From Trichosphaerium sp. ATCC 40318 (taxonomy: Eukaryota; Protista; Tubulinea), in contig JALMLS010000304.1 in the NCBI GenBank assembly GCA_038496445.1, forward strand, positions 62,001 to 126,000: a stretch of DNA of 64,000 nt, read 5' to 3'. The translations under genes and the position numbers were made by a program. The notes below the pieces were generated by a model that saw nothing but the letters and a program-made list of their open reading frames with translations, ran no database searches and was not told the DNA's origin. Below are positions 1 to 64,000 of this stretch, piece after piece; positions within the stretch are counted from its first letter, which is position 1, and every line of letters begins with the position of its first letter.

Positions 1-569
1 CACAAAAGCAGCCAACGTTCAGGCTCAGGTGCGCGAACGTAAAGGCGGTATTTGCTACGTGTTGGTTCTATAATACTAGTCCGTTGGTAATGTGCACACG
101 TGTAGGGGTTATGAGCCTCAAACCACGTCCTAAATTGTATTGCCTTTCACTACGTGAGTAGTAGCTATTCTACGTAATAAAATAGGAGCGCACATAGGAA
201 GCTTTTTGAAAGAGTGGCGATTATTTTGCTGGCTCTCGTCGGCTATACAAAAAAACTGGACATGTCTATAAATCTATGTGGATGAAGCCACATACCTTGT
301 GCAATCAATTGCTGTGAATTCAGATGACCAACACCAGGTATATTCCTATAAGACCCCGTCATCTGGTGTGGTGCATCTAGTAGGGTTGTAGCAAACTGGG
401 AAATATTGAAACTTTGGAAATTAACTTTTTGATGTATAAGGAGGTATCGGGTACAGTTTTGTGGCCTAACATACAGTGTGGGTTTTATTTATTTACAATT
501 TTTTTTCAATTTGTTTTTTCTTCTTTTTTTCTGTTTTTGGTTTGTATACAAACCAAGCGTACAGAAAAA

Positions 570-3500
570 TTACTCCGAATGTAAAGCATCAAACATTGTA
601 TCAATAATGATATAATTATAGATACATAAATGTCTTAGTAGTAACGGTACTGACTTACATAGCTTATTGTTACCACTCAATAACGAAGAAAGCGTCAAAG
701 AACGAATCTACAAAAGAAAATGAGAAAAGATTTATGAGGTAAAAAAAATCCCAAAACGGTTTTTTTTCTCAACAGAGTTCTTGCGTGCTATAAAACGTAA
801 TTACGTTCATCAAAATACGGACCTGTAGTGTTGTACATTCCGCACCAGCAAGACAACAATCAATAGCTTCCCTAATTTCAAGCCAATTAGTGTGAGAACA
901 ACAACAAGAAAGAAGAAAGAAAACCGTACTCAATATCTCCTTCCATATCACAAAGCTGATCTTCAAGGTTTCCCACTTCGCCACTATTTAAAAACCTTAC
1001 TAGCCGTGCAGTTGACTGCAACAGTAAAGATTTATCATTGTTCTACATTAAATGAATAAATCACACCAAAGAGTGCTCGTTGAGCCTCATATTAGACGTA
1101 CCGCCAAAGCTTTGGATACTTGTAGAATGACCCCAATATGTTCTTCGAGTTTTTTGAAGATACCTTCTTCTAACTCTCCCAACTGTGGCACTGCAGACTT
1201 ATACGTCTTTATTGCATCTAAAGCAAGGTCTATACCTTCTTGTATAATTTCTACAACAATAAATCAGTGAACAACGTCAAGAACAACGAGGTAACAGAAA
1301 CAAAAAAAAAAAAGTACCTTCAGGAGCGAACAAGAAAGGAGACACAGGAAGTGCATCCTTTGATGGTAAGAACATGTCTTGTAACCTGCATACTTGATTC
1401 AAACCGCTAGAGAAATCGTTCTCCTGCATTAAAGGTGAGGAAGAGGGTGTAATTACTTCTTAAAGACGTACTCTTAGACAACGAATAATTAACCAAAGAC
1501 AGTGGAACATACGTAATGTAAGAATATCTTCTTCATTACTGAATGCATAATTGGACAGTGGTAATAGTGCCTCTATGAGGCGTTGCTTTGCACAATGTGC
1601 AAGCGCAGGTTTAACAGTGTTCACATTTCCAGCGCGCTCAAATGCGTCCTAGACGAACAAGCATTAGTTGTAAAAGTTTTCTTTCATAGTCAAGAGAAAA
1701 AACTCAACACAAAAGGTAAACTCAATAACGTACATGAACTGCATCACAATGCACCTGTGCATCACTACCATTCCATATAGATACTAGGAAGATACTGAAG
1801 CATGACATAAGCTTATCTAAGAGAGGCCTAGAGTAAAAAGAAATGAGTTTGATTCGCGCAATAGTATACTATTGCGTACTTGATTAAGTCCTTTTCAGGA
1901 CTTCCTTCCATTGAGCGAGAAGCAAAATGTAATGCACTTGCATACTTTCCAACATTATCTATTATATTGTCCATGTGTGCTTGTGTTGTATCCTGGTCGT
2001 TAACATCAGTGTAATCCGGTTCAATATCTGAGAAAGGCTGCAAGTTGTTGGATAGTCTTATAGCTGTCTTACGGTACACGTCATTCTAAACACATAAGGG
2101 TTAGTATTTGAATTGTCAAAAAAACTCAACAGCAAAGAAAAAATGATTAATGGAGGCAACAAGAGAAGTCCAGTTTTTTTCTTCTTTGATTTGATTTACG
2201 CACTCCTACACGCTTTGGAGCGTTGTTGACTTTTAAGAACTCATTGGCTAACTCAGATAACAACGTTAGGTAATCATGGAATGATAATTCATGAACATCT
2301 CCGCTCTGATTACTCATATGGAAATAAAACAACACTTCCTCACGCTCAATCCTGGCTAAATAGAAAGTCAACATATCACGTGTTTGGAGGTGGTTCTGAA
2401 CATTACCTGAATCAGGGAGTTCATTACGATCATCAATGTTAAGAACAGGTAGCTCTGGTAGCTTACGATGAGAATCATTTGACTGCATCATAATTCTTCT
2501 AGCAGGTTCCTTCGCTCTTTGAGGACCACGTGCTTCTTTCAAGCTCAATTGTCTTCTTACTTCAGCAATCCTCTCATTTGTTTTATTCTTCTTCCTTTGT
2601 GCTGCACTATGTATCTTCTGCTCTTTAGCTAACTCCTGGCGATCTTTCATAGCTTCTAATGCCTCTTCAAAGAAGCTATCTTTCCCGTATTTATGCATTA
2701 CTCTTTCGAGGTGTTCCCACTCCTCGTCTAGTCTATCTTGTTCTCTTTCTTGTTCAACTCCTATTTCTTCTAATTGTGCACGCTCTGCCGATAGAGCTTC
2801 TTTCTGACGTGCAACGTATTTCTGATGTGCCATCTTTATTTTATCAAACTCTGTCCTTTGTAAATCGAGCCATCTCTTTTGCTCTTCAAGTCTAAGACGT
2901 AGAGCTTGTGTTCTATCAAGATTATTGTATTTTCTAGCAGAAGAAAGAAGACTCTCTGAAGTAGTGGAAGAGTCATCAGTCTAAGAGAAAATATTAGATG
3001 GATACCAGTATACAAAGAAAGCGTACAGCTGGGCTTGGTAGCTCCCTTCCTGGCGTAGGTGTAGGTGTTGCTGAAGGTGTACCTGTAGATGATTCTGATA
3101 AGTTATCCAAAGAGAGTTCAATCATAGTTTCAGAAGGTTGACGTCTACTCCTCTTTGATTTTTTCTTTTTTGACTTTTTACGCCCTATTTTTCAAAATAT
3201 GAGCATAAAGACCAAGAAAGAAAAAATGACATACGGCTTCTTTTGGACTTAGGTGACTTGATGCCTCTTTGAACACGTCTCTTGAACGACCTAGCAAGCT
3301 CTTCATCGCCAATTACGCCCTCAATGAAAGGAATGATGCACTCCATATTGATATTAACAGTTATAACCTTTTGCAAAAAGTTAGAATTAAAAAAAACCCA
3401 CTATGAGTTAATGTGTTGTCTCGTACTTGTCCTTTGGTATTTACAACCATTATACCGCCATTAGGAGTTGCTACAGAGCAAAATATAGGATCCAAAGTCA

Positions 3501-5130
3501 ATCTACAAAAGAAAAATCAATCCCACAACACATGACTGAGTAAATCGTATACCTGTTAATATACAACACAGATGTGGACTCTAGATCGTAAACTTGCACA
3601 AAACCGGCAAGTGTAATCATATAAAGGACACCATAGCGTTTACTATACTGAATTGTGATAGGGTAGTCATCTGGCGCTTCTTCAGATATGTATATTTCAA
3701 CGACTTGATTTTTGAAGCTACCATGAGTTCCAATTTTCTCAAGGAACAACTACAACAGAAAAACTCTCAATCAGTACTATCTATAAACCGCACTACCATA
3801 AGGAAACATTACGTACATAAGCTTTATCATCACTACGGTTAGCATAGCATAGAACACTAGTTGTACCACCACCTCTTCCTTTAATATCTACAATAACTGC
3901 GACATGACCTACGAAAGAGTCAATTGTTTGTTCTCATGTACGCGCTAAAATTCATAAAATTGGCTTGCCTTCAAGTACTCTTGTTTCTTTTGTTGCAGTA
4001 TCATAGAGCTGAATGTTTCCGACAATTCTCTTATCCTAGAGGTCATCAGTAAGTACTACGTCATTTACTGTATCATTGAGTATACTTACACGCTCTGTTA
4101 CTCCTTGGATAAGACACTGAGTCATTTTAGAGTCAGTAACATAATTAATTATTTTACAATCATCCAAGGACATTTGACGATCAAAAACTTTCACGTAGTT
4201 TTGTCCAGGAGCTAAAAAAAACAACACAGAGTGAGTAATTGAGCGAAGCTGTTAACATAACTCCTATTTGACGCAATACATCTCTGCTAACGCAAAGAGG
4301 AGAGGAGTGTACTTTTCGCAAAATGCGAGCAGAAAAACGTACCTGAAACGTCTAGGTGAAATACGCTACGATCGTCTATTATAACCAAAACAGTTGGAGA
4401 TACCCACTGCCAAAAGTGGACATCAGTAGGGAAAGTAAACTTTCTAAGCGTAGATCGCTTTCTTATGTTGTATATTTCAATATCTCTAAAGTCTTAATTG
4501 CCCAATTAGCCACATTAAATCGTTGTTTTGTTTTTTGAATTGAAATAGAAAAAAAACCAGACTATCTTACTTATAAACGCTAAAAGTGTCTTTTTGTGGT
4601 TATATATTGCCGAGTCTGCGGCTATTTGTTGTACTGAGCTCTTTTCGTCAGGGTCCTTGGTATCAACTATCACTATCATCTCCTCTTGGTTTACAACAAT
4701 ATGGCGCGACCCAGGTTGCATGGTCAGCGCCGAAAATGTCACGTAATCAGGATCTACTCCATGATTTGACAACTACGGGCGTTAATTGGTAAAAGAGGAA
4801 AGGTCGTAAAACTAAAGATATCGTATCTAGTAGGATTACGTACAATTAGCAATTCTTTGCATGTTATCGGTAACTCGTCCAAAAAGGGCTGTGGCTCTGC
4901 GAAATGTACTCTAGACTACAATTAGCGAGATTCCGAGCGTTTGTACCAATCTTGGCTTTATTATGCTGTTCTTAAACGGCAAACAACTATTGGAAGCCTT
5001 ACCGCGAAGGATGGTTGTAGCCCGTGTTTGGCAAAATTGTTTTTTTACAAAACATAGCGAAGATGCTATACACGTACGTTTTTTCCGTCCTTGGGGCAGG
5101 TGGAGATCTTATAAGCGACGTTGGCTCCAT
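570..5130 (-). CDS. Multi-exon protein: clathrin heavy-chain N-terminal beta-propeller/linker-like region, then Lys/Ser-rich segment, coiled coil and unknown C-terminal domain
   Basis: Exons give ELPITCKELLI, HGVDPDYVTFSALTM, IAADSAIYN, VLEGHVA, EEAPDDYPITIQYSKRYGVLYMITLAGFVQVYDLE, VVNTKGQVITVNINMECIIPFI, colinear with clathrin terminal-domain motifs (ISADSAIMN, IEGHAA, DFPVAMQ...GYIHLYDLE, VNRKGQVLSV). Similarity stops near 3280. ATG at 5130. The 3' end and the joining of exons below 2147 are less certain. Confidence 0.7.
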
Positions 5131-6336
5131 AGTTTATTTAAACGTACACTAACGTTAGTATCTCGCAACCGACACTACACGTAAAAGGCGTGTTTTCTAT
5201 TGCAACTGCTACAGAACTGCGCAGTGAAGTGTTTTGACCTGTTTGGTGCAAGCGTATACAAATCAAGAAAGCGTGGTACACCACAACACATTGTCAGACA
5301 AACTCAATACTACACTTGTGGTTACTATGCAACTTATTTAAAATACAATAGTACAAAACGCTTTCTAGATACTACACAAGTCGTAATCTCTACCACAAGC
5401 TGTCTGAGTTCTTTTCATAAGCAATCTCGCAATGTTTACGCGTTTTTTAAACTTTGTCAATAACGAGTGTTGGTTTACATCGCGTTTACACGTCAATAAA
5501 CTCGTGCTTCGCCATTTCCGCACATCTACCGTATTATAATTTAAGTGTAAAGTGTCACTCAAATTTTGGTTGTTTAATTTCGTTATGTGTTGGTAGTGCT
5601 GGAAACCTCTCAGCGCGGTTATCTCGTGGTGGAGCTGGTGATTTACTCGCTTGCCACTATTCATACATTAGAGCGTAAAGTGGTTTGTTTGTACCTTTTT
5701 GTAAACTATTATTATTACAAGCAATACGAACAAAATAACAGTTATCATTCGAGAGCAACGTCTACACCTCACAAGGTAAGGATTTTGCCTTCAAAACCTG
5801 GTGAGCCAAAAACCGTGTGCAGGCTAAAATTTAGTCGCAAATGGCAACGGCCTAGTCAACGTAATAAACTTGATAAGAAATGGGCAAATGCCCAAAAATC
5901 AGAAACCACCAACAGTCTCCAAATCTACAACTGATCGTCCTACCGCTGCAAACTTTACCACAGCTTTCCAACGATGCAACAAGGAGGTTAAAAGTGTGGT
6001 TTTGAAGCAACCTCTATTTTTCTGCTTGCTTGTTAGAGCTCGTTCGGTCATGCGTGGTGGATCTAACAATATAAAAGTACAAAGTACGCATACTCAGGCA
6101 ACCAGAACGCCAATTAAACCGTAATTGGCGCATAGCGAAAATTGCCCAGTTTTCTAGTCGTTTCTAGGACCTGATAGTGCGTGAACGCTCCAAATCAACA
6201 ATAAGACGTACAATACTAGCTTTACAGCAACCTTCCAAATTATGAATTGTTCGCAACTTTCTGGTGGTTCTATACTACCGTTTAAGCCAGATATCTGTTA
6301 TTTCTCAATAGTTACAACACCTTCAAACCTCTCAAC

Positions 6337-8140
6337 ATGCTCGTAAACAACTTTACCGTAGACTCCTCAAAAGTAAAAGTCACTGATGAAACTATCACCT
6401 CTCAGTACGAGTACTCCACCACAAAGGTAGAGAAGAAGAACGACAGCTATGTTGTTACCCCAGTCACAACAAACTACACTTTCCAAACCAAAAGAAAGTT
6501 GCCAAAAACTGGGTACGTGGCGCAGACTCTTTTGCAACGTTGTTTAAACTGCTTTCTCACTTACCACGTAGTGCTATGATTGTCGGTATTGGAGGTAACA
6601 ACGGAACCACTCTTGTAGCTGGTATCCTCGCTAACAAACTGTACGTATATATCCAGAACGCCATAATTTTTCATTTATTCTGCTTTCCCCTTTTTGTTCC
6701 CAAACTCACCCCCGCGCTTAGTAACATGAAATGGAACACCAAAGAAGGTCCACAAAGCGCTAACTACTTCGGTTCCATCACACAAGCCTCAACTGTAGAA
6801 CTCGGTGAAACCGCTACAGGCGAGAAAATCTTTGTTCCATTGAGCAAAGTCCTCCCTATGGTAGAACCTAACGATCTCGTAATCACTGGGTACGCATTTT
6901 ACCCTTTTTTGTCAAAAAGTACCCAAAAAAACCCCAACAACTATCAAAATATCCCCAATACGTTCTAACTCTTCTTTTTAGATGGGATATCTCATCCATG
7001 AACCTTGCTGACGCCATGGGCCGCGCAAAAGTCTTGAACTACGACTTACAACGCCAATTGGTCCCACACATGAAAGAAATGAAGCCACTCCCTTCAATCT
7101 ACTTCCCTGACTTTATCGCCGCCAACCAAGCCGACCGCGCTGATAACGTAATCGAAGGAAAGTCAAAGAAGGAACTTTTGGAGCACATCCGTAACGATAT
7201 CCGCAAGTTCAAGAAAGATAACGATTTGGACCAAGTCATCGTCTTGTGGTCTGCTAACACTGAGCGTTTCGCTGAAGTTCGCCCAGGCCTCAACATGACC
7301 GCTGACGAATTGATGGCTTCCATCGAAAAGGACGAAGAAGAAGTATCTCCTTCAACCATCTTCGCTTTGGCTTCTATCCTCGAAGGTTCCCCATACATCA
7401 ACGGTTCTCCACAAAACACCTTCGTTCCTGGTGTTATCCAAATCGCTGAACAACACAACGTACCAATCGGTGGTGATGACTTCAAATCCGGTCAAACAAA
7501 ATTCAAATCCGTCATTGTCGATTTCTTGGTTTCCTCCGGTATCAAGCCTGTATCTATTGTTTCATACAACCACTTGGGTAACAACGACGGAAAGAATTTG
7601 TCATCCCAAAGACAATTCCGCTCCAAGGAAATCTCCAAGAGTAACGTTGTTGATGACATGGTCGAGTCAAACAACATCCTTTACAAAAAGGACGAGCACC
7701 CAGATCACTGTGTCGTAATCAAATACGTACCTCAAGTTGGTGATTCCAAGCGCGCTATGGACGAGTATGTTTCCCAAATTTTCTTGGACGGTACCAACAC
7801 CGTCTCTATGCACAACACATGCGAAGACTCCCTCCTCGCTACTCCTCTCATCATCGATCTTGTTTTGCTTACTGAGTTGATGACTCGTATCACCTACAAG
7901 ACCGAGAGCATGAGCGAATTCGACTCATTCCATCCTGTCATGTCAATCTTGTCTTTCTTGCTCAAGGCTCCTTTGACACCTCCTGGTACTCCAGTTGTCA
8001 ACGCTTTGTTCAAGCAACGTGCTTGCATTGTCAATGTCTTGCGTGCTTGTGTCGGTTTGCCACCTGCTAACCACATGACTTTGGAACATAAAGTCAAATC
8101 CTGTGGAAAAGTTCCATCCGTCAACGGTGCTATGCACTAA
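6337..8140 (+). CDS. INO1: Inositol-3-phosphate synthase (myo-inositol-1-phosphate synthase)
   Basis: Exons 6337-6512, 6572-6640, 6722-6889, 6982-8140 with GT-AG introns. Motifs [60 protein letters not shown]. Confidence 0.97.
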
Positions 8141-8656
8141 ATTTTTCTGTAATTAAACAACCCTTGTATAAAAAAAAACCAAAAACAACTTATAATAATA
8201 AACCCACGGTTTAAATCACTCTGGCTCGTATTTTTTTTTGTGTAATGTGCTTTTTGTTTAGTACAGCTAGACACCTTTTAATTCGTGTTTTTAACTTAGT
8301 AGCTACTTCCTCTGGCAGTTTCTATGTAGATTGTTTATTCATGTGTTACAGTTGAGGCTTCTGTAGGCGTGTGATTACACTCACGTAACTATCTTACTAG
8401 AACAATACATAAAGATAGAATTGATGTTTCATAGTAACTTCTCGCTAACATTTTTTTATTTCAACATTTTCTTGCTTTTTTCTGTTTGTGTCCTTGGTGC
8501 TGTTGTCAAGAGAGCGAACCTTTCAAGCACGTGCCGTAGAGTTCAGTGAACCTGTATTCAAGGTGTATACAGATAGGAGTACGTTGTTGGTCAATTATTT
8601 TAATGTTTTTTTAAACGAAATTCGCTCTTGATTCGCTACAGTAAGAACAGACCGAC

Positions 8657-11367
8657 ATGGAGGTAGATATATCACTGGCTCCAAGTGAACGGTCACAGTC
8701 GTTTAATGGTGCGATTTTGACACCTATCAATGTATTTATTGATAAATAGAGATACATATCAATGACAGAGCGCATACGAACCTACTACACGCAAATAGTG
8801 CGTATTTTGCTGTACCGGGCAAAGCTTTAGGGTAAAAACGATTTAAAAAGCGTAAAACTTACTTAAACACAGGTCGTTGGGTATATATGATGTTAATCTG
8901 CCCGGTAAAATACATCAAGCGCCTCATTTGCAGGGTAAGGTTATTTTTAGTCTCCAGAAGCATTTATTCACTTGTAGCTGATCCCAAACCTATCCTTGAC
9001 TTTAAATTTTGCCCATTTCGTAAACATGTCCTTGCTAGCTCCCTCGACAACGGCCGTATTTTCATTTGGAACTTTCAGGATGGAAACTTTGATAGTGCCC
9101 CAACAAACTTCATCTCACATAAACATACTGCGAATTGTGTACCTGCCAAAACACTTAACTTTGTTCATCAATGCCTACTTTTATATCATTGACGTTCCCT
9201 TTCGAAATAGCTTCAATGGAATCCTTGTGTTGAGGATTGTTTGGCGAGCGCCGGAGGGGATAAACAAGTACACTTTAGTGACGCTAGAAGGTCTGACTTT
9301 TTTGTTGTTTTTTTGAAAAAGAGTAAACGTTGTAATTAGAGCGACTGTACTTTCTTCTATTGATACACCTGGTAAGTGTAGTAGTATATCCTGGAACTAC
9401 AATGGTACTCTTTTGAGCACGTGTGATGATGCACGTCGTTTATCAGTTCTTGATCCAAGAACAAGAGCAGTTGCATCAGTTAGTTTATTAACTAGAGTTT
9501 TCTTTAATTAATGTTCGTTTAGCAAGCGCCTGTAATACGATCTTTAAAGTACTCTCAAGTTCATTATCTTGGTCGTAATAGTCCTGAACGTCTTGTGACA
9601 TCAGGGTTTTATAGAGGAATGCGACAACTTGTATTCTGGGATTCCAGAAAATTATCAGAAACACTCTTTAGCCGAGACTTTAATCAAGGTTTGAGAACTC
9701 TTTTTCTTTTCTTTCTTATTATCTTGCCTAGGTAGCAATCCTATCATACCACTTATAGATTACGATGCTGGATTTCTCTACGCTGTTGGAAAGGCATGAG
9801 TCCTTGTCACCGTTGAAGTACAGTTTTACTCAAAAGTTCTTACAGGGCGACACGTATGTTTCTTTGATGTCTCTAAATGACGATATGCCATATCTTGAAT
9901 TAAACATGAATTATGGGATTTCCACAAGTGGTATAAAATGGGCAACTTTGTTGCCGAAAAGCCTAATTGAGGCTAGTCGTGGAGAAGTACGTGAACAAAA
10001 AAAAAAAATGGAAAAATAAGATATACAAACTCTTAAACTGTTTTTAGGTTTCAAGACTCCTCGTCTTAACACACGACAATATAGTCAAACCAGTGAGTTG
10101 TTTTGTAAAGCAAAATAAAGACACGCCTGGCAGTGATGATGACAGCATGTTCTTACCTAAATTTTACCCAATGGTGAGAAAACAAAGTTCAACACTTCAC
10201 ATCTCGAATTGGCCTTTAAGCACACCTTCAGCTGAATACACTGTTACAAGTACGTTGAATATTTGCACGTGATACTTTCGATCCATTCTAACTTTCGTTT
10301 TTCAATTGACAGGTCCTGGAGGAAAGCTTGCTAATGCTCTAATGGGAGCTTGTCTAAGCGAAGACTATGCGGATTTTAAGTTCTTGCTGGATTACGGAGT
10401 TGAAGTTTTTGCCCATCGTGTTGTTCTCAATGCAAGAAGTAAAGCTCTAAGGAATGGTGCCTTGGCTGTCAATGGAAATACATTGGCTTTACCTGGTATA
10501 CATAGAAAGGCCTTAGAAGGGGTATTGATTTTCATCTACACTGATATTGTAGACGTTGTCACTTACCGACAGGTTTTTGATGAAATGATAGTTCTTTCTG
10601 AAAAGTTTGAAATAGAACAAGTTTGTGGTTATTTAAAAGAGCTAAAAAACTACGAATACATTCCTTATAAATCCCTTTATGGCGAGCACATGTCGAATTT
10701 ATTAGACAATGGATCTACATTCACTGATATAGCTTTTATTTTTGAAGATGGGAGGAAGATCTTGGCTCATAAAGTAAGAGGAATCGAGATTGTGTTTGTT
10801 TTTATTTTGACTTTTTTTAATTAAAGGTTGTACTTGTTGCTAGATCGACTTATTTCAGAGCAATGTTTCAAAGTGGTATGGCTGAGACCAGTGGTGATAA
10901 AATATCTATTAAAGGTTGTACCTATGAAACGTACTATGCCCTACTACGCTTCTTGTACAAAGGTAAGTTCCACGTAAAACAAACAAAGGAGATAGTCTTT
11001 GTCTTGATGTTAATCTTTATTTACTTGGCTTTTAGGCCCCTCTGCTATATCTCCTGATAGTGTATGTGAACTATGGATGGTGTCTAGAAAATACCTTATG
11101 CATGAGCTTGAAGCAGAGTGCAATTGTTTTATCCAAAAAAATCTCAATGTTGATACATGTATGGCTTTGCTAACAAATATGTCTCTTCCAGAATATTCGT
11201 CAAGACTATATACAGTATTACTAACTTATGTATCACAAAATTTGAATGAATTCAAAGAACTAGGACAACTTGTGCTACTAACAAAAGAACAACTAGATTT
11301 TGTACTGGAACACGTGACTTATCAGCAAAAAACAAGTGCATTGGAGTCTCTACAGTCGAAAAAATAA
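8657..11367 (+). CDS. Coronin-like WD40 propeller fused to two BTB/POZ domains (5' end may extend upstream)
   Basis: PILDFKFCPFRKHVLASSLDNGRIFIW, LQWNP, SISWNYNGTLL, LSVLDPR, LVTSGF..GMRQLVFWD, PLIDYDAGFLYAVGK/GD and EVSRLL follow coronin order. Then YADFKFLL..VFAHRVVLNARS and FTDIAFIF..ILAHK/VVLVARSTYFRAMFQSGMAET (BTB). Confidence 0.8.
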
Positions 11368-11524
11368 ATAAAACTGTAATCACAGTCAACAAAGTAGACT
11401 CACCTTGACATCCAAGGCAAGGATGTATTTACCAAAAAGATTTGGCGAAAACAACTTAAACACAAGATCAGTGTTGAAAAAATTGGTTTACGTTTATTTA
11501 ATAGATAGGATATAAAGTTCATGT

Positions 11525-13550
11525 TCATTTGTTTTTGCTGAAACGTGATACACGACCTTGTCGCGCAGTTTTCCTGATGTGAACTTTTGGTGTTTTAGTA
11601 GTTTCTTGGTTTATACTCCCAGTTATCTCAAGCTTTTCTCTCTATAAGAAAAGGTCATTTAGAGGTAAAAGCAAGTGATGGATACAAATAGAGGATGGGA
11701 TGAGACAAAGGGGTTCGTACATTAGATTCTTGTTGGTAAGCTACTAGCTCTTTGAAACAAGGACGTTTTGTTGGATCACCCTCCCAACAATTGGTTATTA
11801 TTTGTGAAAAAGATACCCAAGGCTTCTTAAGGAAACGTTCAGATAATTTAAGTCTCTGTCCGTTTGTTATTGTCTCAATTAACTAAACCATAAAGTCAAT
11901 ACAAAGTAGTAAAAAAAAACCAAGAAAAAACTTACTTGTTGATCGGTGAGGTTTTGCCATAGCAAAGGTTTAAGCGTAATAGCTTGGTACAACATAACAG
12001 CGAAAGAGTAAACATCACATTTTTTCCAAGCTTCATCGTTAAGTTCAAGCTTATTCATGATTTCTGGAGCTCTAGAGATAAGCAAGTTAAGAGAGCGAAT
12101 TCTTTTTTTTTTTCCTTTTCAAAAAAAAACGTACTGATACCATAAAATGTTTGTTTCATTGGTTATGACATGTGTTTCGTTTCCTACTGTTATTTGACTT
12201 GATGCTTTTTTACCAGAGGTTGTGCTTGATGTAGCGCCAGATTTATTGCAAATATCAACAATACCAACATCAGTTATTTTAACTCTGTTGTCAGCATAAA
12301 TCTACCAAGAAGGTAAGCCAATGTAATTAAGAAAAAGAATGGACTCTAAACCTACCATAATATTTGACGGTTTTAGGCTCTTGTGTGCCATGTTATATTC
12401 GTGATGAAGGTATGCCATGCCGTTTTCAACAAGGGACTAAGGATTATTAAGAAAACCGTTGATTTGACATAGAGTATTGTTAGTACCAGTATTGCAAGAT
12501 TAATCCTAATTTTATCAAGTCTTTTACCCTGCCTTCTCTTAGAAGCGAGATGCCACATCGTACCAAGGTCTTGTCCAGTAATACTAAACATTAAGTTATA
12601 TAAAAAGGTCGAACTGCGGTCACGTACTATTCAGTAACATAAAACAACTGCTTAGGTTTTAGCTTAAACTTAGCGAAACCAACAGTGTTTGCTATATTTT
12701 TGTGATGAACATCGAACCCGTCGAACCTAAGAAATGTCATGCAATTGACTAAGCACAAGGTACACGTGCGTTGGAGGTTCAGGTTTTGTATATTTTGGGA
12801 GTTCCTTGAAAGCACAACGTATACCTTTGACAGTTCCTCTCCAAACACTATTATTGTCAAAACGAAGTAGAAGTATTCTCTATTGAACTTTTCTTCATAC
12901 CTTCCAGTAACTCCAGATCCTAGTGCATTACCACGTGCGGTTGTATCGAATGATATCTTTATATCTTCTTCAGGAATGAAAGTCCTGTTCAAGAAGTTAA
13001 ACTCAATTAACGGGGCTCAGGCAAGACGTACTTTCGAAAGTTCCTTTCATCAGCCATTTTCCTAATTGATTCACCATCTTTGAAAAAATCAGTTAGCATC
13101 TACAAAAAACAACAATCACGTGTTCTTCTTGAGAACTAACTAAATCGTACTTTTAGCTATGCTATTTGCGATACCATCGCAAAATTTTTGTTGTTTTTCT
13201 TTAACCTTTTCAATAGCAAGACGTTTAGCTTCTTCAGGGTCAGCCTTTATGTATTTTATTAGCCTACAAGTTAGCTCTAAAAGAATCCAAAAAAAAGTAC
13301 CGAGGTGTCTGGTTTTTGCCCAGCTATCTGTCCTATTAGCTCTGTCATCTTATCAAAGTATTTACCATTCTGTTCCAGGCTTATTTGGACAATTTGAGCC
13401 TAAAACGTTAACGTTTCGTAACTTTGCTGACACTGTAACGTTTTTTCCTACCTGTTGGTCTATAAAGCTTTGCTGGATTTGTGCGTTACGTTCTTGGGCG
13501 TCTGCTATACCTTGAAACACCAGCGGTGCTATTTGAGCTACGTATTCCAT
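11525..13550 (-). CDS. TKL-type protein pseudokinase with N-terminal helical region
   Basis: LGSGVTG, CAFK, GMAYLHHEYNMAHKSLKPSNIM, VKITDVG, RAPE, DVYSFAVML, NCWEGDPTKRP across about 9 exons. Confidence 0.85.
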
Positions 13551-13700
13551 TGTTTTTGAGAATTAATGATTTGTAGGAACCGCAGTACGTTAGTTCCTTC
13601 CCCAGGAACTAAGTGTTAAGTACGCTAAGCTGACGTTGTGCGAAAGCTTCCTTAGGCGATCTTGTATTAAGTTGGGTGTCAACGTCTTGTAATGTAAATA

Positions 13701-16600
13701 ATGGGGGAGCTCAACGATTGGCTAATTTTAATAGGTACCGTGGTAGTAATGTGAAAAGAAGTTAATCATTTCCATTAGTTGTAACTGCTATTGCCCTGTA
13801 TTATTTGAGGTTTGTAGAGCCGTTAATTGAAAACTAACTGTCAAATAGGGCTACTATTAATCCAAATATCTCGAAATGCGGTGAAATAGCACTAAATGGC
13901 ATCGAGGCGCGTGGATTTCGGTTAACAAGCATTAACAAGCAATATAGGGGAATATACATCCTGTTCTTCTCCCAAATACGAAGGGAAGCACGGAAATGGT
14001 TACAGTGACTAACGTTGATGGGTAAGGTAATAATTTGATCAACCTCTGATTTATGTCAGATACGTTGGCCTCGTGAGTTTCCGAGCTACCGCCAATAACT
14101 CTCTTGTGACAACGAAACATAAGATTAACCTTAACGCTGCGCGTCACTACGCCAGAGGGCAGCATCCTATCCATCTCAATGGTTTTGTAGACAAAAAGCG
14201 TTCTAAAGCCTTCCTTGTATGTGCTATAACATCTAGAGCGTAATCTCATAACAATTGTTGTAGATTATTGTCGACAACAAGCTAGATATGACTCTCATCG
14301 ACTCTGAAACGTTCAAGGTTGTCTGGCAGAGTACTATACCATTCACAAAGGTTATGCCAACCTTTGTTAACTCTTTATTCACTTCAAAACCGATGAGAGT
14401 CAACGAGAACGGAGCTATCATTATTGTTGTTACAGGGACACCCGAAGATTTGGATTCATACGATGAAGATCCAGATGAAGCTGTAGCTGTCTTTTCTTTC
14501 GATTTAGATACAGGGGCACTAAGGGTTTGTCATATTACTACATGAACATCGGGATTAACATGCTACTGTGTTTTAGTGGCATTACTTTGCTGCAGATTGG
14601 GAAAAAAGGCTAAACGATGAAGTTGTTGATGATCATCGTCTTGATCATATTGTATTTGGTAATGAGCATAGTAAAAAGGCTCATATTCTCGCGCAAGTAG
14701 ATCATAAACACAAGGATCCACAGGATTGGAGAAGCTTAAAAAAAAGCTTCTTGGATAGGTACGAGAATAGAAAATTTTCTTTTACTTGGAAGGAAATAAT
14801 GTTTTTTTTCTGTAGTCTTCCTCATCGTTGGGACGATCTAAGCGATACTTCAATGTCTCTTGTTAGGTACGTATTTAGTTACTTTAATTTTATTAGTGCT
14901 CGAGAGCGCTCAAGACTAACTTGTTAAAAAGATTGGAGGCTTCAAAGGTTGGTAGAAATAAGAATGAAGGTTCATGGAGTGCTGATAGTATTGGACTCAG
15001 AGAATCTCATCATTTAGTTTCACCAACAAAACCTGATAAAAAGATTGTTGAAAAGCCAAATGGAGTTATGATACGATGGCGTCATGGTCTCCAAGCACTA
15101 CATTTGTGGACTGGTACTGACCTTTGGAAAACATAATTTTGTGATTTTTAAATTTATTTTAGGACGTCCTATTGCTCATATTTCAGTGTCTCCATACCAG
15201 TTATTAATAGACATCAACAATGATCATGAGATAGAAGCAACATTTGTAGATATAGGAACAGAAAGTGGTACGTTGTGAAGAACAAACCTTCTACAGTTCT
15301 ATTCGTCCAAATCCAACTTTTTCTCACAACAGAAACGTCATTTATTCTTTCGACTATAAAACAGTTTTTCAACGCATGGATTTGAACTGTAAATCATTAG
15401 TTTGTAAATTCCGAAACGGAGTCTCATTATTATTTAGAATCACGTGATGATGACGGAGAAGAAGGTAACATCGTTTCCGTGGTTGTTGTTTTTTTTAAAG
15501 AGATTGTTAATACGATATTTAAGGTATCCATACGCCGTACCAGCTAGTGACAGTTTCACTAAACTCAAGAGTAATTTTACAATATGATATACCATTTCCT
15601 AGAGATGTTGGTCACGAGAATACCTTCGCTGAGGATAATCAGTACAGAGACGCTGTTACACCACTCTATGCAAAGTCAGCGTATGAAAAAGAACCCTCAA
15701 TCGCACTATCACGTTCTGACCAGCTTTTGTAAACTAGGCGTTCTAAATGGGGTGCTTATATTGTGTTCACTAATGATGGCATTGTCACTGCTATTGATCC
15801 AAAGTACGTTCATAACTTCTAAATTTTTTTGGTTGCTTGGTTGCTCTTTTTGCACAGGGATCATAAAAGGGATGCTTAAGGCGCTTAAGCCTCATTTAAA
15901 CTGTTGTTCTGGTTTGTAAAGTTTCTTTTAGAGGACATTTATCTTGGCAGGTTCAGACATCTTGTGAGTGGAATAGAGACGAAGGAGATGAAAGAGCACC
16001 TGCTTCTATGGCTACACATTCAACCCAAGTACATAAAGAATACTCGTAGTAGGTTGGAAAAACTAACGTATGTTTCCTAAAGGATTGGGTTGTACTTGTT
16101 GGAAGTGATAGTATATGTATTGTAGACTTTGTTTGGGGCTCCATTGTGTTACAAGAGCCTCTAGTGAATTCTGGAGAAGCTTATGATGCATTGACATTAT
16201 TAACTTTCGGTGATGTTAATGGTGACACTGTAGATGATATTATTATCACAAAGGGCAACAGGTAAGCAGTACATCTTTGTGGTTTTTGTTAACAACTTTT
16301 TGAACTTTTTTTTGACTTTTTATTTGTTCTTTTGACGGTTCCTTTAGCATCACAGTATTCTCTGTAATGGGCCAAACAATATATAAAAACCGTGTTGAAT
16401 TGATTGTACAGGCATTAGCAATATTGGTGCGTGTTGCGTTAAGCAACAAATCATTTTCTTTGCAAGCAACTTTCAGGCGATCAACTTTTGTCTATTTTCC
16501 CACCTTTCTTGTTCTCACTATTTGCTTGTTTTAGATACTTACGTTATTATGCGTTATAGTTGTTTATAAATTACTCGTGCCAAATAGTAAGCGTGAATAA
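13701..16600 (+). CDS. FG-GAP-repeat membrane protein, similar to the plant NERD1/At3g51050 family
   Basis: N-terminal hydrophobic segment (WLILIVVTAIALYYL), FSFDLDTGALRW, LPHRWDDLSDT, LHLWTGRPIAHI..LIDINNDHEIE, TFGDVNGDTVDDII, C-terminal TM and stop at 16600. Family assignment is from recalled motifs. Confidence 0.65.
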
Positions 16601-16777
16601 ATACACTGTAATATGAAAAAGTCTACAATACTGCAAAAGCAATTTTTAGTTGAAAAAAAGTTCACTTTGAGCCACGTGATACGTTTCTATTTCGTTTTTT
16701 TGCGTAGTTTATCTTGAGCAAGGACGCAATGATTTGATTTATTAATACAAATGTTGTAGTGTACATTAATGCTTGTT

Positions 16778-19700
16778 TTATTCAAGTGCATCAGACTTGA
16801 TACTAAAAGTACAATTGGCACATACATTATGAAAAGAAGTACCAAAAGAACAAAAAGGTTCATATTCTACACCCATGTCCTTAGCCTTTTGTTTTGCAGT
16901 TTCCTCCCTCTCTCTTAGTTTTTTGAGTACTTTTTTGTACGTCCATTTTGGTCCATAAGGCATAAAGACATCATCATAACCTATAGAAGAAAAAATTAAG
17001 AAAAAAACCCAACAAAGATTGACTTGTGTTTGTACCTCCTTTGTCCCCTGATGACTTATCTCCTGTTTTTCTAGGTGTACCGATATCACCCTGGTTATAT
17101 TTAAAATGTAGAAAAATAGACCTCGCTAAAGAGCTAAGGTTATGGACAGCTTTGTATGAAGACACCATATCAGTTTGTTGCTTAGAATTTAGAAGTTTGG
17201 TTTTATCAAAGAGCAATGATCCAAATCCTTGGTTCACAATTAGATGAGATGCGATGGAATGAATCTCTGTAGTTACCTCTTTTACTATACTTATAGATCC
17301 TTTTATCTGTGGTAGAGGCTTTCTTCCCGACGTAATAAGTTACATCCAAAAAGTTCATTCTTGTGTTGAAAGCACGTAAAGCCCTTCATTATTTTAACCA
17401 GTTAGTCACCGTTTTAGATCACGTGCTACATACCTATTTGATACAAAAACAGATTCGCCATCATAAACAGCACATACACAATCAAGATCGTAAAATCGGA
17501 CTATGTCAGCTACAAAACAAAGGTCAACAAAAGCTGTTTCTTGTTGGCAAAAAATCTAATTTTTCTGAAAGTTACCTGGCGTTTTGTAGTTTCGTAGAAT
17601 GACTTGTACACATCTATGTGGGTATCTACACACATATCAGTATATGACAACATATTGGTGACGTACCCAAGGTAGAAAGAAACAGCAAATTTAGTGTGAA
17701 CTATCAGCATTTTACCATAGTTGTATTGCAGCTAGAATTTTAACAAGTCAAAAAAAAGGAACCAAACTTTAACGGGAGTACTCACAATGTCATGAATGCT
17801 ATTTAAAATATCGAAAGCAGTATCATCTGAGACACCAACAATATATAGATCAATATCTGAGTTTCCATAGTTACTCTTAATACTTAAGAACGCATTAGAT
17901 GTCATTGAAGAAGAATTACAGTGGGTTTTTTTGTGGAGCAATTGAGAAGTTTTTGAGTTGACACGTGATAAAAAAAAAAGCAAGTTTGCTATAGGAAGTC
18001 AAACGTTGTTTTATGATTGCTTTCCGGGACGGTTTATGAATGAGATTGCCCTCAAAACAAAGGAATGTTGGTAGTACTTACTCGTTAAATTCTTCAACAG
18101 GTGATGGTCTCATTAAACATGCTGATACTGAACCACCAGCAACATACACGTGATCCATTTCTAAGAACTTATCTACTAGACCATTTGTGAATTCTTCAAA
18201 ATTATTTCTAAACGTTGTAATGCTTTGAACAATAGAAGGTTCGCCTAGATCTCGAGTAAGCTTTTTTGGATACTTTCAGTTTTATCTTACCTTCCTCCCT
18301 CTCCTTCAAGTCACCTAACGCATTATCGGTAGGAAGTATAAGTACAGGGAGTAGCTTCTCATCAGATGAGAGCTCACGGAACTTGAACTTTTGATTGTCA
18401 TCAAACACGTTGATGAGTGTTTCTGTAAGAATAGACGTATCAGTGATAAATATTTATAACATAAAACTTAATAGCTTTTTTTTTACGCACTCTCGCGCCA
18501 TCTATTGTTCTCGATAGATGCATTAAGAACAGATTGCGTAATTAAGTCCTTAGTATTGTCTTGCCATAAGTATCCTTCATCTCGAATAGATAAAAGGTAA
18601 TCATAAGGTAACTTTGAAAGAACAAGAGATACAAGTTCTGACGATGTGATCTAGACAAAAACTCCGATAAGTTGCTATTCGCTGCTGTGTTTCGAGTTCA
18701 TTTAAACCAAGAAAGTACTAATTCTCTTGGATTTGGATCGAGAAAGCGCTGTTGCCTAGCCTAAAAGATAAAAATGTTTACCTCCATTAGATGATCAATG
18801 AAATCAGGTATTGATGATTTTGGTTCACGTGATATCTTCCTAGCAAGTTCAATAGCAAACTCAGCATTCTTTTCAGGATCATCATCTAGAACATCAACAA
18901 CATTAAAGTGTCCACATTTTCTGCCTGTTCGTATAGCTTCCATGATACGTTTTCTATGACCTTCAAAAAAAATTCAGTCACACAAATAGTTATAACACGT
19001 GATGGAGGACACTCTATTCATTACCTAATATAGACACCCCTAGATCCTTTCGCAGGTCCTTTTCAGTAATTGACGGCATAATAGATCCATAAACTTGATG
19101 TTCAATAAACTTTGAAGCGTATTGTTCAAACCCTAACTTAACGAGCCAACCTCTAACTTCCTTAAACAAGTGTAAGTTCACTGACTTGTCTTTTAAAAAG
19201 ACTATGACGTACCGAGCTCTTCTGAGGTAATGCATTATCCACAGCGATACGAGCACGCTTTGCTGGTCTGCCACTTTTGCTAACACGTGTAGCAAGAGAT
19301 TTGTATGGCACAAAAAAGTTATCTTTGCTAACAGTCTTTTTCTTCGGGTTTTGTTTACGCCAAGTTTCTGTTGGAGACGAAGTGTATGGGTACTTACGTT
19401 TCAGCTTGTGAACTTTAAATTTTGGTTTTGAGGGTGCACTGTTGTTGTTGAGTTTTGAAAACCAATCTTTGATAGAAGGACTATCAAACTCTAAGGTATA
19501 AGGAGCATGTTTTGTGTTAATGCTCTTTTGGCCGCGGAATTCGTTGACAATTGCATTCTTAACAGTTATCTCATCGCCAATAGATATAGGAGGGTCAGTT
19601 GCATCTGCATACCTATGAATGATTAAGTGAGTGGAGACTAATGACTGAGGAGATTGTACCATAATGTGAATTTAACGGAGTCGTTGTTTGAGTCAGAAAG

Positions 19701-22700
19701 GCGAAAGTCACGCTTTGGAAGAGGATTACCAGTTGAAGGAGCCATAATAACTTGAACATGACCAACACTTATCACTCTCGCTTTAAAACCTTTCCGTTAA
19801 AGAACAAACAAATCAAAATAATAAGTAAAAAAGGGAGAATAAAATGAGAATCAAAAGGATACTGACAAGACTATTGTGAGGTAACTTGAGAATCTCACTG
19901 AATGTCTGCATTGTGTACTGAGGTTTAGGAAATTGGTTTTGTTTATAAAATTCTTCTTCAAATAAAGAGTTGTGTCTCAGATGAAGCTCATAATCATGCT
20001 CGCTCAGTTGAACATATTTTTTATGATAGCATTTTACAAGGCAATTAGATACCTCATATACCTAAAATCAAACCTCGTTACACTTAAACAGGGAGTATTA
20101 TAAGCAATTACCTTTCCTCTATTAACAATCTTAAAGAACTTTTCAGCAACATCATTGTAAGCAACACAACGTATTCCATCTCTCTACCGAAAAAAAGTTA
20201 AAATAAAATTAAAACCACGTGGAGTTACGTTGGCGTCCATGAGCTCAAAATAAAACCAACAACCAGGCTTCTTGTGCTTCTTATCAACATCCCATCTATA
20301 AAGCTCTGATTTATAAATAACCCTAGCAGATACAACCCAAGAAGAAATATAAGGATTCAAACTCTTAATCGGAAAAAATTCTTCCGCTATGCTGGTATCG
20401 CTAGAGCTCATCTCATTAGAACTAGACAGCCAAGCGCTCTTAGCCTTCGGATTTTGTTTTTCTTCCTTCTCTTGATGTTCTTTTCTAGTATTTTGGCTTG
20501 ATGAACTGCCAAGGAAAAGAGGTTGAGAACCCATATCAAAAACACTAGGTCCTTCTTGTGACATTTCTTCATCAATTTCAACTTCATATTCTTCTTCAAC
20601 TTCTTCTTCGGCTTGCGCAATCAAGAAATCTTCGTCCATCATTGCGTCACTAGATCCTTGCTGAAGTAAAAGTAAGTGAGGAACGAGTTTGTGATGTTGT
20701 TGACATACACTGGAGAGCATCTTTTTTCTATCTTCTTCAGGTATTGGTATGTCTTGGTTGTCAGCGAAGTAAAAATCTTTTACAGGTACTTGTAAAAAAT
20801 CTGTTGAAGATGAAGCGATAGATATCTTTAAAGGTTTCTGTGAAGCACTTTTCTCCTCTTCTTCTTGTTCTTCATCTTTAGCTTGTTTATTATCAACTGT
20901 ATCAATAATATCATAGTCTTCCATAGCCTCATCCTCAGATTGGTATCCTTTAGCAAGTGTGAAGCAGTCTTCATCGAAACCACCTTAAAACAGCAACTGT
21001 CAAAAAAATTGAGAATCAAAAGATTGCTTTACCTGACTCCAATTCTTGGTCTACTCTGTAGCCATTGTTTGAGTCTGACAACGGATCTGATCCACTCAAT
21101 TTCTCCTCTGTAGAAGGTAATTTAATCTGAAAATCAGATAATGAAACGTTAGTCTCTTCAACAGGATCAACAATCATCTCATCCTTAACTACAAATAGTT
21201 TGTTAGAGATTTCTTCTTGGGATAGAAAAATAAAGTGTATTACTGTGACAAGAAGGTTCATCCACCATATCTTCGACATGATCCAAGTAATTATATGTAA
21301 ACTCGATTAGGTATCTCAATCTAAGGGCGAAACAGTAAGATACAACAAAGAGCCTTGCTTAAACCAAGCTACCTCTGTTGATTTTTATTGTATACTGCAT
21401 ATTCATCCTCAGAAAACGCAGATTTAATATAATCTGTTGACTTTACACCCTTCGCGCTATGGTAGTTTACAGGCGTATTAGACATACCATACTGAGCGGT
21501 AAAGTAATCCTAAAAACAAAAGAGTTAAGTAAATTGAAACAGGATTGAAGCATTCACCTTAATTTTGCCGAGAGCGACATCAGCCAAAGCCATAAAGTAA
21601 CTTCCATCTCTTGTACCAGAACAATAATTCCCTGCAGTAGTAGCTTTAGGTGCGAAGTATATACCAAGACCCAAAGATCCCTGTCAAAACCGTGAGGAAA
21701 AAGTACCACTAAAAATGTACGTACTTGATCTGTTCTTTGAGCTCCAATTGCTGTTGCATCACATGGTTTCAGCATACCACGTGATAATAAGCCAACCCAA
21801 TTTTCTAACAGAAACCAACATATTAAGCATGGACAAACGGACTAACATAAGCGATAGTACGTACCTACTTTACTTCCATGAAAAAGCAAATTAACATTAA
21901 AAATATCATTCGTAAAGTTTTTATAATCAGCTTCTCTTTTTATTTCAAAAATATTTAGCACTTCCAAAATGCCGTCATCATTTTCTTTAACTTTTGATAA
22001 AACTCTTTCATAATCAGGTGAATCCTATGAAGAAAAAGAAATGAGACTCTTGAAAACAAAAGAAAACAAAACAAGTACTTTGTTAAGCAACTTTATCTCG
22101 CAATTTAGGGCTCTGTATTTTGCCTCAGCTTCTAGTTCTTGAGTTGCATGTGCCCTAGGATTCATATCCATGCGTTGGCTCAACTAAAACAGTAGTTAAT
22201 ATTATTAAAGAGAATTCTTCGCTACCTTGATTAAGTCATTCATTACTTGGATAAGTTCTTGCTTCTCTTCCAACATTTGTGCGTTTCGGATTACGGCTGC
22301 ATCAACTTGAGCTTTTTCCTTTCCTATTCTATGAGGAATTACTGTATAAAAATCACTGGATAGCTTCTCTAGTTCAACTTCAGCTCCAGCTTGAAGAATG
22401 TGCGACTAATTCCAGCAAATGAGCAACAAAAAAGTTAACAGAAACTGAACTGTTACCTTGAGCACATCGCTAATTTGAGCTAGAACTTCTTCTCCTGATT
22501 TTAATTGAACATCTGTCAATACACCCAAAGGTGTTACAATTCCTGAAAAGATGTGAGCACCTATGAGACCAACAAGTTTCAAAAAAAGGTTATAAAACAA
22601 AAACATAAACATGCCTTGTGGTGTAATTTTTGCTCTAACTTTTGATACCATCAACTGAGTTGCCTCATCATACCTTTTTATAGAATAAATATCACTCAGA

Positions 22701-24037
22701 CGTTAAGATGTAACGCACAATTTTTCCACAAGTTCTTGAACCTCTGTGCGAAAAAAAAGATCAGTATTAACATAGGTTAATGAAGTATTACCTGGCGCCA
22801 AGTTCAATTCTTCAATCTCCTCCGGATCTTCGTAATCATCGCGCTTACGTTTGTTGGAAAATCCTAACTCTCCTCCAAGAATGTCCGTATGAGCTCCCTT
22901 ATTTTGCTCTTAGCACATTTGATTGTAAAAAAAAAACAAACTAGAACGCTTACTGCTTTAGAGCCAACATTGGATCGCTTTAATCCCACTATTCTATAAC
23001 CCTTCTTAGTACTGAGTTTATCCTGTAGGATGAGATCGAAAATGATCTACTAGATAGTTAAATGAACCGGTTGCAGGGTTTTTTTTTGTTTGTCTTTTTA
23101 TTACCTCGGCTTGTTTCTCGCTCTTTACGTATCGACAGTGCTTCGTCCCGAACTCACCATCTTCTGTAATGTCATCCGTGCATCCAAAATGTGTAAATAC
23201 GCGCCAGTAAGTTCTCATCAATTCTGTAGCTTTATGTATCTCCATAAAATAATATTTGTTTAAACCCTTCTGCAAGTTGGTACACTAAAAAAAAAGACAA
23301 AGTAAGCTTCATCGTTGCAAATTTTTTTTCGGTGCGCACGTGCATAGCCACGTTTTTAGTGATTATGTAGTCTTTTGGAAAATAAGGTGCAATGTCTTCT
23401 CCCCATAGATAAATACGCGTTAAACCAAAGTGAGCTGGCCTGTTTGATAAATTTTCGTCTATGCCTAATTTATCCAAACGTTATTTCCAGGAACACTCAA
23501 AACTATGTCTTACGCTCTTGATCACTTGTATCTGTACTATTGGGTTGTTGTTGATTTGTTTCTTTCGGCGTGGCCCGATTTACGCTGTAATCCATTGTCA
23601 TAGCGGCAAAGTAAGGTTTTTCAACACCTTTAACCAGAAAGTCCTCTTCTGAGAGTTTTTGCTGAAATAATTAGTTTGTAACGTGACATTTCAGTAGAAC
23701 GCACTCTGTGTATACAACAGTGGTATAGCCACTCTATGTTGACTAATTTGGCGCCATGTTTTTTTGCTCTGACAACTTTTGAAGAATTATTTATCACTTC
23801 AGTCTCTGTAGTTACCAAATGTGTTACCTAACGCATGTGAGAGGCGTCTACAAATGTAATTTTGGTCTATAAATTGTTCTGAAGATAAAACGTTACAAAC
23901 TCATCTAGGCGTACCTGACGCGTTACCAACGCATTATATTGGCCTCCGAACAGCCGAACAATATCTTTCTGCTGCAACAGTGTGGATTTGTCAAAAATGC
24001 CCGCTGTAGCGATGCAAACATCGCTAAGACAATTCAT
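16778..24037 (-). CDS. Large multidomain PARP: BRCT - WGR-like - PARP regulatory - PARP catalytic - acidic linker - two RPA70-like OB folds - SAM - pol-beta-superfamily nucleotidyltransferase-like domain
   Basis: BRCT (FGGQY, VTHLV, LVNIEWLYHC); WGR-like (NKYYFMEIH, RVFTHFG); regulatory (TPLGVLTDVQL, STDFYTVIPH); catalytic LLFHGS, GIFGLGIYFA, SEDEYAVY, QQRLRYLIEF; OB FPIKSLNPYISSWVVSARV and VKNAIVNEFRGQKSIN; SAM EVRGWLVKLGFEQYASKF..DLGVSILGHRKRI; NTase-like YVAGGSVSACL..SDIDLYIVG..YDLDCVCAVYDG. Confidence 0.8.
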
Positions 24038-25576
24038 TGCGCTTGCGCGAAGAGAAGTGGTGTTTTTAGAAATGGTTAGAAGAACTGTAACCACAAAACA
24101 GTTTAGAAATTTACAAAAAATTCAAAACGTAATTGTAAGAATTAGCGAGTCAAACAAGGCATGAAAACGCTTGGTAAATAATTTCACCGGTTGTGTGGGT
24201 ACACATCTGTACTGGTACTGTATTTTATCCATTCTCAAGAAAATTACAGGCGAATTTATTTTTGGATACAAAAATGCCTTTTGGTTGTTTTTGAGCCGAC
24301 ATAACGATAGAAACGTGGGCAATGATCTACAAGGTCTTGTCTCTTGAATTCCAATAGTAGCAAGTCTAAAGCTCACAATCCAACAAAACATTTCACATCG
24401 CTTTCTACTTACGTAAGGAGATGTACAGAATGAAATGAATTGATTCCGAAAAAACACGAAATGTTCCGAAAAAAACACGAAATATTCCGAAACATTCCGT
24501 GTTTTTACTGGTAAGTAGATTGCCCTGGACAACCACATCTTAACACAGTTGAAGCAAGAAATTTTGGTTGGTTTCCAAGAGCATTGCAGTGAGCAGCTGT
24601 TCTTGTTCCAAAAAGTGACATAGAAAGAATGAGAAGTGTCACTGAGACATAGTACAATCAGTGGTTCCTGATATGGTGATTTGACTTTGTTTCATTTAGC
24701 GTTGTATACACGACTTTCGTAGTTTCTGTGTGTTGGAAGTGCTCCTTGCTTGTGCTACAGCAAATCAAGATGGTTTTCCGTGCATAACGAGCACTTTCCA
24801 AGCGATTCAAAAGTGATTTGAAAGCGCTTTCTTTTCGCTTCATAACGCCTTGGTAGAAACGCTCTAGAATCACTTGGAAAGCGGTTTGAAAGTGATTTGA
24901 AAGTGATTGCAAAGTGATTGCCAAGCGCTTTTTTTCCTCAAAGCATCAGTATTGGTTGTAATACATCTGAGGTGCACTTGCGAAATAACAAAATTGCAAA
25001 AGGTGCACCTACAACATCAAGAGATAAAAAAACTCATGTAGAAATCGCTTTGGAATCACTTTCAAATCACTTTCAAACCGCTTTCCAAGTGATTCTAAGG
25101 TGTTTCTACCAAGGCGTTATGAAGCGAAAAGAAAGCGCTTTCAAATCAGTTTCGTATCACTTCCAAAGTGATTGTTTTGCACAAAAACCATCTTGATTTG
25201 CTGTAGCACAAGCAAGGAGCACGTCCAACACACAAAAACTACGAAAGTCGCGTGTACAACGTTAAGTGAAAAAAACTTCTCCACAAAACCTATCAGGAGT
25301 ACCAGTGATTTTACTATCTCAATGACATTTCTTTAGACAACTTCGCAAAATACTCGCAGTACTGACTCAGATTATCGTGATTGCAAAAAGCTGTTATCAA
25401 CTTCACTTTTTTGTTACGAACTGCGCTGCAATGCTCTTATAAACTACCTACTAAAAGACCTTGCTTCAACTATATGAGATATGGTGTAATGACTATATTC
25501 CGTACTGTACTTAAACACGCCTGTACCTTAATACATAGGAGATTCCTAGGCTAACCTACTTGCCGTTTATCTCCAT

Positions 25577-26615
25577 CAGGGCTGAAACTCAGCTAGGCAT
25601 TGCCTTAAAAAATGATGCATATTCCTAACATTTGGCATTAGATGGCAAAATCAAGGCATTTGCATTTGGCAATGCCCAATAAAATAAGGCATTTTTACAA
25701 AAAGGCAATGCCTTCATCAAAAAGGCATTGATACCAGGCATTTTTGGGCATCTTTTGGCATTGCATAAAATCAGGTAATGCCTTGTATTGCATTTTTTGG
25801 CATTGCATAAAATCAAGTAATGCCCTGTATTGCAAGTACTTTATGCCTTTATTATGCCTTATTTTTTTAAGCAATATATGCCTTGTATTTTAATTCATAT
25901 ATAAGGCATTGCCTATACTATATCATAGGACTGATCACATTAAGGAAGTGGTTTAAGGTAAGTAACAGTCAAACAACTTTTACACTTTTTTTTTCACATC
26001 ACCTACTGACGTTTTATATAGACAGGCACCTAGCGCTCTTAGTAATTCATGAAATTAGACGAAACCACCGCCAAACGAACCGCAGCACCCTATTTCACCT
26101 ACAACAGTAGTAGGAGTGAACTCCGCGATATTTCCAGGACCGCGGAATTCTAACACTACAAGGTAAGTTTTTTTTTTTTTTTTTTCTACACCATCTCATA
26201 TTTTCTTTAAGGTTTTTTCAAATGTGGACTTAGGAGTTTTGTGTATTGTATGTGTACTGTATTATAAAATAAATAATTGTGTTATTACCTGAAAATGCCC
26301 TGGTTTATTAGGCACTGTAGACTATGATAATGCTTCCTTTTTGCCTTTAAAATAAGGCATTGATGCATGAGTTATGCCCTAATTTGAAGGGCATAATTCC
26401 TAAAAATATGCAGGCAAAACCATTGCAATCTTGTGTACCAGATGCAAGCATTTTTCATCAAATATAAGGCATTTTTGGAGCAAAAAATAAGGCATTGCCC
26501 TGTATTTGCCTTTTTGAATGAGGCAAAAACTAGGCATTTTTGTAAAAAATAAGGCATTATTTGGATGAAAATGCCTAGGCATTGTCCAAAAATGCCTTGT
26601 TGAGTTTCAGCCCTG
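25577..26615. mobile_element. Non-autonomous hAT-like MITE (1039 bp)
   Basis: Perfect 15-bp TIR CAGGGCTGAAACTCA / TGAGTTTCAGCCCTG. Dense AGGCAT/ATGCCT subterminal motifs at both ends. No transposase and no TSD. Superfamily is inferred from the CAGGG ends only. Confidence 0.85.
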
Positions 26616-29600
26616 GAAATGTGTCTACAAATTGGCACAACTTTACAATACTCCAGATGACCAAGTGTTATTGATCAATTATTATCATTATGCCATACCG
26701 GCTTGAAATACCAGCAAAATTGGGTCAATAATTTTAGTTAACACAAAACACAAATGTCGTCAGAACCTGTACCTCCGCCTGCTAAAAAATTAAAAGATGA
26801 GGAAGTATTGAAGTGTTTACTGTACCTTTAACAATTATTTTTTACTCTTGCTGTATTTAACTTTTTATTAGTAGTATAAACTTACAATTGAATACTTTAA
26901 ACGGCTTATGTACTTCAAATGAACAAGCTATAACAAAAATTGCAAACACTCAACAAGTTTTAAACGCTCCCACAATTGAAGAGAAAGATATTCCCACGCC
27001 TGACCATGTGCGCTGATGCCAAACCTGCAATATTACATTTGTAACATAATTTATTTTTTTAGAGCGGATTGTCAACAATAATTGTACGGACACTGATAGA
27101 AGAAGGCGCGAGAACACACAAACAAAAAGTAGCAACTTTTACAAAATTAAAAAAAGAAGAAAAGTACAAATCATATGACTTCACCTCAAGCAACAAAAAG
27201 CTTATACGATGCTACACAACTGCTTTTAGAAATTTAAAAGGTTATATCACAAAGTATGTGCGGACAATAAAAGAAACAGACGCAAGCATAAGCTCAGAAG
27301 ACGCTTGTACGGCATATGTGTTTTAGGGGTTTTTTACATTAACATTTTATTTTTTCAGGGGCTATAATTCTTAAAGCTCTTCAACACAATGATTTCTGTA
27401 TTGCCATTTCCTTTGTAAGTACTCCGAAAACAGAGGAGATGTTTAAAACAATGGTACGAGAGACATAAAGGCTTTTTTTGTTGATTCACAATATTAATTG
27501 TTTTTGGTCTCAACATAACAGTAATTTACAGTTCGCCAAAATATGGAAGCTCTCTCCTCAAAAAGCATCGAAACACTACAAACAAGCACAAGTTTCTGGA
27601 CATAGACGTTTTGTGGCTAACAATTATAAACACTTGTACGATTTTCCTTTTTTTTGCTTATTTGGTGTTGACTTGACTTGTAGAACAACATTTGTGCAAG
27701 ATAAAGCAAAAGGATTGCATTTAAAAACACAAATTGAAGCACTTTCTGTAACTATGGGGCTGTCACAACCAAACACAGTAAATATGGAAAACAACAATAC
27801 ACCTAGCATGTTTCCTGTCGACGGCATTGCTGGTAATCGTTCCAATGATACGTTTTCTTTTGGAATAGATAGAAGTACTTTTGATAATGTTTTTCCTGGT
27901 GGCTTTTCTTCAAACTCAATGCTTACTTCTTTCAGAAATGTGGCTTCTATTCCAGGTACATGTTATGTCTGCCCATTAGTATTGTTTTTAACTCTCTTTT
28001 TAGCTGTTTCTCCTAATAGAAGTGGTATTGTTGTGCCCAACAATTCCAACGACTTAATTTCAGACAGTTTTTTTGGTTCTGATTTAATTGATGACAGCGA
28101 CTCACATGGTGGTACTACAATTTTTAAGTCTGGTACAACAATTGCTCCTACGGTTGACCAACACAATACACTTGCCACTAGCCGACATGCTGTTGCTACT
28201 TTTAGCGAAATAGTAGGTGATAACTGTAATACAAGTGTCGATTTAGCCTCTGTGAATGGCTCTATTGGTTCTAGCGTATCATCTGTCGTTACTCATGGTA
28301 TTTCTGGCACTCAAGTAATTGAGTCAGTTGTCACAAGTAAGAGTTACTTATGCTATGTTTGGTTATTCATTATTTTGTAATAGCAACACAGCAACTCGCA
28401 TTGGACGCACAGCTTTCATTTCAAGGTCAAATATATTCATTTGTTGATTTTGTTTGGCTTTATAGCAATGATGGAACTCCAAATGCAAAGCAATTGATTT
28501 CTTATATGGCTTTGTTAAAACAAACACTCCGTACTCAAGGTATGATACATTAAAAAAAAAATAATATTAAACCACAACAGCAGTAAACTTTGAAAGCATC
28601 ATAATTGGTTTGGAAAAAGATTTAGAACACACTCCCGTTTTGGTATGTAAATAAACACCACAAATTCTTATTATTGTATTGAAGGACAAGAGCAACAGCA
28701 GTAATTGTGTTTTTGCTTTGGTGCCATTTGTTTTTCAAGGTCCAAATCCTGCCGTTGTTACTTTGGCGACTATCCAAGATGACTACACTACCAAAATGTA
28801 CCTTACTTTCTTTTTTTTTATCACATCTTAATAACTATGTTGTAGAGGTTGGTTATCAATTGTTGGAGTTGCCAATGACCACATTTACATCTATTGTACG
28901 TGATTTTACATTTATTTTTTCAAAATTGTAATTCTTGTAGGTCCGAAAGTAGCTCCAGACAACATATCTGGTTTTGTGAAATCTGTTGCTCATTATAAAA
29001 AAATAGTTCCATGGATCAATAATCTTCATTGCAAGATAATAAAGGGAAAGCGGGAAATATTAGACTTACAAGCTAATGCAGAAATGGTAGCACGATATGT
29101 TGTTGAAGCTTCTTTAAAATCCAAAACAAAGGTGCTGTGTTTATGATAACTAGATATTAATATGTTTGTAGAAGAAGAAAAGAACAGAGAATTTATATAA
29201 CAAGGTTACAAGCAACGCAAAGCAGCTGTTGAGCCTTTCAAGATTGTGTTCATTGTTTGGAGAATTAATTTACATTGAAAAACAAGACAAGTTGTCCACT
29301 CACTTTTTGTCGTGTATGTCCAATCTTTGTATGTTTTGCTAATGTAACAATGTAGTTAACTCAACTGTGCAAACACACAGTATGAGCACTATTGTAGACC
29401 AGGCTTCAAAAGGATTTATTACGTTTTTTGAATAATGTAATTACATATCCAATAAATAGAATGAATTGTAAAAATAGTTTTTTTACCTATTTATATAACG
29501 GACTGCTGTCAATGATAATAAAAAAAAAAGTATATACCATTAGCAAAGTGGTATAAAATGCAAGTTACAAGTGGTATATACCAAAAAAAAAATGGTATAT

Positions 29601-29850
29601 AGGAATGGTATATTAGGTTTTTTCAAGTGAAAAAAAATGGTATAAATTCCGTGTTTATACCACTTTTTCCTGGCATATTAATGGTATATTTTACAAGTAT
29701 ACCAACTTTTTTTGGTATAATATACCATTTTTTTTGGTATATATTGCTGGTTTTTGGTATAAATGCCTTGAAAAGTGGTATAAAAAAAAGGTATATTTGA
29801 TTCAAAAAATAGTATATGCAAAAAAAATATGGTATATGGTTTTAGACCTG
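26616..29850. mobile_element. Left-truncated DNA transposon (end GGTTTTAGACCTG) carrying an intron-rich gene
   Basis: Array of TGGTATA/TATACCA motifs at about 29530-29840 ends in ...TTTTAGACCTG (reverse complement CAGGTCTAAAAC, resembling the neighbouring CAGGGCTGAAAC TIR). No matching left end was found. Confidence 0.65.
26754..29400 (+). CDS. Hypothetical multi-exon protein inside the transposon stack
   Basis: ATG at 26754 (MSSEPVPPPAKKLKD, NLS-like), a dozen or so GT-AG introns joining open exons (e.g. 27069-27306, 28003-28337), Ser-rich middle. No recognisable transposase motif. 3' end approximate. Confidence 0.6.
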
Positions 29851-30780
29851 ATAAGGCCCAAACTCCTACCCCAGGCCCTGCTTCCACTCCGCGTCCCTCT
29901 GAAGATACGCCTCGCTGTCAGTCCAGTTGGCGTACTGTAGACACGATGGCTACCTTAAAGAATCACTTGATACGTATACGTGACAGCGTGCTCGCTTCGT
30001 CTAAGCAAAATGCTTACTCAAGTGCTGCAAAGGTTCTCATGAGTTTGTTGACTCATGGTTCTTTTTACGTAACTAGTAATTCTCGCAACGATGTTTTCGA
30101 ACATAAAATCGGCTTGCTACATAGTAACGAGGAGGTCCTCCGCTTTGTCACTGAACTCATTTCCAACTTTGACATTGCGTTCTCTTACGAGATTGCTAAG
30201 CTTCGACGCTGACATTGCACAGGAGTGACAACGCTTTAAAAACGGGGGGAGAACTGTAATGACTATATTCCGTACTGTACTTAAACACGCCTGTACCTTA
30301 ATACATAGGAGATTCCTAGGCTAACCTACTTGCCGTTTATCTCCATTACAATGGTTTGGAGATGGTAAAAACACGGAATGTTTCGGAATATTTCGTGTTT
30401 TTTTCGGAACATTTCGTGTTTTTTCGGAATCAATTCATTTCATTCTGTACATCTCCTAACGGAACAGATTGTTTTCATCACTAGGCACATGCGAGTATTA
30501 TGTACACGTGTTTGTTTCAAATCGTTTTACCAGTCTTTGTGATACGAACATGGAAAAAAACTGAATTGTAGATCTATAATTTCAGAAAACGAACGTTTTT
30601 CTGAAATAGCACTCAATTTTAACTAATTCAGCTTCTCAGGGTTGTGTTACACGCCCTACGAACTATTGCAGATATTGTTGTGAAAATGCAGTGAATGCTC
30701 AGTTTTCTGTGCATGGTTTAAGCGTTTTTTCTCAGCGTTACTTTTTTTGTAAAGTCAAACTCGCGGAAACCTACTGGTTG

Positions 30781-33700
30781 ATGGAGCCCAACGGCGAGCA
30801 AGGTAGCTCAACAGCATCCAAAAGAGGTGGGAGAGGGCGATCTAGGGGAAGAGGTCGCTCGAGAGGTCGCGGTAGAAGAAATAACCGGCAACCCTATGTA
30901 CATAAGCCTTATGTACCTAAAAAAGCTCGCGAGAAGAATAATGATAAACCTGCAGTTGAAGGAGGTGAAAATAATGTAAAAAATACCAAATCAACCACAG
31001 ACGAACCCAAACAACCCCAAAGGCGCCAAAACTTGGATGACTATGGAAATTATTCAAAATACAAGCCAAAAGCACAAAACAAACGCAAAAAGCGAAATCC
31101 GCGAAAGGCGGAGGTACGAGAGTGTACTAGTACGTTTTCCAACAATATTTAGATCAGCATTTCCAGCGAGCACACAGAACAAGCCAGCCGCATCATTAAA
31201 GAGCTTGTTGATAGTTCTTACAACTGTGCAGTGTGTTTTGATAAAGTTCATGCTAATCAATCCATTTGGCCTTGTAAAGGCTGCCACACAATTTTTCACA
31301 TACGCTGCATTATCCAATGGCGTAGAGAATCCCAGTCAGGTACTACATTTGTTTCAAAAACACGTCGTTCAGCAAAACCATCATTTTCGCTTACTGTGTT
31401 ATAGAAGGTAATGAGTGGAGATGTCCTACCTGTAGAGCAGAGTATACCAAGAGAGCTCAAGCATCTTGTTTCTGTACAAAGCGTAAAGGCTCTATACGAG
31501 CAGACCCATACCTGGTACGTTTTTTTTTCGAACTATCAAAATAGAAACTAATTGTTGTTAAGGTGCCTCACTCTTGCGGAAATTCCTGCGGAAAATTTTT
31601 GAGCTGTAAAGTGCATAAATGTACATTACAGTGTCACCCTGGTTCTTGTCCAAAATGTTCCGCTATGGCGCCAGCCAAACCATGTTTTTGTGGTGCTACA
31701 AAATATCAATTAAGGTACCACGTGCTTTTTTTTTTCGTAGCAAACATTTTAAAAAATCGCGTTTGTCGTGCTGACAACTCCTTCAAAGATGTGGTGAAGA
31801 AGATCACGGTAAATCTTGCGATGCTATTTGTGGTAAAACATTGAATTGTGGCAAGCATACTTGCAAAGAAGTATGTCACAAAGGTACTTAAAATTTATTT
31901 TTTTGAAGTACTTTTTTTTCTGACAGTTTTTAAGGTGCTTGTGCCCCTTGTGCAGTAGAAACGACCCAGAGATGTTACTGCGAAAAAATCACGGAGATTC
32001 GGCCGTGTGGTTCTGAAGAACGTATAGATAGATCAATACCTGGAAACGAACGGCACTTCTCATGCAAAGAGCCTTGTGGACGGTATGTGTTTTTTTAAAT
32101 TAAGTTGTTTTATCTTACTAACTCTTGTGTTTAGACTGCTTTCTTGTGGTAATCATACATGTGCACATACATGTCATGTGGGAGAATGTGGAACTTGTCC
32201 ATACGCTCCTGAAGTGGTAACAAGATGCCCTTGTGGAAAGGTACATAATAGCAACTTCTGTTGTAAGACGCTCCTCCAGATTAACTTTTTTAATTAGTCA
32301 CTTGTCAAAGATTTGTTGGATACGCCCAGAACAAGTTGTACCGATCCTATACCATCTTGTAAAGCAAAATGTGGTAGAGTACGTCTTACTATTTCTTTGA
32401 TATTCTCCTTTGAGTTAACAAGATCAAATAGCGTTTATCATGTGGTCACATGTGTAATTTGATTTGTGGTCATAAAGAACCATGTGACTGCGAAAAGACA
32501 GTAACAGTTTACTGTAGATGTGGTAAAACACCATTCACCAGAATTTGTAAAGGTAATATTATTTTCCTATCATCAAGTGGATGCTACGCACACACTTTGT
32601 AAAAAATACTTGAGCTTTTTTTTGACACGTCTTTTTTTTCTTTAGAAATTGGACCTAACAAAGATGCTTATCGTCGAAATCTGCTTTGTGAAAAATCTTG
32701 TAATGTAGTATTGACGTGTAACTCGCATAAATGCCAAAACGTATGTTGTGCTGCACATCCAAAAGGTAAAGACTAATCTTCGAATTTTACAAATCTCGAA
32801 CATTATTACTTGGTTTGACACTTTCTAATCTTGGCGTAGGTATTGATAATCATGACCCTGAAGGTACACATATTTGTAAGAGAATATGTAACAGGCTTCT
32901 AAATTGTAAAAAACACTACTGCGACAAACTTTGCCATAAGTACGTTAACTTGATACAAAAACCTAAAGAAAATTGAAAGAAAAAAAGTGTATTGCTAATC
33001 TAACTTCAACTATTAGAGGTGGTTGTGGAAGATGCCTAAACTCTTCTTGGGAAGATAGATCATGTCCTTGTGGTAGAACAGTTCAAGAAGCACCAATACA
33101 CTGTGGCGCACCTCCTCTTGTTTGTCATTACCCTTGTAACAAAGAGAGACCATGCGGTCATGTTGATAAGATACAACATACTTGTCACACAGGTAAGTTT
33201 ACTTATACAAACCTCACAATACCTAGTTTTGTACACATCTATTGTAGCTCAGAGATCTAATGTTTTTTCTTTTACAGGTCCTTGTCCGCCTTGTGCAGCG
33301 TTAGTTCAAAAACCTTGCTGTTGCGGTGCTCAAAAATTCTGGGTGAAATGTTCTGTGAACCCGTCTTGCAGTAGACCATGTAATAAGCAGTTATCTTGCG
33401 GTATACATAAGTGCAACAGGACTTGTCACAGTGGACCTTGTGAAAAGAAAGTAGTAGAAGGTGATACTGAAACACGCGTAACTTGCGGGTACGTACACAT
33501 CATTTTTGAGCAAGATATCTTTCTATTGTACTGACTATCTTTTAGTTTCAAGTGTCGTCTCATCAGACCTTGTGGACATCCTTGTAATGCTGAATGCCAT
33601 CCAGGATCGATATGTCCTGAAATACCTTGTACATATAAGGTACGTTCATTTAGAGTTAAAATACTTGTTGCTCACGTGCTTGATGCTGATAACAGCATTT

Positions 33701-35103
33701 TTTTCTATTGTTTTTGCCGCTAACATTTCTTCTTTCTAAGGATACTGTTCGATGTGATTGTGGCAGAATATCAAGGCTTGTACCTTGTCTGAATGGAGAA
33801 GTGAAGAATATTGCCTGTACTGAAGCTTGTTTTGAAGATCAACGCAAAAAGAAACTCGCAGATGCATTTGGCATCTCTGCTTCTAAGTATGTTATCTTTT
33901 TCTGAGATCCTCCTTTTATTTACAACTCTGAGAGTCTAACCACATATCTTTTTAGAGGGCAATCAGTTCGTTACTCTGAGAAACTTCTTGTTCTTGGTAG
34001 ACTAGTACCAAAGTTTGTTAAAGAATGTGAAGGAATGTTTGCAAATCTACTTAATGGACAAATGCTTCGTACTGAGACTACACCTCTTCAAAAGATTCAT
34101 AGAACTATATTATATGAGTTAGCTGGATACTATAATATTCAAATAAGAAAGACTGATAATTCTGTGACATCAAAACTCCTTGTTGAGAAAACGCCACGAA
34201 GTGAAAGGTAACTCTTTTTTTTTTGTTGTTTCTTGACCTGTCAGTCCTTCATTATTTAGTGCAAATTCTTAATTTGTTTATAGACCTGCTGTATTACTTT
34301 CAGAGTCAATGTCAGCTCCACCTCCTGTTAAACCAACGAATCCTTGGGCAGCTAAAAGAGGGTAAGTTTAGAGTTCAAAAAAAAAAATACAAAATGCTTT
34401 GTGTTTCTCATTGTTTTTTCTAGCGCTGATGTTGTTACACAATCACTTGAACCAAAACGAGTCACACTTATGGTCTATGGCTTACAACAAAATGTACGAA
34501 ATTAGATCTATTACCCAAGAAAGAAACTTGGCGCTCGTAAAGTGTTTACTGATTGGTTTTTTAAAATAGGTTAAGAGCAAACACATTCTTGATGCTTTAG
34601 CTGTCATAAAAGCTCACGTTATGTTGCAATGGTTAGATGATAATAGTGCACTTGTTATTCTTGATGATAAGCAATACTTGGAGCACGCAGAACATGGACT
34701 AAGAGCTGCTAAATTTAGGTTCAAGGTAACGACTTTATTCTCTCGAAAAAGTTTTTCCTCACCTTCTTTCTACTAGCCTTTTGAAGATACACAATCTCTA
34801 CGACCAACTAGACAGCAAAATACAAGAACAGCACCAAGAGCTAGAAAACCAGCAATGCCAACTGTTTGGAAGCCTACATATAGTTGGCAAAAAGACCAAA
34901 ACACTTTTAATGTTTTAGCGCAAAAAAAAGCACCAAAAGCACCGAAGCATATAAAGACAAACAGCCCTTCAGCTCCTAAAAAGTCTCGTATGACAACACT
35001 TAGCTTTGATGCACCACCTAAAGAATTCGATGATAAACCTTTACCTGAACCTAAGGAGATAACTTCTTGGACAGAACTGATAGAATCTGACGATGACTTG
35101 TAA
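30781..35103 (+). CDS. NFX1: NF-X1-type zinc finger protein (RING/PHD-like finger, repeated NF-X1 fingers, R3H-like region)
   Basis: RG-rich N-terminus, [54 protein letters not shown] and many CG.H.C...CH.G.C repeats, [21 protein letters not shown]. Confidence 0.88.
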
Positions 35104-35329
35104 ATAATGTAAAAAAAGAAACTAAACGAAAAAACATAAAGCAACGCCTTAAAAAACAAACTTGTTCGAAGTTTAGTGCTGCAGTTCTATGGAACAACGT
35201 TACTCAGTGTTTTCACCACTGATGCTTGAATTCTATAATGTAGATGTTTCTATGTAACTGACTTACTTGAGCTAACCTGGTACGTGACACGTGACATAAC
35301 AATTTACAAAAGTCTATGGTCATGTGATG

Positions 35330-38300
35330 TACATGTCACTTTCGTTCCAATAATGGCTTAATTTGCGGCTAAAGTAGACTGGTTCTTCACTAGTAATTTT
35401 ATTGAACTTTCAGGCTACTGATCTGATACAGACAGTTTTAGTAATTACCATCCAGCACCTTGAACTCTAGATCTTTTTTTTTTCTTACCAGTTTTGTTTT
35501 TCTCTGGAACTTTCGTTGAAGAAGGTTGGGGTTCTTTTTGATTGGTAGTCACATTCTTAAGCCTCAACGCCTTTACTAACTCCATATGATGTTTCATCAT
35601 AAATGTACTTTTTGACGACGTAGAACTAAGTGCCGGAGTGTTAGCATCAGTTTTGGTTACACGGAAAAAAAAAGTGTTTCTTGGTTTTCCAAAAAAAGTT
35701 CACATCAAGTTGTTGTAACTTACCCTCTTTCTTCCTCTACTACCATATAAAGCTTTATAGCAAGTTCATGATAAGGACATATTGGAGCCAAGTTATTATG
35801 CTCTGGATAGTCTCCTGGAATACGTTCATTGGTAACCAACTGACCTTCATTAAAAAACTGTTGGAGCAGCTATTAAAAAAGTAAGAAAAAGTCTTCAACA
35901 AAACACGTGAAAAACATACAGTTGGCGATCCAAGTTTTTCATTTTTAAACCATTTTCTAGCTGGACCATGTGATTTAGCACGTTCTTCATCCGACCAAGA
36001 ACTAATATCTATACCACGTTTTGAAGCAACATTGACAATATCATGTGTGGTGTCAATGCCATACTTATAAGTATCATCTTCTTTTCCACCCTTACCTAAA
36101 CATAAAATAAGAAAAAAACCAACATCTGGTGGTAGAAGTCTAGAGACCAATACTGATCTCTTTAATGCGTGTTGACCGTACCTCTTTTTGTGTGTCTATC
36201 TATAGCATACATTGGTATACCTTCAGGATGTCTACCAGCTAATATATCATCTTCAGGAGGATAACAAAATGACATCAATGAAGGAGCCACATTAATCTAA
36301 ATAAACTAAGTTTCAATCCACTACACTTTAAGTACCTCTGTAAGAGGCTCATCGATAAGGTAAGCTTGTCTAGTAAGGAGCAACAGTGCGTGAAATACAC
36401 GTAGACGACATCCAGACCCTCCACCAATCGCTTTTTTATTCATTGAATAGAGGGCATCTATTGCTTTTTTTGAAGCTTCAGAGGCTTCCATCTTTCTGTA
36501 TACTTTCCACAAGTGTTCCTCCCACATAGAGTTTCCTTTAGCATCTTTTACCATATAAATACGTTGAACTAAATAGATAGCATCTGGTTCTTTCTTTGAG
36601 TCTTTCTGAGCTTCGAGAATCAAACCACTTAATTGAAGTATCATTTGTGGCTTAACTGGCGTCAAATAGGCTTCCTTGAGAGACATCTTGCCGTTTTCTA
36701 CTGCTTTAATTCTTTCTCTGACTTGTAATAAACTCATACCACATACCTAGAAACATATTAATGCTAAGAGCATTGATGGTGATGATTGACGTACATCGTT
36801 AGTAACGCGACATTTTGGCAGACTTGCAAGAAGATGAGCTGCTCTTAATAACACTGTTCTTGCGTCGTTATCTTCGTATCCTTTATTTCCAGCTTGGTAG
36901 TTTAATTGCAACCATCTTTTATGGAAATCAAGCATCTTTGTAGGCAAAGAAACAGCAGTGAGGGATAAGTCTATAACGCAACATTAACAAGGCTCGTAAA
37001 AGAAACAATAAATATATTGTATACCTTCAGATGCAATAACTGTTAATCTGTCTATAGCTCGCCTACCCATACCAGACTGATCAAACTCAGCAGCCCAATA
37101 ACAAGCACTTTTTGGATCCGAACGTCTAATAGCTTTTTGTAGGCAAGACATTACCTAACACACGTGTGAACTTTCGAAAAAAATTAAACCACACAAAACG
37201 TACCTCATCTGTCCTGTATAAATGTAAAGTATGATTATTCTTTAGGTTACGTGGCTTTGTATTACCAACAATAGTAGGTGTACCAGTGACACTTCTAAAC
37301 TCATTTTTTGTATGTATCTCTATCGGTTTATCTTCAGGATGTGTCTAATCTTATTTAATTCTTACTTTGTTTTTCTTTTTCAAAGAAAAATCTTTTGTGA
37401 ACGTGATGAATAGCGTTGACAGCCGTGATTCTCTTTATAATAATAATCAAGTGATGACGTACTTGTTCTCGTTTTTCGATCAAACTTTGAAGACGCGCAA
37501 TAATTTCTGAGAACTCAGGGCGCTTAGAAGGATCATGATCCCAACAATTATATAGAAGGTTGCAATAGTCTTTTTGTTCTACTTGAGTAACTTCAGGTCT
37601 TTCTCCGCTAACAATACGGAAAGCAACATCTTTTACATTGCCTGTATCAATGAAAACCCGCCTTGAGAAACACAATTAGAACACCAGCAAACACTCAACA
37701 ACAAACAAACAAAAAAATAAGAAAATCGCACTTTGGTCCTTTGAACCCTTCTAGCACTTCATAAAGGCACATAGAGAACATATATACATCAGCTTTTGTG
37801 GTATAACCTTCAATAGGAAGACGTTCAATACGTGGTCTTAGAACCTCTGGCGCTGACATTCTCATATGGCCAGTAAAAGACAAAGGATCATCATCTTTAA
37901 ATAAACTGCCACCAAAGTCTAAAAACTAAAGTTACTAACAACCTTTATCACCACGTGACACTGTCAAAAGTAAACCAAAAAAAGTACCTGCTAGTTTCGC
38001 TGTAAAACCTCCTTCAGGGTGAGAGAATAAAAGTACGTTCATCAAGTGAAGATCACGATGATACACGCCGACAACGCTACAATTAGATTGTTTTTAGAAA
38101 CAAAATCATTCGAACTCTCGCTTACTCGTGGAGGTATTGAAGCGCTACAGCCGTTTCTAGAAGTATCGAGAGCCAGTTTTTCGATACGCTGTGAGCACTA
38201 GATGCTGTTAATGGAAACTCAACTTTAAACGTGTTACTTACACTGGAAAGCGTCTTGTCGCTTCTAATACGCGGAATGCATCAGTTTTTGATCGTTCTAG

Positions 38301-38699
38301 AACAAGATAACCCATTTTTTGGGAAACGACACAACCACCATAGTATTTGATGATATTTGGATGAGAACAAGCTTCCAGTACGCGCAACTCTCGTTTAAAT
38401 TCGTCCTGGTTAGAATTAGAGATTCAATACGATCTAATGCGCTAACAAAGTGTACCACGTACTAAATGGGAGTATTGAACACCTCCGGAGAGTTTAGACA
38501 CCTTTTTAAGGTTTGTTTGCTATAATTACTTTTAATTTAGCTCAACGTTTACTAAAATCACCTTAATAGCAACATCTACGCCATCAATAGTTGCTCCAAC
38601 AATAGACGCTGAAAATCCTTTGCCAATAGGCGTTTTTTTAGCCCTTGTAATTTTTATACCCTTAAACTGCGTTTTGAACATAATTCTAGGAGTTGCCAT
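35330..38699 (-). CDS. TKL-type protein kinase apparently fused to a RarA/MgsA/WRNIP1 C-terminal-like helical domain
   Basis: Kinase: IGKGFSA, VAIK, HPNII, YHRDLHLMN, DFG, SAPE, DVYMFS, CWDHDPSKRP. Downstream exons: YRTDE/VMSCLQKAIRRSDPKSACYWA..RLTVIASE, AAHLLASLPKCR, PMYAIDRHTKRG. 3' end approximate. Confidence 0.75.
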
Positions 38700-38917
38700 G
38701 GTTGTGTTATAAGTATACAAAATTGTGTTGAAGTTTTCACTTAAATCATGCCAACGTGTAGGTTGTAAAACCACGCAACTTTTCGCTTTCTGAATAAATT
38801 CTCATATCAGGAGCACAAACTATACTTTGAGGGTCTTGTATCGCGGCGACTACTAAACGCCTTTAGTATTAATAGCGAATCCAATAGCAGGTTTTGTGTA
38901 GTGTACCATGGATGGCA

Positions 38918-39106
38918 CTATGTTGCTGTAAAGACCAACTTTATAAGCCTTAATGAATTACAAAACGGTACAACTCCTGCTCTCGACACTTGGTCCATAT
39001 AAAATGACATGACATGTACGACACCCCACAGGATTGCAAGCGCAGTGATTATCACGAATAGGCGCTGAGAGATAAAAAATGCTACTTGTACAAACACTGA
39101 AGCCAT
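38918..39106 (-). CDS. Possible small membrane protein
   Basis: ATG-initiated ORF with one hydrophobic stretch (LFVIITALAILWGVVHVM). No homology recognised. Confidence 0.25.
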   Translation of the reverse strand: MASVFVQVAFFISQRLFVIITALAILWGVVHVMSFYMDQVSRAGVVPFCNSLRLIKLVFTAT

Positions 39107-40112
39107 ACCTCATAAGAAAAAGTAATGGTCGCGTAATAACCACCATGTGTAGTTTGACCACAGAATAAAAACGCAAAGCACAATATCAGCTTGCACAGTA
39201 TTCGTTTTCTATCCTTGTTTTGTTGTAAACAAAGTCAACAACATCACAACTTACATTTGTTTTTTGAAACCTATGCAATTTATCTGAAAAATTTCAGTGA
39301 ACTGTTAAAAATAAGTTAGAGTACACGCCAATGGTTAAACAGTGGCAAGGCGCTCAAAAAAAGTTGTCTCTTTTTTTCACTTCACACGTAGAGCCATCGT
39401 GAAGTCGGCTGAAATTATGATCTTAACATGAAAATTGTTTGCGTCAACACTTCACCTCAGAGTTGTTGATTTCCCCATTACACCCCGTTAAACAAGAGCT
39501 ATGCTTTGTGATCAGTGTACTTCTCGCAGTTATTAGAGAGATCATCATACAACTTAGCGAGCGCAGAGAATGTATTATTTTGACTGTATTGATTCGCTAC
39601 AAAGTCACAACAGCTTTTGTGCTTTATCATACTGCGAGAAGTCATCAATACTCTTATTTTCGCTGTAATAGGGTTTGTACGCAGAAGGGACATAGGACTT
39701 GTAGTTGAAGTAGACAAAAGGTTACCTGGTTTTTGTTGATGGGCTAAGACAAAACCAGCACTGTGCTACCTACTTTTATATCGTCACTGTTGCATCACAT
39801 ATTTTTACAAACAAGATCACAACATACTTTTTATGCTAAGAACTTTACCGTAAACCAAAAAACTTGGAATTTTTCACGAAATACATACCAAAGAGCAAAG
39901 AGAAGTACTCGAAATATCATTGTAGTTTAACTACTAAACGTTCTAGGTATATTCTAACCATATTTTTTCAGCATCACTTTTCTCTATGAGATATTTAGGC
40001 GAAACAGCAATCTAGAAGAATAAATGTGATTTAGTTCACTTCTCAAAATATCACAAAACTCAAAACTATCCAACGTAAACAACACCTCACGAATTCTTCA
40101 ACATAAACCCTG

Positions 40113-40515
40113 ATGAAAACTACTACTCTTATTGTCTTTGTACTTGCGGCTTTAACTTTCGCCTTGGCGGTCCAATCTAATGAGCTCAACGAAAGAGCTA
40201 AAAGAGCAACTGAGGTACACCCCTTTCCTTACCACATAGAATTCTTGTTCACACCATTTCTTTAGCAAGGACCATTGCTCTGTGGCGAAACCTGTGACAC
40301 AAATGGATGGTGTCCTCCTGGATGGCGTAAACGCGGTCGCGAAAAGCGCGGTCAATGTACGTAACAATGACAACAGGTATCCGAATGTTGGTTGTACTTA
40401 CTTTTCGTTTTTTCAAGGTTCAACTGCATACTGCTACCCAGGATCTCCATTATGTTTCCGTATCAGAAGTGATAAATGGTGTTGCTGGAGTGAAGCAGCA
40501 TGTGGAGGTTGCTAA
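40113..40515 (+). CDS. 96-aa secreted cysteine-rich prepropeptide (3 exons)
   Basis: Exons 40113-40214, 40266-40356 and 40418-40515 splice to MKTTTLIVFVLAALTFALAVQSNELNERAKRATEQGPLLCGETCDTNGWCPPGWRKRGREKRGQCSTAYCYPGSPLCFRIRSDKWCCWSEAACGGC*. AATAAA follows downstream. Confidence 0.85.
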
Positions 40516-42509
40516 GAGCCTCCCAAATCAGTGCTTGTCACCCTTTTATAATAAAAAAAGTTACTGAATAAATACTTTGTTTGTTCATCTCCTGTTGCTT
40601 GATAAGAGTCTACAAGTTATCGTATCAATAAGAAAAAACTCGAAAATAACAACCAATAGTTTATCTGAATTCGGTTACGCGAACACTGTTAAGCCATTGT
40701 TTTGATGCTCTGTTCCATTCCAGCATGCATCATGCTGTTAATGCGTTGCTTTTTTGTCTACTATGCTTCTACACCGTCCACATCGGAAGAGAGTTTCGTA
40801 CAACACTGCCAGAAAATAAACCACTATTATTCACTAACCTCAGAGTGTGGAGTGTATGTAGCTCAGTTTGGAAACGATTCGATTGTAACTGTTTTAAAAA
40901 ACAAATCTCGATTGGCACGTGTTTAACATTAAAATGCTTAAAATAGGCGGATGGATCAAAAAAAAAGCCTTTCGGAAGTATCGAAAGACCCACACTCAAC
41001 GAAACATCTGAAACTCACGTAGTGTGCGTAGCTGAAACGTTAAAGGGCACACGAAAGATGAGAATACGTGTAAGAGAGACGTGGCCTTAGTTGTAGGATA
41101 GTAGCGTAATTTATTAGCGACATACGTAATACATTCAGAGAATACATTTGTGTATTTCGTCAAAATTCACAATGAATGGAAAGAATGCATACTGAACATG
41201 GTGACGTTGCACGTTACAGTAGCAGGTACTTATACACGTTTTTGTGGCTTTTTACTACCCGACAGCTTGTTTCTTCATATTCACGTAAAACAATAGGAAA
41301 CAAATAGCAATTTAATGTTTCACCCACAAAGTTCATTGGTTCATAGGTATAAATTTTGGCCGTGATAATCTTCTCTAACATGTCAAATACTAAGGTGTCG
41401 AGTCTCAACTAGAACTGTTCGATGTCTTTCGGCTCAACCAGAGCAATGTGGTCTACTCGATATTTAGAAACTAGTGTCCTGTTGAAAAATGCTACAACAG
41501 CACAGTTATTCTTACCATAAATATCATCCACTCGTAGACTTTAGGAATCCACAAGAGCATTTTGAGAAATTGGTCCCAAAAGGCACTTGCTGTGGACATC
41601 AACTAGTTGATGTTCTACTAAATTGCAAGCCATTTGGATTTGGAAGGACATCAGAAGGTGGACTTTGTGGTCGTACAGATTGTCCAGCAAGTGTAGTACA
41701 TGTTGTCCTCAAATTGTTTTTCGTAGGTACTGAAGGAGGTGTTGTGGATAACGTGGAATGTAAACTTTGTTGTTACATGAATACTCGGAACCGTATGTGC
41801 TTTTGCTCGCCTGGTGTTACCAAACATTTTAATTCTGTAACCGATTACTGATATTATTAATGAAGGCAGTAAATCTTGTTTTCGCAATATTCTAAATAAA
41901 ACTTACAAACAGAGAAGTCCCATCGAGTATTATTCATTTGTCTGTCTTGGGACCAATCGTTACAACTTTAGTTGTAAGGTCAGTTTTATTACCATTGCAG
42001 TTTGTATGTTAGCACTACTATTAGATGTGTGCTTCATTACACAAAATACCAATCATGTTAAAGCGCTTTCAATCCTTCGCTAGTACCAAGAACCTCATTT
42101 AACACTTTTTGTTTTGGAAAAGTTGGTAAGGTGCGCAAATATTCGAACATAAATGGAAATTTGTTCTCCAAACTCCAGCCAACTTCTGTTATTTTGTACA
42201 TGTCTAAGCCTGATGTATATCACAAGGTAGTCGCTTGTATAAACGTGCCAACGCTCTAATACAGTAGTCGATAAAAGACACTGATTGAATGGCTTGTTTC
42301 ATGAACATAATCTTGTACATTCAAGAACCCAATGGGTACATACAATTTCGTTGAACAAGTTAATATTTGAGGAGAACCTACACTCCTACGAAGCAAGCTT
42401 TTATACTCTTACAACTTGTCAAAGAGGTGGGGAATCTAAGTCTGACTTAATGCATAAAACCCACTAAGTCTGTTAGTCTTATTTTCGCTATTTCTCAACA
42501 TAATATACA

Positions 42510-42815
42510 ATGCGCCTCGAATTTTTAATACCAGGCGTAATACTATTCGCAATTATGGCCTGTTTGCACTTCAGTTTCTTCCTTTACAAAACAGTTTGTA
42601 GAGCTTCTACAGGGTACCAGGGCATCGATGAGAATACTGGGAGAGATATACCAATAAGCCATTGCGAGTTGCACTTTTTTATGGGCATGGTTTGGGAATG
42701 TCTTATTAAAGACGGCTATACTACTTTTTCTAGCCTTTTAATATGGCTTGGTGTCGTTCTTGTTTTAGATGCAATAGTTGGTGGAATTTTTGTAATCCTA
42801 GCGTTCACTTTGTAA
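42510..42815 (+). CDS. Small intronless two-TM protein of unknown function
   Basis: 101-aa ATG ORF with hydrophobic N- and C-terminal segments and a Cys-containing loop. AATAAA immediately after the stop. Confidence 0.55.
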   Translation: MRLEFLIPGVILFAIMACLHFSFFLYKTVCRASTGYQGIDENTGRDIPISHCELHFFMGMVWECLIKDGYTTFSSLLIWLGVVLVLDAIVGGIFVILAFTL

Positions 42816-43430
42816 ATAATAATAAACATGTACGCTACAGTTATGTTTTAATGTTATTTTGGGAATATTTCCAATTTCAAATGCACAAGCACCTAACTCA
42901 TACAGTTGAAAGTTAGTATCTAAACCTACCAGGCAGCATCACTTTTATGACAGTTTCGAGAATTTAAAGGCGATTTCGAGAATCTTTAAGACGTTTTTAC
43001 TCACCTCAGAACCATCTTACACTTCAATCGTTACTTTTAACATGTAGCTATGATGCAATACTTATAGATGGCCAAAGTTATTTGCATTTCGTTTGTGATG
43101 TATCGAGGAAAAGTACCGACAGTCAAAGCAATTTTTTTCCAACCGTCCAAACAATTACTGAATTTCTGAAACTGTTTCAAAAGCGATGCTGCCCTCCTAC
43201 TTGTTGAACTAAGACGCCAAAACAATAAAGACTATACTAGCTCATTGTAAGCTACTCGGCGAACTCTTCAATGAGATGATTACCACATGGAATATCTGAA
43301 AAACGTGATTCGAATTCGTTCGTGTATAAGTAAAGCACCGTCAGTTAAGCGGTAATTAAAGCTACACGGTACTGATTTTCGAGTTTTTACGCTTTTCCAC
43401 TCGCGTAGCCCTCGTTCAACAGATTAAATT

Positions 43431-45993
43431 ATGCGTTCTAATTCAAAAAACGCATTGTTATCATTGATATACTTTTCGGCCTTTGTTTATGTAGCTTATA
43501 CACAAATAACACGTGCGTATCGAAAAAACAAAATTTGTGATAGAAACTTTGTTTTCTAACTTGTTTGCTTTACAGTAAATACAAGTGATGGTCACGCGTG
43601 TGGTGTTATCATTTCGTGTTATACCGAAGAAACAGAAGCTAGTATTGTCGAATTAGCGAACCCATCAATACTGTTTACAGATCCAATGAAATCTAGATGG
43701 CTGGATATAAAGCGAAATGTAACAGTTAGAGCAGGTTGGTCATTCAATTCATCGAGTTATGGTAACCCTTTTATTAGTCACCCCAGGCGTAGTGGTATCG
43801 TGTAATGACATAGCGATCATTTCAGGATCCAAATACACCCTAACACTCGAAGGATTCACACTTAGCGGGTGTTCTCCTCTTGTTTTAGAACTCGAAGAAT
43901 TAGTACTTTTGTATGAGACCTAGTTTTTAATTATGAGTGTTAATATTCTTTTGTAGCGATGTTACCTTTCTAAATGCAAAATCTACGTTTGAGGTAAACA
44001 AAGCGTGCGTGCGAGACAAAAAAGTTTGGTTGATTTTTCCCAAAATGTTGAATTATCTTCAGCTACAGTTTTGGAAGGTCAGGTGGCCCACAAAGATCAG
44101 AACTTTAGTTTAGGCGGCTGGTTTTGGGTTTTAATTCTATATTTTTCGCAACTCCGCACGTGCATCGATAAATGTGTCACTCAAAAAAAGAACAAACCTT
44201 TGCGACTCGAAATATAATGGCGAATAATAATAATTAAAATTAGGAAACAAGTAGTTATACGTAACTCTGCCTTCATCAATAATAATGTCGAAATTCTTAT
44301 TGATTTATCTCATGTCAATATTTTCAATGTGATAGGAAGTCGATTCATAGGCAATGTGGCCCAAAAAGGTATCGGATCAACTTTTCCACTTTTAACAATC
44401 AAATATTGTTTTCTGATTCTTTTCCGATCTAGCTGGTTCAGCTTTCTTTATTCATGCCAATACCTTCACACTTGTATGTGAATACGCGTACCAGTAATAT
44501 AACTGATAAAATGTATAGGTTAAGGACTGTTTGTTTGAATCTAATGTTGCAAGAGGCGGTACAACTTTCTACTAAATAGAACTTCTGCTTACTTTTTGAA
44601 TACTGCTTCTATCTAAAGCGATTAATAAGTTAATACGTTATAGGACGAGGAGGAGCACTAGTATTTGACAACGCAGTAGAAGTGCTTATTTCTCAATCTA
44701 CATTTGTGAACAACAAAATTATAGATTCTAATAGTACATCTGAATGTTTTGGTAAAGTCTCGTTACAAGGAATGCAATTTATTAAAACATGTTAGGAGCG
44801 GCCATTTATTTGGACACACAAAACGCAACGATTGAATCATGTGTTTTTGACAGCAATAACTGGTAAACACTTGATCTTTTTGTACATGTTAACTCAATAT
44901 CTCATTAGCACTTTTAACGCCAATGGAGGATCCATTAAAATTGATCCATTCTTCCATAATGGCGCAAAGCAAGCGTTCTTTCCTTCCAATTTATATCTTA
45001 AGTACGTATGCTCTTTTCCATTTATACCTAATGTCAATGACAGCAACACTGTTTTTTATGGAAGCGAAGGTTAGATACTTTAAAATAATAGAAACTCTTC
45101 TCACGTGATTGTAGCAACTAATGGATCCGAAGTCGATTGTACAGTAGGATTCGTTGGAAAGTTAGAAGCTAATAATGTGACAATTGGCTCTGGGGTAAAA
45201 GAATTCTTAAGCGGAAGGGCTTGTGACCCACGTACTAGTTTTTTTAATTTGGGTTGCCGAAAACTAACTTTAGTAGTTGTTTGCTCAAACACTGACTGCT
45301 TGGATTGTCAATCAGCAAACTGTGTTCTCTCTGTAGACGTAATTAATCCTGTAGAGGTTATAATAAGTGAATCAGTTGTTATACAGGGTAGTTATACGAA
45401 TTTAAAACAACTCACTGTAGTACTATCAAATGACTTGCAAACAACTTTATTTATACAAGGTTAGTTAGACACAAATGTTGCCTTCTTAATTATATTTTAG
45501 ACTGTTTGGTGACCAAAGAGGATAGTTCTTATATTGTAGATGCTTCAATGATTACAAAGGCCAATAATTATACCATACTTGCAGTAGAACAAGGTTGCTT
45601 TATAGGAAATGCCACAAAACAAGTTGAAATAAGCAAGCCTGATTGCCTCTCTGCTGAGTTACAAAAAACACCTACTAAGTTAGCATTGAAAGAGTTGATT
45701 ACAATAACATTAATAAGTTTAGGTTTCATGTACTATTCTCACTTCGTCATGAATGTGATGTCGGTGCCAGTGGCTCCAAGATTGGTGCCAGTAGCTCCAA
45801 CATTGGTGTTATCATTGGTATTACTTTAGGTGTTTTGTTGATAGTAAGCTTGTTTTCTCTTTTTTTTTCTTTTTTTCTACTTTCAAATCTAATGGCGTAC
45901 TAGGTTGTTGTCATTCTTGTTCTTATTGTTGTACTGGTTCCATCAGTAAATCACGCTGTTTTACCATGGAGATTTCAAAGAAGAAGTAATTGA
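43431..45993 (+). CDS. Type I membrane adhesin-like protein with beta-helix (GGA/FxxN, polymorphic membrane protein-like) repeats
   Basis: Signal peptide, FIGNVAQK, FESNVARG/GRGGALVFDNA..STFVNN, GAAIYL..CVFDSN, ANGGSI. C-terminal TM VVVILVLIVVLVPSV and short basic tail. Confidence 0.65.
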
Positions 45994-46329
45994 TAGCCGA
46001 GAATAGATGATACAACCACTCTATTGTAATTATCAAGGTCAGCTGCTGCCAATCGTTGTAAGCAACAAGATATTTTATGAACTTGATAACCCAGTTGTCT
46101 CCCTTTGTGGCGAACAGTTCAATATCACTTCGACATTTGTTCGACTTTTGTTTCGACATTTTACTTAGATAACCCCCGAACTTTGCACTTCTTGTATTGT
46201 AAAACCGCATTCAAGCTGAAATTAGGTGAATTTAAGGTATGATTTGTTAAGTTATTTGCCAACAGGACAAATTTAGTGCATCAAGTGCCACGTTGGACTA
46301 TATATCTTCGGCAAGTACTTGCTAAAACC

Positions 46330-47770
46330 ATGCATAACAGGATATCGACGGGTTTGTAGAATCATTACGAGTAACGACTTTATTAATATTTCGGGTAGCT
46401 AAAACAAACCCTGATGCACCTCAAATACCAGGTAGTGGTACTTTTTGGTTTCAATGCTGGTTTTGGCTAAATATAACGCTTACATTGATGAATAAGGTAC
46501 GCAATCGACGTATTATACACCAAAAAATAGATAGCAGTGCAGAGAGAACGTTTTATGTTTATTTGTTCGTAGGCATTCTTTCGAGGCGTATTTCCATATC
46601 CAATCGCCGTTAGCACCATACATATGGGCGTTACAGCACTATTGACGTGGGCAGCGACCAAAATCTATAAATTTCCAACAAAACAAGTTTCTTTCAAGAC
46701 AGAGGCGAAAATCTTTTGTTTCTCGCTTCTATTTTGTCTTAACATTATGTTGGGCAACCTAGCTATTCACTACCTATCTGTGAGCCTAGTACAAGTGCTA
46801 CGCTCTGTTATACCAGGTACATAAGCATAAACCGTCAAAACAAACCGAAGAAAAACTTTCGACGTCATTGTTGCGTAACTAAGAATAACTACACGCTAAC
46901 CGCATTGTAACAATAGGTTTTGCATTAGTTCTAACGTATTTATTCATTGGGAGAAGATATTCAACATCATATGTAGTAGCAGTAGTCGTTGTAGTTGCTG
47001 GCGTTGCTGTTGCATCGTATGGTGAAGATGAAAAGGAATTTAATGTGGTTAGTTTCGCAGTTCGCTCATTTTCTTTAAAAACTGGATTTCTGAAAAAAAA
47101 TAGGTTGGATTCTCTCTCACGATGTTTGTGTGTTTTCTATCCGCGTCAAAGTCGGTAGTAGCACAGTTGTTCCTGAAGCAATACCATTTTCACTCAATGG
47201 ACCTTCTATTTCGCATGACAGTACGTTTTACGCTCTTTTGATGTCAAATAACGATGTTAGCGTCTTGCATTTATGCAGATGATAATCTACGGTGCCATAA
47301 TGGGAGAGCACTCTGTACGTTGTTTTTCACCATGATCATGTGCTCTCTCTGACGTATCTTAGTCTATTATTAACATGATATATGAGTATTTTGGCACAAC
47401 GTCTTCTCCTCAAAGTCTTGTAGATTTACTCAAAGACTCTTCATTAATACTTTTATTACTTTTCAATGGTGTACTGGCTTTCTGTTTGAACTTTAGGTAC
47501 TTTTTTTTTCAGCTGCAAAGAATTCTGACATTTTGTAGTAATTTCATGACTACAAAAAAGACTTCTGCTCTTGCTGTGACTATTGGTGGTAATGTTAAGC
47601 ATGTAGCAACTATTGTATTATCTGTAATTCTATTCCGTAATCCAATTACAACATTGAACGGACTTGGTACTTTAGTTACTGTATCAGGTGCTGCATGGTA
47701 TAGTTGGATTGACTACTCGGAAAAACACCAAAAGCCTGTGATTGTTAATGAAAATAATGGTGCACATTAA
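46330..47770 (+). CDS. Triose-phosphate/nucleotide-sugar transporter family (DMT superfamily, SLC35E-like)
   Basis: WFWLNITLTLMNK, FPYPIAVSTIHM, NIMLGNLAIHYLSVSLVQVLRSVIP, NGVLAFCLNF..TSALAVTIGGNVKHVATIVLSVILFRNPIT. Confidence 0.88.
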
Positions 47771-48119
47771 ACAATTAATTGTCCAGTTGTATCTTAATTG
47801 ATAAATACGTAATATTGTAACGAAGTTTTCAACCATGCATGGCCGACACAATACTCCGAGCCATCCGTTACCGGTATTGAACCCATGATGTAATTTGAGC
47901 GCTTTCAGGAACTTTAGCCTGAGCAAATTTTCTTCTCTTGGCTCCATTTGATTAGACTTCGGTTACAAAGTGTTAACGAATTTGGAAGTCCCTTCCTTCA
48001 ATGCTTCGTGTGGTGTCTATCTAGTGTGTTTGGTTTGTACTGTAGAGGTTCACTTAATGAAAAAAGTTGCTGTGGTCGTTCTTATTCCTTTCTTTCTCTG
48101 TTTTGTCTGTCAAGTTGCA

Positions 48120-49418
48120 ATGGTACGATTTATTACTAATTTATTCGATAATAATTGATTTTAGAGCCATCGTGAGTTATTATCGCCAGAAGGTACAAAT
48201 ACAGTCTCTATTGTTGTGTTAATTATGTAGGACTTCGCTGTGATGGGCGTAGACCGCATGAATTAAGAAAAATACGCTGTAAACTTGGTTTACTTCAAAA
48301 GTACGTCTAGTCGCACTCGTTCATTATTTTTAACGCTGTGTAGCGTTGATGGTTCGGCCTATTATGAACAAGGTAACATTGGCTACAAATTCGAAATTCC
48401 TATTGGTTTACGCATAATTAGGTAACACAAAGGCTCTTGTAGCTATTCACGGACCCAGAGAGGTAAAACGAGCTTTTTTATTTACAATTGTTCTAATTTA
48501 CGTCTGAAGGTGCACAGAGGAAAAGGCAAGCGAGAAGGTGTCATCATAAATTGTGTCTATAAAATGGCACCCTTCAGTACAGGCATGTCTTTGTAATCGT
48601 CTAAAAACCTACTAAACGCAATCACAGGCGAACGACGACGCACAACAGGCAAACTAGATCGGTAATTGTTACCCTCTAAGAAACTTAATACTCATTCTTT
48701 TCTTTTTTTCGTAGACGCGAGACAGAGATTTCTCTTGTTATTAAAAGAACTTTTGAAACAGCTATCCTTACAGAGCTTGCACCTTACTCACAACTTGACA
48801 TAAATATACAGATTCTACAAGCTGATGGTGGTACACGCTGTGCTGCTATTAATGCTACAACACTAGCACTTATAGATGCTGGTATTCCGATTAAAGATTT
48901 TGTGGTACGTTTCATAGTGAGACTGTATTGATGATACCAAAAATTGTGTGTCGGGTTCATAATGTTAACGAGTTGTACAACAAGTAGTGCTTGTTGTAGT
49001 AGCAAGTTAGGGTTTTTTAAGTTGAACAGTGACATTTCTTTTTTGAGATGTTTTTTTTTGTTTCGAAATTTATTCTAACTTTTTGAAAGGTCTCTTGTGC
49101 TGCTGGTTACATTGATGGAACACCTATTCTAGGTACTTACTACCTTATACTTTTAACATTAAGGACGAGAACTCATTATTTAATTTATTAGATTTGAACT
49201 ACTTGGAAGACGCGTCAAATAGCCCTGATTTACCTGTTGCTTTAATGCCTAAAACCAACAAAATTTCAATGATTCAAATGGACTCTCGCCTACATATTGA
49301 CACTTTCGAACAAGTACTTACTCTTGCTTGTGAAGGGTGTAGTAAAATATATAAAATAATGAGTACAGCAGTATCTGCACACACAAAGGCATTGTACACC
49401 AAAAGAGGTGTCAAATAA
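48120..49418 (+). CDS. RRP41: Exosome complex component RRP41 (RNase PH-like)
   Basis: ELLSPEGLRCDGRRPHELR, DGSAYYEQGNTK, HGPRE, APFSTGERR, SQLDINIQILQADGGTRCAAINATTLALIDAGIP, DLNYLED. The first coding exon appears to be the ATG alone (48120-48122). Confidence 0.95.
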
Positions 49419-49609
49419 AAATGTCTAATCAAATCAAACTGATTTTGAACTGTTATTGTGCGGATTAATCTTGTATCAACAAGCAAGTACTGCAACATTT
49501 GGCATTTGAAGAAAAAAAAACAAAACCTCCTGGGTTTTTATTTGATAGCGCAAGATTATTATTATTAGAGTTGTTTATGAATAATGGTATTATGTTTTGG
49601 GTTTTTTTT

Positions 49610-51245
49610 TACAAGGCCTCATGAGCATCAAATGTACGTGCTTTTGGAGGTCGCATACTATGTAGCTTAAATGTCTTTTTGGAACGTGGAGATGATACAG
49701 GCTTTTGTCGTTTGTTTGCCTAAAGAAAATATTACAAACTTGGAAAAAAAAAGGCTTCGGCAGCTGTTTGTGTTGTTACTACACGTGACAAATAATAAGA
49801 ACAAAAAAAAAAGAGCTTGTTTGCTGAAGTTTTCTGCGATAGTCATTTTTATTTAACGTACTGGTAATGGCGATGGTACCTTTTTAGGTGGTTCTGGATG
49901 CTTCCTAAAGATAGTTTAACGAAACAAAACCAAAAATACAAAGCACGAGAAAAATAAAAAAAGCAAGAAAAAAAAATTTGCTTCGTGTCCATGTGAGTAC
50001 TCTTCTTTTTCTTCTTTCTTTTTATGTTCTTCAACAACTACTTCTTCTTCTTCTTTTTGTTCTTCTAATGATACTTGTTTTTCTTCTTGTTGTTGGATAT
50101 AATCGTCATTTACTTCTAACCATTGTTTGTTATTTGTTTCGTTATCTTTAATATCTACTGTAGGTTTCTCATCTAATTTATTTATATCTAGCTTTGATAG
50201 ATTCATATTAAGTTGGTTTACTTTCTGAACATCTAATTTGTTAATATCCATATCAATTTCTTCATCAGAAGACTCGCTATCAGATTCATTATTTCGACTT
50301 AAATTTCTGTGAACAACACGTTGTTGGTTTGTTGCTCTTTGTTGTTGCATAACTGGATTTGGTCTGACTTGGTGTTGTAGTGGTTTTTGAGGTCGTAATG
50401 GACCATTGTGACGAACAGTGTTGCCTGCAGGATAGAATAAGAAGATAAAAACTAGTAACGACTTTTTTTTTTTGCAAACCAAAAAACAAAAAATCAAAAG
50501 TTTTTTGTTTTACACGCACCTGGATATCTATTCTGTTGATATTGTTGTTGATAATTATTAGGATACCTTGGTTGGTTACCATAAACTATATTTTGTCTAT
50601 TTGTGCCCATTGATGGGTCTGAAATAAAACGTTAATCCAACAGCTATTAAAGAAACTTGAAAAAAAAAGAAAACCGCCAACCGCCGCGAAACGTACTTTG
50701 TTGTGGATGATATTGTGGTACACGTTGCGCTTGATGAGGTACATCAAATTGCAGCGGTGTTGGCCCAAGATAGTTCGCTTGTTGTGGTTGTGTTGTTTTT
50801 GTAGTTGATTGTGCTTGTTGTGGTATTTGAGTCTGTTGTTGCGGCTACAAACATTGTGAGCGTTCGTGAAATTTTGCGTGACATCTCATGTTTTGTACCC
50901 TCATTGTAGATGTCATAACAGGGTTTGTAGGCGTCATAGCACCTATAGGACGTATAGGCCCCGCTGTCGGTACGTATAGTAGATGTCCGTTGGGATTGCG
51001 TTTAAAGTGATGAATGACCACCGTTTGATTGCCAAACATGTCTTCGTATGTATCTCTCCGTTTAACTGCTCAATTATTACGTACAAAACTCTGTAAAATA
51101 AACAAACAGATATTCTTACCTTCATTATTTGGATAATGCAGATACTCTGACCGAACTAAAGGTGAATTACGATAGATTGTAGTTAGTTAGACTGCGTACG
51201 AGGAGGACCCTTCGGAATACCATTGCTACTCAACTCTTGGCCCAT
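49610..51245 (-). CDS. Low-complexity Gln/Pro/Glu-rich protein with possible N-myristoylation motif
   Basis: MGQELSS start at 51245. Q/P-rich exons (about 50697-50844, 50000-50425) and an acidic tract, bounded by GT-AG introns. No domain recognised. Confidence 0.55.
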
Positions 51246-51338
51246 TTGAGCGACTGTAAAAAAAAAATAGACATACTTTTCGTAACTTAACGCAGAATTT
51301 GGTAAGGCGGCTGAAAAATATAAATTGCCTAATCAAAA
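51246..51338. promoter_or_regulatory. Probable compact bidirectional promoter
   Basis: Only 93 bp separate the divergent ATGs at 51245 (-) and 51339 (+). A similar gap of about 150 bp lies at 13551-13700. Confidence 0.45.
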
Positions 51339-53802
51339 ATGGCGGAGGCACCGTCGATGGCTGAAACACGCTATCGTGGTAGGTCAAAGACTGAGACAAA
51401 CTTCCAAGGTGTATCTGTGCAACAATTACTTGGTGAAACACGTATGCACATTTCGCTTCAATTTATGTGATCTAACGCGCTCACAGCCGAAAATACAATT
51501 CCTACCGGACTTTTGGACATGTTTGACTATTTGTTTGCACACGGTAACCTTTCAAATATACCTAATACGCCTAAATACATCAAGGTTTGGAGGTTGATGG
51601 TCTATTTACGCAAAAGCTGCCAAAAGATCACTTTAAAGAGGCGAAAAAGTACCTGGAGAGTATCACTCTATTTGTATGCGAAGATTTCGCTGCCAATTTT
51701 GGAGTGCGTATGGTTGCTGAAGTTGTAAAGCTTTATTTCGAGCAACTTCCTGATCCATTGCTTGGCTATGATGCATACTCAGCATATGTGAAAGCACATG
51801 GAAGTATTCACGCACTACGAGACATAGTACAGGTTTGTAAAGATATATGCATGAATTCTGTTGTCTTCCTTTTTGGCTGTTGGTTGCGCTTACGCATCGA
51901 AATACGTATAAAACACCTTCTAACTGATTTGTTTTAGACTCGTTTAACGCCTGCCTTAAAAGAGCTTGCTGATGCTTTATTTGAACTCCTTTATGCTTTA
52001 AATGAAGCTTCTAAGGATGAAATTGGTAGATTGAGCGAGATGGGGATGGTTTGGGCTCCTATAGTTCTTTGTCCAAAGAGGTAAATCGATAACATTATTC
52101 TTCATTTACAATGAAGTTTTTTCCATAAATAGAGCGCTGCTCATGCTTATGAATGTATAGAGAGACTATGGAGACTATGCTTGAAACAAAGAAGCGTATA
52201 TCAGCAGTTAAATACATGATTAAGTACTGGGATAAGATATTCTTTGAAGAAGTTCCTCAAAAGACAATAATAATTCGTAATCGCCTTCCTCGGGCTCTTG
52301 ATTTATATTCTGCATTGGATGAGTTCAGTTCTATATATACAGACAGAAATGAGAACCTTAGAAGGCAGTTAAAGACGTTAGAGTTAAAGCTAGAAAAGGT
52401 TGAAAGCATGCATGATGTCAAGAAGGTTGGGGTTTTTTTATTCGAAGAAACCAGTGTTGATTCGTTCTTAGGTTTACAAGGCAATAAGATCTCTACAGAA
52501 AGACTTTGAGGCTAAAACATTGCCTATCGAAGACTCTTCACGTGTTTTAAGAACAGTCAAGTGTAAAACAAATGTTCAGTCCGGTCACCATGGCATGATT
52601 GGACACAGGTTAGATTTTAGTTGACACTTTCTGGTTCTTTTTTTTTAACCTCGTTTTAAAGGCCTACTATGGAAGATGAAACAACAATAATTGATGATCT
52701 GAATGAAGAGATTAAACTACTAACTATGGATGTGAATAGATCGTATTACGGAGTATACGATGGTCATTCTGGAGACGAAGCTGCAAAAATTTCTGGAAAA
52801 AGACTACATAGGAATATATGCTCAAGTCCTAAATTTCTTGAGGTGTGACACCCTTGGTACAACTTTATTCTTATTCCATATTTAGGGAGACATATTTGGT
52901 GCTCTGAAAGAGGGACTACAAACAACAGATAACGGTACACAAACCAGTACGAGCTTAACTTGTGTTGACCTTTTTTTTTTCATAGAAATTATTGCGCAAG
53001 GTGAAATCAAGAAATTCACAGCTGGTACAACAATTGTCATTGTTCTCATTATTGGCGAGAAATTGTATGTATGCAATTTGGGTGATTCAGAGGCTGTAAT
53101 GGGTGCGACAAGTAGATTAACTAACTTAGAAACTTGTCACTCAGACATGATTGTCTGACTTTGTTTCGTTTGTTCTAGGCCGACGTGTTGATGATGAGAC
53201 TTCTTTAAGACATAAAGCTATGCTACTGTCATATAAACATAAACCTGAGAGTCCAGAAGAGAAAGAGCGTATTACTAAGATGGGTGGCTATGTTTTTAAG
53301 GTAAGCCTTTGTGAAGACTTTTTTCCTGGTTCTAAGCGGTTTTTTTACAGGGCCGTGTGTTTGGCAGTTTAGCTGTATCGAGAGCGCTTGGCGATGCTCA
53401 ATTCAAGATTCCAAAATTGCGTGTTAACTACGTTACAATCGATCCTTACCTTAACAGTTTCGATCTTGGTGATGATGGTACGTCCACGAATGATGTTTTT
53501 TTTATTATTGTTTGTACTTTAACTAAGTTCTTCTGTTATAGACGAGTTTGTTATTTTGGCTTGTGATGGTTTATGGGATGTATTGACATACCAAGAGGCA
53601 GTTGATTTTGGTGCTTATTGTCTTGAGAAGGGATGTAGCGCACAAGAAACAAGGCATGTTTTTTGAATGTTTTTTCTTTTTTTTTTTGATTGAAACTAAT
53701 TGGAGTTTTTTTAGCAAGCTGCTCGCAGAAAAAGCATTTGAAGGTGGATCAAAAGATAATATTAGTGTTATAGTAGTTGTTTTGAACTGGAAGTTGTACT
53801 AA
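51339..53802 (+). CDS. RhoGAP-like domain - coiled coil - PP2C (PPM) phosphatase fusion
   Basis: [36 protein letters not shown] (RhoGAP fold). Then [69 protein letters not shown] (PP2C). Confidence 0.88.
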
Positions 53803-53899
53803 GATTTGTAATATAAACCACACATACAATGTAAATGCTGTAGCTCAAAATTAATATTGAATTGGAAACTATTTCAAATATTCAAAAAAGGGTTTACTG

Positions 53900-56069
53900 C
53901 AAGTTCTTGGAAAGTCTAGACAGGTTTCATGAACAAATGATTAACTTGACTATTTGGGTTCTTCGCCAAGTAATCTATGTGTTGCAGTGTGTACTACAAA
54001 AGTGATAGGGATGCCAACACTATATGTTTATTTTCAAACAATTGTTATCTTTACACATTCCTCGTAACTGGAACTCTCAGAAATCGTAGAAGAATCTGTC
54101 AAAGTGCCCGAAGACGAAGAAGAAGAAGAAGAATAAGCTCCACCCGAAAATGAAGTTGAGTAAGAACCTGAACTTGTATCGATTTCTTCTGTATTTTCTT
54201 TTTTTGCTTTTCTCTTCCCCACATATTTTTTAAATGACCTACACCAGTTATTTAAGTATTCACTTGAATGGCGAAGAACGGGGCTTCCTTGAAATATTTG
54301 TTTCATTACGCACGTGCAATTAACATGACAAATACGTGAACCTGATCTTACAGCTTGAAGTAATTTTTGTCTAACCACATGTGGTTGTTGCTGGATTGCT
54401 GGAAAATCTTCAATAAACGCTTTGTACTTTTTTAAGAACCCTGCTGCATCAAATAAAAAGGTTTCTAAGAAGGAGTGAGAAGTGACCTCAATCACAGTGT
54501 GAAAGGCAAAATGGGTTGGTTTTTTTTTTTTGAAGTTTGGCGTCACTCACCTTTCCCATGTTTATTATCGCTCTATCTCTGCACTGTAATACTGTCACAG
54601 TTGGAAATAGAAGTGTAGGATCCTCTATAATAAAACTACCGAGCTCAACAAGTCGACTATTATGAGTCCATATTGATACACCATTCCAAAATAAACCACA
54701 TCCTTTAAACATACATTAGACATTTTGTCTTGATGTTTTACGATGTATTGGCATAAAATGTGTTTTTCAAGTTTAGTTAGAAAAGGTCATTTATTTGTAC
54801 CTATTACTTCTTTATTTGTTAGTTTGGTAGTCTTGGCAAAGGTTTCATCACTACGACCTTGACTGAAAAACTTGCCTATGAAAAAACAATATTACAACCA
54901 ACAAATTATATTCTTCTGATGCTCACCCCAATCATCGCTATGTAAAGCGTAGCTGAATCTTTGCCAACCAACAGCGGCATTAAGCCTATATCCTTCTCTT
55001 GCTAGTCCTATAGCAATACCACTACAAAACATATTAACTTATTAAAAATTGTAAAACGATAAGAACAAGAAATAAGTGTTGTACTTACCCTCCCTTTCGT
55101 TTCGCAAAATCACCTCTATTCACATGCATCTCAACTTCAAAATAACCAAACATACACTGTGCTTTTGTCCCATTAAATGCCCAAGGTTTTGTGATTTGTA
55201 CAGTCTTGGGAAAAGAAAAACGTTAATTAAGCGCATGGTGAGAAAAATATGAGAAAAATACATCTAACACGTGATAAAATAATCATTTGTCACGTGTTAC
55301 TAAATAAAATAATAATTACCTTTGGGTTTTGACCATTAACTTTTTCAGCGTGTTCAACTACAGTATGCGTAGGATAAACACTCATCTTTACATAAGTTTC
55401 ATTTGTTTCACTTCGTTGCTTTTCTCCCTTTATGAATCCACCTCCTTTCTTATTCTCAAACTGCTGTGTGATGTATTTACGTGGATACCTGTCAACTTCT
55501 TGTGGTACAATATCATCTATAGATTAATTAGAAACACTTCAAATACGAAAACTCGAAACGGAAACGACGAGGTAAAATATTTCAAAAATTTTGTACCAAG
55601 CACTTTGTGCAGTTTTTTCCAGCTTGTAATATTAATACGATAAAGAGGAAGTATGTGGACATATTCTCGATAGCATTTAATACGTGCTGGTTGTGATTTG
55701 AATAGAATCTAAATACACGAGTTAAAGGCTAAATGAAGCGAGTAATAGGTCATTATTACGTAATAGTAGTTAAGACAAAGCCTTGCTAGCGCCATATAAC
55801 TCGTTGAGTCTAAATAAGACGAGACTTGCAGTAATATCTCCTACGTTAAGGCTTAGTATTTTACTTTAAGATATACGCTCGTTTATGGCGTTTGGATGGA
55901 ATTTAAGTTAAAATTTACGTTAATGTTAATTTCCACTCACCGTTGGTAATGTAAGCATAGCGCAATCGTAATCGTACGTATTCTCATCAGGAAGGCGAAT
56001 TTCTACTGCTGGTTGCCTTGTACGTTTCTTCTTTCCTCCCACAAGCTTAAACAAGCTTCGCAGTGCCAT
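53900..56069 (-). CDS. SPRY (B30.2)-domain protein with Ser-rich tail
   Basis: GYFEVEM, GIAIGLA, VGWQRFSYALHSDDWG, VIGCGL, IWTHNS, LFPTVTV..INMG..FLFD follow the RanBPM-type SPRY pattern. 3' end approximate. Confidence 0.7.
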
Positions 56070-56417
56070 TGTTACTCTCGCTTTACACTTTAATCGAGCT
56101 TAAACGCTCTAAACTTATCGTAGCATTTCACTGAAAAGTGTTTGTGCACAGTACTGACTAGTTCGAACTTTGTGGTCCACTTTCCATCGTATCTTCTCTT
56201 TTCTTTATGTCTTAATCAAGACAAACAAAACATATATAAGCCTCCCCGTTACAATGTGTACGTGCGGATACTGTTTCTTGCAGTTTCTTTCAGTTTCTTT
56301 CAAGTATCGTTGCGCATTGGGAGTGTCTTAAAGTTGTACCCAGCCAACTGCCTGAATTGTTGTGTGAACTATTTTATTTTAATCACAGTAGTTACGAATG
56401 TCAAGTTATACTGTGGT

Positions 56418-59400
56418 TTAAACTTCTTGAAAGCCTCTTCTTTTTTTGACAAATCTGGAGTAAGAATAAAAAGCGAAAACTATGAGAACGTCAGCGTGTC
56501 AGTAAAGCAAAAAAAAGCTAGGCCTTAAAGGACAAGAAAAGAAACACGTACAAGTAACACATGAGATGATAACAATTACACACATCAGTATATAGAACCA
56601 TATTGGGACTAAGGAAACATTTCGTAAGAAAAAAGTCACGTGGGCAAAAGCTGTTTTAAGAATAGCTGATCTACTTGATCAGCATTTGTCGTACCAACAG
56701 TACATGATGTAGCTCCTTTTTTTGATGTAAAAAAGGAGCAAGATAAGCAACCATTGTTAGCGAAGTATTTACCTGCTTCACACTAATAATAAAACAACAT
56801 TAGTTGGTTAAAAGACAAAACAGTTTCCAAAGCAAAACAGTACCACATTGCAACCATCGTTATTTTCATTTACAACTGACCCTGGCGTGCATCTTTTACA
56901 TCCAGCAGATCCGTTGGTTGAATATTCTGGCCATGTACAATACGAACATCTTAGAGATCCGCTAAAAGAAAAGAGTAAGCAGATCCGCAGATCGAACTTG
57001 TTTTTTAAACCTTAAAGCATGCACGTTGTGTTTGAATACTGTCCTCCTTCACAAGGTTTACATTCTTCAGAACCCGAGGCTAATGTACTTGTTCCAATAG
57101 GACAAGGTGTACATGTAGGTTGTGTAGTTGTATTAGAAAATGAGCCAGCTGGACATGATCGACAGTTGAGGACATTTTCATAAGATACACTTCCAAGTTT
57201 GCATTCAGCTGTGAAAAAAAGTAAGTTTTCTAAATCACGTGTCTCCAGATCACATACGTTTTCTACCAAGCGCTTTATTATCATGTATGTGAAAGTATCT
57301 CGTTACTTTTCCAAAATATCATCATTATCAGTATTGATAATCGGGAAGTTCTAAAACAAAAAAATCACATTAGCAACAATATCGCTTTGTTTGGGTAAAA
57401 ACTGAGTTAAGCCCTTTTTGTTCTCAACTTACTGTATCACCGAAAACATTTCTTGTTACTTCTATATCACCTCTTCTAATAATGTCTATCTTCATATATA
57501 TTCCAGAACCATTGAAATTGTTACCAGTCATATCACATGTTAGAGTTGGAGTTGACGACCTATACGAGCCTCGAATGTGCAAACAACCCTGAAATTTTTA
57601 GTACAAATACTTGAATAAGATATTTTTAGGCAGTGATAGCCATTGCTAAATAAAGTACATCAGTCTTTGTGTTATTTCCATTACAGTTATTGAATTTGTT
57701 GTTATCTACGATAGCATTTTCTACTTCTTTGAAGTATATTTGCTGACTTCCATCAAAAGAAAGAGTATTGTTTATCAAAGTAACATTGGTAGCTAGTTTT
57801 AAAAAAACCAATCAGTTAAAAAATAACAACTTTTCGCAGCTGTGCTCTGAACTTACTTTGAAAAGCAGTCATAGAAGCAAAACTCCATTCACTGTTTTGT
57901 ATTGTAACAGAATTAACATGTTCAACACTTGAAAACGATGCACCATTAAAGGTACAAGAGTCAATAAAAACACTACCAGAGATAAATACTATCCAAAATT
58001 AATACCGTCACGTGATTTAAGTTGAACGTACAAAACTTGTTGTCATCGCTACTAAAGTCAGAGTTATAGATATATACATCAACGCCACCAGAAGTCACAA
58101 GTCCTCCAGAAAAACCAATAATAATCACAGTAGCTTCTGGCTTTCCAGTTAAACCCTAATTGTGCAAACAATTAGACTTTGGTAATCAACAAAACATGTT
58201 TAAAATAACAGAGAGAAGTTGCTATAGCACAATAGCGCAAAGTGTTGTTGATTATTTCTATTGAGATAAGAACTGAGAAAAGAGAAGGCGTACGGACCAT
58301 ACAATACTCACAAGATGGTTTAGATCTTGTTTTATTATCCCAATCATTATGAACAATATGAAGTACACCACGAACTGACGAATCCCAGTTTACGTCTTGT
58401 TGTTGACTTGGATAATCGCCACCTTTTAGAATAAGTCAGACTTGTGTGAACGCGAGCAAAACAACGAATGTGTACGATTGTGGAGATGTACAGAATGAAA
58501 TGAATTGATTCCGAAAAAACACGAAATGTTCCGAAAAAAACACGAAATATTCTGAAACATTCCGTGTTTTTACCATCTCCAAACCATATCTCATATAGTT
58601 GAAGCAAGGTCTTTTAGTAGGTAGTTTCCAAGAGCATTGCAGCACAGTTCGTAACAAAAAAGTGAAGTTGATAACAGCTTTTTGCAATCGTGATAATCTG
58701 AGTCAGTACTGCGACTATTTTGCGAAGTTGTCTAAAGAACAGAAATGGCATTGAGATAGTAAAATCACTGGTACTCCTGATAGGTTTTGTGGAGAAGTTT
58801 TTTTCACTTAACGTTGTACACGCGACTTTCGTAGTTTCTGTGTGTTGGAAGTGCTCCTTGCTTGTGCTACAGCAACTCAAGATGGTTTTTGTGCAAAACA
58901 ATCACTTTGGAAGTGTACGAAAGTGATTTGAAAGCGCTTTATTTTCGCTTCCTAATCGCTTCATAACGCCTTGGTAGAAACGCCTTAGAATCACTTGGAA
59001 AGCGGTTTGAAAGTGATTTGAAAGTGATTCCAAAGTGATTTCTAGGCGCTTTTTTTCCTCAAAGCATCAGTATTGGTTGTAATACATCTGAGGTGCACTT
59101 ACGAAATAACAAAATTGCAAAAGGTGCACCTACAACATCAAGAGATAAAAAAACTCATGTAGAAATCACTTTGGAATCACTTTCAAATCACTTTCAAACC
59201 GCTTTCCAAGTGATTCTAAGGCGTTTCTACCAAGGCGTTATGAAGCGATTAGGAAGCGAAAATAAAGCGCTTTCAAATCACTTTTGAATCACTTGGAAAG
59301 TGCTCGCTATGCACAGAAAACCATCTTGATTTGCTGTAGCACAAGCAAGGAGCACTTCCAACACACAGAAACTACAAAAGTCGTGTATACAATGCTAAAT

Positions 59401-59990
59401 GAAAGAAAGTCAAATCACCGTATCAGTAACCACTGATTGTACTATGTCTCAGTGACACTTCTCATTCTTTCTATGTCACTTTTTGGAACAAGAACAGCTG
59501 CTCACTGCAATGCTCTTGGAAAACAACCAAAAGTTCTTGCTTCAACTGTGTTAAGATGTGGTTGTCCAGGGCAATCTACTTACCAGTAAAAACACGGAAT
59601 GTTTCAGAATATTTCGTGTTTTTTTCGGAACATTTCGTGTTTTTTCGGAATCAATTCATTTCATTCTGTACATCTCCTGTACGTGCAACTTTGATTAAAA
59701 AACAGTTCCTGTACCTTGAACGCATACAACACAACTCGAGTTTACGCCTCCTCGGCACCTTGTATCTGTACTGTGGTTCGATACAGACCATAACGTTTGA
59801 AAAGGTTCCGTTTTTGTGCCATTTCCCTTTGCAGTATCATTAAATACACTACAAACTCGTCCTTAACACTACATACTGTCGTGTCGTTGCCATTAGCAGC
59901 CAGGAAAAAATCACAATTTGTTGATGCTTTAACGTGCTGAGGTATGCATAAAACAGCGATAAACAAAGCAAATAGCTTCATTGCAATCAT
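56418..59990 (-). CDS. Type I membrane protein: signal peptide, beta-helix-like region, Cys-rich (CxxC..G, GCC2/GCC3-like) repeats, TM
   Basis: MKLFALFIAVLCIP signal, GNGTKTEPFQTL, CRSCPAGSFSN..CTPCPIGTS..CKPCEGGQYS, TM VPIWFYILMCVIVIIS, tail VKKRRGFQEV*. One intron (58423-59714) holds transposon copy B. Confidence 0.75.
58482..59677. mobile_element. Palindromic (foldback/MITE-like) DNA transposon, intact copy B (1196 bp)
   Basis: Same TIRs (about 90 bp) as 24417/30456. 3-bp TSD TGT at 58479-58481 and 59678-59680. Near-perfect inner inverted arms at about 58921-59044 and 59160-59283. Confidence 0.95.
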
Positions 59991-60463
59991 TGTATGAGGT
60001 TTGGATATTTGGCAAAGTTCACCAACCTTTCTTGATTTGTTGGGAACAAGTTTTTGCTCGACAACAAAAAAAAATTCTGTGAAACTTTGAAGTACGTATT
60101 ATTTAAGAGCATCAACACCCTTTTGTGTCGAATGAATTAGCCAAATCCACTTAAACAGTGATGTACTACTCCTAACATGAGGTTGCAATGTTTTAACAGA
60201 GCTACAATTTTATTTTGTGTACGCTCAGGTTTTAATACTCTTACTACACTTTCAAGGTATATTAAGGAGATTTTCACATTTTACAATAATGTCATTCCAT
60301 AAAACCAATAAAACATGTTTATTTTTTCTCACAGCTCTCATACTTACTGTGTAGATTCAAAGCACATAGTGCGTACACCATAGCACATTCAACTGCTTAG
60401 CAAAAATTCTCTTTTGCTAGCATACTTTTCTGTAGGCTATTAACGCTTTCTGTCAAGGTAATG

Positions 60464-63400
60464 TTACTTTCTATTAATTTGCCGATGTTGTGTTTTAGGT
60501 TGGCAATGTTTTGTTCTTGATTCACATTGGATTGCTGTAAAAGTATGTATGTTCATGTTTTCAATGATCTTTTTTGGTTTCTCAAGCTCTCTATATGCTT
60601 CATCTAGGTGTAGTTGAGGAATGGTGCTGTCTTTTGACTGTTGGTAAGAATCTGAAAGAAAAATAAATGGTAAAATACCATTAAATGACTATGAGGTGTT
60701 GTGTTAATGTGTATATTTATAGTAAGTATTAGTATTAAAAGTACAACATATTTACAAAAACGCGAAGCACACGTTGTCATGACAAGAATGAAGAAGAAGA
60801 AACCAAGAAAAAATCAAAGCCCAAATCAAAATAGAAAAGCAAAAAAAAATCTCTTTGAGATTTTGTCTCCTTTTTTGCTTACGACCTTTGCCATGTTATA
60901 GATGTATTACTTAAAAGTATAATATCATCATCCATATCATTTAAAGGAGTTTCACTACCACTATACCATTTTTCATCTGGACTACTAACAACAGAAGGAG
61001 TATGCGTGAGTTTTGGCTTCTTCTTAGGTCTAGATACGTTATCTACAATATGTCTCTTTGTTTTTGTAGGAGATAACTGTGCTGTTGTTGTTTTAGGTGG
61101 AGGTAATGCTAAGGGTGATTCTTCAGTATCGTCAACTGACTGAAGTTCTAAGAATCTGAACTTCGGTGATTTTGTTGTATTGCTTTCAACTTGTTCTTGT
61201 TGTGTTTGTAAGTCTCTTCCCCATCGTTGTAGTGTAAGTATCATCTTCTTATCACTACATGTACCAATAAAAGGATGACATAAAGCCTTGTATATAAGAG
61301 TAAGAGAGAGAAAGACAGAAAGAAAGTTGACGATGAAAAATTCTTCTTTTTTTACTCGTTGTTCATTTCTTTGACGTACTTCGTGAGGTGTTAGACGCTT
61401 GTTGTGATCATATTGAAGTACACCAATAATAAAATCTACAAAAAAGTTTCTGGATTCATTGCTTGCAGCAGCCTAAATGCGTCAGAAATAAAACAACAAG
61501 CAAGATTTAATTTATGACAGAAAGCAACCCATCATCAAATATTTAACTCACCATATCTCTTGTTAATGCTGATACAGTAGCATGACGCTTCCAGTATCGA
61601 GCCAAGGGATCGTTATCATATACACTCCGCGCATTATAGCGTAAGCTAACAGGACTTAGAAAAGTTGTTCAAAAGAAGACAAGAAACATCAGGCGCTGAA
61701 CTTGACTACTACGAAACGTACTTCTCACAAAATACTAATTCTCCTCTATTCTCCAATGCCTTATTACGTAAGGTACCGTTATTATAGAAATGATCATTGT
61801 AAAACATTGCAGAATCAAATAGAGAGCAAGGTATAGGCCCAAAAAGCGCAATCATTCTACCAAGAAGTTCATGATAACTCTGACATTTGAAAAGTCTATC
61901 ATGGTTACTACTATGTACGTATTTAGTCAAAGCAATAACAACATCCAAGAAATAAAAATAATACTTCAGAATGAGAGAATATCAATAAGATAAACAAAGC
62001 GACAACTGTGAGTACAACAGCTTTTGAAAAAAAAAAGAAAAAAAAAATTGTACCAGGATATTTCGAGAATTATACAACCTACAGACCACATATCTATTGG
62101 TGTGAGAAAAGGTGATCCCAATAATACCTATATACATACGTTAAGAACGGACAGTCGTTGAGAATTCGCGGAATAACAAAAACAAAAAACTGGACTTAAT
62201 AAGGTTACAAGTAACATTTCAAAAAATTCGTTGTATGTACCTCTGGTGCTCTATAACAAAGTGTTTGTACTTCATAACTGTTGTAATACTGCGGCGCTTG
62301 ATCTGTATTCATTGCATTACCAAAGTCAATGAGTTTTACGCAATCAAAAGATCCTGCTTCGTCTAATTTTACCAAAATATTCTCTGGCTTAATATCTGCA
62401 TGTATAATACTCTAAAAAAAGTACAGATAAGTTCTTATTGTACAAGCACAGTTACTTTGAATAGACATACCTCAGATCGAAGCAGCTTTAGGGCACTCAA
62501 TAATTGGGAAGTTACTTTCCTTATATCCGCAAAAACAAGGCTGAAACATAAGTTAGCGAGTTGTAAAGGTACCACGGTTCATTTTCTTACGATTTTGCGC
62601 CAGTGTATTGCGCCAAATTGAATCTTCCGTATTCCAATACTATACAATAGTGGTTCCCTTCAAAAAATGCAGCATACGCATGTACCACGTGTCTACCAGA
62701 GGGATCTGCTTCATTCAACTTGCGGATTGTATGATATTCCTAAAACAATTTGTAAATCACTTCAAATAGCACGTGTTTAAACTCCTTCTTTTAGGATATA
62801 CAAACAAAAAAATACAATTTCATCAAGCAAACGCGCTGAATGTTTCTTTAAAAAAAATAGGTACAAGCACAACGTGCACCCCTTTTGATCTGAGAAACAT
62901 TTCGTTCATTTTGGTTTTTTTTTTTTGACATTTTTTCGTGACACTTGGGCGTACCATTTGTCCAAACAAGGCGTGGTTTGGCTTATTATGTAGTATTTTA
63001 ATAGCGACAGGTCTAGATCCCGAAAAGGTGTCCTTGGCAGCAACAATCTTGCAAAAACTACCCTCCATTATTTCCGCACACACGATGTATCGCTGTTGTA
63101 ACGGAGCCATTACGCCACCTGGTTTAACAAGTCAGAACAGCTAGTGTGAAATAAAACAATACGTTAATTTACTAAACAAGTCTAACCTGCTGTAATCGCC
63201 ATAGCACCCTTCTTGGGACCACTAGGTATAGTGTAACCGCCTAACAAAATTAATTAATTGCTTTGACGCTCATTTTGTATTGATTGTATTTATAATCGCA
63301 TATATTTAACCGCATACGTACCTGCTCTGGCTTGTTTTAATTTATTTTCTATAAAGGCTTCTGGGTCTCCAATAGGCTTTGGTGCTGATGTCCTGAGCCA

Positions 63401-64000
63401 TTTGAAGAGAAAATATGCACCAGCAGTTGCGCGAGCTGTAATATTGCACTGACCATTCCTGTTGTTGACTATTGGTGCCACATGCTCGCCAAACGGGCGA
63501 AATGCTTCTGTGGCCTTTGGCACATATTGAATTTCGCGCGTAACGCTTTTTTCTGTTTCTACGCCAGCATTCATCCCAATCACTACACTGCTGTCATAGC
63601 GCTAAACGCATATAGTTTGGTTGGACATTAAGTCACGAAATAACCAATTTGAAGGAACTTTTTTCTGTACTGGTACACTTTATTATTTACAAAAAATCGG
63701 GTTTGCGCAACGGCAGTTTACTGTGGTGGTGGAGGCGGTGGAGGAACAGCCTCAATGTCAAATTGTCCTGGTCTAGCACGACGTGGAGGGCGCTCCGCTT
63801 GATCTCTGACGCGTTGTTCACGTCCAACACGTCTCTTATTGCGTTTTGCGGTTCTTTCGCTTCTAGTTTCTTTTTTTTTCTTTGGCAGCGCTGTATGGAA
63901 TACAACGCTCTCCCAATCGTCAAAACAACGCTTTGCACTGCGTAGTGCTTTTTCAACTTTAGGACAATCTACAAAAAAGAAATATAAGCAAGAAATACTC
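60464..64000 (-). CDS. CMGC-group kinase, DYRK/HIPK-like (5' end uncertain, may lie outside the window)
   Basis: EGSFCKIV, VAIKIL, IHADIKPENIL, VKLIDFGNA, YEVQTLCYRAPE, VILGSPFLTPIDMWSVGCII, HKRLTPHE, LCHPFI, followed by a low-complexity tail. Confidence 0.85.

Follow-up and report, generated by a model that had tools for sequence, protein, structure and literature searches.

A stop-free reading of 35 exons was obtained on the minus strand over positions 16778-24037 of the window (the whole stretch of 64,000 nucleotides analysed here) from the marine protist Trichosphaerium sp. ATCC 40318, and the protein predicted from it combines two enzymatic domains with a nucleic-acid-binding core. The predicted domain order is BRCT, WGR-like, PARP helical, PARP catalytic, acidic linker, OB1, OB2, basic NLS-like linker, SAM and nucleotidyltransferase (NTase). 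Every domain is known singly; the combination did not turn up among the proteins, loci and papers that could be searched. We give an even chance to the full interpretation, namely a single intron-rich gene encoding a 1,725-aa protein with these two enzymatic domains and this core, acting through an ssDNA-directed mechanism.

An earlier note on this DNA had described the architecture as unfamiliar, and the searches agree, since no close relative, orthologue or second instance of the fusion gene was found. None of 80 other metagenomic loci with a Gad2-type NTase carries PARP, OB or SAM domains, nor does any of the relatives listed (120 long and 120 short). In the absence of an orthologue or second fusion, conservation provides no argument for the architecture.

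Gene model and RNA support

16778-24037, minus strand: whole predicted gene, 35 exons, CDS of 5,175 nt, 1,725 aa, ~197 kDa
24037, minus strand: start ATG of the gene model, its stop codon being at 16780-16778
16738-16743, minus strand: poly(A)-type signal AATAAA, ~40 nt downstream of the stop codon

The 34 introns of the fusion gene measure 41-199 nt (median 52), exon phases are consistent throughout, and the coding score is frame-specific, each of the 35 exons being positive only in the frame used by the model. The proposal that hand splicing keeps a single frame is thus sustained over the entire protein. Because the exons code only in the used frame, and because nine C-terminal exons are colinear with an independent family HMM, the stop-free reading is far beyond chance. 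Three N-terminal junctions were chosen among alternatives, and those at 22718-22674 and 22614-22543, in the PARP helical region, are tentative. The latter, 72 nt long and of the GC-AG type, contains no stop and keeps the frame, and the ORF thus survives its splicing as well as its retention.

RNA contigs over the gene are sparse, with a depth of only 2-4, and confirm four introns (21372-21321, 19212-19161, 18781-18651 and 17035-16981), the verified splice sites being spread over 4.6 kb. The first of these interrupts the QQR|LRYLIEF segment, quoted earlier as the PARP end, while the second joins OB2 and its basic linker to SAM and the third joins SAM to the NTase module. One contig is unbroken over 19212-19392, in the basic linker region, and another extends past the stop codon to 16759. 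RNA and genome show four synonymous and five non-synonymous differences, with no clear sign of constraint. Among the joins that the earlier note had singled out for RNA evidence, OB2 to SAM and SAM to NTase are therefore observed, whereas that from PARP to linker runs without RNA across 21243-20984, the search of this boundary having returned no contigs over 21285-20984.

We find it hardly credible that the open frame is a product of permissive hand splicing, the locus being a pseudogene in decay or a chimera of the assembly. The low RNA depth, the three junctions picked from alternatives and the GC-AG intron would fit with it, but (i) 35 exons run without a stop, each with frame-specific coding signal, (ii) spliced RNA is seen at four distant sites, (iii) ten C-terminal exons rebuild a full-length family domain, and (iv) the GC-AG intron cannot break the ORF.

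The PARP half and its proposed join to the OB folds and SAM

23620-24037, minus strand: BRCT, aa 1-~95 (exons 24037-23915, 23827-23705 and start of 23661-23514)
22954-23464, minus strand: WGR-like domain, aa 132-256 (exons 23464-23340, 23284-23105 and 23022-22954; 3' end of the first exon tentative)
22079-22897, minus strand: PARP helical (regulatory) domain, aa ~291-443 (exons 22897-22792, 22743-22719, 22673-22615, 22542-22457, 22405-22226 and 22183-22079)
21244-22024, minus strand: PARP catalytic (ART) domain, aa 444-622 (exons 22024-21865, 21804-21725, 21680-21558, 21509-21373 and 21320-21244)

Pfam scans, run on single exon pieces, detected BRCT with 22.4 bits (cut-off 21.3) from its second half alone, and a 43-nt intron in this region leads to the BRCT-typical end W...EEDFL. 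The helical domain matched PARP_reg PF02877 on one exon (39.3 bits, cut-off 26.8, E 8e-10), its best PDB relatives being PARP3 and PARP1, and PARP catalytic PF00644 was matched by exon 21680-21558 at 31.5 bits (cut-off 26.7) and by exon 22024-21865 at 23.3 bits. PARP4 (8swy) is the best match of two catalytic exons, PARP2 that of one. The H-Y-E triad, previously read as intact from FHGS, GIYFA and DEY, does align with the His, Tyr and Glu of solved PARP2 and PARP4, with H492 corresponding to PARP2 HGS, Y531 to PARP4 GIYF and E600 to PARP4 DDEF. For the WGR-like domain, the Pfam scan and the PDB-sequence search gave no match, and in the spliced model its name motif reads H-F-G instead of W-G-R; WGR clusters nevertheless account for 73 of 100 matches in a language-model feature search (best score 0.87, 179 shared features). 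The domain order proposed earlier is correct as an order, its WGR element being unsupported by profile methods.

Its sequence places the N-terminal third among PARPs of the DNA-repair/PARP4 branch. Like the PARP4/PARP1-3 clade, it has a BRCT at the N-terminus and combines a helical domain with an ART domain that carries the His-Tyr-Glu triad. It differs from PARP1 in having no zinc fingers and from PARP1-3 in the loss of the W-G-R motif. PARP4 comprises BRCT, helical and catalytic domains, WGR being absent from its standard annotation. Its hallmark VIT/vWA, which follow the catalytic domain there, were not found in the fusion protein, Pfam on all downstream exon pieces giving only OB and SAM and the remainder being the NTase module. 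Approximately 1,100 residues (OB-OB-SAM-NTase) come after the ART domain, whereas the known clade ends at ART or, in PARP4, adds VIT/vWA. The description of BRCT-WGR-catalytic as the PARP4 type does not hold, the domains listed for PARP4 being BRCT, VIT and vWA (PMC4245714). Tankyrase (ankyrin-SAM-PARP) likewise carries PARP catalytic and SAM domains in a single polypeptide, but the fusion protein has them in reverse order, PARP first and SAM later, is devoid of ankyrin repeats, and contains OB folds, an NTase and a PARP helical domain that tankyrase lacks. In tankyrase, PARP function is supported by SAM polymerisation.

20984-21243, minus strand: link from PARP to the rest (intron 21243-21189, linker exon 21188-21033, intron 21032-20984), with in-silico support
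20394-20983, minus strand: acidic, probably disordered linker, forming with exon 21188-21033 aa 623-884 (262 aa, 66 D+E, pI 4.1)
19951-20393, minus strand: OB fold 1, RPA70 DBD-A-like, aa ~885-1000 (end of exon 20983-20229, exon 20183-20112 and first part of 20061-19863)
19445-19950, minus strand: OB fold 2, RPA70 DBD-B-like, aa ~1001-1128 (end of exon 20061-19863, exon 19789-19660 and start of 19612-19213)
19213-19444, minus strand: basic linker, aa 1129-1206, pI 11.0, with NLS-like KRK, KKK and KRAR clusters
18890-19160, minus strand: SAM domain, aa 1207-1275 (exon 19160-19025 and first part of 18960-18782)

PARP and OB-SAM-NTase appear to lie on one transcript, as suggested by a join with canonical sites, typical lengths and held-out coding signal. 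Both of its introns, 21243-21189 (55 nt, GTAATA..TAG) and 21032-20984 (49 nt, GTAAAG..AAG), have canonical ends and a modal length of 49-55 nt, and AAG acceptors are RNA-verified at other introns of the gene. The linker exon between them, held out of training, scored +28.8 bits in the joining frame vs -12.5 and -21.9 in the others, a coding score matched by 0/20,000 shuffles. Exon 20983-20229 as a whole scored +137.6 bits, and the 19 codons 5' of its first internal ATG (20924) +15.3 bits.

The same region could be read as two neighbouring genes on the same strand, or as a pair of main isoforms, one encoding a BRCT-WGR-PARP protein that ends after LRYLIEF and the other an acidic-OB-OB-SAM-NTase protein that starts from the ATG at 20924. 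The absence of RNA contigs over the boundary would agree with this, as would an ATTAAA at 21126 together with the in-frame ATG, the failure to find the fusion in any other genome searched, and the fact that intron 21243-21189, if kept, brings a stop within two codons of its donor (TAA at ~21241), where the PARP protein would end; a further stop near 21205 is relevant only to read-through in the previous exon's frame. Nonetheless, the linker exon and the 19 codons before the ATG both score as coding in the joining frame, and the canonical introns of modal length, as well as the AAG acceptors verified elsewhere in the gene, speak for splicing across the boundary. Separate genes or isoforms are consequently considered unlikely, and the single transcript is retained as the preferred reading.

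The best match of OB1 in the PDB-sequence search is RPA70 1jmc (E 2.4e-4), followed by 1fgu, 8rk2 and yeast Rfa1 1ynx, and the alignment begins at the first strand of DBD-A. OB2 was recognised by Pfam REPA_OB_2 on one exon piece (E 3.5e-5), its 24.1 bits being just below the cut-off of 27, while the SAM domain clearly exceeded the cut-offs of SAM_2 (38.8 bits vs 20.5) and SAM_1 (37.8 bits vs 23). The predicted tandem OB folds follow the A-B order of RPA70, with OB1 resembling human DBD-A and yeast Rfa1, and OB2 resembling REPA_OB_2. RPA70 possesses in addition RPA70N and a DBD-C with a zinc ribbon, whereas no exons for either were found in the fusion gene, SAM and NTase following OB2 in the RNA-supported model; the fusion protein is thus not an RPA70 orthologue.

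The C-terminal nucleotidyltransferase module

16781-18650, minus strand: Gad2-family (PF26128-like) NTase module, aa 1312-1725, ~413 aa, ten exons
Its exons, minus strand: 18650-18491, 18422-18291, 18244-18082, 17882-17786, 17731-17667, 17625-17576, 17509-17434, 17383-17277, 17227-17036 and 16980-16781
Its motifs: A-G-G-S at aa 1444-1447, S-D-I-D at 1471-1474, D1541/D1543 and D1550-G1551

All motifs quoted in the earlier note were recovered on the minus strand where it had placed them, those of this module being YVAGGS (exon 18244-18082), SDIDLY (exon 17882-17786) and YDLDCVCAVYDG (exon 17509-17434). They had been taken as a generic G[GS]...DxD signature; they are indeed present, but belong to a defined family, PF26128 'Gad2'. 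Against a local HMM built from 95 family proteins, nearly all with a precomputed PF26128 tag, the module scored 178 bits (E~1e-51), colinear over aa 1366-1718 and nine exons, its identity to family members being ~25-33%. A-G-G-S and D1472-I-D1474-L fall in invariant or near-invariant family columns, and D1541/D1543 are, by sequence columns, conserved candidates for the third carboxylate. Another family member matches the PHROG 'nucleotidyltransferase' family, and a feature search also indicated PF01743.

The fold was read from P0220, a fungal family member ~29% identical to the module with a full-strength PF26128 match (E<=1e-5), whose AlphaFold (AF2) model has a pLDDT of 89 and a pTM of 0.89. 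Top Foldseek matches for this model were all NTases, CD-NTases and OAS among them, although CdnE, in first place, reached only E 3e-3 and TM 0.19-0.25. The 32 best chains in VIA-align were also all NTases, with moderate Z and TM, led by the class-II A-/CCA-adding enzyme 3wfo (Z 9.4, rmsd 3.5 Å over 177 residues) and including 3h39 (Z 7.5), the bacterial poly(A) polymerase 3aql (Z 7.2) and TENT5C (Z 6.9), with CD-NTases at ~Z 3. The module is accordingly assigned, by homology and through the relative's model, as a predicted pol-beta-superfamily NTase of the Gad2 family, and the fold expected beforehand by the earlier note holds at the family level.

A cGAS-like/CD-NTase signal synthase as the closest kin was discarded on the basis of these Z values, and since the nearest structures are 3'-end tailing enzymes, the option of a nucleotide signal is weakened. 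The family model is structurally closest to class-II CCA/A-adding enzymes and bacterial poly(A) polymerase (PolyA_pol head domain); no match to the module was found at sequence level. GGS and DxD are separated by ~25-30 residues in the module, but by ~10 in CCA enzymes. The subdomains at the N- and C-terminus also differ between CCA/A-adding enzymes and the module, and no tRNA-binding body/tail was found. Homology with fungal Gad2 members extends over the whole domain, with GGS and DxD kept; in them the domain stands alone or N-terminal to ankyrin repeats, while it is C-terminal in the fusion protein. PF26128 is common in fungi, with ankyrin-array fusions and strong expansion in single species, and also includes a phage anti-Gabija protein, Gad2 itself, a predicted NTase (bioRxiv 10.1101/2023.05.01.538930). 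The module had no direct sequence match in phage genomes, and the literature on PF26128 describes no biochemical activity for any member.

Conserved family columns are identical in the module at 31/58 positions and differ at 27/58. As the near-invariant Arg of the family is replaced by His1507 and its RRSPSYE motif by KKASTTD, activity or substrate may differ from those of the family. These replacements, together with a family similarity of only ~29%, could even point to a pseudo-enzyme whose NTase fold is kept for binding nucleotide, nucleic acid or a partner without catalysis. This appears quite improbable to us, the Gly of GGS, both Asp of SDxD, D1541/D1543 and D1550-G1551 being retained and many of the changes being conservative (R->K, E->D, F->Y, L->V/I).

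Possible function and biological setting

From its domains we infer for the fusion protein a function in ssDNA-triggered ADP-ribosylation and nucleotide addition, in repair or antiviral defence. The tandem OB folds would bind ssDNA, such as that exposed at gaps, at breaks after resection, or in replicative or viral intermediates; the basic linker would direct the protein to the nucleus, and the 262-residue acidic linker may fill the OB folds until displaced by DNA. SAM would then cluster molecules on DNA and bring both activities to the site, where the PARP might ADP-ribosylate itself, neighbour proteins or DNA ends and the NTase might add nucleotides untemplated to the 3' end. We favour this last activity rather than the making of a cyclic signal, given that CCA/A-adding enzymes and poly(A) polymerases are structurally nearest.

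Between repair and defence against viruses or mobile elements, repair is slightly ahead. An innate-immunity or conflict sensor, in which the OB folds would detect viral or transposon ssDNA, SAM would assemble, the PARP would deplete NAD+ or modify targets, and the NTase would make a nucleotide signal or disable invader nucleic acid, is regarded as less likely than not. It would be in line with the only studied PF26128 member being a phage anti-defence protein, with the ankyrin fusions and single-species expansion of the fungal domain, and with CD-NTases and OAS appearing among the Foldseek matches. On the contrary, the PARP half has the BRCT, WGR-like, helical layout of DNA-break PARPs, the NTase fold lies, by Z-score, much closer to poly(A) polymerases and CCA-adding enzymes than it does to CD-NTases, and the fusion gene itself shows no sign of hypervariability.

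Domain fusions are among the best clues to function for uncharacterised enzymes, and the Gad2 family, which counts its phage and fungal members in thousands, has no described substrate. That one member is tethered to an RPA-type OB pair and a DNA-break-type PARP suggests that it operates at DNA ends or on ssDNA. We consider it decidedly improbable that the protein is a self-contained ssDNA sensor with two coupled outputs, each enzyme acting on the other's products; the Gad2-type transferase could, for instance, extend or cap ADP-ribose, poly(ADP-ribose) or ADP-ribosylated DNA ends, or make an ssDNA-triggered nucleotide signal. Such coupling, if true, would for the first time hint at a substrate for the Gad2 family as a whole, and at the way in which phage Gad2 overcomes the DNA-cutting Gabija system; the single gene, if confirmed, would allow cross-talk of ADP-ribosylation with nucleotide addition to be tested directly.

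Gene model, transcription and coding signal

The locus has eukaryotic character and a G+C content of ~36%, its coding sequence lying on the minus strand and divided among numerous short exons. Frame maps and an enumeration of splice sites served to assemble the exon chain manually, the final model comprising 35 exons and a CDS of 5,175 nt for a protein of 1,725 aa (~197 kDa). The BRCT-to-nucleotidyltransferase order that an earlier note had read from hand splicing is confirmed by this 35-exon chain. Pfam matches of single pieces succeed one another along descending coordinates as BRCT, PARP_reg, PARP catalytic, REPA_OB_2 and SAM. The features of the model are:

24037, minus strand: ATG start codon
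24037-23915, 23827-23705, 23661-23514, 23464-23340, 23284-23105, 23022-22954, 22897-22792, minus strand: exons 1-7
22743-22719, 22673-22615, 22542-22457, 22405-22226, 22183-22079, 22024-21865, 21804-21725, minus strand: exons 8-14
21680-21558, 21509-21373, 21320-21244, 21188-21033, 20983-20229, 20183-20112, 20061-19863, minus strand: exons 15-21
19789-19660, 19612-19213, 19160-19025, 18960-18782, 18650-18491, 18422-18291, 18244-18082, minus strand: exons 22-28
17882-17786, 17731-17667, 17625-17576, 17509-17434, 17383-17277, 17227-17036, 16980-16781, minus strand: exons 29-35
16780-16778, minus strand: stop codon
21372-21321, minus strand: intron within the PARP catalytic domain, crossed by an RNA contig
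19212-19161, minus strand: intron from OB2/basic linker to SAM, crossed by an RNA contig
18781-18651, minus strand: intron between the SAM exon and the first C-terminal-module exon, crossed by an RNA contig
17035-16981, minus strand: intron from the penultimate to the last exon, crossed by an RNA contig

The 34 introns span 41-199 nt (median 52), 33 of them being GT-AG and one GC-AG (22614-22543); the latter, with 72 nt and no stop codon, cannot break the reading frame. Three junctions are tentative, namely the end of exon 23464-23340, intron 22718-22674 and the GC-AG intron itself. Two introns of the first model, of 34 and 24 nt, were dropped for introns of 43 and 45 nt, which have a GTGCGT donor in common and improve the alignments of the BRCT and helical domains. 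The branch-point motif CTRAY was non-discriminating, occurring in 8 of the 34 introns and in none of the four verified by RNA.

The gene is present at low depth in one public RNA run, where four introns are each crossed by an assembled contig, always as minus-strand GT..AG, indicating that it is transcribed and spliced as modelled wherever RNA data exist. The contigs at 19212-19161 and 18781-18651 moreover tie the OB, SAM and nucleotidyltransferase (NTase) parts together. Against the window, the contigs (16759-21487) show nine differences in ~775 aligned bases (~1.2%), a divergence pointing to another allele or strain than the one assembled; with four of the nine synonymous and five non-synonymous, they carry little information either way. 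A coding score, calculated as a codon-usage log-likelihood trained on exons versus introns of this same gene, is positive for all exons in the frame used, while the other two frames, negative in almost every exon, lie below the used frame except in the 50-nt exon 17625-17576; introns average -0.22 bits per codon in their best frame.

The PARP half and the OB-SAM-NTase half probably constitute a single gene. Alternatively, two genes could be envisaged, the PARP protein ending at the 55-nt intron 21243-21189, whose retention would bring an immediate stop, and a second protein starting at the candidate ATG 20924, with an ATTAAA lying at 21126 and the contigs of the low-depth run leaving 21285-20984 uncovered. 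However, when exons 21320-21244, 21188-21033 and 20983-20229 were left out of coding-score training, the held-out 156-nt linker exon 21188-21033 scored +28.8 bits in the joining frame versus -12.5 and -21.9 in the others, a value that none of 20,000 shuffled versions of the exon reached, and the 19 codons 5' of ATG 20924 scored +15.3 bits. Furthermore, introns 21243-21189 and 21032-20984 are of modal length with canonical ends, and RNA verifies AAG acceptors at other introns of the gene.

From the BRCT to the SAM domain

The BRCT domain exceeds the Pfam cut-off even from half of the domain, and the PARP helical regulatory domain scores 39.3 bits in Pfam, its closest solved relatives being PARP3 and PARP1. 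Between them, the pattern NKYYFMEI...Y.VFTHFG...KKGY suggests a WGR-like segment in which the W-G-R triplet reads H-F-G; WGR clusters account for 73 of its 100 matches in a protein-language-model feature search (the atlas), its sole support, with neither Pfam nor PDB-sequence searches returning a match. The catalytic triad is recognized in LLFHGSK, aligning with PARP2 LLWHGSR (H492), GLGIYFAP, aligning with PARP4 GSGIYFSD (Y531), and EDEYAVYNKNQ, aligning with PARP4 DDEFVVYKTNQ (E600).

Following the catalytic domain, a 262-residue acidic stretch (66 D+E, pI 4.1) leads to OB1, which can be aligned with RPA70 DBD-A from the first strand onward (1jmc, E 2.4e-4 in the PDB-sequence search) and also matches 1fgu, 8rk2 and yeast Rfa1. 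Exon 20061-19863 had no PDB match, and OB2 is detected as a 52-residue piece slightly below the cut-off of Pfam REPA_OB_2 (E 3.5e-5). A basic linker of 78 residues (pI 11), with KRK, KKK and KRAR clusters, then precedes a SAM domain that lies far over the Pfam cut-off.

No zinc-finger exons were seen upstream of the gene, where a palindromic element of ~590 bp (24686-25275) is found instead, ~650 nt from the start codon. Its arms are 92% (24686-24777 / 25184-25275) and 86% (24775-24935 / 25027-25187) complementary and consist of GAAAGTGATTT-like 11-nt periodic repeats; it may be related to a palindromic transposon noted elsewhere in the window, at 58482-59677. Short direct repeats at 25596-25831 and 26330-26490, including a 42-nt tandem pair 93% identical, have as their core small GGCATTGCC / AAGGCATT hairpin-like units.

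The C-terminal nucleotidyltransferase module

Open pieces below 18650 had no match in a local Pfam copy that did not include PF26128, and exon 17227-17036 gave no atlas signal. The YVAGGS exon led in the atlas to the Gad2 (PF26128), NTP_transf_6 and PolyA_pol families, and its 53 aa retrieved seven matches in an exhaustive HMMER search, P0007 and P0006 being the only true relatives. Of the remaining five, all spurious, three are PKD-repeat proteins from bacteria, one is a protein of low complexity, and P0002 was rejected for lack of a BLAST match to the spliced model. In a search of 1.8 billion proteins, the YVAGGSV exon (18084-18242) gave such false bacterial PKD-repeat matches with E-values down to 2e-7, a caution that nominally significant values can be false for exon-sized queries.

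P0007, a protein of the mushroom Gymnopilus dilepis in which the module occurs twice (1e-31 and 6e-27 in BLAST with the spliced model), leads to several hundred proteins with a precomputed PF26128 tag. Those named are nearly all fungal, the rest being metagenome and Logan sequences, and the module stands alone (300-550 aa) or lies N-terminal to ankyrin repeats in proteins of ~1,800 aa. The PF26128 profile matches the fungal member P0220 at full strength, and a local HMM built from 95 members finds the spliced model with 178 bits (E~1e-51) over residues 1376-1728, as numbered in the initial model, which was 10 residues longer. This alignment is colinear across nine exon junctions, thus validating those splices independently, while BLAST alignments to several members begin near residue 1308-1315 (same numbering), indicating that the first post-SAM exon also belongs to the module. 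Intron 17883-18081 (199 nt), the only long one of the gene, lies exactly where the spliced model is seven residues shorter than the family HMM, between GGS and SDxD, and may contain an overlooked micro-exon.

Of the 58 columns with conservation in 85% or more of the members, the spliced model has the identical residue in 31, including G1445 (AGGS), S1471-D1472-x-D1474, D1541, D1543 and D1550-G1551; the near-invariant Arg of the family is His1507 here, and RRSPSYE reads KKASTTD. Another family member matches a PHROG 'nucleotidyltransferase' family. The family profile found no match among PDB sequences, and NCBIfam gave none either. Over the GGS-SDxD region, the closest of the relatives found is a 182-aa open frame, 38% identical, on a 1.8-kb ENA metagenome scaffold (L001:69-617). 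A rotifer origin, raised by an atlas cluster that was mostly Rotifera, was set aside, no rotifer relatives having been found.

The AlphaFold model of P0220, from an alignment of 66 members, reached pLDDT 89 and pTM 0.89. In its Foldseek comparison with PDB and Swiss-Prot models, the top-ranking matches were all nucleotidyltransferases of the pol-beta type (CdnE, TENT5, TUTases, CCA-adding enzymes, OAS and GLD-2), with weak scores (best E 3e-3, TM 0.25-0.3). VIA-align gave Z 9.4 (rmsd 3.5 Å, 177 residues) to 7.3 for class-II A-/CCA-adding enzymes, 7.2 for bacterial poly(A) polymerase, 6.9 for TENT5 and about 3 for CD-NTases. The proposal that the C-terminal domain has a pol-beta-type NTase fold is therefore upheld at the family level. 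Together with the RNA links from OB2 to SAM and from SAM to the module, this partly supports the earlier interpretation, in which the gene would encode one sensor with two enzymatic outputs.

Architecture and possible function

The domain architecture is new, its parts being known. Besides PF26128, the best 120 long and best 120 short relatives contain only ankyrin or WD40 domains; 80 metagenomic loci with the NTase domain (0.84 Mb including flanks) show no PARP, OB or SAM coding; and the OB exons had no relatives in a word-indexed protein search or a metagenome scan. Neither does a PARP survey (PMC4245714) mention an OB, SAM or NTase fusion, nor did a full-text literature search return a paper on a second case. 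The fusion was thus found nowhere else among the matches listed, protist data being thin.

As a whole, we infer a mechanism leading from one sensor to two enzymes. The OB pair would bind ssDNA, and SAM would cluster molecules. As a possible DNA mimic, the acidic linker may keep the PARP or the OB folds closed as long as real DNA is absent. The PARP, together with its regulatory helical domain, would be released to ADP-ribosylate, and the NTase would act on a 3' end nearby. Considering the structural neighbours of the P0220 model in VIA-align, template-independent nucleotide addition is preferred over synthesis of a cyclic signal.

Gad2 is a phage protein of ~400 aa that cancels Gabija defence and whose AlphaFold prediction pointed to a nucleotidyltransferase (bioRxiv 10.1101/2023.05.01.538930), its mechanism still being absent from two 2026 reviews; tblastn with a eukaryotic PF26128 member as query found nothing in 50,697 phage genomes. 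Gymnopilus dilepis by itself contributes over a dozen of the top PF26128 matches (P0007, P0008, P0009, P0127-P0135), and one of its proteins combines two module copies with WD40. The family has thus expanded in this lineage, as gene families related to conflict typically do. Regarding the biological setting, the PARP layout favours DNA repair, and the phage anti-defence role and fungal ankyrin fusions of the PF26128 family favour conflict or immunity.
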